A stretch of DNA of 64,000 nt. It comes from Ylistrum balloti. Taxonomy: Eukaryota. Position 1 is the first letter of the stretch, and the number at the start of each line of letters is the position of its first letter. The stretch spans positions 620,001-684,000 of the forward strand of contig NW_026782303.1 in assembly GCF_031769215.1 (NCBI RefSeq). The letters run 5' to 3'. The translations under genes and the position numbers were made by a program. The notes beneath the pieces were generated by a model, which was not told the origin of the DNA, ran no database searches, and saw only the letters and a list, made by a program, of their open reading frames with translations. Below are positions 1-64,000 of the stretch, piece after piece.

Positions 1-3000
1 TTCTGGAACAAAAGCTAGGTGTATTTCAACTATTTTGATGATAAAGAAGTTACCAATTTTAATATAAAGTTTATGTATTTATCAATATCTTAGGCACCAC
101 GCCATTAAGCGTTTACAAGTTCACTGAGGTTTCTCTAGATACTTCATTAAATGTTACTTTTCATAAAAGACTTAAAAGTGATGAAATACTACGGCGGAAA
201 TATTCTTCACGAAATGAAGTGCACCAAAGGTGTCAGAAGTGTGCTTAGAAGAATGCTGTTCATTTGAATAGATGAATTTTTATCCACAGAAGGAAAATGA
301 AACATGAAGGAATAAAGGTTAAAATATTAAATATGAGAATTCTTATAGTTTAAACGGTCCATCAACAAAGAAAAGTTCATCAGGGCCAGCTAATGGCAGG
401 TTAAATGTTCTTAAATGATACGACATAAGGAGACTCACATATATAAACATGTAGTTTAAAAATATCACAGTATTAAATCATATCTTCTGGTATAGATTGA
501 TACCTCTCAGATCTGAGAACTGATTGAAATATTCCGTGTACTGATTTTAAATAAGACTTCTATCATTGTTCTGCCAATTGCCTTACTTCTCACGTATAAA
601 ATATTCAAACGCACTGTTATGCAATGTGGACAAAAATAAAGGACGAATGAATTAGTTATAAAAAATAACGAAATACATGTGCTAACTGTTGGAATGAATA
701 ATGACGATAACGATATTATATCCATATTTATAATTGCAGCACTAGTAAATCTTTATTGTCTTAAAAACACAAATCAATTTATAATAGATATTATGATATT
801 TTGAAATTTCATATGGAAGAAAAAATATTATATTAGAACGAAAAGATTTACACGCAGAAATCTTCAAAAGTAAATAGATGATAGGACCAGGTGTTTTGTA
901 AAAGTAGTCGTCTTCAACTTAGTTAACGACACAGGAATTTTGGTGTATCTGAATTAGTCGTGTTTCCAAATGACAACAGGTCTAACAACGACCAGACATA
1001 TCTCCCAACAAGATCATGACATCATAATGGTATCCCAAAAATCACATGTTGCAAATAAATTATTGTCCCCTTACTAATACACAGCGGAGAACAATGGAAA
1101 TACTTTGAGATGAAGCAGGAAACAATTATCAAGAAGTGTACAAATTTTATATAAAAACTGATTCCTGAACAAGGAACGATACAACGATATATAATAAAAT
1201 AACAAAACGTGAAAGACTAATAGCACGTCACTATAGCTTCTTGTTTTTTTTTCTGATCTGCCTGTTAATGCCCTTCACTTTTATTTGTAAAACGGTTGCT
1301 ATGTATGACCTTCAGCTCTATATGGGAAAAAAGCTTGTAATCTATTTCAATTCCCGTCACTGCATACAATGATTGCCTCCTGTTTCATCACATAATAAGG
1401 TTAACACAAATATCCCAATATCAAAAATACCTAACTGACGGTAATAAAGTAAAAGTAATCATAATGAATGCTTTAATATTCAAATTTCATAGGGATTGAA
1501 GATTTCAGATATGTTTGTATCGTTAGCATTGGCCTAGCTTTGTTTAGAAAAACGAAGACGTAGGAGAGATAGTATTTGATTTATTCGTTTGAAATATCTA
1601 CATATCATTTTTATCGATACTCTGCTTTTCTTATCTTAATTTCTTATCGCAATGATGCTTCATATATCATAGCAAACGTTCGTTTTATTCTTTCAGCAAG
1701 CAAAGAGTTATTCCATCAGTAAATTATCTAATGCATAAAAGGAATATCAATTTTAACATTAAACCACATGAAAGGAAGAACAAGCATCATATTTACAGAT
1801 TTTATGTGCATTGAATGAAAATTCAAGGACATACTTCCGATTGTACGTTAGTTCCAATACTTTTATATCAGTAGTCTTTTAAATTCCTTACTCTCAGTCG
1901 TAAAGACGAATCTTCATATTAATGGCAATAATAATTTTCTCATTTCCCGTTTATCTTTTACTTGGTAGCAAAAAGCTACTTTGAATGAATGTAGATAAAG
2001 TTTTGATTTTGATTCTTCTGTTAAATTTCAACACATTCTATTGTAACTTAAACGTTTTATCTAAACCATAAACCAAGCAAAAAATCTATGTAACGAGGGA
2101 AAAGTTTTAAAAGATTCAAGGCTTATATGTTAATTTATTTCGCGTGCCTTTTAAATTCAAAGTTGTCCCCATTTTTGCTACGTTGAAATTTTCGCATACA
2201 TAAGTTTATGCATAATGCGAATTGTTGTGAGATTTTCATTCAATGTAGAAATGTTCACCAAGTACTGATTTATCCGCATTCATTATTGACCGCTCATAAA
2301 ATGAAATTCCCGCAAATATTACCAAATACACAGTACATAGTTCCCTAAAAGCATTACATAAATGTTTCCTTCTGGACTACCTTCTAGTAGAATCCATCAT
2401 TCTGTACCAGCTGCAATGATATACAGAGGAGAGGCGATTTCTAAAGTCAGCTAGAAAAGTACAAGGTGAAGAAAGGGATTTTGACGTCCATTTATTAATT
2501 CCACCCGACATGCCCATCACATGATAGGTAATTATCGTAATTCTATATTGGGTTCATATGGTAACAACACTTAAAAACTTGCAATCATTTGTAGCATTGA
2601 ACATTTATATCATCAACAAAAATTGAAGTGATAAACATCCAATAACCGAATTCCCCTTGAAAGTTTCATAATACGACCAAATCGAAATATGTGCTGTTTC
2701 ATGTCGATTTTATTTCTATTAACTCCTACCACTTGTTTGTCTTTTGAAAACCTATATTGAAAATAGAATAAGCGCACGTAAGCAATGTAGTTTCATTTTA
2801 CACAAATATGTATCATCTCGAATAAATACCCGTGCCTATAACATATGTTATTTTGGCAATTGTTTTGTATCTTTTTTGAAATACAAATGAGCGTTTACCT
2901 GTTTTGACAAGTCATTTTGAAGGTTATAGTAGTAATTTTGCGCAGCAAAACGAGAACCAGACAGGGTTCGTAACATTCAAAATTAATGATAAACAATCCT

Positions 3001-4279
3001 CTGTCAGATAAATGTGCATTATCTTCTTTTTTGTAATCATAATTGTAGTGTTCCTTTCAAGGTCGTTATTATTGAGCAGATTCATCACATTGTCTGTGTT
3101 AATTTGGCATTGTATTACGTATTAAGAAAACAATACACCATTGTTTTTACAACATTGCCTTAGTTTCTATAGAATATCTTTGGCGTAATGAATTTGCTTT
3201 ATTACCCATTTTCAACGCTATTTCACCGATTATTTCGTGGTAATGTATTTCAAGCATAACGCAGCGAATGTTTTTGCTTGTTTAATAATAATTTTTGCAC
3301 TTCATTTTATTAATAATAGCGTAACGGTTACCAATGTCATTACACATGAGGGAAATCACTGAAAAGCAATCAGCAGAAAATCACAATTTCTTTCAACACT
3401 GTCAACAATTTAGTTTAACAAGGTGCAAAGATTAAACATTGATACTATTCGGTAGTTATACAAATAATATTTAATTTTTTTCTTGGTGTCCTTATTTTCA
3501 CGAGTATCACTTCATTACGCGATATCTGTCTTTAATTAACCATCTTGTGTTGTCCGTCGTGCATAGAATTCTCATATATCACAACTAGCATCGACTTCAA
3601 ACATCCCTGAAATGATCTTTAGATGGTCTTTACCAGCATCTGCATGGCATCGATATCGACTATTTCGTAACAGAATCGCAAAATCATGTTTTTTATGAAC
3701 AACACTTATTCTGAGTTTTCAACGTCGTAAAAGACAACGGTGGTATTCCGCTTTAACTGGTGTTTCTACAACCACTCCTGCCATTTCATCATTCAAAGAA
3801 CTTGATAGACGGGCACCAATGACCTCTTGTGTTTCTGGGTTAAACGTCCTGAAGACAACCAGAGTCATAAGAGGAAGGGCGTCAAAAGTCACATCAAGAA
3901 TGAAAAACAAAGCAAGACAGAGCCAGATAGGAAGGAATGGAAAATATTCAGATATTCAGTTTTACAATAGGGACAGCAGATATATTCTGGTTGCTTTAGT
4001 GCTTCCATATTAAATGAATCAAAACAAGATATTGTAGAGAAATAGAGCCAAATATCATCTCTGATCTCATCCAGCCGCGAAAGAAATTGTCGTCATGCAT
4101 TTGTTCTATTTTGTACTTGTTGCTGCAGAAAAGAAAACATGCATGTGCACAACCTATTTAAAAGTATAGTACAGAAAGGTCTGCAATTATCATCCAGTTT
4201 TACATCAGGGAAATCATTAAAAATCTAATAACGATAAATGCTCCTAAGATGCGACGAAAGTTTGGCCCCTGCAGAATCA

Positions 4280-4920
4280 GGAATTAAAATTTGTTTCCCA
4301 TATGATGACATGAAAAAACAATTATAACAGAAGAGCACATTTGGGATTATTAAAATATTTTTTTCTCTCTGTATTTGTTTTACTCCGTGACCTCTAAAAC
4401 GCCCGTCCTTATATTCAATGGCGATGGCGTTAACAAAAATAACAACGTTAATGACATTTTCCGATCGGATATTACCTTCAATTAATGCTGTTAACATGCT
4501 GCGGATTTATACGATATTTGAGGGTCTGTTCTCATTATCACGATTTTCGTGCAAGAAGGCGTCAACTGTCGGACACGTAACGCCGGGTCACAAAGATGCA
4601 GGTTGATGAAAATTGATGAAATGTTTTATGGTCGTCATAGTGACCTCATTAAAATATATTCTATTTCTTTGTCAGATATAAAGCTTCTTTTTCTCTTTTT
4701 CTCGTCACTTATTTTGATTGACCAATATTTATATGGTGGGTATCGCCGATGATGAGGACGCCTCCGGAACTCATGGTCTTATTCTTCTTGTACATTATCA
4801 TGAGTCTCCATGAAAACCTTTCTTTTGTTCATATTTTGCCCTGTTGATCTTTATTGATCTGGAGTTTGGATTATGATTATGTTGATATGTTCGTATTTTC
4901 GTGTTTTTTCTAACGACATA
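4280..4920 (+). mobile_element. Penelope-like RT 3' relic
   Basis: IRYLRVCSHYHDF (about 4510-4550) and FYGRHSDLIKIYSISLSDI (about 4625-4680), then the shared 3' module (GATGAGGACGCCTCCGGAAC..GGTCTTATTC). Confidence 0.7.
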
Positions 4921-5492
4921 CTATATAACATTGATGCTTTCCCTTATGTCTATATTACAACAATAGTCGAATTTGTTATGCAAGTATCACATTTATAAGT
5001 ATGATATTGAAGGCATAATTCTTCAGAACTAGGTTTGAATCAGCATCATCATCATTGCATTCTTAAACAATGATTGCCACGCAAAGTTATAGTAATGCTT
5101 GATCTCTTACAAGAACTAAGGTATCAACTGAGGTATTATTCTCTGCAAGACTTTGATTTAATGAAAGATGAAATCTACAATGTCCATTTTATGCATTGCT
5201 AAAGCAACCACTCTATACAAAGAACTCACCATTGCACCTGCAAATGACGTTCACTTCATCGCATTAATTTTTTAGTTGTTTTTTTATATATCCCTTTCTG
5301 TGAACGCCTTTTCCAGGTTTTGTTTGGACTTAATCTTGATCTTTATTTATTTTTAAATTTTTTTTTTCTTTCTGCTTTTGTATGACATTTCAAACTAAGA
5401 GTCAATGTCTGTATTCAGATAAAATTAGGGTTAAATCCATCCAGTGGTTACAAATATTAATTTTCTAAATATATTTTGACTTCCTAGTACCC

Positions 5493-5713
5493 ATTTTGTT
5501 TTTGTCCAAAAATAAGTGTTCTTTTGAAATTTACGAAAACTAATCAAACAACGAAATGACGCACATTTTCATCGCGACCACATCAAGGAGATGTAATGGA
5601 AAAAACAATCTCACATCTCCTTGATGTGTTCGCGATGAAAATGTGCGTCATTTCGTTGTTTGATTAGTTTTCGTAAATTTCAAAAGAACACTTATTTTTG
5701 ACAAAAACAAAAT
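5493..5713. repeat. Near-perfect long inverted repeat (arms 102/101 bp, 18-nt loop)
   Basis: 5493-5594 is the reverse complement of 5613-5713 apart from one mismatch and one 1-nt indel. Confidence 0.95.
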
Positions 5714-5882
5714 AGGTTCGAACTGGACGGAGAATAACACAATTATCATAATTGGTTAACAATCTTATTTGTCATTTGTAATGAAGATTTTATTAATTAT
5801 ACCATAACACATTGAAACAATTACTATGCCCTTACAGCACATCTTTCCTTTATGAATGCAACGCACACAACCCCATGCACTA

Positions 5883-6130
5883 TTTAGCTCACCTGGATCA
5901 AAGGAATACCAAAATTCTGTACAAGTTTGGTATGAGGCATCTTTGATTGATTTCATCTGGGGCGGAAGGGGTGGGGCTCAATTCAATAGGATCCCTAGAT
6001 TGGACATAAGGTACTTTTTAAAAATTGTTCGTCTGTGGAAATGACAGAATTATGCCCTAATTTGATCTGAAACATTCCTTGAAGATAGGAACCCGATTTA
6101 ACTGATATCTCTTTGACCATAAGACCATAT
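5883..6130 (-). mobile_element. HINE-like relic
   Basis: TTTAGCTCACCTGG terminus followed by degenerate satellite-like core sequence (AAGTTTGGTATGAGGCATC, GGGGTGGGGC). Confidence 0.4.
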
Positions 6131-9100
6131 ACTAGATGGATAATATTACGCAAGGTATTTTTTTCATTTTTCTTTGTTCAATGACTTAATAGCCAAATTA
6201 GCCAGGGAAACGATACAGGTCCCATGGGTCTCTTGGTTCTTCTGTTATTCCTCTACTTTTTATGGTGGAATTAACAACGTATCTATGATTCAAAGATTCA
6301 ACGATGCATTAGAGTATATTTTAAGATTACATGTTTTTATCGCAACAGATGGTGTAATGAAAAGGTCGAGCATCTTATCTTGTTACGCTTGCCTATATGA
6401 ATGATGTAACAGTTGCACAGAGAATAACTTTATCTTAAAACTAGTAGGCATTCTGGACATGCAAGCGTAAGAAATTCGTATTGGTATAGCTGCAAATGTT
6501 TTGAAACCTGCAATCCGATCCGTATATTAGTTTGAGATGCATCAAAGGAAATACTGATAAGGTATTTCAAAGCATGTCGCGGACAACGGACATCGTATTT
6601 ATTATACTTTGACCAGTGTACTTGTAATTGCGTATCACTGTAGTGACCATGTCTTCAATGACCGCCATCATCACGCAACATGTTCCTCAGCTAGAACATA
6701 CATCACAAGTACACAACAGCAAAATTAGAGATGTTCATTAGCTTCGCAACAATCTCAAGGAAAGCATAATGATACTTGCTTAAATTGAACAAACTTATTA
6801 CTAGACGTACATATAAATGGGTCACTTAACGAAACATAAGCAAAACTTTAAGACTATACAAATGTTCTTAAGACATAATTTACCAAATGTATTAAGGTAT
6901 GGAGTTCGTGCACACTGTCTTTATTAAGACATTTGTTTCAACAGATTTTAATTGTCCTGATTATAACACATATTAAATACATTGAGATGCATTATTAATT
7001 TTAAAAAAAGTATTTAACTTCTTTCGAAAATAAACTCCAATTCATTAACACGTTTAGAAGACTTAAACCGGTCGGCCTATACACGACAAGATAATACTTA
7101 CCATGACAACCTTTTCCAGTTTTAATTGAATATCCGAGACATTTACATTTTTTGTTTGTTAGATCTTAAATTTTGACAATTTTATGATAAGCATTTCTTT
7201 GCCCTGATCACCTCTGTTTTGATTGGCTGTTCTGAATATGATAATTCAGAATCATGTTCTTACCATTACTAGTCGGTCATAAATGGACAAAACCTCGGAG
7301 TGAAACTCTTTTGGCATACATGTAGACTCTCTTAATTAAAATTGGCTTCAGTTCCACACTTTTTAAAAAGGCTTATATATATCGCAGTCTCACAAAGAAC
7401 AAACACCACGTACATCGGAGGACTGTCTTTAAACGACCAAACCTGGTTATAGGACATTGAAATATATAACCTTAACCAAACCATTCAATCTGTTAATTGG
7501 TATTAAAGGGAAAAAGGACATAGGTATGAAAGTAATAATTACACTTACTCAGGGGGTAGGTATAATGTGTAAACTGATAACAAATTCTACAATTACAGTA
7601 TGATTTGTTCGGAACAGTTCAAGAAGTCAGATGGATATGCTGATTCTAGTATATATCCGGAGTAGAGGATTTGGACATATTTTATCAACTGAACCTTAAA
7701 AAGTCATCTAACTTCACAAGTATACTCAAACCGAAAAGGCTGCATTACCTCAATACCTTCCGTCAACAGACGTAACATTAACCAAATATTCGTGTGATCT
7801 AGAAAATAAGATAAGTAAATAAACAGTTGAATGTTTTTTCCAACCGCAGACAACATCCATCACAAAACTACATTTCATAGTACCTTAATAAACTCTGATA
7901 AATGAAGTTTTGCTAAGGAGGATTATGTTATGTTAAATGTTTATTATACTGACACCTGTTTGTGATGCTATCGTTGAAAATCTCCGTTAAAGTATTATTT
8001 TAATGTATATTCCAACACAACTAGATACCATTTAATGTCTCCTTTCCTGCTTTTATAATGTACTATAGCAGAAATAATTATCAAGGAAGGTCATAAACTT
8101 CCTATCAAGCAATAATGTACTCTTAATTAAATGGAAGAATGCTGCTTTGTTGAAATGGATTACATGATCACAGATTTCTCTGACAGACACCTGTTACTGA
8201 TGTTATCGAGCATGTCAGATATTTCACTTTAATGTACGCATGAATTTACCAGCATGGTTGTTTATAACGGTATTCCATTATATTTTGAATAAGGAATTCA
8301 ATCATTTAATATCTTGGGTCGGTTCATCCTTTCGTCCTGAGACACTTCACTGGATAAAAAAAACATGAGGAGGCAGCACAAAACAGTTTTTTATGCCGTT
8401 ATCACATGCCACGATAATGGCGTCTACATCTTACATGAGGACGGTTGCCAGTTTCAATACAAAGAGATAGGGGAGGTCAGATGTATCAGACTTAAACGCT
8501 AAAACAAGTAAATTGAGATAAACCAAATACTTAAGTACAAATACACGTCACTTTTTTGCGGATGAAATATGCTAGCAAAGGCTATCAATTTTAGATTTAA
8601 GAAAAGCAAAGGTTTGATTTAAGTTTACTCTTTCGATCAAGGCTATGGGAAATGTCTATTTCAAAATTTCGAGCCAGCAGTTAGCAAACAATAAGAATAA
8701 CACATTGTTAATCATTGCCGCGTAATCTATCAAAATCCAAACAAGCTTACGGACGATAAACCAGCTTCATTGTAGCGTTAAACGCGATAGTGGCATTATA
8801 ATCTTTTGGTTATGGCTATGATCTGCGGCGATTATGTATTACGTTATATTTAAGTTGATATGGATATTTTTGACAAGTTACATTTCTGGACGTTCTGTAC
8901 ATTTCAAGAATCCCTTTTTTACATACCTTTTGAAGTATTGGAAGCATAAAAATTCTGAAACAATGATCACATGATTTTAATATTGAAACTAAAATGTTTT
9001 ATCCAATTATCAGCAAAGCGGTACAGTAATTAAAAGAACAATTTCTATCGTATGATTTGTCTAGAACGCGTGCATTACATACACAAATACATACAAAACA

Positions 9101-10240
9101 AATAAATACTGACATGCTTGTTTCTTATGTGACATTCTTCTTAAATCATCTGATATAGGCAAATCACAAAACATTTTAATTATGGGGCTAATGCACGTTC
9201 CCATTAAGAATTTTGCATATCTTTTATTTACAAATCAATTTTTAAGCCGCCTTCCAGATTTTAAAATATATATCTATATCACAACTGTTGAGTTCAAGAA
9301 GAAGGAAAACGCTGTATAATTCAGTTTAGTTGAAAGATTAGCTCTACTGAATATTTGTATTGAAACATGTCATTCACATGTATCGTTAGTACAATCTACA
9401 TAAGGAACATACCATTTAACCCGCCATATTTGTTTTCAGTCACACTGCGTATGCGTTAATGTTCTGTGATATATATATATTTATAATTTCTACTAAATTG
9501 AAGTTCTAAAGTTGGATTTTGTTTCGTAAAGAAGTGTGGGGTTTTCATACTACCACATGTTCAAATTATCCTTTTGATACTCCACTACCTCGATATCGCC
9601 TACACATAATCCATTTATTCATATGGCAAACAGTGCCTACAACAATATCAAATTTGTACCTGAAAGAGAAACCCCTGAAAATCAATTAGTCGCTAGCATC
9701 AGTTTTAGCCAACATAGGTGTTCGAACATCGCGATGTATCAGCTTCTGTTTAGTTGAAAGCGAAGCAGGTCAAATCATCGGTGACTCGGTGCATCGCAGC
9801 TACCCAAATCACACATACTGGTCATAAGCTTAATACATTTTAGAGATATTGAATTAACAAAATAAAACCAGTGATACATAATCTAAAAAGGGGGCTAAAC
9901 AGAACTGGATATTGTGAATAATACATTGTATATAAAAGAATGTGGGATACAAGACAAATGATCAGACCTTAACATGCAGACGTGATAGGAGAGAAAGTAT
10001 ATTGAGATTGCACTAGTCTCAACTAAAACTGAATACTTACATACATTCGGAAGAACATAGCATCACTGAAAAAATCACCCAAATATACATCTCGATTACG
10101 TTTTTGCCAGTGAAATATGGAGAAATATTGCATTAAGAAACGAGTAACACTTTTGCAGATTTAGACTAAGGAAAAAAAGAAATACAGATACCGGTACAAA
10201 AAACACAAAATAAGAAACCTGAGAGGTATTTACATGTAAC

Positions 10241-11690
10241 ATGACATTCAGTTCTGTGGTAAAACTTCATTTCCATAGAAGTCAGCAAACAACACAAGCC
10301 AGTAACTCAAGTTACCTTACCTTATCACCAACCGACCGTCTTGGAAGTGGAGCTAGGCATTTCAGGAGGAATCGTGTCATCGACAACGTTGTCTAGGTTG
10401 CCGCCATGTGAATATAAAAAATGAATATAAAATTAGTTTTTATGTTCATGTATTTTAAATGATTTAAAAATGAGACTATATTTTGTTGCATACCATTGAG
10501 TTATAATGAGTGAGAAGTGACCGCATAGTCAGCTTTAATATTGGTCCTAGATATGCGAGTAATTTGGCTATATTGTTTCTGAAAAAGTAATAAATAGTAT
10601 ATTAAATAGTGTCTGCCGTAATAACACACAGATTTCACTCATGTGTCCATATCTTTTCGTATCTTTCACGAGCGAAAAATACTAAAATAATAGACCAAAT
10701 TGGGAAATATACTTGTTATTACTGAAGACAAAATTAAATATCCTCTGTGTCTCCATAATGTTTTGTGCTATTGGTTTTGAACTATTGGCGATCATCTTAA
10801 TTATAATTCAAAGGTCTCTGGAGGATGAAGAGGCTATCTTACACTGTACTAAACTTTTGAACATAAATCCTGTTTTTATATAAATCTTCATTGGTGCAAA
10901 AATATACTAGCTCTGGATAACTCTTTAAACCTTGCTGTGATAAAATCATCATTATAATCATATTTCATTTTGATTCTGCTATTTCCCGTTCGGTCAATCA
11001 TTCTTAAAAGAATTTGCATCTATGTTAGGTATGATATTGTGCCCGTAGATAAGGCATCAAATAGTTCGATCCTTGTCTACAGTTGTAGACCAGGCTTACT
11101 TGAAGAAAATCCCATCTATACGTTATGTTTATTTTTCAAAAACGAAATACTCACCAATCACGTTTCAGTTTTAAAATCATAAATTGGCTATTGACAATAA
11201 GGATATGGACCTGCCTCATTTATCTTGGATTCGTAAACTTCCCCATATTCCATGTATACACCGTTTTATTGCTGTCTCGTCTAGCTGTTCAATCAGACCT
11301 TCTCCAATTTTTATGCACCATTCTTTGTACTCTCTAGATATGGTTAAAATGGTATTGTGATACTTTTAAGTTTCAGTAGTTGAATGACTGGTATGTTGAT
11401 TAAAAAGAAATCACAGGAGCATTTGACCACTTATTGAAACCATCGCCTAGAATACATTTCTTCTATAAGAAGATTCGATTGTACACCACCATGTCCCATA
11501 TTTAATTGAAATAACTTCGCTTCGTTCTGTTTTTTTTCAAAGAGAGGCTTTATTGAAGTGTATTTTGTAACAAACATGTCATGTCTTTAAATAACAATAT
11601 ATTTTAATTACCACATTGTACCTCATCTTATATACAGTGTCTCCCGCACAAATGGAAATCAAAGACACGATAGACTATTCTATCCCTTTC
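10241..11690 (+). repeat. Left copy (D1) of a ~1.45-kb segment duplicated on both sides of the LTR element
   Basis: ATGACATTCAG...TATCCCTTTC matches 15189-16636; 6 substitutions and 2 small indels counted by eye. Confidence 0.95.
10970..11690 (+). mobile_element. Degenerate Penelope-like (probably Naiad-type) RT relic, interrupted by the LTR element
   Basis: Frame-broken motifs RYDIVPVDKASNS, NPIYTL..KNEILTNH, DLPHLSWIRKLPHIPCIHRFIA, YCDT and PAQMEIKDTID, matching PLE RT patterns I recall (KYVxVPADKASNN, DLPxLYWIPKLHKxPYKxRFIA, YPxELEIKDT). Confidence 0.75.
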
Positions 11691-11693
11691 AGT

Positions 11694-12364
11694 TGTGGAC
11701 ACGGACATGTGTTTTAAGGTTTTGTGATGTTTATACCTTAAGAACAAACAGTGACAGTCTTACAGAAGTACCTTATCCAAGGAAGTTAACAGTATATTGT
11801 AGAATTTAGAATTAACTGTTGTTCAAGTAAACTTACCAGTGTTTGTGTACATACTAAATATTATCTCAGCCTGAGTATCATGAGCAGTTTGCTATCTCTG
11901 AACTTTTAGACCGTAAAAGTTTTCTTAGGCAGGGGGATGTTAATAGTGAAATTTGTCACTCAAGTGTAGAACATAATTTGTGTTAAATCTTAATGTGACT
12001 GGCTGGCTTATCAGACAGATAGTTTAATTGCGGTCACCTTAGTGTCAGAATCATGCCGTGAAACATTGGCTGGACATGCTCTCCACCATGGAGACATTAA
12101 CTGGTCACGGTTTAATTGTAGATCAGTAGAAGGCACTTTCCCTATCAGAATTAGATTATAATTGCTTTAGGATAAACTGTAAGATCACAGCAAATAGAGT
12201 CAGTCCTGGTGTGGCCGTGGAAGGAGTAACTTGTTAAGCTCGATACTCAGGCCATACATGTTATCATTGTTGTAACTTGTGTTAATACTCAACATTTGCA
12301 CTTGAGAACGGTTGTTGCTGGTCTTTTGTATAACATAAGGATAGTACAACATAGAGGGGTAATA
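11694..12364 (+). repeat. 5' LTR (671 bp)
   Basis: Begins TGTGGACACGGAC and ends GGGGTAATA. By eye it is identical to 14523-15188 over 666 bp except the penultimate base (T vs C). Confidence 0.9.
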
Positions 12365-12369
12365 TATTC

Positions 12370-12382
12370 TGGTGGCAGCGGT
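12370..12382 (+). promoter_or_regulatory. Primer-binding site, complementary to a tRNA-Leu-type 3' end
   Basis: TGGTGGCAGCGGT lies 5 nt after the 5' LTR. It is the reverse complement of ACCGCTGCCA+CCA, the 3' end I recall for metazoan tRNA-Leu(AAG); host tRNA not checked. Confidence 0.75.
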
Positions 12383-12447
12383 AAAGGATCATTCTAAGGA
12401 GAAGGACTCCGTTATCAAAGATATAACGCTCATTAGAACTGTTCAAT

Positions 12448-13497
12448 ATGTCGACGACTGAAGAAACGGAAACTGCGAAGATGACGGCAGCACAAACAAA
12501 GTTGGAAATAAGAAGACTCGAAATTCAAGCAGAGAAAGAGGAAAAAGAACGCCAAATGAATTTCGAAAGAGAAAGGATGACGATGGAAGTTGAAAGAGAA
12601 AAGATGAGAATGGACGCCGAAGAAAAGGAAAGAGAACATCAAAGGGAAGTGGAAAGAGAAAAGATAAGAATGGACGCCGAAGAAAAGGAAAGAGAACATC
12701 AAAGGAAAGTGAAAGAATTGGAACTAGAGATTGAAAAAGCAAAACTTCAAAAGGAACGGTGTGAGACAAATTCTAACCCTGTGCCGTTTAGACTGAAACT
12801 TCAACCTTATAATCATACTGAAAGTGAGGATATAGTGACATTCTTATCAGAGTTTACTGCTTTATCAACACAGGCTGGATGGACAGAAGAAGTAAAAATG
12901 CTACAGCTGAGATCCTTGTTAACAGGTGAGGCCAGAGAGGTAGCTATTCAAGCACATGGGTCATTTGAAGAACTTTGTAAAGCCCTAATGGACAGGTACG
13001 GGAAAAGGCCCTACCAATATTTCAAGCTATTACAGACAGCCCAAAGGGAACCTAAGGAAACATACAGAGGACTTATGGCAAGAATTGAACAATATCTTAC
13101 TAGATTTGTGGACTCAGTAGAGGATGTCATGGAAAAATTCAAAGAGGAATATTTTCTTAGTGCATTGCCAGTGTCACAAGCACAATGGATACGCCGTAAC
13201 AAAGGGTCAAGCAGTGTGGTTGAAGCCGCAGAGGATTATATTCTACCTGAACGGAATATAAACAAATCAACGCAAGGTAAAAGTATAAATGGAAAAACTT
13301 TTACCTCTGATCGGGACCAGAGAAAGGAGCAATCGACAGAGCAAATGAAAAGTGTGCAGTGTTACAATTGTAACAAGTACGGGCACTTCGCGAGGAAATG
13401 TCCAAAAAACAGAGAAGGTAAAAAATCTTGCAGGATTTTTAGTGCGACAATACACGGGAGGACTTATCCATGTCCCAGGAGAGGTCAATGGCCGTGA
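12448..13497 (+). CDS. gag: Retrotransposon Gag (349 aa): N-terminal E/R/K coiled coil, capsid region with SCAN-like C-terminal segment, CX2CX4HX4C zinc knuckle
   Basis: Uninterrupted ORF after the PBS. CYNCNKYGHFARKC is at 13360-13401. EEYFLSALPVSQAQWIRRNKGSSSVVEAAEDY resembles the SCAN/Gmr1 capsid pattern EQFL..LP..+..W+. Confidence 0.9.
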   Translation: MSTTEETETAKMTAAQTKLEIRRLEIQAEKEEKERQMNFERERMTMEVEREKMRMDAEEKEREHQREVEREKIRMDAEEKEREHQRKVKELELEIEKAKLQKERCETNSNPVPFRLKLQPYNHTESEDIVTFLSEFTALSTQAGWTEEVKMLQLRSLLTGEAREVAIQAHGSFEELCKALMDRYGKRPYQYFKLLQTAQREPKETYRGLMARIEQYLTRFVDSVEDVMEKFKEEYFLSALPVSQAQWIRRNKGSSSVVEAAEDYILPERNINKSTQGKSINGKTFTSDRDQRKEQSTEQMKSVQCYNCNKYGHFARKCPKNREGKKSCRIFSATIHGRTYPCPRRGQWP

Positions 13498-14551
13498 TAT
13501 TAGTTTCGTGAAAGACACTGGGTCAGCGATGACCTTGATTAGGGAAGATCTAGTGGACCCAAGTTGTGTATTGGAGGGTCAGCGGGAGACGCTGTGTACA
13601 GCGACTGGACAGCCGTTTTCAGCCAAACTGGCTATCGTTGATATGGACACGCCATATTATAAGGGACATGCTCAGGTCGGATTAGTGCCTGACCTTGTCG
13701 CTGAAGCCCTGTTGGGGGTAGACATCATAGAGAGACAATCAAAGGCTGTGAATGTTGTTACGCGTGCACAACATCGTAATAACATTGCTGAAGAAAGGCT
13801 AGCTGAGGACAAGGCAAAGGAATGCCATGTAAAAGTTGGAATGGACCCCGACACGGACCAAGTGGATGCCAGTAAGGGAAGTGATGTTGGACAGGCGAAC
13901 GATGTGGACCTGGACCATGGCGATGGCGTTGGTGAGGACATTGACAACATCAGTGAGACTGTATCCCACAGCAATGGGGATGATACAGTTAACATCACAA
14001 CAGAGGAACCGCTTGAACTTTCTGCTGTAAATGCTGAAGTGCTTAGTAAGCTTCAGCAGGAAGATCCAACTTTAGCCAACATTCGGAGAAAAGCTGCAAG
14101 TTCAGAGGAATCTGTGCAGGAAGATAGGAATGCCCTGTACTGGGAAAATGGGATTCTCCGTAGGAAATGGGAGTCTAGTGATGGAGCCAAACATGGAGTC
14201 CAGGTAGTACTACCAGAGGCACTACGTCTCAATATCATTAAATTGGGACATGATAGACCACTTGCGGGACATTTAGGGATAGAAAAGACCAAAGAGCGTG
14301 TCTTTAATTCGTTCTATTGGCCAGGGATTTTTAAGGACATACAGGAATACTGCAGTACTTGTAACGTATGTCAAAAGACCGCCAGAAGACGTGGTGACGA
14401 GAAAGCTCCATTAGGACAACCACTGATCATCAGTGAGCCTTTTTACAAAATAGCTATGGATATTGTTGGGCCACTGTCTCGAACAAAGAAGAAGAAAAAG
14501 AAGAAGAAAAAAAAAAAAAAGAACACGGACATGTGTTTTAAGGTTTTGTGA
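13352..14551 (+). pseudogene. pol: Truncated pol: aspartic protease, acidic linker, integrase HHCC domain and first catalytic Asp; ends in 12 Lys codons and reads into the 3' LTR
   Basis: GEVNG..FVKDTGS (DTG at 13514-13522), VVTRAQ and QQEDPTL linker motifs, HDRPLAGHLG...CNVC (14249-14371), AMDIVGPL (D at 14459-14461). No YxDD RT or RNase H. The listed start is an in-frame GTG inside gag; real pol-like sequence starts around 13405-13426. Confidence 0.88.
14485..14523 (+). other. 39-nt purine-only (AAG)n/poly(A) filler at the internal deletion junction
   Basis: AAAGAAGAAGAAAAAGAAGAAGAAAAAAAAAAAAAAGAA lies between the integrase codons and LTR position 6; A14 run at 14507-14520. Confidence 0.85.
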
Positions 14552-15188
14552 TGTTTATACCTTAAGAACAAACAGTGACAGTCTTACAGAAGTACCTTAT
14601 CCAAGGAAGTTAACAGTATATTGTAGAATTTAGAATTAACTGTTGTTCAAGTAAACTTACCAGTGTTTGTGTACATACTAAATATTATCTCAGCCTGAGT
14701 ATCATGAGCAGTTTGCTATCTCTGAACTTTTAGACCGTAAAAGTTTTCTTAGGCAGGGGGATGTTAATAGTGAAATTTGTCACTCAAGTGTAGAACATAA
14801 TTTGTGTTAAATCTTAATGTGACTGGCTGGCTTATCAGACAGATAGTTTAATTGCGGTCACCTTAGTGTCAGAATCATGCCGTGAAACATTGGCTGGACA
14901 TGCTCTCCACCATGGAGACATTAACTGGTCACGGTTTAATTGTAGATCAGTAGAAGGCACTTTCCCTATCAGAATTAGATTATAATTGCTTTAGGATAAA
15001 CTGTAAGATCACAGCAAATAGAGTCAGTCCTGGTGTGGCCGTGGAAGGAGTAACTTGTTAAGCTCGATACTCAGGCCATACATGTTATCATTGTTGTAAC
15101 TTGTGTTAATACTCAACATTTGCACTTGAGAACGGTTGTTGCTGGTCTTTTGTATAACATAAGGATAGTACAACATAGAGGGGTAACA
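14523..15188 (+). repeat. 3' LTR (666 bp, lacking the first 5 nt TGTGG)
   Basis: Matches 11699-12364 and ends with the canonical CA (GGGGTAACA). Confidence 0.9.
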
Positions 15189-16636
15189 ATGACATTCAGT
15201 TCTGTGGTAAAACTTCATTTCCATAGAAGTCAGCAAACAACACAAGTCAGTAACTCAAGTTACCTTATCACCAACCGACCGTCTTGGAAGTGGAGCTAGG
15301 CATTTCAGGAGGAATCGTGTCATCGACAACGTTGTCTAGGTTGCCGCCATGTGAATATAAAAAATGAATATAAAATTAGTTTTTATGTTCATGTATTTTA
15401 AATGATTTAAAAATGAGACTATATTTTGTTGCATACCATTGAGTTATAATGAGTGAGAAGTGACCGCATAGTCAGCTTTAATATTGGTCCTAGATATGCG
15501 AGTAATTTGGCTATATTGTTTCTGAAAAAGTAATAAATAGTATATTAAATAGTGTCTGCCGTAATAACACACAGATTTCACTCATGTGTCCATATCTTTT
15601 CGTATCTTTCACGAGCGAAAAATACTAAAATAATAGACCAAATTGGGAAATATATTTGTTATTACTGAAGACAAAATTAAATATCCTCTGTGTCTCCATA
15701 ATGTTTTGTGCTATTGGTTTTGAACTATTGGCGATCATCTTAATTATAATTCAAAGGTCTCTGGAGGATGAAGAGGATATCTTACACTGTACTAAACTTT
15801 TGAACATAAATCCTGTTTTTATATAAATCTTCATTGGTGCAAAAATATACTAGCTCTGGATAACTCTTTAAACCTTGCTGTGATAAAATCATCATTATAA
15901 TCATATTTCATTTTGATTCTGCTATTTCCCGTTCGGTCAATCATTCTTAAAAGAATTTGCATCTATGTTAGGTATGATATTGTGCCCGTAGATAAGGCAT
16001 CAAATAGTTCGATCCTTGTCTACAGTTGTAGACCAGGCTTACTTGAAGAAAATCCCATCTATACGTTATGTTTATTTTTCAAAAACGAAATACTCACCAA
16101 TCACGTTTCAGTTTTAAAATCATAAATTGGCTATTGACAATAAGGATATGGACCTGCCTCATTTATCTTGGATTCGTAAACTTCCCCATATTCCATGTAT
16201 ACACCGTTTTATTGCTGTCTCGTCTAGCTGTTCAATCAGACCTTCTCCAATTTTTATGCACCATTCTTTGTACTCTCTAGATATGGTTAAAATGGTATTG
16301 TGATACTTTTAAGTTTCAGTAGTTGAATGACTGGTATGTTGATTAAAAAGAAATCACAGGAGCATTTGACCACTTATTGAAACCATCGCCTAGAATACAT
16401 TTCTTCTATAAGAAGATTCGATTGTACACCACCATGTCCCATATTTAATTGAAATAACTTCGCTTCGTTCTGTTTTTTTTTTTCAAAGAGAGGCTTTATT
16501 GAAGCGTATTTTTTAACAAACATGTCATGTCTTTAAATAACAATATATTTTAATTACCACATTGTACCTCATCTTATATAGAGTGTCTCCCGCACAAATG
16601 GAAATCAAAGACACGATAGACTATTCTATCCCTTTC
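15189..16636 (+). repeat. Right copy (D2) of the duplicated flank; continues into the uninterrupted original sequence
   Basis: Starts immediately after the LTR terminal CA. The duplicated ORF-track hits 10970/15913 and 11125/16068 confirm the copy. Confidence 0.95.
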
Positions 16637-16930
16637 CTCGATTTTTTCCTACAACGAAACCAACATAAACATCATTCCACCAAGCTGTATGATGATCGTT
16701 ATGATGTCAGTTTCACTGTTGTATAATTTCTGTTTCTGGCTAGAAGCATCCCTACGTGCCAAACTATGGTGTTTACATATCACAGTTGTTTCGGAATTCA
16801 AGGGTATTTTCTTAATTTCACAGTGGTCATGAGAGATGTCGACAACCTTACAACACAGAGTTTCGAGAGAATCCAGTTGATCAAAATGATGGGGATTTTC
16901 TTAGGTAGTCATGATGATCTCAGGGAAAAG
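15913..16930 (+). mobile_element. Degenerate Penelope-like RT relic (uninterrupted copy)
   Basis: Same motifs as 10970-11690, continuing past 16636 as MEIKDTIDYSIPFLDF...STKLYDDRYDVSF, NYGVYISQLFRNSR and FLGSHDDLREKYS. Confidence 0.8.
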
Positions 16931-18084
16931 TATTCTCCTTCTGCTTTTTGTATGCATGCAACTCTTTCCTTGGTAAATGTTTTGCGTTTTAACTCTATTG
17001 AATTTGACTTTTGATTGATATTTTATCAATATGTTGACATTTTCTTTGTTCTTCTTACAGCCATATCTTCTTTTAGTGCTCTATCAAAGTGCATTTTCTG
17101 CTTCACTCAGGAACTTCTAAAACTTAAACTAAAGTGTATTTGGTGTGCGATTCAAAAATGCCATGTAGGCATTGCTTTCCCTTATCTAACTACATATCCG
17201 TCTACATATTTTTTCTACTGATAAATTCTTTCTTTAAAGTTATTTTAAAGTATCTGTAATCGCCTCTATTTCTTTTTGTTTGGTTGATGTTTCATTTTGG
17301 AATTTTGTCCATCATTTCAATGACCGAATGGCATTTTCTGTGTTGACGGGCCGCTCAAAATGTAAAAAAAAAAGAGCAACAATTATCCTTCATCGTTACA
17401 AGTACCTATATGTGTTAAGCGACGTAAGACTTATCAATTAATCAAAAGATGAATATATTTTCGAATATATAAGTAATACGATACTCTCTGTATAAAGAAA
17501 CCAACTCCTAAGCTTTTAATCAAACTCAACCAGAGCCAGAGGTTACACGCTTTGATTCTATAGCGTATCATGGCCGTCAAATTTCCCTATTATATCTGAA
17601 ATAAACCTTGAGGCCCGGATGTCATTTCACGATAGGGCCACTCTCTGTTCAGAGGATCGGAGTAATATTACCACTAAATGAAGACAGAAATCTGTGTTTT
17701 AGAACGAAGCTTAATTATCCTTGAACGTATCCTCTTTAATGTGATACCTAGGTCCGTGATTTGTCTGATCTTTGCCGACTTAGAGGGATCAAGATATTGA
17801 CAGCTAGAACCAATATGTGTCTTCATTTAGAATCACACGAAGAGACTAACGGGACAATGTTTTATCACTTACTTCCGGGTTCTATTTTTTGTGATTTTCT
17901 TTTCAATTGTGTTTTATTCACTCAAACTAGAGACGATTAAATACCTTGGGGCTTTTTCTGTTTTCTTAACAAACTGTTTCTGTTTGAGAGCACCTGTTCT
18001 GTGCATTCTGTCCGAAAAGACCTATTGTTGATGGGTCGTAAATCAATAAAAAAAAAGAAGGAAAAAACCCTCCCTCCGAGACTG

Positions 18085-18265
18085 GCGTTGAAAAAATGGA
18101 AGTGTTACTATTCCCTGCTTAACACTCAAACCGGATCTTGATCGCCCGTTGTCGTGACCGGATGAGGGTGTCTTGATGACTGCCTTTGATAGTATACTTT
18201 AGTCGGTAGCACTGTAATGTCGGCATTAGTTCCTCATTATTACAAGGACAGCAACCCGGCAGCTC
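18085..18265 (+). mobile_element. CORE-type SINE relic
   Basis: CCTGCTTAACACTC..GCCCGTTGTC..GTGACCGGATGAGGGTGTC..GTCGGCATTAGTTCCTCATTATTACAAGG is shared with copies at 21.7k, 41.8k and 44.3k. Confidence 0.5.
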
Positions 18266-21200
18266 TCCAAAAAGTAAACACTCAACATATGCACAGGGAT
18301 TTCGGTCTTAATCAGCCTTATATTTAGATAGAACATTTAACAACATCCAGTATAACCAACCAAAAATAGAAACTGCATGACGGAATGCAATAACATTATG
18401 TATGCTTTACTATTTCTAATTCTTCATGGGTTTCACACCTACTCTGTTTTCAAAACAAATAACATAAACATACAAGGCTTTCATTTTCAAAAATAAAATT
18501 TTGTTGGCTCAGGTTTTAACGGTTACTCCCAAAAGTGCGTAAATATTAACCAAAGGGTCAGCCTCGCCTTGGTGCATTTCCTTTATCATTCCAAATTATT
18601 ATCGGCCGGGGGGTTAAATGTTTCCTTCCATTTTGACATGTAAAAGCGGTTTAAATCTTACCTATGAAGTTTAAATTTTGATATATTGAAACTGCTCTGG
18701 TAGGGTGGTTCTCATTTGCGAATCGGAGATGTTACTATGCTCATTGAAAAATACGATTTAATGATCGACAAAGAAGTCAAATTTCTTTTTATACATTAAT
18801 TTTAATAGTACTTTTTACAGTAATCATGAGCGATGAGCATTTGTAACCATGGCTATGATTTATCAGTTAACAAACGTTTTGACAGTAGTTTTAAAAAAAC
18901 AATGAACACATTGAAAATGTGGTATTATATTCAGTATTCAGAAAATAATTCTACCAAATAAAGATTCAAAAGTCAGGGAATATCAATTGATGCATGCAAA
19001 TGAATTCAGGACATTTTATTCGGAGAGATCATGCTGTAATGATAATTTCGCCCAACGCTAATGACACAAAGCTCATTTTGCTTCCATATATTGCATCTAA
19101 AATTGATTTAGAATGATACATTGTACCTCATACTGTCACAAGATTACAAGTCTCTAACACATATGTTTTACGCTGAATGTCAAGCAGAGAATTATACCAT
19201 CCTTAGGCTTCGATCAGTACATAGGACCCACCATCTCATCACTCAACAGTGGTAGGACAATTGATATTGAAACAAGGTATGTCTAAGTAAGGCAATGGAT
19301 AAAATAATTTTTATAGAAAATAATTGCTGAAAAGTAGCGGAAATAAAAAAAATGTAATCAATTTCATGTCTCCATGTGGACAATTAATGACGATGCTGCA
19401 GCATCTGCAATATTCATGAAATAGTTTATAAAAGACCCACTTTGTCTACATCTAAAACACATAGTATATAGTGATGAATTATGCATTTTGCTTGGTATGT
19501 CGTAGAGTGCGTACTGAGAACAACGAGTTGAACATAATACCTCTTGACACGCATTCTAATATCCAATCACGAAGTAGGGCACTCTTATCGTTGAACATTG
19601 TGCTTAGTGTGACGCTTAAAGGAAAGTATTGAAGAAAGTTTAGTCTATTTCAGTGAAGTTAGTTTTTATTGCAGTTCCTATAGACGACATAACGGCGTTC
19701 AGGTAAGGTTAAATGATACACGGACATTTTCTTTCTTCGTAAGTGCAATCACTATGATGTAAACAAACAACGTACTACAACCTAATAAAACATTCAAATA
19801 TCTTACAATTATCATGCACAAAAACAATAAACAACGAAGGAATACATACATATCAGGGGAAACTGTTATTAGACACATTTACATATTTCCGTTTGAAATG
19901 TGATTGACATACTGGTATACGAATTATGAATGACTGCAAATGGCGCCAATTAGATGTCAAAAAGTCACGACATGTCACGCCAGCTGTTATGCGGAGTGAT
20001 TTGTTATCAAAATCTCCTTCATGAAATTATATAATTTATACATGTATGTGTTATTCTTGGTTTTGATGCCTATCTAAGAAAATAGATTAAGTTTAAGATT
20101 TGGAATATTTTTTAGTTTCATGCTGATAGAAAAGAATAAACATTTTTGCAAACATATCATTAATGCTGTACTGGCATTCATTAAGTTTACACGCATTCAT
20201 ACGTTTGCTACAAAAGTGGGGGTGGGATGACATTTTCCCAGTCCTATGTAATGAAAAAACAAGGCAATGAATTGAGATTGCAAACGCTAAGCATGAAATG
20301 ATTTTAAATGATTGATTTCTAAGCTGGATGAGCGTATTCTGTTTTTTATCTATATTTTGCCGTATTTGATTTGAATTCGAGTTTGAATTAAGGTCTTGTT
20401 GATATGTCAGTATTTTCTTTGTTTTTGTGACGTCCAAATAATAACCATTTTTGAAAGTCATATAAACTTTTGTCATATACAATGTATATTAGATGGAAAC
20501 AAAAACGTAAAGGAAAAGTTGTTCTTGACCAAATTTCTTTGAAAGGAATGTCACATTGAAAACATACTTATAATTATTTCTCAGTCCTTTTATTAAACCT
20601 TGATGTGTTTGAGTGATGGTAGTTCACTGCAGGTCGGGGCGGTTTCCCCAATGACCTCTAGTTAGGAGAGCTCAAGAATATCGTCTGCTGCATACACTAC
20701 ATGATCGATGAGGGGAAACCAAATGTAGGTTCTTGAAATTTCTAGCATTCTTTTTTTTGCCTTGGATTTAAAGTACAATGAAAGGACCAAATACAGAATT
20801 CTGCTGCCCAAATTTCATATTGTCGTTTCTCTTTTGACGCTATTTTTCTCTGCTTTTCTACTCTTGTCACCGTCCTGAGACAATTCCTACCTCAAAAGTA
20901 ATAATGTGACAGTCTATGATTGGACATTTACAGTATTGACATCAGAGACTTAGGAGACGTGCTCCTGTAAAGTGGACAGCTTGTTGTTTCTTAACATGCT
21001 TTCAGTAAACAGACTGCATTTAAACATTTGTAATTCAACGGCTTTGTTCTTTTCAACGTACAGGTCAGATGAGACGAAATCTGAAGAGTCTTGTAAGAAT
21101 CGTCGCCCATCCGTAGACAAGTGTCATTTTCGTCTTCACAGAAAATAATGAAATAATGAAATTTTGAAAAAAAATACTTCCTTGGCCACAGGTGAATTAT

Positions 21201-21724
21201 ATTCGCGAATTAGGCTGTCCTCACACACCATGGGATTATAGGAACAAAGCTAAATTCACCCTGAATTTCAAAAGTATTCTTTCTTACGATCTATGTATGG
21301 TAGAATCAAACACTGCATGAATTGGTTTTAAGGTGCTTTACCACAGGCAAGACGTCCCACATCTGAACAAATAAAAAATAAAAATAACGTAAGCACACGT
21401 TTTTCCTTATATGACTTTCATGCGGTTAATTCAATATCATACAGTTCCATTGACATTTTTGTCGATTATGTACTTACATACTTACTGTAAATCATCGAAA
21501 ATCAAGAATAGTGTTTATTCCAAGAACAACAATATTAGCGCCCACAAATTATTTTCCAGTTTGTTGCCATGTAAAACCGAATACGAAGTACTTACTTAGG
21601 TTTTCACATGGTTTAGTTTTATGTTGTTTAACGTCCTATGAACAGCTAGAATCACTTTGGAGTCAGTCTCTCCATGCATGTAAAGTAAACGGATGTGTTG
21701 AATATGCGTGTTTGGGAGACGTTA

Positions 21725-21890
21725 ATATGTTCGTGCAAGCCTCTTTGTGATAGTGCGGAACTGGTGCCGACTTAAGAGTGCTACCAAGGCCACAAGCAGG
21801 ACAACCCATCTGATCACCTTATACTGACAACGGGAAAACCAGTCTTTACACCTCCACATTACTAAGTGTTAAGCAAGGAGTAGCCATGTA
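21725..21890 (-). mobile_element. CORE-type SINE relic
   Basis: Reverse complement CCTTGCTTAACACTTAG..CCCGTTGTCAGTATAAGGTGATCAGATGGG..GTCGGCACCAGTTCCGCACTATCACAAAG. Confidence 0.55.
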
Positions 21891-22786
21891 CTTTGCATGC
21901 CACGTTTTAATTCATTTGAATATTGGCATGATTCAGAAATATACACATGTTAAAAACTGTATAATGCAGCTTCATTCGTCGTTTGGCTTTGAATTTGAAT
22001 TTGTATTAAAAGGAACAATTTACTGGTTTACTTTGTACATTATGTGTATACAGCACAAGGCCCCATAAGCACACCCAATCAAGTGAATTATACTGAAAAC
22101 GAATTAGTCAACAAGCTTTTTCATAACACTCACTACCACTAAATGCGAAACAAGTAAATGAGCCTCTACAGGGGTTGTAGACATATATATTTTGTACCGG
22201 GCTAAATCGAATTCCAAAACGAGTGCTGCAAGTAAATTGTTTCGTAATCTTGCTGCAGATGCCGTTTCACGGGGTTAGACCCTGTGCAGAAATGATTTTC
22301 AAATCCCTTTCCGGTGCCACTGAAGAAATATACAAGGACATCTGCACAAGATTTCGATTACGAAATGTCACCTGGCTGATTTATTGGAGATGCTAGACGT
22401 AGCCACTGGTCGTCACATTAATATCAGGAGATTATATCCCGTCCTCATTATTTACTATCGGGCTTAGTTCATTCACACACACTGTATCCTGGTGATACAA
22501 GTTTTTTGCCACAAACGCAAGGAACAGAAATTTAAAATTTGTATGTGTACATACCCAAATGTGAAAGCTCTGTTTATGTGATGAGCTATTCTCTAAATCA
22601 TCAGATGCTGTAATAGTAAGAATTGTTAACGTCAACGTTGTATTTTCATGCCCAAACACAACCACACGAAATATATTTTTTACCAGAATCAAAAGTCTTG
22701 GTGATATTTTTCAGCAAATCAACAGCTACAGCGTTTTGAGTTCTAGCTACAAGACCAAGTAGGAATACTTCCTGTTTTTGAAAAAT

Positions 22787-23254
22787 CTTACCGTGCTGTT
22801 TTTTCAACCTCGCAAGTATAAATGTATCACATTTCTACTTCAGAAATTGAAGAACAGTTGTTTAATGTCAATATCCGTTCGCTTACAGTGCTGTTCTTTC
22901 ACCCTCGCAAATATAAGTGAATCACATTTCTACTTCAGAAATTAAGGAACAGTTGTTTAATGTCGATGTCTGTTCGCTTACCGTGCTGTTCTTTCACTCT
23001 CGCAAGTATAAGTGTATCACATTTCTACTTCAGAAATTAAAGAACAGTTGTTTAATGTCGATGTCTGTTCGCTTACCGTGCTGTTCTTTCACTCTCGCAA
23101 GTATAAGTGTATCACATTTCTACTTCAGAAATTAAAGAACAGTTGTTTAATGGCAATATCCGTTCGCTTACCGTGCTGTTCTTTCGTCATCGCAAATGTA
23201 AGTGTATCATGTTTCTACTTCAGAAATTAAATTGTTTAATGTCAATGTCCGTTC
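22787..23254. repeat. Minisatellite, about 4.9 copies of a 95-bp unit
   Basis: Unit starts (C[C/A]GTGCTGTT) at 22791, 22886, 22981, 23076 and 23171; the last unit is partly deleted. Confidence 0.95.
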
Positions 23255-25454
23255 TGCATGCGATTTCATGATCACAAACGATGGCTCCTTTTGATGTCGC
23301 CCACTTAACGATGTATTAATTTCTCTACAGAGGTTCATGTTATCTGCCTCTTTAAATTGTGCACATATCAAAAGCATCTAGTTGCACACTCTATTCGTTC
23401 CACACTTAGAAACACAAAACTTGAATCAGATCTGTAAAATACGTGCTGTATATAATCTCATTTCATGTCTTGGGTCTCGAATATATCTGCAATTCCAGGT
23501 AATTAAAAAACAAAAACGGATCGGGGCGCCTTAAAAGCATCATTTATTTGTCCAGGTGACAGGAAAATCGAAACAAATGCACAAACATGCCACTTGACAT
23601 AAAATCGATAGTAGTTGTGAGACACCCTTGACACAGAGTAAAGACACTGAGACAAGGCTGTCCTTACGAGTTATCATCTCGTGAGCACGAGAACATAATT
23701 CATACGCACGAGAACGAAAAATATTTGTGTGTCACTAATGGGGTTCCGTTCTTGCCATTTTCCGTTTGAACATGTAGGATCGTTGATATTTCTTTCACTT
23801 GAATTTTTTCAAAAGAAAATAACTTACGAGAGTGAAAGAAATAACATACATGTATATAATAACCGTGAGCTCGAGTTTGTCTGACCCGTTTCTTCTTTAG
23901 TTAAAAAAGACCTGTTCTGTACCCAAAGTGTGTTTTGTTTACGTCATTAGTTAAGATGCAAACTGAAACTTTCATCAGAAAAAACTATGTAGATATTGTA
24001 ATTCATGAAACAATATAACTAGAAATGAAATAGTTTGTTGTATTTTAGCCGAAAAGGATTGAAAGCCGAATAAAAAATCTAATCTCTACTAAAACAATCG
24101 AGAACTACTTTAACAACAGCTTATTCAGTGTCTAAATCCGGTATGGGACTATAAACCCGTTTTGGTTAACTCTTATTCATATAACTTAAGCCTAGCTAGA
24201 TTGTGATCAGTGAAAAAAACAATAGTGTTACTCTCGTCCTGAAAGTGCTCTAAGAACCTAAATGTGCCCTTTATAATATTGAGGAAATACGTCATAAATT
24301 TAAGAAAATTACATTTACCTACGCCTTCACAATACCTTACCATTATTTCGAATTAAGAGACTTTATTTGTTCATCCAATTTTACACAATCATTGCATTTG
24401 TAACTTGTCTAGGATTAAAAGACAATTTACGTCTAATGTAGTGAGGAAAGCCGTAAAGCTATGTGTAATCAACAAACTGATTATAAACGATTCCACAGGA
24501 ATATTTGGCGGTAGTCTGAACTTTGGAGAAAATTCTAGGTATATCTCTGCTGACAAATTGAGTTAAATATCGTACAATGAAATTACATTTAATGCATAAC
24601 TTTGCTGTGTTAGGATTGTAATTGCATTATTTCAAACAGAAACTGGTCTAAATAAAAATTGTTCATTCAGCTTGAAGCGATTTTGTTAGTGTCGTTTATT
24701 TTCCCATTTGCATGATGGCTCAAATCCCTATATACGTTAAATTAAATGACTTTTATGTGAAGTATGCTACTCCTATACAGCCTTGTCGCAAGGCTAAATC
24801 GAAATGATTTTCCACAGCAATTGTATCAGAGGTTTTAAAAACGTATCACACCAGCTAGCTTATGTTCTCTCGACCTTGAAATAAAAATCTACAACACATA
24901 TCTAGTCGAGGTTTCAGATCCACCAGTTGACCAATCTCCACAATACACATTACATCTCTCTGGATCTTTTAAAATATTAAGAACCCGCGATGAATTCAGC
25001 TATAAATTGTCTAGCGATTTTATTCATTTGAAACCCTGCGTGGCTAAGAAACATATAGACGGTGTTCTGTAAACATAGGCTCCTAGGACAGGAAGAGTAG
25101 ACCATAAGCTGAAACCTAAAGCGGACAACTGGGACTAGAATGCATTTGATCACCGTAAGTTGTTGCTTGTGTATAAATCATGTAAAATCTATGCGGCCTA
25201 TTTTAACTAAAACCCTTAAATACCCTCTTTCAGATGCAACATGACTCACTCTAAGAAAATTTAAAATATCTGTAGGTTATAGGAAACGGAGAATTGTTAA
25301 GAATAACAGGATGTAATAGAGCAAATAATGATGATTGTTATTGTAATTACTACAGTATATTGCCAGAGCATCAAATTAGGGCTAAACTATCTATTGTAAT
25401 AACGTTAATGGTAAATAATGTAAATTGTGCATTAATTGTAATTGTAGGTTAGGG

Positions 25455-25581
25455 CGTTAAAATGGTCCCTCACGTGTTCTTAGCCTATCAAAACGCCTCT
25501 TTCAACAATTGATGACGTAGAAACTCCGCGTTTCAATGAAGCTGTCAATAGATTCGGTTCCGTATTTAATTCGAGGTACAT
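25455..25581 (+). repeat. 127-bp dispersed direct repeat, copy 1
   Basis: Ungapped match to 25916-26042 with 17 mismatches counted (~87%); first 30 bp identical. Confidence 0.9.
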
Positions 25582-25915
25582 GTTATTGTAGGTAGATACT
25601 AAGGAATTCGAATACGGAAAACCCTTTTCTAACAATCAATTAGCTTGTAGGTTCTTAAATCAATAAACATCTGTGTACCGTTAAAGAAAATAAGCAGCAA
25701 CCAATTTCGAATTTGCAAGTATTACCATGGTGTTGCACCTCTAACACCAGGTTTCTCTGTAAGATTTTCTTGAGTTGGGGAAGAAAACCTTTGACGTCAG
25801 CATCATTTGTTGCAAGAATTTAGGAAACAGTTTTGCGTGCGTGTAAAACATTAAAATATGTATGTACTGGATATCGGATCAAGAAATTGGGTTAACACTG
25901 GAGACAAAGGTCGAC

Positions 25916-26042
25916 CGTTAAAATGGTCCCTCACGTGTTCTTAGCATATCAAAACACCACTTGCAACAATCGGTGACGTAGAAGCTCCGCTTTTCAGTGA
26001 AGTTGTCAATAGATTCGGTTTAGTATGTACGTTAAGGTACAT
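25916..26042 (+). repeat. 127-bp dispersed direct repeat, copy 2
   Basis: Matches 25455-25581, 461 bp apart; flanks are unrelated. Confidence 0.9.
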
Positions 26043-28039
26043 ATGATATGTCTTTCAACGTTTCTCTGGATTATCTGTCACAACTACTGTATCTTTATTC
26101 TTTGTGTACACATTTGGTATCCGCCATATCTCTCTGAGTGACAAAGATAGATCGATACAACAACGGACATCGTTGAAAGACAAATGACGAACAAACACAT
26201 ATTCGAAGTTGTCAACAAGCTTCATTCAAATCTAGACTGTGATCAAGATATCATTCTGAATAAAAGTAAAGGCAGCGAACAATATCATGTGACATGATTT
26301 CACTAATTTGTATTATTACAAATGAAGTTGATCCTAGAATATAGAATATATTGTAAGGTTCTGTCTTAGTATTTCTCGACATTCTGATACTAAACCTACT
26401 GGCAAGCTTGAAATGGAGAAAAGGTAATTGGAATGAGACAAACTATAAAATATGGGGCATATATAATATCCATGCTCTCCGTTGTTATGGCAATAGACGG
26501 ACAAAGAAAGGAATTGTTGTCAACTAAATGAAAAATCCTAAATTCAATTTTTTTGTTCAAATTACGTATTGTGTAAACGGACTTCGATTGACATCAGGTG
26601 TTGTGTGTACGTTACATCCCTATTCTAGCGATAGTGCTGAGCGTTCGCAGGTGATGACTATGATTTATGTCCACAAGCCAGGACGTACTAAGTCATCAAA
26701 CTGGTCTGTTTATCGATCAGTAATGAATTCTATACAGACTGGTAAGCCCGTAATTAGTTTGAATAACGTTTATATTCTATCAACGGTCATACTACCGCCT
26801 CCGTATTACCATGCTTCAGTGCGATGACAAATGCTCTATCAGCAGCCACCGACTTCATGTGACCTTGGGTGTTGAAATAACGTAATACGCAGAAAAAGTA
26901 TACTTTGTACAATACACACATCATAGCCGGCAAATGTGTCAATTGCATAAGACTTCCTTTCAATGTCGACATTTATTGGAAATGTGCGTTTTAAGTGTGC
27001 GGGTAGTTGGTTAAGATCAGTTTGTTTATAGTTTCGTTAACGTCCTATCAAAAGTTCTAGTCATTTAGGGACGACCGTTCTGTATATGTCAAGTGAGCGT
27101 TTGTGTTAAGCATGTGCTTTTGGGAGTCTACAATACTTCGTGGAAGCTTCCTTGTCATAAAGCGGAACTGAAGCCGATTTTACTGCGTTACCAATTCATG
27201 TATACTGCTAGAAGCAGCCAGCAGGGCACTAGACCCGGTCACGTACTGATATCCCAACTATATCCAGAATACAACACAGTTGAACACGAACAGTCCTACT
27301 TATCCTCCTGTGAAAGCACCAATGAAAATAGACTGATACTTGCTGGCCTCGCCAATAAGCAGTGTCGTGGTGAACAAGAATTCAATTAATGCATCATGAT
27401 TTTATGATTTCGAACATTCCTCCTGACAGCCTTACAGGAATAAAGATTTAATGTTCATGAATGATAAACAAGCTTTGAGTATAATCACCGGTTTCCTTTA
27501 CTCCCTCAATAACGCAACAAGTTTGAACCAAATAGGTAGCATACCCGCATTTATCGGTCATTAATGTGGTACCTAACAACCCCGCTTGATGATCAACACT
27601 AAGATAAGAAAGATCATTGGATTCCCAGGTCATTAAAAAGTATTGGACGATGTCATATATCTATTTGACATTTCAGTAAAAAGCCTCTACAGATTTGTCC
27701 TAAAGATTTTTGTTAAATTTTGTCAAAAGAAACAACTGAGGTAACATTGCAATTGTAAACTCCAGTTTGCTGATATAAAACACGAGTACCGCTTTGTTAT
27801 AATTGTGTAAAAGAAAAGGACAAGATGTAAAATTTTTGTTAAATCATTGCCACGAGTGGTACACGCTGGCTTTCATTCAAAGCTGAAATATTTTTACTAC
27901 TATTCCAAGTCGATTACTTTGGTTCATCTTGGTCGGAATCCTTGACGAATTATACAAGTTAAATTTCCCACACAATGGTGTACAAGCAATCTTGATAACA
28001 GGTTCAACGCAGATCTGCATCAAGTCAACATCCTTATCG

Positions 28040-28170
28040 TAAAACAAACTTAAATCACAATCTCCACAATAGATATCATCATGAAAAGGAATAGCATCCC
28101 TTGCATTTGTCTGTAGTTCTGTAAAAGAGTGGAATGATTTCCGACAAGAAATCCAGCTTTAAAGGATTCG
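28040..28170 (+). mobile_element. Possible CR1/L2-type LINE 3' relic
   Basis: SVKEWNDFRQEI resembles the C-terminal xxEWNxLPxEI motif; short and degenerate. Confidence 0.35.
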
Positions 28171-31100
28171 AAAGAAGAAAGTAATGAAGAATGTGTATTT
28201 AAGCAATAGTATCATCCACAAGGGTATGCCCTAGAGCCATATGTATTTTCACTTTATGAAAATGAATTGGCAAGGAAACATTTTCAAATGTTTATTTATG
28301 TATTATTTCCTTTTTTGTATATTCTTCTAGAAGAAGACATACCAGAACCTACTGACATTTAAAATGGCGATCTACGTATAATCAGGCTTATTTGAATTCC
28401 TTGACCAACATTGTTACCTATAATAAACACTTAGATGTGATTTCGATGAGTTCACTAATTGAGCTGCTTGTATAAACATTCATATCAAACATAAAATAAT
28501 GTATATCTCTCATTACCGGTTTAAGATGAAGTCGAAATATTTGATATAGAACATTCTGAACTGCTCGACATAGAGTAAGGAGAGACTTGCATTGAAATAA
28601 TACTTTTTAAAGGTTATTGACTGTCTTACTTTAATGACGTAATTAAGCCAATATCAATACCACAGAGGATTATAATTTTCAAGATAACACACAGTTTAAT
28701 GTTCCAGCAATTGGAACCCATTGTTTTAGAACAACATATATATTTCCCGATCTTCTGCCTGAAAGGAATAATTCTTTCTCTGTTTTCTACTATGGTATGT
28801 ATCAGATCATTAAAAGGGAATGTTTACCCCAAAATAGTGTTAATGTATACCCTAAATATGCTGATAAACGTAAATATCATGGCGATGGAAAAATTAGTAT
28901 GTAATGTCAACTTAGAAATTCTGGGAGAAATTTCGAAATGAGGTGATATATCCAATTCATACATAGTGGGTATCCCTGCCTGCATGTGTGGGTTTTTTTT
29001 TCAATGGAACACTTTGACTGTCCTTGACTATCACCAATACTCTCAACCGAAGTCTACCACTGCTCAGTCCTCAGTTCCATTGCTGATATTTTAATGGTAT
29101 TTTACCATTAACTTCTTGTACATTTTCTTACATATGGCTTACAAATATACACATGTAGTGATAACAGGGATACCTTAGATATTTCAGACGTGTAATTTTC
29201 AAGGTGATTGTATTGGGTTTTAAATATGCTTATCATCATCCTGAAATAGTTGCATTGTAGTTTGTTATGAATGTATACGTATAAATAGCTATTCCATTCC
29301 CTCCACTATCAATCTAACCAGCTTGTCAATACCTGTCGCACTTCTCTTCCCATATAAGTCATACTAGTTATATCAGCCAATATGTATTATTTCATGTGTT
29401 TAACCTTTGTATGCTACTTCAAAATAATTAACACACATAAAAGCATATAGCTGTATTGTGCAAAACGATGTGTTTATACTATGAATGCTATGCTAGGAGT
29501 GATTGCATGGGTTATGCCTGTCCAAACTGATATTTTACGAATATCAGTGCAATAAGGTACTCTGAAGTGAAATACAAAATAGTTTCATACAACAAAGTTT
29601 CTTCAATATTTCATGTGCTGGAAACTAAATTCCTCAATGTAAACCCAGATAGTCATTTATATCATATTGCAATCATTTTTAAACCAGGAAACTGATTAAA
29701 CACTTATTATGAACATGATTGCAGATAAGCCTAGGCTTTTAATGACACCTTATTGCTTAGTCAGTACCTTATCATAATACCAAGATAATGTAACAAGTCC
29801 ACCTTCAGATCTACATTAGCACAGATTATAATACTGTATAATACACTACAATGAGAGTAATAAAAGTTCGAATACCTACTATATTTTAAGTACCAAATGT
29901 ATATAAAGCACGATATTATATCACAAAATTCAGCTGCTACGCAATTTCATGAGAGCACAGTATGATTTGCGTTTTCATGGATTCGATATTAGAAAGATAA
30001 TTTTTGTCTGGTTTTATTCTGTCACACTAGTTCCAGACATTGATATAGCTTCTGACAAAATAAGGAACGGATTTGGTTTGGTTCCGTCGAAATAATTTGA
30101 ATAGGATAATTACTTTAAAAGAACAAACATCACAATGGTAAATTAATTTGTTAGGAATTACGAGCTATTTATGGATTGTCTGGCAATCTTTGCCCCTAAT
30201 GAAAAAATAAAGCTATTTCAGGAATTGTATGTAGGTTAAAGGTCAAAAATGTAATATGGTGATATAGAAGATGAAATTACGAGATTTTCTGCAGAACAAT
30301 ATCTTTGTTTAGTTTGATGATACAGAGATCTTCAGACTTTTGATAGTCTAAACAAAACATCTGTGTATTTTTGGCTGGTTATTTCAATGTTTTAATGATG
30401 GTGTTGAATTTATAGAAGACTTTTCCAAAGCAGTGCACAGAGACCATGCAAAGTTTGAATATATTAATAACAAATTGTCTTCAAAATATCAGAAAAGTTA
30501 TTGACCATACCAACGAATATGTCAACCAGAATTGTAAATCAATGACACGATAGTCACTGCTTTATCAGCAGTTTATCTCCAAGGCAACTAAGCTGTAGCC
30601 TATGGTATTTACCCGACGATTGCAGGCGACTTTCAAAGGCTTCTGTCCACTACCACGTTTGTCTATATGGACAGTTTATATCTAAAACACGGGATTTCAA
30701 GATGTGTAGGTTTATGAACAAAACAGAGGAGTTCATTGGCCGTTTAATAACCTTAAGCCAAAATGAGGTATGCCAGTGGGTTTTGTTTTTCTTAGCCTAT
30801 CCCTCATTTGAAAACATTAATAGTACCTTCCATTGAGCAAGATCTACGGGTGACGTATTAAAATATATTATCTTAGTCTTGTGGTTTTAATGTTTCTGAT
30901 TAAAACGTTCTTTTTACCACATTTTGCCTTCGTGTCATTTACATTGAAATAAGATTACAATAATTTGTTTGAAGTTCAAATATGGTATTTTTTTCTCACA
31001 TTGTTATTCACTTTTTAATGCAGTTCATCATTTTTGTTGTGCATTTCAATCAGCATTTCCGTTTTCGGTATTAATAGATGTTTTCCAAAGGTGCTCAGAA

Positions 31101-32879
31101 TTTGCTTCCTAATCTAGATGACATTTCCTAATTGGAAAATGGAAGAAAACAGACTATTAAAACAAACTGTAGAGTGTTTCATGATAAGGTTGGCATAACT
31201 CCGCCCATCGGATCGTAAATACGCTGCCTGATTATACACAGAATCATACTCTATGAAACAAGAAATAGAAAAAAAGGAGTGCCTCCTTCTCATTTTATGG
31301 TACATTTCTGGCAGCAACCTACCACAGAGTTCGGCACATGACTTAAGAGTGATGTGTTTATAAGCAGGAGACAATGGGGATTACTACTTCCGTTCAACAT
31401 TTAGTCTATATTTAGTAAACGCTCTTTATCGACCAGCTGAAGATAAATTGTTACTGACTATAGATGAACCTTCCAAAAGTACAAGTGGATGCTTAAAACT
31501 AAATTGACGGCGATATTAATTAGGTACATATACGAGATGGCTATCAGACAACATCAACCACATTCTTCCTTCATGGCTGAGTTGACTAGAGAATTTCTAG
31601 TGTTATAACCTATTTAAGCACTAACTGATCTCCTTTTTGTCATTGATTAATTTTGATGGCTTCTTTACGTCCAATCCAAAGTGCCTTCTACAAAAAATAT
31701 ACACACATATATGAACTAATGATGAAGATAACAAGAACCTAATTGGTAGCATCAAAGATATTTCTATTGAAATGCTAGCCTAACAGCGACACCATGGGGG
31801 ACCTTTTTTATATTCACGGCTTAATTACTCCTCTGTTAACGCCGGTAATTCGCAATGGATTCCTTCATTAGGCACACAGTATAGGGAAACAAAAACAAGA
31901 TAGTAGATCAATGTCCCTTTTTTGTTTCAAGATAACTGGCATAAAAGTTTAAATTGGATATAAAAAGAACGCTCTGGGCGATGTCTTAAATGTGTGTATG
32001 TTAATAAAGATGCTTAGTTCTAGTAAACTGTATTTTCATAGTAGTGTTTTTTTTCGAAATATGCTTTTAAACCTCATATGTCTTTTCCAAGAATCTCCTT
32101 GTAAATCTTTCTTATTGTTTGCCCTAGTTTTGGTGAATTCGTGTTTGGATCAAAATTATGTTCCGAGCTGATATTTCCTCTTTGATTTTAAACTGACGCA
32201 ATAAACAATATTCACTTAGATCAATAATTACAAAGTACTCTGAAGACGTTTCTGCTATAATATCAGAATATGGTGAATGTTTCAGGAATAATTAAAGCAG
32301 CATACTGTTGCAGAGAATCAGTCAACAATTTTTTTTATATAGCTGGTTATAGCGACGTTCCATTGTTCGAACGACAGATATATGATATATCATTTGTTAA
32401 ATGAATACCCCAAAGAGGATCACAATGCGAAGATATTATTCACATATCATGCTTTAACACTGTGTACGTTCCGGTAATTGTTGTATTTTGAAGCTACTTA
32501 AGAATTTTGAGTGTTTTGTTATTTTTCTACTCTGATATTTTGAATGCAATATTAATGTAAAAGAACAGCACACGCTTTCCCTTTAGTTTTAGTTTTAAAA
32601 ACCAAGAGAGCTGTATGGAAGGAATGCCCCTTTGAAGTGTTGTTATTAAACTAATTTTGCATAATATGTTTCAATGTCAACTTCCAATCAAAAAATTAAA
32701 AGTAGTCTTCACTAATGTTCTAATGAACTTTATTGGAAATGTTAAAGTCAAGGATTCATTAATAACAACGTTATGACTTTATTAACTCCTCAGAGAGACA
32801 CGGAAAGCGGCTTTAACATAACGTTACCGGATATGGCAAGTTTGAAGACCGTATGCAGTCTTCACAGAGACCATTAGAT

Positions 32880-33480
32880 GTTCCCCGTGTTCGAAACACG
32901 TTGCATTAAGTTGGTAAATTTGTTACTAAATCGGTGAATTCAGCTAAAGAAGTTTCTGGTGACCATTGGAAACAAGAGGTGGATACCCAATGTCAAAAAG
33001 ACGCTTCATGATTAGCATGACATTACATATATTTTGCCTGAAGACAAGCATTAAATAACTTCATTCTTGGCTGCAGGCATTATTGCAGTCCGTACCAAAA
33101 GAACTAGGCTTCCTTGATGATGAATGAAGATGTACATTTGCAAAGAATTTATTGTACGTCATGTATTATAATAACTATCGTTCAAATTCCAAGTAGATGA
33201 TTACGATACAGACTTCCCTTTTCTGTATTGGATTCCTAAACTTACGAGAATTCATAGAATAAATAGTATGCCGATTTTAATGGACGTACATGTTTTTTGA
33301 CCTTAACTGAATACCTAAATAAACCTCTTACTTCTAAAAGATGTGAAATATTCAAATTATGACAGATTTTGTTTCAATAACAAAGTTACAAATAAATAGT
33401 TGTGAACTATACTGTAGGTCTAATTCAAATTTAAAGAAATATACACAGGACGAAATTTTTTATGTTTTCATCTTGGTCAT
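32880..33480 (+). mobile_element. Heavily deleted Penelope-like RT relic
   Basis: HDITYILPEDK, KELGFL, DFPFLYWIPKL (about 33210-33243) and KYTQDEI motifs, in the expected order. Confidence 0.65.
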
Positions 33481-36400
33481 TTTGTGTATAACAATATGCA
33501 TACATACCTATGGAATCAAACTGCGCTCCTCACTCGGCGGAATTGTTTTTATTTTATCTTTACATGTATATATATTTACTACTTTTCATACTTTGCCCTT
33601 TTTCAATAGAGTTTGAGTTTGTATTATGATTCTGTTAACATGTCGGTATTTCAATAGTTGTTTTATCAAAGTTAAAGACAGAACGACTTTTCTTATATCA
33701 ATAAGATATCATAGCTACGGAAATCAAAACTTGACTACAGGTATGTCATAAAACTGCTAGCACTTTTTATACATAGCTGAAAGGTTCACGCAATCCAACA
33801 AAATGTCGTAAACCTTCAATACTCATTAACATGTTAGGAACCACAGTCGATCCTCGTTTTATTGAACTAAAGAAACAACTAAATTGCGTTTTAAGTTTTG
33901 TTAGGACACGCGGTGACGCTGCCAGCACGAGGACATCATCATATCGACGATTTTTAAACTGATTGTCGTCTACTGTCTTTTACAAAGGTATCCATGCTGT
34001 GATGTATTCGATTCATCACTTTATAAACATGAAATATGTCAAAAATGAAGGAAAAAATATCGCACTATATAAATGAATATACTTATGAATAGGAAACTTT
34101 CATTTACAGGGTATAGAAAGTTCAAAAGCATTTCGCGAGCATATAAGTACCTATGTGCTAATTAGATTGTGCTGACATATCTTGGATCATGTATCCAGAA
34201 TAAAACAGTCCAATACCCACACCGAACACTAATAAACCGAATGAAACGAAGCTTTTTCGAAAACTTTAAAGTGTGTAAATTGTATTGAACTAGTTATGAT
34301 TGACGTCAGGAGACACTTATCACTGACAAAAAGCACTATTCCGGAACAAATGCTCCAAGATATAGATGCAATCATTCTGGAGGAAACCTGTTTTTAAAAT
34401 GTCACAACGTGCACCACTCGCTCCAGGTAACCTTATCCGTCTTTTTTTACTGATAGATACTGTGATGACAGGATTGGTCAATTCCACTAATATCAAAGCG
34501 TATATATAAAACACAAGTTTGTATCCCGTCCTTTTGAGGATTGCATTCCTGCACTCATTTCGTCTGCCTATATCCGTTAATACACCACATGATATGACCT
34601 TTTTGACACAGCCTTCAGACCTAGTCTCACGTTCAAGAAAATTAGGCTTTGTTTAAAATGTTACATCATCTCAATAGCAACGGTGATACGTAGACAGAAT
34701 TTAAAGGTAATGGAACCAATGTCGGACGTGGTATAGTGTCCTAGCACTTAAAAGTCCGAAAACTGGGATTGATCTCTGTGAGGAGGAAAGCCATACTACC
34801 GTGTCCATATTGTGACTTTTCAGTTTGAGGGAACTATAAAGCCCCTTTAAATGGAACACTCATATGCGAACTACCGATGAAATAAAAACATACAAATACA
34901 AAAACGGCGAAACAGATCACTCGCTCTGACGAACAATTTTGCAATCTTTCGGCAATATTATTGTTAAAAAAATTTCATACATAGTTATTTATATTCGTTT
35001 TCGCTTAAAATCATACAAGATTGAATTACAATATTACCTTACTTGAGTTATGTAAAAATATATAATTTGTATATCTTGTGTTTGTATATAATTATGATTT
35101 GAAGCAGAAATGGTAATGTAACGCGGATTCCTATAGTACATCAACGTTAAATGTACTAGGAACATCGTTTATTTGGCGGCATTGAGCAACTCTAAAGACG
35201 CTTCGAACTTAAGGAACGACGTAAGAATTGAACGTGCTAGTCTCGTTGCATGATCGTACATGAAAGAGGCAAATCAATTGAGAGTATTTCTCTTTTCTCT
35301 CTTTGAAAATACTTTCAAAATGGCTATCCCTCAAACCTCAGTTGTTACTTATTGTTGAGCGTCTGCCCAAGTCAGGATGCCTGTAATTGCTATCCCCATG
35401 ACATGCTATAGTTGAGTCATTAAAATGGCACTGCTTTACGGTCAGTATCGAATTGGATGCATGACAGTTCGTGAGTTGTTTGTCAATATAATAGGACCAG
35501 GTTGAGAGTCGTGCTGTCGAGTGCATGATATGACTTATCAATGTGTTTGTGCTATAAAAGCGTTCGACAGTAGCCCCATCATTCACAGAAACTGTCTTTC
35601 TACGACATTGGCTGTTGCGAGGACATGTTAATACTCGTAGGTGGAACATGATGTCTACTTTCGGCTTTCGTTGCATTTTACATTAGCCATGTTCCTTTAT
35701 GGAAGGTCGCTTTATGTATGCGATTTATTGCGTGTGTTGAGTACGTGTGTATGAGTGGCTGCAATTTTTTCGGGTAATCCTTTTTTTCTGATAGTGCTAC
35801 TTTGTCGAGCTTTTACAGCTAAATGCATCCTGGAGGGCACCCCACGCAGTCATATCATATAAACGGACAAACAAGCGGTTAAATTCCACAATACTGATTG
35901 TTATATAGAGTAGCGTTTGTTAAAACTCTAGTGTGTCTCGGCCAAAAATACTTTAATCCCAGTCATTGGTGTTTTATTTGAGTAAGAAACAGGATTATCA
36001 CCATGTTACTATATGTATTCCTGTTTACTTTTTGCTTTGTCTGTAATTAAGATGCCAGAGTTGCGATGATTTTAAGACAAATTTAGGGCAAAAAATATTT
36101 TTGTGGATTTCATCAATATCATTCTTACAATTCGTGAATTAATCAGATGCCTCAATAATGACAAAGAAATATGGGATTCAATCAGAGTTTGTCTGGAGAA
36201 GAATTGAAAAATATATTTTAAGGTCATGATTGTTATTGAAAACATCAGCACAGGTTTCAATACACCGGAATACTCTCACTGCCCTCTTCAGCCTTTACCT
36301 CACTATAGTGAGGAATACGGAAATTTATTACCTTGATTTCATTGGAGAAGAAAGGTTAGAGGTAAATATGTAATCAGAAACGTAAGGCACTGGTGTTCTA

Positions 36401-37244
36401 TAGACATTGTTTAAAGGTGATTAGATTAAGCGCGAGAACGTTTCTCAGGCCTGAACGAAAAATCGAATACAGACACAACTGAGCAACAGAATTTCGATAG
36501 AAAGTTCATACAGCCATCCTAATGGTGTCCATTCAGGTATCTTTCCCGTTGAGTTTTAACTTTGCTAAGACATACAAACCGTGGTCACCTTTAAGAGAGA
36601 GAGAAAGGTTAACATTTAGTTTGTAGTGTTTAGCCTAACGTAGATACCTGTATTTTATGTTATCTTATCTTGTTAGACATTCTAGTACCACTTTTGTGAT
36701 CAGTTTGTAATTGTTTTACGATCTGATGGGCTCTGTTTCACTGTTATGGAACTGAATAAGCTTTTATGAATTGCTTAGAATGTTCTTGTAAGTTCTTGTG
36801 TCAGTTTTTGAAAATAAATATATTTATGATCTCATGAAGGTTATTCTAGATTAAGCATATAATAACTGAAGGAAATATACTATTCCCAACAACAATGAAT
36901 GGTTAAGCATTTGTTCTGGGTGAATACCTGTTAATGAATGAAAGATATCACTTTTCTGCAATATAAGTAAATTACCATAGTACATATTCCAAATTCAAAA
37001 GGATTGCGAAAATAATTTAAGCGTGAAAGTCAGTAATAAAGAGTTACACGTTTGCTGTGACCAATATGTATATTCGCATGATGTTAACAAGGTGCCCATT
37101 GTGCCTACATCGCTTGCCTGGTTTAGTTTACTGACATTTGTGTTAAATTAGAATAAAGGAAAAGTTATTTTAAAACATATATCGCCGCGGCATCACAGTA
37201 GCTTATTTGGCCCTTCGGACCAGGTAAACTATTAAAAAATCACC

Positions 37245-37512
37245 GACACCTCTTCGTCATAATGATCTAATGGGGATTTATTCTGTTTCTTATCTGATAT
37301 AGTGTTCTGCATACTAGATGCTAGTTTGCATTCCATTTATTTTCGTTGTTACTTTGTGTTCTCTTTTGGGAACGTGACATTATTTACTTGGATTGAACAA
37401 GATTTACATGATAGTCATGTTCTTAGTCAGGAGTCTCCGTGTAAATAGTTTAGTTCATATTTTGTCCGATTATTACTGTTATCATTGAATTTGATTTTGG
37501 ATGTTGTGACTA
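37245..37512 (+). mobile_element. Penelope-like 3' relic
   Basis: LRHNDLMGIYSVS, then GGAACGTGACATTATTTACTTGGATTGAAC (shared module) and a TTGAATTTGATTTTGG tail. Confidence 0.55.
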
Positions 37513-37644
37513 TAAAAACATAAAAACAAGTGTTTCTCGACATGGGAATGGAAACCAAAACCTTCCTCACAAGGACGAACGATAAACTTGAGGTCATAAA
37601 TGAGGAAACGTCAAGATGACATCAGGAAGTCGGAAGTATATTAA

Positions 37645-37971
37645 GGAGGAGAAAACATGAAGATCTCTTGTTTAAATATGCAGATGACACTAATTGGTAT
37701 TAGATGGTTCTTAGAGGTCTTCGAGCGAGTTACATTGAACTATGCAAACATTTCTGGGCGCAAGATAGTTACAAGCAAAACACAAATTATTTGGATAGGA
37801 TGTAAGATATATAGTGATACAACATATCTGCCGGAGCTTAGTTTACAGTTAGGTGAAGAAAGGTTCACATTCTTGAGTGTTGATCTACGTGAAATTCCAA
37901 AAACAAACATTGATAAGAAAAAAGTTCTTAAATGTAAAACTCTTGCCAGTACTATTTATAGCCCTACTTAA
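37645..37971 (+). mobile_element. L1/Tx1-type non-LTR retrotransposon RT relic
   Basis: YADDT at 37677-37691. After a frameshift: NYANISGRKIVTSKTQIIWIGCKIYS...LQLGEERFTFL, which fits the Tx1 pattern SGLKxNxxKTxxxWIG. Confidence 0.7.
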
Positions 37972-39260
37972 CCAATCAGAAAATGTATTACTCAAATGAA
38001 CTCATGATAGTTATCCTTTCTTCGGAATGATAAATATCAGAAGATAAAGAAAGAAGTTATTATATAAAATTTCAACTGACGAGGACACATGTGCATGTTT
38101 TTATCAATTAACCCAGGTCAGTCTAAGAAAGGCGAACACTTCATTCCCACAGTGTATGAGTATCTATTCTAAAATCAACAGTTAATCTATGGACATTACA
38201 CATTTGTGGAAGTACATATATTCACTCCTGTGAACATAATTAACTTTTTCTGGCAAGTTGACTTCAAAGCATAGTGTACACTAAATAATGGTAATCGTAT
38301 GAACGTTTGTATCAATCAATTCTAAAGAAACACCTTTGGTACAATAAAGATATCAAAATTAATGGTCAGTATGTGTTTGATCCAAACCAGTTTTTGGCTT
38401 GCGTGTTTTTTTTTTGCCGCAATTAATCACTTAATCATGTAGGTGATATGAATTTTTTCTCCCTTCAAGAATTTAAAACGCTTTCTTTCTACAATACCAT
38501 GTCTAATACGTGCTGTCAAGTTTTTTTTATTTTTTTAAAGAAAGCATGACGTCAATTCAAGAAGTCCTTCGGCCTACAATATCACTCTCATTGTTTTTAT
38601 TTTCTAATTTTGTTTTGTTTGTTTCTTTTTTTCCAAAGTAGGAAAGGCTCGAAATATTTCCATAACTGCATCATTCCAACAGCGCCATTACCAACTGGCA
38701 CCAGTAGATGAAACCAGGAATGCCATTTTGGTAATGGGAAGCGGAAGCAAATATTCAAAAGGCCATTTTTTCATTAAAAGCTCTAAATTATAATGGATCC
38801 GAGTGAGAGTTATATGGACAGTTATATAGTAAAATGAACCCACTAAAAGAAAACTTGGGTTGGAGAAATAAGCAACCCATTCCTGAACTTCAGACAATCT
38901 TTGGAATCTTCCTATGCCCCTGTTACATCAAAAATATTTTTTAGTACAAATGAGTCTTTCTTTCTCATGTTGTACGAGTCTTTGATTCATTGTTGTATAG
39001 TATTTGGTTTTACTGCTGTAGGCACACTTGTTGATCACTTCCTGACAAAACTATGCCCCCATTTTTGTCTTTTGGTTTTGTCTTCTTTTTCCATTTATGC
39101 TGAATTGATTTAAGTATGTGTGTTTAGTGTTGTGTGAGTGTGTGTAAAATAAGCGTGTGGGTACATACGTATATGTCGCATATAGTTACGGTACAAAGAC
39201 CAATGGATATGTTGAAGTGATAAGTTTTATGATGTTGATGATTTTCTAGAAGGCAATATC

Positions 39261-39307
<47 letters not shown>
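39261..39307. repeat. (TGA)n microsatellite, about 15.7 units
   Basis: Perfect trinucleotide run. Confidence 0.97.
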
Positions 39308-39493
39308 TGACAATGACAAATATGCAACCTGTTATTGCAAATCAATCCCATGGGTTAATCCCTCCATTTATATAATTATGACAAAATTAGGTGACAATAC
39401 GATCAGTCGCTGATTACTAATAGCCATTTTTAAGACGTTGACGTCAGACAAAAGACGGATGAAGAGAGATTCGACATTGCGCAAGACAGTTTT

Positions 39494-39731
39494 AAATGAA
39501 AATTTTCTCTATTGTGCCACGCCCTTGTGGTCGTAGATGTATAGACCCTTAATTTATACAAAATTGGTGTACTTCCCTGAGGAAAATGCTGACCAAATTT
39601 GTTCAGATTTTATGACTAGTAATCATTTTAAGAAAAAAAGGTTAATGGATGGATATCAGATGCCAGACTGATGAAGAACGCCACGCCATGTCATAAGCGT
39701 TCTGTTCCTTTGACCTATGGGAGCTAACAAA
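39494..39731 (+). mobile_element. HINE-like 3' relic
   Basis: GCCACGCCC..CCAAATTTG..GCCACGCCATGTCATAAGCG..TTTGACCTATGGGAGCTAACAAAA terminus. Confidence 0.4.
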
Positions 39732-41789
39732 ACCACATCCAAAAAACGTATCAGATTCGGGTAATGTACTGCTTGCAACAAAAAAAAAGTAATCAAATAA
39801 TCAAATCAATAAATATAATGCATATTACGGGATTCGAAGACGACAACTTTGTAGAGTATTGTAGCAGTCTTGAATGGTTTCGCCGAAACCTTTACAGTGT
39901 ATCACATCGTATCAATACAAACGCTAACCACCCAACGTTCTACCGCTGCCCTTTGTCAGTGAATACTGTCGTATGTTACATAGTTAGATTTGTGATAGAT
40001 GAATGGAATGGCAAACACGTGCATGACCTAGATAATTGTGTTATTAAAACTATCCTGTTTCTTCTTAAACTATAAACTAACAGGAAGGGGTTTATGTCAT
40101 CGCAACCTGTATTTACTTACTTTTTTATTTATAAAATAGTAAAATAAATTGATTAAAGCATCATCAAACATTTCAGTTAAACGTAAAGTCAACTCTAATA
40201 TTCCCCATATTATATAAAGTACGAAATATATGACCGATATGTTATTTAAGACCTTATTCAAAGGTTTTGCCATTAAAATACCCTTTGTTTACGACATCTT
40301 TATTTGTCTTGAAATTGGACTTTTACCGTTAATGTCATTCTTACTAATCATCTGTGGTTATGTACTAATGCTTTCAGATAACTATTGACCTGGATGTTAC
40401 TAAATGTAACCTTTATCAGTCATAGTTTGTCAGTGTTAAAGTGCACATTTCAACCTAGCATGCTAATGGCAAAAATTTTACAACCTATGATATTTTGGTT
40501 TTGTTGTTTTTATATGAAGCCTGAAGTTGATTCCAAGTTCCTGAGTTCAAACAGAATTAGAGTTCAAATTCGAGTTATATAACAAATGGTAGTCTTAATT
40601 TCTGTCTGAAAGGTTTGGGTTTGAGTCCTGTCCCGAATTCAGAACGGATCATGTGCATTGGACTTTTCGTTTTGTGAACAAATACATTTTTTTTAGGGTC
40701 TGGTTCCCAGTTCCATTTAGCTAAAACCTAACTAGTATTTACATGATGTACACAATTATTAATTGATGTATTAACCAATATATATAATTATATACCACAT
40801 TTAATTTGATGCTCCAAACATTTATAATTCAATTCGAAGTTGTCATTTTTGTATATGTATGTTTTACCAAATCTGAAAAGCATGACATTGATATCAACCA
40901 ACTAACTGTGTTATCGCTGAAGTGTTTGGTAATAAAGAGAGTGTGAAGCTATTCGGACGCATGGCAGAAATGTCTTACTTTTGGTCTATAATATACCCTT
41001 GTGTAGGAACGATTTGTCAATGTGATGATTGTGTTGACAATTATGTAGTGGATTACAGTTAACGTCATGCATTTCATTTTTGTATTTCAATTTGTAAACT
41101 TTTATCTTTTATTGAATTTGTTTTCGGATTGGTCCATGTCTAGGCAACACTTACACCCGGACGTGCTGATAGCAGATTTCGTAAACTTTAAAACCGAAAT
41201 TTACTTGGCGTGGATATAATTTAAAAGTGTATGTACACACCATTGAGCATTATATACGTCTATAAGTATATATCAAGTAAAAACTCATAACAAGACAACG
41301 AATCTCAGAAGGATGTAAAAGTGGAAACTCGTGGTGTTGTATCTATATTATATTTTCAATATCTCTCCTTAAGCACTGCTCAAGATCAGCCCATCATTTA
41401 TAGACTTGTCTTCATACAAGATTTAAAGTCACAGAATTACTTCATCCCGAATAATTGAAAAAAGAGTAACACAACAATGCATTGACATGTCCGCAACTCA
41501 AATAATCTTATTGGCACATTTCTCATCATGATGGAACCCAATCCTTAAGAGGGCGGATACTTGCACTCTAAGCACTTTCAACAGTTAAATTGTGCAATTT
41601 ATCCCTTTATTGAATTTTACAATTTCCACTGAGTATACATATTGGATTTTGTAGATAACATCCTAATTCTACCTCAGCCCATCCTACAAGTACCTATCAC
41701 TGAGTCTCCATGATCGGTGAGTAAAGTCCTATTGGAGACACATAACCGGGCCTGAACGTATGTTTTCTCGAGACTTCCAATATAAACTC

Positions 41790-41910
41790 ATCGGTTTGAT
41801 TTGTATCATCAACTAGGGACTCAACAGGACACCTCACCAGGTCACATTAAACTGACAACGGGCGCACTTGTGGTTATGTAGGATTATGCTGAACGTGAAG
41901 CAAAAACAAT
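41790..41910 (-). mobile_element. CORE-type SINE relic
   Basis: Reverse complement GCCCGTTGTCAGTTTAATGTGACCTGGTGAGGTGTCCTG matches the 21.8k and 18.1k copies. Confidence 0.5.
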
Positions 41911-43600
41911 AACTAGGCTTCGTTATTCGTTGACCACCATTAACTTTTACCCTATTGAATTACAGTTACAAATGGTCTAGCATTTCGTTTTAAAGTTGAA
42001 GATCGATCATAAACTAACTTTAAGAACGAGTACTGTAACTTTCAAGCGAAGTCTTCGATAATAAAGACCTTATTTTTCTATTTGATCTAATCAACTAATA
42101 CTAGAAATTATCCATAAGTAATCTTGATGAAAACCACTCGATCACTCGTTCACGAATTAGTGAATCTTAAAATGTCAAGATAATAATGACGTAATGCTAC
42201 TCACACTACCATGTCTAGTCTGCTCTTGCGGACATTTTAGTTTATATCTGTTTTTTTTTTTTTTTTTTTCAAAGTTGCTCGTATTTTGTTAGGTATCTTT
42301 GGTAATGATTATGTTATAGGTAGCACTTCGGTATGATACCAAACCTAGATGCAGTTTTCACATTAAACAATCGAAACACATGTAAAATACCTCTAAACTC
42401 CAACTCTTATTGCTTGTGGTGTTTCAACATCGAAATTAATAGCACCGATTCTTATTTCGCAATGTGATTATTAGTTATTGTTGTCATGGAGTTAATGATA
42501 ACACTGATTAATCATTAATAGTATACGGTCGGCGGAATTATTTCCCGATTACTAATTTCTAGACTGGACGCTATCAATGGAAACAATATTCAAAATTAAG
42601 GAAAGAGATATGTGGGAGTGGTTATAAAAATCCCAGATGATTTTATTAAAGTTTTACTTATATGATTTGTATTTATAGAAAACAATGATGTACGCGAATA
42701 TGAAAACTGGCTGTTTGTGAATTGAACAACAACGCATCAACAGCGAGTTACGATTGGTTCCACTTCTGAGGGCTTATTATTTTACATAATACACAAATTG
42801 AAATGGGAATCAGGTTGTGTCAGATACGGGAACAGGTTGCGCCGGTGCTTTTTCATTATGAGGTCATGTGATCAGTAGAAATGAATTGTTATGGAGGCCT
42901 GTACAAACCACAAATAGCGGTAAGATATGCGGACGGTGTTTTTTTTTTTTATTGGATTACTGGAAAGTAGTGTGACATTAACATCATTAACTTGCTTCTG
43001 TGGAGCGTTATCGGAAGTCACAGTTGTCCGGTCAGTTCCGCGAAAATGAAAAAGCAGGATGCAGCCAAGATGTGAACCACTTCCCCGTCTGTGCATATTG
43101 TCAGCATTAATATTTTAAGAAATGCTTTTGTTGAAGCAGTAATCAATACTGTCGTATTCCTAAAATAAACCCAACATTAAGTTCTTAATAAAGATATTTT
43201 CTAAAGTGTCTCACATTAATTGTGAGTGGTTGTTTTTAAAAATATATTTTCGAATTTGGAGCACATAAAATGTGGGTGGTTATCAATAAAGATGTTTTCT
43301 AAAATTTGGCGCTTAAACCCAAGGTATTTAAACACTTATTACGCAAAATAAGCTTTACCACAAATTGTTTTTGTTTTTATTGTCATTACTCTCCGTGGAA
43401 CCTAAAGCATTAATATGGTGATCCAAATTGAACACATGTGGGTATTTAAATGTAATTATAGACCAGATAGTTTCAGGAAATGACAAATCTATAACAATCA
43501 TTGTTCAGAAACTAATGGTAGATATTCTTTGAGAAAAAGACATACATCCCGGGGGTCTTCTTATATATCTTTTGTTTTTAGATTTATAAATAAGATAAGA

Positions 43601-43700
43601 GACCTAGCCGTCCGGGGTTCGATTACCGGAATGGATGTACAAAATGTAAGGGGTCACCTGCCCGACCACGTGGGTTTCCCCCGGGTACTGCGGTTTCCAT
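43601..43700 (+). mobile_element. 5'-truncated tRNA-derived SINE with V-domain-like core
   Basis: B-box-like GGTTCGATTACC (43616-43627) and GTGGGTTTCCCCCGGGTACTGCGGTTTCC, similar to the V-SINE core as I recall it. Confidence 0.55.
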
Positions 43701-44249
43701 ACGAGCCAACAAGAGTGATTTATATAAGTTGGAAAAACTTTCTTCGCAATTGTTGTAAAAATAAAGTTTGTTATTATAAATAGTCGTTAGGTGAAGATTT
43801 TTTTCACATTCTTTTCATTAATAATATAATGTTTAATTGCGTGGGCTTGCGCACCTCCAGGGCTAGCTTTTCCAACTTATTCCAACCAACTTGGATTTTA
43901 CCCAGACGCTTTATGGGCGTCGGTAATTTAGCTGTTTAACTTCAATGATGCGTCCTAGATATTCAGTATTCAATTCAATATTTTCATTGAAATGGCGTGC
44001 TATTAGTTTAATTAATCATGACTTAACAGAATGCCTGTGTTCGCTTTTGCTAACAAATCGGTTGATCAACAATTTTAAATAGCAAGGTGTCAGGCATATA
44101 CCCAGACCTTACCAATTCATACAAGCTTTGAAAATCTTAGTCAGCTTCTGACAGAAGTCAAATAAACAACCGTGATTTAAACTCTCAAACAGTTTAAACA
44201 TAAGTCTTTAATTGAACAAACGTTTAGCTATGCTAGGCTTCTTGGAAGT

Positions 44250-44352
44250 AAACGGTTCTCGGTTTCAAAACATGACGATCGGGGCCTTTGATAGCGCTGC
44301 AATATAGAGTCGGCTTCAGCTCCGCACTATCAGAAGTCATGCACAAACCCAT
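44250..44352 (+). mobile_element. CORE-type SINE relic (3' part)
   Basis: GCCTTTGATAGCGC..GAGTCGGCTTCAGCTCCGCACTATCAGAAG matches the 21.7k copy. Confidence 0.45.
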
Positions 44353-47300
44353 CTCAACCTCCCACAAAGACAGGCTCTCAACTTGTATACATCAGGAAGT
44401 CATCGTAGGTAATTGACCCTAGCTGTTGATTCGGCAATATAAACAAACCGAAAATTCCAGAGATGATTTTCCTTTTAATATTCGAATTTTATTTTGTGTT
44501 GATAACTTGAGTTTGATAATAAAACATTTCTGTTGGTGAGTTACTTAAATAACTTGTAATGAATGCCGTGAATGACTGTTAAGTCACTGGTATCACCGTA
44601 CGGGGCTCGTTTGAAAATAACGTTAAATAATAATTAAACAATGCAAGTGCAAAAGCCACAAAATCCTCTAGATCTAGAAACAGATATGTCTTCCACGTAG
44701 TGTGAGGAAATATAGATAATTGAGGCATCTTAGGCAAAGCTCACCTTTAAGATGGTGTTACTAATGAGACTGATCTATCATTCAATGACACAGGAGATGA
44801 TATGATAACATGCCTAACACAACTACAGGTAGTATAAAGTAATGACCCTAGACGGTTCGACGGCTTTATGCCTTGTCCAAGTAATGATCTATCGTTTTAC
44901 ACGTCTGTCTCGTATTCTTCCTGCCACGCAAAGCGTTAGCCATTTAAATGCTGAATATATAAGGAGATTGTATACTGTTACAATTAATCGTCTTGTCTCT
45001 CAGTGGATGTGAATTTTAAAGACAGGTCGAATCGAAAGATCAATTTAGAATTATTTGACATACGAAGGTTTAATGCCAGACAGTTTTGGTTCCTCAGTAG
45101 CTACTTAATTTTGACCATGAACTTGGTTATTCCAATCATCAATCTTCAAGACGTCCTCAGTGCGACTGTGATACGCCATAAGGCAGGTGGATGTGACAAC
45201 GTGATGAGAAGAGTGCGTCTCCACCAAGGTTGCGAATGAATCGCGTATTTCGGTATTAATTGTTTTCGAAAGCAATTACAGATGGAAAAGTAACATGTGT
45301 CGGTTGAAAGTGTCCACAAATGATGAGTCCAATGACGACGGCTTTTATAGTGTCATCCCACTGAAATATAACTTGGTACAGTTGCATGTTATTCAATCCG
45401 GTAACTCGATACTTTCGACGTGAATCTTTGTTCGTTCATTGACGATCGATTAACAGTGAGTACGATGTGCTATTTCAATTACATTGTATGTGATGGCTTA
45501 AAAAGAGAACCCATATATTTTGTCATTTGCGCACATGTAATGCTATTTCCTTCAGTACCGATCAACACAGAAAAGGCCAGTAGTGTCAAGAAATAAGTGA
45601 TATAGCATAGTTATAGACTCTATATGTTATTGCAAAATGTCTATTGTGTAGGCTGTCGACAGGTCATCAAAATATTAATCGAAAATAAGATAAACATAAG
45701 AAAATAATCGTGGTAAGCAGATAAGGTGAAAGGGGCTTTATCATCTTTTTCTATAAATAGTTCACCAAATGCGTTACACCGAGGTTGGTCTTTGATCTTC
45801 AGCATTTATGAAAATGTAGGTGTGGCAAATAGGAAAACGGACAAGAACTAGTTAGTCTTGGCGCCTGCCTCTATAACAAGGGGACCATTCATCGATAGTA
45901 GGTTTAATCGAGTGTAAATTGATGTCTGCTGTTTCATTCCAATAATGTTTATGCTAAGATATTTTCACAGTTAAAATCGGTAGAATGAAGTTTTAAATTA
46001 AATGATAATAACGATAACTCCGCTAGACCGGCATGAAGTTTTTTTTTCGATACAAATATGCCAAGGTGCACAATATGATACGGTGTGACAATTTGAGGAT
46101 AGACAATGTGGTATATTTAGTGTACTTGCAGTACGACGACCGAAGATATTGTTACTATTTCTATGTCATATCATTGTATAGCAGACAGAGTGTCTGAGGA
46201 AATAATCGCTAATGCCATATTATTAGCCTTTGTGTGTTTCAGGAAGACTGAATAGTATGTCACTCCAATCTTCACGGAATATTTTCTGAAAACAAAAATG
46301 GAACAAATAATAAATATCTGTATAAAACAATTTAAATTTTAAACGTTGGTTTATTATGCAATATGTGTATGGTTATGTAATATGGGAGAAATATATTGAT
46401 GATGGAGTTTGTTTTGTTACATTAATTATTTTACGTTCCATGTACTGTTCTAATATTGGTCCTCATTTGTTGTTTGGTCGTTAAAAGTTCCCTAAATTCT
46501 TTCAAAGCTAATTAAAAATGGCTAACTACAAGGAACATGTGCCCAGCTATCTTTCGGACAAAATATTTATCATCTCATTTTGGCAAAAATTTCATAATGT
46601 CCATGCTGAGCATTTGCACCATTACTGCCTTTCTACTTTTTGATTGAAGATTTCTAAATTTGCTATAATGCGTTTTCATTAGCACTTCCCAACAGATAAA
46701 AAAATACTGAATGAAGTAAAACTATCCCATAACTCTTAATGATGTCATTATTTAAAGGGATATATTTAGCTATGGAATTAATAATCAGGTTATGTCTAAT
46801 CAATACTATATTGTGAGCACATTATTATTTTTTGTACACCGATAACAACAACTATGGCGCCCAGAATTATTATGTAACGATGATCATTTTGTTACTGTGA
46901 TTGGCAATTTATCTGTAACATGTAGGTATCAAACACAATAGCAGCTGCAACTGCTGAAATTTGCAACATGTCACAAATCCAATATGCTATGATTTACTAT
47001 GATGAAGACGTCGACAATTTCTATAAAACTATCTACATGTAATCTTCAACCAATTGCTGTTTTATACATTTTAACGTTTGCGTCCGAGCCTACAAGATAA
47101 CAAAGTTAACTGTAAGTAAATGAAACGGCGTACCTAATTTATTCTCACAAATGCACAAGCTAGACATTACGAAATCTAATTTTCCAAATTCCTCGGTTTA
47201 TTTACTTAGATACAAACAGCTTGATAAAAATATTGTGTTCAAATGCATTTACTTGGATCTTCAAGTTTTAAATCGGTGTCTTATATTAAATATCGGATAA

Positions 47301-48048
47301 CATAATTCAAACTGGGTCAAGGTTTTTAATATAAAAAACTTTCAACTACAAATAGCATCCTGTCTGATTTCAGTAATACGGTAACTTACAGTTTGTTTTC
47401 GCTTATGCTGCTACAGTCTGTAGTAGACCGATAAGCTAGTGCATATTTTCACTATTGTAAGATTTGGACAGTAACCGTTGGCTCATCTCTCCTTCTTTGA
47501 TTAAAATGACTGCTCCATTTGTAACCCGTGACAGGGAGGCTATGGGTCTTCTTGATATACACGTGTACTTGACGTTATTTATTTAATTATGCAGTTGGTT
47601 CACCTCTTGATCTAGATTTTGACATTTCTTTCGATTGTGGTTTTCTCTGTCGCCTTCTAGGCGTCAAGACAATGTCTCTTTAACATCACTGACGAGTACA
47701 ATAAGGACGAATCATTTGTGTCTTGTATCTTGTAATTTTCTATATGAAAAGTACCTTCAGCACACCCACTCAGTCGCATTAAGGCAAACAAGTAAAAATG
47801 CAAAGCTTCATGCAGGGAATAGTAATTACCATTTTAAAAGACGAGCATATCGTGATCAAGGGAGAGAACATGAAGCCTTCCTCAACGTTGGCGAACGTTC
47901 AGGGTTACATAGTTGTTTAAGATGTTTAAAAGATCAGATCCCCGAAAAAAGTGTCCTCGGCGGAATAAGTAGGAGAGAACGAAGAAAAAAATGTTTGCAC
48001 CATATACTCGATATTTCCTTTAAGAACAAGAAAAATAAAAGATATCAT

Positions 48049-48316
48049 AAACAAAAGGCCCACTGGGCCTGCGTCGCTCACCCGGTATTCCATGTTCATT
48101 ATAAATGGAGTCAGTGTTAATATCACAAATATATTGACGTGTACAACACAAGTACACACACGCAGGAACATACTATCAATTGCAACCAATTTCTACAAAC
48201 AGTTTCTATTACTCATCTCTGCACAGTGACAGTTATGACCTGAATCAAAAGTAACAGACGGACGAACAGACGCCGCGCCACGGCATTAGCTCACTAGGCC
48301 CTTCTTTGTCCTAAAA
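48049..48316 (+). mobile_element. Short Helentron-associated (HINE-like) non-autonomous element
   Basis: 5' AAACAAAAGGCCCACTGGGCCTGCGTCGCTCACC (short palindrome plus GCTCAC). 3' CAGACGGACGAACAGACG..ATTAGCTCACTAGGCCCTT..CTAAAA, with a degenerate terminal hairpin. Family match is from memory of bivalve HINEs. Confidence 0.6.
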
Positions 48317-48459
48317 GCAACAAGAAAATACCAACATGTTAACATAATCAAAACTTAAAATCAATCAAACTAGTGCAAGACAAAAAAAAAACCAAATAAA
48401 CAAAAAACAGAAACAAAACAAAAAAAAAAAAAAAAAAAGATTTATAAGAATGCTCTTAA

Positions 48460-49275
48460 AAAGTACAAGGAGAAGGAGATTAAGACCAGGTGTTCCGGAA
48501 GAGTAAGCATTTTCCGTCATGTAAACCTCGGTTGATCCAAGTAAGTCATGTCACGTTCTAAAATGGTCAACAATTTTAACCAACAGGCAAACTAACGAGC
48601 ATAATATACGTCCAGCTTCATATCACAGAAAAACGTATTTCTCAGTGAGATTACTATTACAACTATAAAACTTCCCTACGTCTTTTGAAACCCTGTGTTA
48701 CGAGGTTGTCCGTTAGTTGACGACTTGTCGACATGAAAATAGAAAAGTGACCATAGCATACCAAATCAACTGCGACATATAAACACCATAGATTGGGAAT
48801 TCAAGAATATTGCTATCCAGAAATGCAAAATTCGCAATAGGGAAATATAAATCATTTGTTTATCATACAGCTTGGTTGTAGGGAAGGATCGAGATAAGCG
48901 GCTAATGTAGAAGAGTCCGTCGTGTCTTTGATTTCCAACCGTGGTGGGTATATATGATGGCTGTGATCAATAAATTTTCTTGTTATTTAAATTCATGATG
49001 TCATCAATACATCTTAAAGTGAAATTAAACGACTTTTCTAGGTCTTTGTGAGCTGTTTTGAAAGGCTGTTAATAAAGTTAGCCAGCAGAGGGACACAGTT
49101 AGTTCCCATACTGTATGCCAACAGTCTTTTGGAAGATCTTAACACCAAACTCGACGAAGATGATGAAAACCTGGAACTCTATCATTTTTATGATTTCGTC
49201 CTCCGTATATTTCGTCTTTAATATATTTATTACACCGTTCCCATTTCATGGAAAAGAAAGCTCTCATAACAAGAG
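48460..49275 (-). mobile_element. Penelope-like RT relic (C-terminal RT plus 3' module)
   Basis: Minus-strand motifs KYTEDEIIKMIEF, FQKTVGI/MGTNCVPLLA, SFNFTLRCIDDIMNLNN, HIYPPRLEIKDTTDS, TKLYDK and YGVYMSQLIWY, followed by the shared 3' module and an A-rich tract (48380-48438 on +). Confidence 0.85.
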
Positions 49276-49880
49276 AACGAAGGCGTGTTCTAGACGTGTT
49301 GGTGCTACACTATTACCCGCCTTGGCAACACGTTGAATGCTTTAATGACATTCTCGACTGCCAAGTATTGTTTGACCAAGGCTGACGTCCGAATGAAATG
49401 AATGTTTCTTGAAACAAGACAGATGATATTACATTGTTACCAGTTAATGCAAATGTCAATAGCAATGCGACAAAAAAGTGCAAACACCAGCAAGCTGTTT
49501 TCTATCACGAACACCAAGTCTTATTTATTTTGATAATTTCGACGTTTTCTTTGAATTGAAATATTTCCAAAGTGTTGCTGATGATAGTTGTGGAAAAATA
49601 ATCTGATATACGTATGTTATGATACAAATATAAAACAAATTCGACGGCAATGATTTTATTCTAATTCTGTAAGTCTGGAATAAACGTTTACCGGCAGAAT
49701 AACTTCTTAAATGAACAATGAGATCTATATATGCGTTTCTGTCTATAATCGAAATATAAAAGCAACTTTAAATTCTGTTTCCGAGTGTAATGCAAAGATA
49801 ATGCCAAAAACCTCCATGAAAATACCTACACAGCAACATAATTTTGATTTAACTCAAATTCAGTAAAACGGGGGCAAAAT

Positions 49881-50032
49881 ATGAATAAAAGAAAGATCTA
49901 CACGATGTCTCATGAAAAAAGTACAAGGAGAATAGAACCAGATGTTTCGGAAGAGTAAGCCTCTGTTACATCGACGACACCCGCCATGTAAACACTTGTC
50001 AATACAAATAAGTAATGTCACATTCTCAAATG
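49881..50032 (-). mobile_element. Penelope-like 3' non-coding module
   Basis: Reverse complement GAGAATGTGACATTACTTATTTGTATTGAC..GGGTGTCGTCGATGTAACAGAGGCTTACTCTTCCGAAACATCTGG matches the other copies in the window. Confidence 0.65.
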
Positions 50033-52857
50033 AGAGCAAGGTATACAACAACTGAACCAACGGGAAAACTAACGATAATCAAATACGTATAAAATGATAA
50101 TAATAAGATAAAGCAAGATCAAATAGATATAATATAAACGTCTTAGAAACCTGAATGAAGTTCGATACACAAGTGACACAAAAGTTAGACCGGCACAATG
50201 CATTGTAAACGTGGAAGAGGACCATCGATTTACTTGGTCACCATTCATAATCTGTCACTGTCTTTGAACACTTTTGGTTATATTTCTCCCTGGAAATCGA
50301 GTTAGACAAGGTAATACTGTTTTGATTACACCTTTTTCAAAACAGGAACAGATGGGCCATTGCTAAGTAAGAACTTGGCATGCATCCTGCCAATAGGTAT
50401 CGAAATGCTAAACTGAGTATTCATTGATTCTTAGGATAATATATTTCCAGCAGAGACATTAATAACCAATATGTAGTAGGTATTAAGTATGAATTGTATC
50501 AGGTAGTCGCACTCAATGATACAAGTAAATAAAGTCATTGAAACATAACCCTAAAAAACTTACTCATTTTTTGTATCAAAAGAAAACAAAACAAAAACAA
50601 GAAAAAACAAAAACACAACATTGTTCCTATATATATACTCAGTATACAACTAAATACTAAGTGCAATATCACTACAATATTACTATAAGTTAAAGAGTAA
50701 ATATGCAGAAATGAAATGACCTGGAATGACTAAAACAAGAAATCGCAGGTAATATTGTTGAATATCATGGCAAACGAACCGGATATAAAGCATAAAGTAT
50801 TTATCTGTCAAGTACATTGCACGAAAACAGTCACAAATAAATATTCCATATGAGACATATATCAGGCAAACATAAAACACTCACTACACAGTTAAAAACA
50901 GAGTGACCTTGCTATGTCATATCTTGACAAACTGGCCGATATCTAGATTTTTAAATACGTTACTTATTTCAAAGAGAAGATCAAAAGTTTGACATTATCT
51001 CAAGTAGACTGTAAGTCGATACAGTCATAATCAAGAAAACCGAATATTTTTACTGTTTCAAGAGGAAGTTTAACACTTGTTATGCTAGTGCAGTCAAATA
51101 AAATATGTTTTACTGTGAATGGTTCAATTCAATGAGGCAATGTCTCTGATGATAAAAGGTCATTTTCTATTTTCTTTCTTTTTTCTTATTTTTTCAAGCT
51201 CTCCGCATTGCTGATTAATCCTACAAAATATATTGTAGATAATATTCTCATGCGTATTGTACAATGTTCTAGATTGCAGTTGGAAGCCACAGCTGGCGGG
51301 TATTTGCGGCAATCTGCAGGCCACGTTTCAATTCATTCATTAGTAGTACGAATAACACCTCTAAATACAATATTATGTTGACTGCACCAAACAGCTCTTT
51401 TGTCCTTCTAGGACTCGTCAATGATAGTACGGACCTGGCATTTGAAACCTAGGAGGCGAGTAACGAAATCCAAATTTGATCGCAATAACGATGTTTGTTG
51501 ATTCATAGTTTATAGCACATCCCCATAATAATTTTATCATTTCTTCCTCTATTTCTAAACGTCGCCTCCAAGGTTTCACAATTTAGGCCCAGCATGGTGT
51601 ACTCTGATTCGTTATTTGTCTTTACTGTATTTAATTCTAAATCTGTATTTAAAGGTGTTATAGGATTACGTTTCGTTTGTACAATAATAACAGCTATTCT
51701 ACCAAAAAATATTGCCAACAAAATGGAAATTGCTTTTTCATTATTATTCCAATAGCATAAAATTAATAGAATGAACGGATGGTGATAATGTATGCCTTTA
51801 GATAGATATTATATCATATCGATATGTTAGGATATCAAACTTGATTCAATCCATGCATTGTCACAATATCAATGTATCTTTTTCTTTTATTATATTTTCC
51901 CCACAAAGTTTACGTCGGGACACTGCACTCTTACCTAACAAAGATGTCAAAGGCGCATTTCAACATTGGAAAAAAAGAATGTCTGATAAATTGATGCTTT
52001 CACATCACTTGTAAAGCTTAGTAAATACCACAGACAGATAAAATTGTCCCCAAGCAATTTCCTGCAACTCATTGTTTGTTCAACGCATGTATGTTGGCAG
52101 ACGGTGGCAACAAATCTGTAAGTAAAGTGGATAGGTCAATAATTTAACAGCTGTGAAGTATTCTGTCAAGTCTAGCTCATGTCAAATCAATGTACAATTT
52201 GTGAAAAATCGTTTTCACAACGTGTTAATAAAGCAAACAAATTTCATGTGCACACTCAAAATGTTTTCGCTTCTTTTACCATCGAACTTGGTGCTGAAGT
52301 ATGATGGAGGTAAATCGGTCTAACGAACAATTTAATGAAAGTGCATGGTAACTTGGGGAGACAAGTAAGGCACAAAGGATGAAAAAAATCATAGAACGAA
52401 AAGACTAGGAGAAAAGGATGAAGATCCCAATGTTTGTAACGGCGGTCAGAAGGGAAAAAACCTTTCAGGCTGACGTCCTCGGCTAACAAAGTACCAGGTC
52501 GGACTGGCTGGAATACATGTGTGACTATTCCTGGCCCATGAGCTGGTGGAAAATGTCGTCTTTGTGTATAAATGACCCGATATAGAAATATTACCGAGTT
52601 CATGCATTGATAAGTTCAAAAGTTGTTAAAGATTAGTTAGTAGGCCTGACACAACTACACGACCTGCACTGCATTTTTCAGCGATAAAATGTGAATAATA
52701 AAACAAAATATAATTGAAATATTGAAATAAGTATGATATATTAGAACGCTATATGAAAAATTCACTAATTTCTGATTACTTGCAATTGAATTTTGCTAAA
52801 ACAAAAAGATCGTAAATGGCAAAGTGCTACGGTGGCAGCCATTGAATACACACTGTA

Positions 52858-53783
52858 CAGTTTTGGGATCGCACAACGTTACACGATGTGCGCACGATAG
52901 AAAAAATGGACGAAATAGGCTATCGCATATTTGTGCGGAAGTTGTGCGATTCTATCATTGTTGATATAAATTTTGAAATGACTTATAAATAAGTGTGGGA
53001 AAGGGGTTAATTTTTTTTCTAAATATATGAATATAAAATTAAGTATTTTTCCTAATGAAGCCATATAGTTTGGACATTTGTAGATATATCAGATACGCAC
53101 TGAATAGTTAGATACAAATGTAATTTTTTTTTTTTTTTTTGTTTACAAAGAGCCATACATGACCGGCCTTACGGTACGGACAAATATTATATATACATTA
53201 TATATGTGAACACTAAATAGGCGTCTCTTTATGTCACAGCAATGAATCTCTTAAAATTTTATAACGTCAGAAAGGAAATTTTATTTTCATTACTTTTCTA
53301 TTACTCTCATTTTTCGTCAATTATGTAAACAAAAAAATATATGATCAGTAAAATCTTAAGTGTTACACGTACGACCCAGCCAGCGCGGATCTAGACCTGT
53401 TACGTATATACCCGTATGCAGGTAAACTGTTGTTGCCCGATTCACCACTACTCGCCACTTTCTGAGTGGTAAAACTATATTTTGTAAGACTTTTTATTGT
53501 ATGTCCACTATTATTTCGAAAACTGTCGAATCAAAAATTGAAAAATTACTTATATAACCACCTACCAATTCTAATGTTCGTGTGATCGCTATTTAGTAGT
53601 AGCTTCATGAATATTCCGTTTCATTTTAATCCTTAATATTAGCCAACCATTTTTAACAAATCGCACAAAATGTGCTATCCTTTCGCACAGTTCTGCGCAC
53701 GATAGTGTATCGTGCGTGTGTGCATACGATGTATGCAAGATGTACGCACGACGGTTTTGGTGCGTTGTGCGTTACAGCAACTG
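52858..53783. mobile_element. Non-autonomous TIR element of Tc1/mariner type (926 bp, TA-flanked)
   Basis: Left end TA|CAGTTTTGGGATCGCACAACG; right end reverse complement TA|CAGTTGCTGTAACGCACAACG (16/21 identical). Further inverted subterminal matches (CGCACGATA; ATxGCAxATTTGTGCG). No transposase ORF. Confidence 0.65.
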
Positions 53784-55116
53784 TATATAGCTCGAATAAC
53801 CTAGCATGATCGATGTAACATTTTCAGTGGACGCAAACCTTTATCTGTACAATAACATAATTGTCATAAAAATCTTAAACTGTGGATTAAACATCAACAG
53901 TGAGGAAAGCTGCCCTGTGTTTTGTTTTTCGATTTCAAACTGCTAATTATTTTAAGAATGATGGATCGCATGGACTGAGCCCACTTAGGAAATTAATCCA
54001 ACGCAGCATGCCCTCGTCTAACCATTTCTCTGGCATAATTTTCAACGGAATTCATAAGTATGTTAAAATTCATACATCAATTAACGGTTAGGTTTTCCCG
54101 ATATTTATTACTCTTCATGAAAAGCTCTCGTGGCTCAACATCTTGGATAATGCTTCAAGAAAGAACATATGACAAATTAAGTCACATCTGCAATGATGTT
54201 CTAATTCGTATGCTCGATATGTAGTGCAACTAACACCGATTTATATACATGATGTTACATGTGCGTTGCAACATGACACAAATCATATATTTTCTTTTCA
54301 AATAAATATCACTGAACTAAATGTCAATAAAAAAGATAAAATGTTGTAGATACTATTCGAAAGCAGTACGAAAAAGACCACACTAATCCTTAGCTGTTTT
54401 TGATGTCTCAGCTCTGGATGTGCAGAGTCTACAAGCACTGCTTGGCACGCGAGAGATGGAGAGATATCAAACTCCTTTGATGATCAGACGTTGCATCAAT
54501 GCACGACTCAGATGGACATTTTCCATTTTGAGTAGGACCGGATGAAATGACTGGGAAATCATGACCCCGGAATAGATCATATAGGTTTTGTCACATGCAA
54601 GTGCTAGCGTGAAGGTCAAAAGAATATACATGTATTTATAAAGATGAAACAGACAAAAATCTCAAGTCCTGTCGCATCGTACAATTACTACGATCTGCCA
54701 ACAGAGCTGGTCATAAATATGATTATCCGTGTCTTTAATTTCAGTTTTTTTCGGTTTAGAGATTTTTTAAAAGATTTTATAGATAATACAAAATGAGCTA
54801 TTAGTTGTAGAAGAAAGATACCTAAAAATTGGATCGTAAAATCTCTAGATTTCGAAGTTGGCTTAAATTGATTTTCTTAAGTCTTACTCTTGTTGTAAAA
54901 ACGAAAAAGTGTTGTGGAAATGAGATGTAGCTGATGTAGGCCCACTTGTTATATTGAGTATTTTGTTGCCACTCTATGTGAGCGATACAATCTTCGCAGA
55001 CAAGGGACAATTGTTTAAGTGGTTCAGTGTTCCGATGCAGAATGATGGTAATGGTGCTTAAACTGCTAATAAACAAGTAACCGCGTGCATCATTAGTATG
55101 AAAGCACTTGCTATGA

Positions 55117-55215
55117 TTTGAGAACGTGACATTACTTACTTGGATTGACCAATGTTTACATGGCAGTTGCCGTCGATGAAGCAGAGAACACCTGGTCTTA
55201 TCTACGTTTTCAGGA
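55117..55215 (+). mobile_element. Penelope-like 3' non-coding module (internally deleted)
   Basis: GAGAACGTGACATTACTTACTTGGATTGACC..GTCGATGAAGCAGAGAACACCTGGTCTTAT. Confidence 0.65.
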
Positions 55216-55999
55216 GAATATGTTTATGACATTTTCGCAAGCAAAATAATCAAGTACTGTCATATTTAGGACCGAAAAAGGGACAAAGCTGACTATACTT
55301 TCGCGGACTCTACTCGTAGTTTTAACTTGGCACAATATATAGTCCGTTTGAAAAAAAAACAGCAAAAATATATAAGCTCAAAAACAGATTCAACGTAAGT
55401 TTATTTTTTCATATTTGCATAGAAAATATTACCCATCCTTGTCATCGACAGACAAAAATTGCTGTCAAGCGTTAAGAGTGTTTAACAATAATGATCTGTG
55501 ACAAGTTACTATGCGTTTGAAAATATGGCGGCAGCCTAAGTAGTAGTGTCGCTGTCATATATCTTCTTGAAATGTCCACTTTGTATACTTGAAATATCTG
55601 AGTCACTGGTTTCGATTGTTTTCCGACTTCCGTGGAAATAAATGATTACTATGGAGTTATAGGGCGTGATACTAATAGCCAATCCTGGCCTTAAGATGTC
55701 TTTGTTTTTTTCTTCTTATACCGGACTTTATGAAAATGAAATGCATTCTATTTATGCCTACGGCGCTACATAAGAGTTTTCTAATATATTTTGTGTTATT
55801 TCATACACATATATATGCCATATAAATATACAATTTACAGCTGTTTGGTTCCAATGATAGTATTTTTGAGTGTCAGTGTGTATTGTTTGATTGATTGAAT
55901 TCGGCTTTGAAAGTCACCATGTCAAGGGTCAAACTTGTCAGAAGGCCCAGCAGGAAGTCCAGTACAGTATCCATTATCAGATGGATTGTGTAGACTGTG

Positions 56000-56330
56000 T
56001 CACTGTATGGTCGCAATATCCGTTTCGTTGAGGAATATTCTATTTCATTGTGCGATATGAATCTGAACACGCTTGGTGCTCCTTACTTTGCCTGTTGATT
56101 GTCTTGTTGTATACCTCGTTTAGGAATGTGAAATTACTTACTTGGATCGACCAGGATTTACATTGTGGGTGTTGTTGATAAAACATAAGACGCTAACTCT
56201 TCCTGAACATCCGGTCTTGTTCCCCATTTCAGTAGTCTGTGTGTTAATCGTTATTTTGTTCATAATTCGTCTTAGTTTTATTGAATTTGAGTTTGGATCA
56301 CGATTTCGTTTACATCTTGCTATTTTTATT
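56000..56330 (+). mobile_element. Penelope-like 3' relic
   Basis: LYGRNIRFVEEYSISLCDM followed by the shared module and a TTGAATTTGAGTTTGGAT tail. Confidence 0.65.
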
Positions 56331-58292
56331 TGTTTTCCTATTTTTTGTTTGTTTGTTTTAGTTTTTTCTGCTCTTTACTTTACCAACGGCAAAGTGAATT
56401 GCTGTTTAAACTAAATAAACTGTCTATCATAATCTTATATTCTTAAATAAGGAGAACTACTGTGTCTAGAGTGCACCTTTTTGATGTGTTGAGACCAATA
56501 TCAGTTTTTTGTCAATACTAGGAAAGAATAAAACAAAAATCCTTAATTACATATTTGTCTTTTGGCCCACTACCTGATAAATTAGACGTTCCAGTAGATT
56601 TTACAGTTTAGCGTTAGCATCATCAGTTCTATGTTTAATTTCAAATACAGTTAAATTCTACATTCATAATATCAATATATTTTAATTCCAAAATTGAAAT
56701 TGCAAATGGTACATTTAGAAATATTCACAAAAAATTAATATGATATGCAATTTGAAAACAGTATTACGATTCATCATTTAAATCGTTTGTTTTTGTATCA
56801 TGAACAGCCCGCATGTTTTTACATGTATAACAGCAGACATCAAAGTAATGCGGAAAGGAAATGCCGATGTTTGACCTCGTACCAGCCATCAACAGTGTTG
56901 ACCGGTAAGGCCTGGCCTTGTTTAATTTTGTATAAACACACTAGTATGGCCGTGTTTCAGGTATACATATCTTATCTTAACGACTCTTTTAGTAGTAAAT
57001 GACAGCTATAACAGGCAATTTCCTTGTATATAAGTTTGTATGAAGTTTATCTACTGCGATTTATTACCAGGCCCTTATGTACAATTCACATCGTAATAAT
57101 GGCATGGTCGATATTTTATTGGTTCTCCTGGTGTTCCACACTTCTTTACGATGGTCTAAAGTGAACCGATTATGATACTCTTACATCAACCTAAAGAGGT
57201 GTACCACTTCATGGCTCGCTCGTTATCGATCAAAACTTCAATTCAACTTGAACCGATTCGTAAGAGAGTATTTAACTATTACACTGCAGTAACCTCAACA
57301 GTCTCATGGCGATCACGTATGTTGGAGCACACGTGGGTAACGATTCGTGTATGTGCGTCGAGCATGAATGTGTTGCTATGTGGAGAGGTGCGTTACAGAA
57401 GAGAAATGCGAACTGAGACTGGAGTGATACGGTAAATTATTAACTCCTAATAAAGAACAGCTAAAAGTGATTTCTGTTGACGCGGCGGTATATTTATATG
57501 AAAAAAGTACTGCATTCTACGAGTAATGATAATACTTATCTACGTTAATTAATATGTATTATGAAAGAACAATGAGGATTATTGATTAATTCGAATCAGT
57601 GAAGATGTTTTGGATGTTTAGATAATACATCATTCACAAATCCTAAAAGAATGTCATAATTATTCCAGCGTGTGTATGTTTGAACTTCTTCAGCAAACAC
57701 TTGTGAGTGGAAAAAATATTGGACAAAATTATTCTAACAAAAGTAAGTATGTGTTTACTTCAATCCTTGATGCCAATTTCAGAAATGTCTTTAAATTTCC
57801 ATGCATGTAGTATTGACAAAGTTTGGTCAGTTCAAGCTAACTGTAACATACCTTTTATTGTGCTTAAATGTAATTGTTGGCCGCTTAAAATTTAAGAAAC
57901 ATGAAATACATGTGGAGGTTGACAATACATTTAATATTTGAGACAATCCTGTAAGCCAGTTTCATATGATTAGAAGTGGTTTGATCTGTCTTTTGTTGCC
58001 AATAGAAATGATCGTGGTCGTCTATATTTTCAACCAATTTCATAAACTTTAATTTGCAGCAATATTGTTCCAGATGGCATGCATTTCAATAAAGATTGAA
58101 TTCACACTTAAAAGGAACTTATATTCGGTTTTCGACGTATTCTTGAATTAACACATATATCTGCCGACAATCTAATGAAACTGATTATTACTAATGAAAT
58201 GTATTCTGAAGTGCGAGAACAGCAGGAATCGTATGCTTATAATTAGAAAGGATGTTATATTTGTGATTAAATCGGGCTCAAATCTTCCAAGT

Positions 58293-58324
58293 TATATATA
58301 TATATATATATTATATATATATAT
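58293..58324. repeat. (TA)n microsatellite with one interruption
   Basis: TATATATATATATATATATTATATATATATAT. Confidence 0.9.
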
Positions 58325-61300
58325 TAGCTGAGCGAAACGTGGGGCGGAGCAGCCATCACAAAGGTAAAAGAAGTGTCGACTTCAAAGTAAACATATACAC
58401 ACATATCACTTGACACAGTACACCTAACAGAATTATATGTATATATAGATATGTAGATATATATATATAACAATGTATCTAAATCGTCCTATACAGAGTC
58501 TGTTTGATTCACCGATGAACGTACACGATAGAAACAGGAAATAAGACGTAACACTATAAACTCGTCAAACACTTAAATAATAAGGCTTTACTTTATATCA
58601 TGAACTAATTAGACATGGTTTTGAAATGTATGGCATATGTTAACATTGAAACGAGGTATACATATTTTGTATCAATTTTAATGCAATTTCATCCGATTCT
58701 TCCAAATATAAAAGAGGATTCCATATCATAAACTAGGTGAACCTTGAGCATTTTGCTGTATGAAGATATACAATACTTCGAATTACACTACAAATGGCCG
58801 GGAAAGTATGAACATTATACTTAACTCTGTTTTCCAGGTATTGTTTTACCTGAAATTTACACCTTTTTACCCAGTGACGTGGGTAGCCCACATCGGTCTT
58901 GTCACAAGATCAACATTGTCAAAACAGCCTGTAGAAATATACCTGGAAGCTTCAATCGTGCGTTTTACCTCCTTACGTGTAGCTTAATATCTAAATGTTA
59001 CATACAAATCGACATTTATCTGTTTATCTATACATATTTATGTATTATTCAATTGTTCTCTAGAAAATATGATGACGCCATCGTTAATTTAAAACTTATT
59101 AGAAATGCATTCAAATTAATGAAAGCGGATCCCACCCACCCCTTTCTTTACGATACGGGGTTTAAGATTGGAATTGACAACAAAATGCATGAACCCATAT
59201 GAACAAGTATGTAGTTTGTGTACCAAATCTTGTCTTGAATGGTTGCATTGATTAGAGGTACAAGATTCTAATGTTATTTTATACATTATACTGTTACCGT
59301 AACAAACAAGTTGGACGAATGTTGTACAGAGAGAACTGCCTGTTCAAGTCGTAAAAAATAATGTAATGTATCCATGGCCCATTTGATAAGGCTAACGCAT
59401 CTTATCTATTGATATGCTCCTCCGTGTGGATATGCTGGTATGGATTTCTACCTTGTTAATAACATTTAACCATTAAGGAAGTTCGTTCTGAAATGAAAAG
59501 TTAAAATATCACGTAATTTACATTCTATACTTCAAGTCTAGGTCAATTGTAGCCCACCAGATGACTACCTGCTAGTGTCATACCTGGTAAGATGATTTAA
59601 GGTGTGTCTTGACCTCTTTGTATCAGCACTTGACATTTCGTTTTGGTCCATATTATCTTTTTTCTGAGGAGTTGGTTACATAACGTTTTCTCTTGCGTCA
59701 TTGCTTTACTTTTGCCTCATACATGTAGGATTTATTGGACGTCTATCCAAATGACCATCGTGAATGAACCATTGTCTAGGCGCTAATGTCCTTTTTGTGT
59801 GACGATGGGCTGTTACGGACATCAATTAATTCCGCTTGATGTTTGAAGGACATTTAAGGGTATATGTTTATTATTTCTGAAAACATTGTACCAAATATAG
59901 TTCAATTTACAATACAGCGTTCGAACTAAATCAAGATTATTTCGGTTTATACGACATTATATACTTCTAATTAGTGTGAACTTTCGGATTTTTCTCAGGT
60001 TCTATCACGTGTAACGTAGTGCTATTTTGATCGGCGTTCGGTTCACGTCGTAGCTTTATTCTAGCCTGTCGGAACGTATACAGAAGATGTTTTGAACACT
60101 TCTGTTCTGAAAATTGTACAAAAGACACACTAGTAAATATCACCTTTAACCAATAATCATGACAGATGGAATAATGGTAATAATATTCAATATAATATAT
60201 ATATATGGGGGGTCTCCGTGGAAAGTCTTCCTTTTGTTCATACCTTATTGAATTTGAGTTTAGATTATGATTATGTTTACATGCTAGCATTTTTGTCTTA
60301 GTGTGAAAAAAGTGCCAGATTCATATTGTGTATAATATGAACCTTGCTACTTTTCGTTTAGATTAAAACCTTGTGTTCGTGTAAACTCCGAGGACCATAA
60401 GTCCACCAGCAATGTCTACCGCTTGCAATATCAAAGATTGCACAAAAGACACGCAAGTGAATAACGCCTTTAAAAACAACTTTAAAATTAGATACACTAG
60501 AACCGAATAATGAATTCAACTGTACCATACAGCTGTTTCGTCCTTATAACACTCGTCAATAAAAAAAACCAATTCTTCCACTATCGCTGGTGATTGCATT
60601 GTCCTCGTCTTGACACGTGACTTTCTTCCTTATATTGACAACAATTTAAATGACAGGCAGGGTAGTAAACGCTGAGATGCAGAAGTTACGTACCCTTTAC
60701 GAACACAAGTTCTTACAATCCTCTAAGGTTTTCATAAGTCTCCATGTAAATCTTTCCTTTCTTGTTGTTTCAAATATTTGCATACATATTCTGTAGAGAT
60801 GACGATAATTCCTTGATGTTTTTTATGGCTGATATTGTCGTCACTGGACCGACAGTGCAATCGCCTGTTATAAACTGTACAGTGCATGACTCCAAATAAC
60901 TACAAAGAGTACGCGGATTAAAGAAAAAATGTCTGGAGATGTTTCGGTGATACTTTATTGTATATCTGTTGTTTGTGTGATGTTAAGGATTATTTATTCA
61001 ATACATCAAATGTATCTTAACACCAACAAGAATTGTCCACGTCAATACTACTTTGAGTGCATTAACCGGAATCAATAATTGGATTTCCTGTAGATTAACC
61101 GGAATGAATAATTAAAGAATGCTACATAGTTTAAATTAAAAGAAACTTCTCTACTGGACATAATGTTAATTCATTAAATTATTTTTGTTTGTATGGTGTT
61201 CGTTCGTAATGGAGAATAATGCAGCTACGAAGCCATTCTATATTCTGTGTCACAAGGCAAAGCTTAGAACTTCTAGAAACTGGCTTACAAGTAAAATAAG

Positions 61301-61499
61301 TCAGAATCGATGTCACCAAAACAGGGTTAGAGCTCTTTTTGCTGAAGATTTACAGTGCACTGCTTCATTAACCACACTCCTTGTTTTGAAATACCTGTGA
61401 CCTCATTATATAACGAAGAACGTTCTAATGGAGTATTAGTTATCACGATGTCGAATCCACATTTTACGATTTGCATGGTTTATGATCGATAACAACAAA

Positions 61500-61985
61500 T
61501 ATGTGTTACCAACATATGATGCTTATATGTCAAAGTTAATTCGATTGCCCCATATAACCCAATTTTCATGCAAAAAGACAAGTAACATATACAAAGTTTA
61601 GAGACATACAGGTTGTTGGTAGGTTATGACGAACGCGTACCTTCGACATAATGAGTTCTTTGGAAAATATTCTATTTCCTTCTGCGGTAAGACGATTGAC
61701 GTGTTCGTTGCTTGTTAGTTTGCCTGTTGATTTCATTGTTGTTTACATTCTTAATTAGGAACATGACATTACGCGCTTGAATTGACCAGTATTGCCATGA
61801 AGAATTGCATTGATGAAACAGAGGACGCTTACCCTCCAGTGACAATTAGTCTTATTTCTCTTGTATTAATTGATAAGCTTGCGGGTAAATCTTTTGTTCA
61901 TATTTCATCTCCGTTTTATAAAGTATGAATTAGAATTAAAATTCTGTAGATAAGTTGGTATTTTCTTAGTCATTTTGATAAGAAC
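61500..61985 (+). mobile_element. Penelope-like 3' relic
   Basis: TYDAYMSKLIRL and LRHNEFFGKYSISF, then GGAACATGACATTAC..GATGAAACAGAGGACGCTTACCCTCC. Confidence 0.6.
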
Positions 61986-64000
61986 ACCATCTGAATGTTT
62001 CTTATGACAGACACGGATTTCTAAATGGAACTGTGTCGATGAGCCTCTCGCTAATATACCGAATGTAAACCAGTATGTCGTGTCGGCCTATTTACTATAA
62101 AATGAAATCAAGTATACCAGATCTTTTCTTTAATGTAACCGTATTTGGTGGTAACTTGTTTGACATGAAAGTACTGTAAGAAATACTAGTGACAAGTAAT
62201 ACAGAATACCAGGCCGGAACAAACTTCTTTTTGCACATCAAATGTACAAATTTAAAACAACGTACCTATTGTTTGTACATGACACACCACCTCGCCAAGA
62301 TCGACCCATTCCTTAAGTACGACGTTCAAGTGACAATTATGAAAGAAACCAGGATAATCTGTTTTGTTTGATCAGATCAAGAGTCAAAATGTAATTTCAA
62401 ATTGACATGCTCTTGGTACAGAACCTGCCGTGACTTATAATGCACGAGTTACAGCCAGGACACATCCTTTCCTTGATGTAAGTCAAAGGTCAAAATATTG
62501 ATAGTTACCTACATAAAAATCATGACGCACGTTCCCGCCCAGGCGAGCCCATGCTCTTTCAATGACTTTCAATTGAAATGCGGACCGTTACATAAGCCCC
62601 ATAAAATATTATATAATTATGTTTACTGAAATAGGAAATCATTGTACTCCAAAGCTAAGTTTATCTACACTAGTGCAAGGTACATGGCCTCTGGTACACA
62701 TATATCACAACAAAGAGACACCCATGCAGTAAAAACACGGCCTTTCAACAAGCGCTCTAGCAGACAATGCTGGACGTGTACATACTTATAAGAAGTGATA
62801 CTCAACATAGGCAAGAAAGGTGGGGAGAGCATTGACATACATCGTTAAGAATATCAAAGTTTCAAAGTTAAAGTATTTGTGGCGGCCATTCATCGAAACA
62901 TTTATCGCACCATTATGTTCTTTACATTCAATCACACCTTTATATTTTTATCAACAAAATTGGACAGTAATTAAATTTCAGCGGTAGTCGTGACCATCAT
63001 GGATTTGAGGGGAAAAAATCTCAGCCCCATCTTTACATCAATATTTTATCTTTTATTTTCATTTTTAAATTTTAGCTAATTATAGGCTTTTGCGGCCATA
63101 CTGATATCCATTTCAGAAAAGAAAAGTCGAAAGCACAACCCAACCCCTAGGCATATATGTTCATGCAGAATTCTATTTTGATTCGACCATCGGTTTTTGA
63201 GAAATTTGTTGGACATAACGAGCCAGAAAAGAGAAAACTAGAATTTGTTAGCAAACAATTTTATAGGCTTCTTACATATATTCATCCTCTTACCTTAAAG
63301 GTCAATCAATCATTTCCGCAAACATGATAGCAAATCATATCTAAACAAATTAAATATAACATTTCTAGACTCTAGACTGTTCAACTTCAGATGATGTATT
63401 GGTGTTGTCAATATTCTAGGCCTTTGAGAACTTGAGAAGAATCTTTAAGGTATGTTACCAAAATGAGCACTTCTGTATCTTGACATCTACCGAAAACCTG
63501 AAGTTGACTAAGTATAGTTTATAGTGTGTCTTTCTTTCGGTATGCAGCTAGCAAAATATCGTCATTCTGTGCATTTTGCTTATTGGTTAGAGAATTCATC
63601 TCGAGATTTCAACCAAATCAACCACTGTGACCTTGACAGAGGATGAAGATCATAACCATTGACCGCAGCTTCTGATATAGCAAATAACAATACTTTAAAC
63701 TTTGCATAACTTAAAGAAGTTTTTCAGAGTTTGTTACCCAGAAAAGCACTTTTCAACTTTGACCCCGAAGAGAACTTGATTATGTTTGAATTTGAAAATT
63801 ATTCATCTGGAACCTGTTTTTAGTTAATTTACAAAACATATCAAAACCTGAATAAATTGGTTACGCAGTGCTTGAATTATAGCAATGTAGGTAAAAACGA
63901 CGTCATACATGGCGGTCATTATGAACTCACTGATTCAATTTAATGCGATGACGGTAAGTTTTTCGTAAGCAATGTACTTTCAGAACCATAGAGTTGGCAA

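What the first reader, a model, noticed from the sequence alone, without database searches (positions are those of the whole stretch)
10241..16636. LTR element flanked by a 1.45-kb duplication instead of a short TSD, with asymmetric junctions (possible natural one-ended integration)
Seen: the order is D1(10241-11690)-AGT-LTR...LTR-CA-D2(15189-16636). The right junction is a precise CA end. The left junction has 3 nt (AGT) that are absent from the uninterrupted copy, which reads CTTTC|CTCGAT. No 4-6 bp TSD exists. D1 and D2 differ by about 6 substitutions and 2 indels, while the LTRs differ at 1 of 666 sites. There is GTAAC(A) microhomology between the LTR end and the sequence just before D1. 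Established: for retroviruses (RSV with a defective end, HIV-1 under sub-optimal integrase inhibitor), integrase can insert one end while host repair joins the other, producing large target duplications. Inference: this may be such an event in an invertebrate retrotransposon, with AGT a leftover of an unprocessed cDNA end and D copied from the other allele. Alternatives are recombination between two insertions on different haplotypes, or false tandem assembly of two alleles.
Basis: partly seen in the sequence, partly recalled or inferred. Interest (0 to 1): 0.75.

Follow-up and report, generated by a model that had tools for sequence, protein, structure and literature searches.

The report
Mis-ended retrotransposon inside 1.45-kb duplication
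A defective, probably scallop, retrotransposon sits between two copies of a 1.45-kb stretch of host DNA, with one clean end and one end overlong by 247 bases of its own 3' region, likely because only one end was inserted normally and host repair joined the other, an accident already seen with retroviruses; an assembly error is not excluded.

Summary
The layout is real: D1 (10241-11690) and D2 (15189-16636) differ by 6 substitutions and 2 indels, and there is no short TSD. Contigs of other individuals show the family LTR is 427 bp (11938-12364, 14762-15188). The 247 nt to its left are a second copy of the element's own 3' UTR and PPT. AGT is native element sequence, joined to D1 over a 2-nt overlap (TC), not an unprocessed cDNA end. 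The element is a non-autonomous Gmr1-type Gypsy copy (gag, protease, half an integrase, a purine run, no RT); two other scallop loci carry the same deletion. The empty site with a single D is present in other individuals. Best reading (0.45): an overlong left end, likely primed or copied near the upstream purine run, could not be used by integrase; the CA end was inserted and repair duplicated 1.45 kb. Rivals: assembly join of two haplotypes (0.18), rearrangement of a tandem element (0.17), capture at a break without integrase (0.15). No read from the source individual could be examined. Natural long duplications are known for HERV-K (61-450 bp), so this is a variant of a known kind.

The parts
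10241..11690 (.). D1, left copy of the duplicated host stretch
   Evidence: single and uninterrupted in other individuals
10236..10242 (+). Target word GTAACAT spanning the insertion point; equals the LTR end plus the first spacer base
   Evidence: 9 occurrences in 64 kb
11689..11690 (+). TC shared by the end of D and the element: 2-nt overlap at the left junction
   Evidence: X1 record 4 against the empty-site contigs
11691..11937 (+). Extra 5' piece, 247 nt: second copy of the element's 3' untranslated region and PPT (11927-11937); begins with the AGT
11938..12364 (+). True 5' LTR, 427 bp, starts TGTTA, ends TA instead of CA
   Evidence: loose-end clusters and depth
12370..12382 (+). Primer-binding site, 5 nt after the LTR
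   Evidence: same 13-nt motif in L004, L008, L035, L037-L039, L069; tRNA-Leu identity is recalled, not tested
12427..13497 (+). gag frame with CCHC zinc knuckle; frame break towards the protease in this copy
   Evidence: continuous in P0123 and P0002
13349..14484 (+). Protease followed directly by the N-terminal part of integrase, cut off early in the core; no RT or RNase H
14485..14523 (+). 39-nt pure purine run at the internal deletion joint; longest in the element (next is 19 nt)
   Evidence: a lysine run at the same joint in P0001 and P0121
14523..14761 (+). 3' untranslated region and PPT (14751-14761); lacks the first bases present in the left copy and in P0001/P0121
14762..15188 (+). 3' LTR, 427 bp, TGTTA...TAACA, joined directly to D2
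15189..16636 (.). D2, right copy of the duplicated host stretch, continuing into the native flank

Best explanation
This is a non-autonomous Gmr1-type Gypsy retrotransposon copy with one exact CA end and one end that carries 247 extra bases of its own 3' region, lying between two copies of a host stretch that is single in other individuals; it likely arose when integrase inserted only the CA end and host repair joined the overlong end 1.45 kb further along. Shown: LTR limits, origin of the extra piece and of AGT, the shared internal deletion, the empty site. Inferred, step by step: (1) the cDNA got an overlong left end, either because plus-strand synthesis started at the purine run upstream of the normal PPT (the break lies about 22-29 nt downstream of that run in sister copies), or because a free LTR end copied the element's own 3' LTR, PPT and UTR until it stalled near the run; (2) such an end does not start with TG and would be a poor integrase substrate; (3) integrase supplied in trans joined the CA end at 10240/10241; (4) repair synthesis copied D and closed the gap over the 2-nt overlap; (5) the right-hand UTR lost its first ~35 nt during or after the event, and D1, D2 and the LTRs then drifted.
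For: LTR = 427 bp from flank clusters in 4 of 4 runs; depth over the extra piece (212-448) equals depth over gag/pol (206-475) while the LTR bins are several-fold higher, so the piece is once per element in the family. AGT and TC are native. Both copies of UTR+PPT+LTR are identical over 664 nt and share states that differ from the family majority at 11761, 11890 and 12299, so they come from one element. Empty site in 3 of 4 runs laid (the fourth laid nothing) and contigs across the left D border in 3 of 4. Relatives make 5-bp TSDs (5 of 6 complete elements; 4 bp in one), so this locus is abnormal for its kind. A break within 40 nt of the purine run has about 1.7% chance if uniform over the internal region. 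HIV/ASLV experiments give the same anatomy: one normal end, an aberrant end often carrying extra viral sequence and short homology, duplications of hundreds to thousands of bp (PMC5041404).
Against: No run holds either junction, and no long read was available, so the structure rests on one assembly. The left copy holds 8 nt that the right copy lacks, so the model needs a second small deletion or a second template. The target matches the element end over 5-7 nt (0.0008 and 0.00014 per site), which integrase does not need and which points to repair at the right end as well, although the junction has one A more than a plain overlap join. A 2-nt overlap is weak (TC = 5.6% of sites). D1/D2 divergence is within the range of alleles. 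Purine-run priming is untested; no other copy with an overlong end was seen.
Confidence: 0.45

Rival explanations
1. Assembly artefact: an empty haplotype (left flank + D1) was joined without Ns to the inside of a tandem element carried by the other haplotype at 10241.
For: D1/D2 differ as alleles might (outside alleles differ from D1 at 10 or more sites in D and from each other at 1-3 or more listed sites). UTR-PPT-LTR-PBS is exactly what the middle of a tandem looks like. Neither junction is seen in five deep runs. The break is near a low-complexity run. Bivalve assemblies are prone to haplotig duplication (search listing only).
Against: No N in the window; only 2 nt of overlap at the join, too little for an overlap-based misjoin; needs a tandem element plus a private deletion in one unit; D1 and D2 share five states (10627, 10966, 11060, 11410, 11639) against all three outside alleles, though a distinct population would give that too.
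Confidence: 0.18
2. Later rearrangement: a tandem (shared-LTR) element inserted normally at 10241; a break near the purine run then removed its first unit, and aborted gap repair from the empty homolog copied D before rejoining.
For: Explains the PPT-LTR-PBS order and allele-like D1/D2. Shared-LTR complexes are known (PMC1950507), tandem copies of a distant relative occur in L022/L023, and aborted SDSA closed by polymerase theta gives duplications of median ~1 kb (PMC8654963). Kahyo et al. raise similar pseudo-TSD routes (PMC5488345).
Against: Needs two or three rare steps; no tandem or normal-TSD allele seen at this site in five runs.
Confidence: 0.17
3. No integrase at all: cDNA was captured at a chromosome break, both ends joined by short homology, and the same repair made the tandem duplication.
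For: 5-7 nt match between target and element end at the right junction, 2 nt at the left. Integrase-independent Tf1 insertions use homology to the cDNA ends (PMC11042837 section 8).
Against: The junction has one A more than the overlap join predicts, and equals a precise CA join; the flank right of the LTR does not match the PBS as in Tf1.
Confidence: 0.15
4. Unequal crossing-over between two independent insertions, one at each end of D on different haplotypes.
For: A known route to element-centred duplications (recalled); fits allele-like D1/D2.
Against: The left junction is not an LTR end; the two UTR-PPT-LTR copies are identical over 664 nt while sister copies differ from this one at 9 of 636 residues.
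Confidence: 0.05

Closest known systems
Aberrant one-ended proviruses of HIV-1 (sub-optimal inhibitor or weak integrase) and ASLV with one bad end (PMC5041404; passages and Discussion read)
   Same: One exact end, one repair-made end that can carry extra element sequence and short homology; host duplication of hundreds to thousands of bp.
   Different: Those are laboratory events with known cause; this is an inherited locus of an invertebrate retrotransposon, the bad end is extended by its own UTR and PPT, and the event itself was not observed.
HERV-K (HML-2) loci with long target duplications, 61-450 bp, including a truncated provirus with 111 bp (PMC5488345; abstract, results and Discussion read)
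   Same: Natural LTR element flanked by a long duplication, with an empty allele in the population and the same doubt between true long TSD and later rearrangement.
   Different: Here 1.45 kb (their search range was 4-500 bp), a Gypsy element in a mollusc, and an extended rather than normal or truncated end.
Gmr1-type Ty3/Gypsy elements (definition from passages of PMC8220671); nearest proteins from Ylistrum balloti and Pecten maximus
   Same: Integrase upstream of RT in full-length relatives, TG...CA LTRs, same PBS motif, G-run PPT.
   Different: This copy lacks most of integrase, RT and RNase H, and lacks the 5-bp TSD.
Three-LTR complex elements (PMC1950507; first half read)
   Same: A PPT-LTR-PBS arrangement at the left LTR.
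   Different: Only two LTRs and one core, and no flanking short TSD.

Membership tests
Gmr1-type Ty3/Gypsy | Integrase lies upstream of RT | tested here: met
   Integrase follows protease directly in the window; in P0002 (84% identical) IN 594-764, RT 1066-1223, RNase H 1289-1417, and likewise in P0003 and P0005. RT is absent from the window copy itself.
Gmr1-type Ty3/Gypsy | RT groups with the Gmr1 clade in a tree | not tested
   No reference Gmr1 sequences were fetched and no tree was built.
LTR retrotransposon | TG...CA LTRs, PBS after the 5' LTR, PPT before the 3' LTR | tested here: met
   the 5' LTR ends TA through one change.
Normal integrase insertion | 4-6 bp TSD at both LTR ends | tested here: not met
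   0-1 nt in the window against 5 bp in 5 of 6 complete relatives (L039 read by eye, where the script overshot the LTR end).
One-ended aberrant integration | One end exact at CA | tested here: met
   15188/15189; a homology-guided join would give nearly the same sequence.
One-ended aberrant integration | Other end abnormal, with large host duplication or deletion | tested here: met
   247-nt extension, 1.45-kb duplication, empty allele with single D.
One-ended aberrant integration | Short homology at the abnormal junction | tested here: inconclusive
   2 nt only.
One-ended aberrant integration | Insertion and duplication arose in one event on one molecule | not testable with these tools
   No reads of the source individual; divergence of D and of the inner repeat are compatible with one age (p = 0.44).
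Three-LTR complex element | Three LTRs, two cores, short TSD outside | tested here: not met

The most novel reading that the evidence does not exclude
The deletion that made this non-autonomous lineage also built a long purine run that acts as a second plus-strand primer. Its cDNAs then often get an overlong left end that integrase cannot use, so the lineage would repeatedly insert by one end and duplicate kilobases of host DNA: a self-made, heritable source of segmental duplications in a wild animal.
Probability: 0.2. Interest if true: 0.65.

Novelty: new variant of a known kind. Interest (0 to 1): 0.38.

Why it matters
If real, it is a natural germ-line example, outside retroviruses, of an insertion accident described in cell culture, with a built-in candidate cause (an upstream purine run) and a duplication about three times the longest HERV-K case in the paper read. 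Such loci are missed by LTR finders that require a short TSD and can look like false duplications in heterozygous assemblies. As a single unconfirmed locus, with no gene found in the part of the duplication scanned, its weight is modest.

Tried and rejected
No whole genome is held for the window, so other copies could be seen only through run contigs and protein records. 'AGT as unprocessed end' and '666-bp LTR' rejected. I first read the extra piece as the last codons of pol; rejected because full-length Pol ends differently and an 89% relative has 265 or more nt of UTR after the stop, weakly alignable to it. I first took the internal deletion and purine run as part of this insertion event; rejected because P0001 and P0121 have the same joint; whether the deletion is shared by descent or recurrent is open. 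A 24-nt PPT/LTR pattern found nothing in viral contigs. A near-length protein search found no second copy with the window's shorter right-hand joint (cluster representatives only). Six-frame Pfam scan of 15900-17600 (half of D2 and its flank) found nothing credible; the first 700 nt of D were not scanned this way. A bacterial promoter scan is irrelevant. Consensus loose ends were too mixed (agreement about 0.5) to give this family's own TSD or target preference. Earlier findings: none. No paper on a natural case in an invertebrate LTR retrotransposon turned up in searches; the library lacks most subscription papers and no supplements were read.
Full report
Observation. The window holds a 1450-nt stretch (D1, 10241-11690) repeated at 15189-16636 (D2) with 6 substitutions and 2 indels, and an inner repeat 11699-12362 = 14523-15186 identical over 664 nt, then one T/C difference. 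There is no N in the window and no short TSD at the junctions. Between the repeats lie a gag frame with a zinc knuckle and a frame with protease followed directly by the integrase zinc-binding domain, cut off early in the core by a purine run. No genome is held for the window.

Identity of the element. The nearest proteins are from scallops: P0001 (Ylistrum balloti record, 97%), P0002 (84%, unnamed, full length), P0003 (Pecten maximus). In P0002, P0003 and P0005 integrase lies before RT and RNase H, the order that marks Gmr1 elements (passages of PMC8220671); no tree was built. Two other Y. balloti records, P0001 and P0121, run from the same point of integrase into a lysine run and then into the same 3' stretch, while the other two cluster members continue through integrase. 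The internal deletion is therefore a trait of several non-autonomous copies and not a product of this insertion.

Nine public runs hold part of the region, none more than 0.63 of its words, so probably none is the source individual. In the four laid first (X1, X2, X3, X9), 9, 8, 8 and 9 contigs with unrelated flanks begin at 11938, and 10, 11, 11 and 10 end at 12362 followed by CA (that table was cut). Position 11938 starts TGTTA and follows a G-rich tract, as in complete relatives. Contig depth over 11722-11960 (212-448) matches gag/pol (206-475), against about 9-17 for single-copy contigs and 2000-6800 in the LTR bins. In X4 a 2118-nt contig of depth 322 continues 2 kb upstream of 11722. An 89% relative has at least 265 nt of UTR after the pol stop, weakly alignable to this stretch. 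So the LTR is 427 bp, and the left end carries 247 extra nt: a second copy of the 3' UTR and PPT.

The left junction. X1 record 4 matches 11689-11728 without a difference and continues upstream into sequence shared with two other single-copy contigs, not into D. The translations of P0001 and P0121 pass through the same stretch. AGT is thus element sequence, and TC (11689-11690) belongs to both partners. From those proteins the break lies about 22-29 nt downstream of the purine run; a break within 40 nt of it has about 1.7% chance if uniform over the internal region. The window's right-hand copy has lost roughly 35 nt here, including the 8 nt that start the left copy, and has a 39-nt pure purine run, the longest in the element.

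The empty site. Contigs reading D-end then the native right flank are present in 3 of 4 runs laid (X1, X2, X4; X5 laid nothing), and contigs cross the left border of D uninterrupted in 3 of 4. No listed contig bridges 11690/11691 (24 of 57 pieces shown) and no LTR-end-to-D-start joint is listed in 4 of 4 runs; contigs show presence, not absence. D1 and D2 share five states against all three outside alleles; outside alleles side with D2 at 10834 and 11559 and with D1 at 11635 and the 5-nt indel; three sites could not be polarised. D (6 of 1445) and the inner repeat (1 of 666) are compatible with one age (p = 0.44), and also with D1 and D2 being alleles.

What is normal. Of 78 related loci, 43 were 5 kb or longer and were scanned; 15 had a flanking repeat; 6 had both LTR ends with flanks. 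Five of these 6 have a 5-bp TSD and one 4 bp, and none has a 5' extension. These are distant relatives from other animals; this family's own TSD could not be read.

Mechanism. The simplest single event is an overlong left cDNA end, from plus-strand priming at the upstream purine run or from a free LTR end copying the element's own 3' region, followed by integrase joining the CA end and repair synthesis copying D. All of this is inference. It matches the aberrant HIV and ASLV proviruses, where one end is normal, the other may be joined to extra viral sequence over short homology, and duplications reach thousands of bp (PMC5041404, passages and Discussion; the ASLV papers it cites were not read). 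Aborted SDSA closed by polymerase theta gives duplications of median about 1 kb in C. elegans mutants (PMC8654963, passages). Against it: the model needs the later loss in the right copy; the target matches the element end over 5-7 nt, which favours repair at that end too, as in integrase-independent Tf1 insertion (PMC11042837, abstract and section 8), though the junction has one A more than an overlap join; and the left end looks like the middle of a tandem element (PMC1950507, first half; tandem relatives in L022/L023), which keeps later rearrangement and a haplotype misjoin alive.

Novelty. Natural long duplications around LTR elements are in print for HERV-K, 61-450 bp, one around a truncated provirus, with the same doubts about later rearrangement (PMC5488345). 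Duplications of median 900 bp flank a non-LTR element in Chlamydomonas (one passage, PMC9977147). I found no report for an invertebrate LTR retrotransposon or for an end extended to an upstream purine run (searches; open-access library only, supplements not read). Verdict: a new variant of a known kind, one locus, physically unconfirmed; interest 0.38.

Noticed in passing
window 11938-12362: Summed contig depth over the LTR is 2000-6800 against about 210-470 for the internal region, suggesting many solo LTRs or a high-copy derivative sharing this LTR.
   Followed up: no
window 13165 joined to 12330: A single-copy family member in X1, X3 and X9 jumps from mid-gag into the LTR end with 9 extra letters: another truncated copy shared by three samples (table 5c).
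   Followed up: no
window 12363: The only LTR difference hits the terminal CA of the 5' LTR (TA), which would give any progeny a poor right end (inferred).
   Followed up: partly
window 11650-11682: A short high-copy motif (summed depth about 1000) ends 8 nt before the right end of D.
   Followed up: no
window 10596-10744 and 15539-15687: Imperfect hairpin repeat inside D, high-copy in the runs (depth about 900), MITE-like.
   Followed up: no
window 5489-5717: 229-bp near-perfect inverted repeat (94%), MITE-like.
   Followed up: no
window 22787-23261: Tandem array of a 95-bp unit, about 5 copies.
   Followed up: no
window 4.7k, 16.7-17.0k, 20.3k, 33.6k, 37.4k, 48.4-50.1k, 55.1-56.3k, 60.2-62.0k: A decayed interspersed repeat family on both strands, 65-85% alike; one copy abuts the right end of D2; no Pfam hit at that copy.
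   Followed up: partly
L022 and L023 (one contig): Head-to-tail copies, unit about 5.8-5.9 kb, 96-98% alike, of a distant relative of this element.
   Followed up: partly
window 12585-12716: 60-nt tandem repeat in gag whose copy number differs among family members.
   Followed up: no
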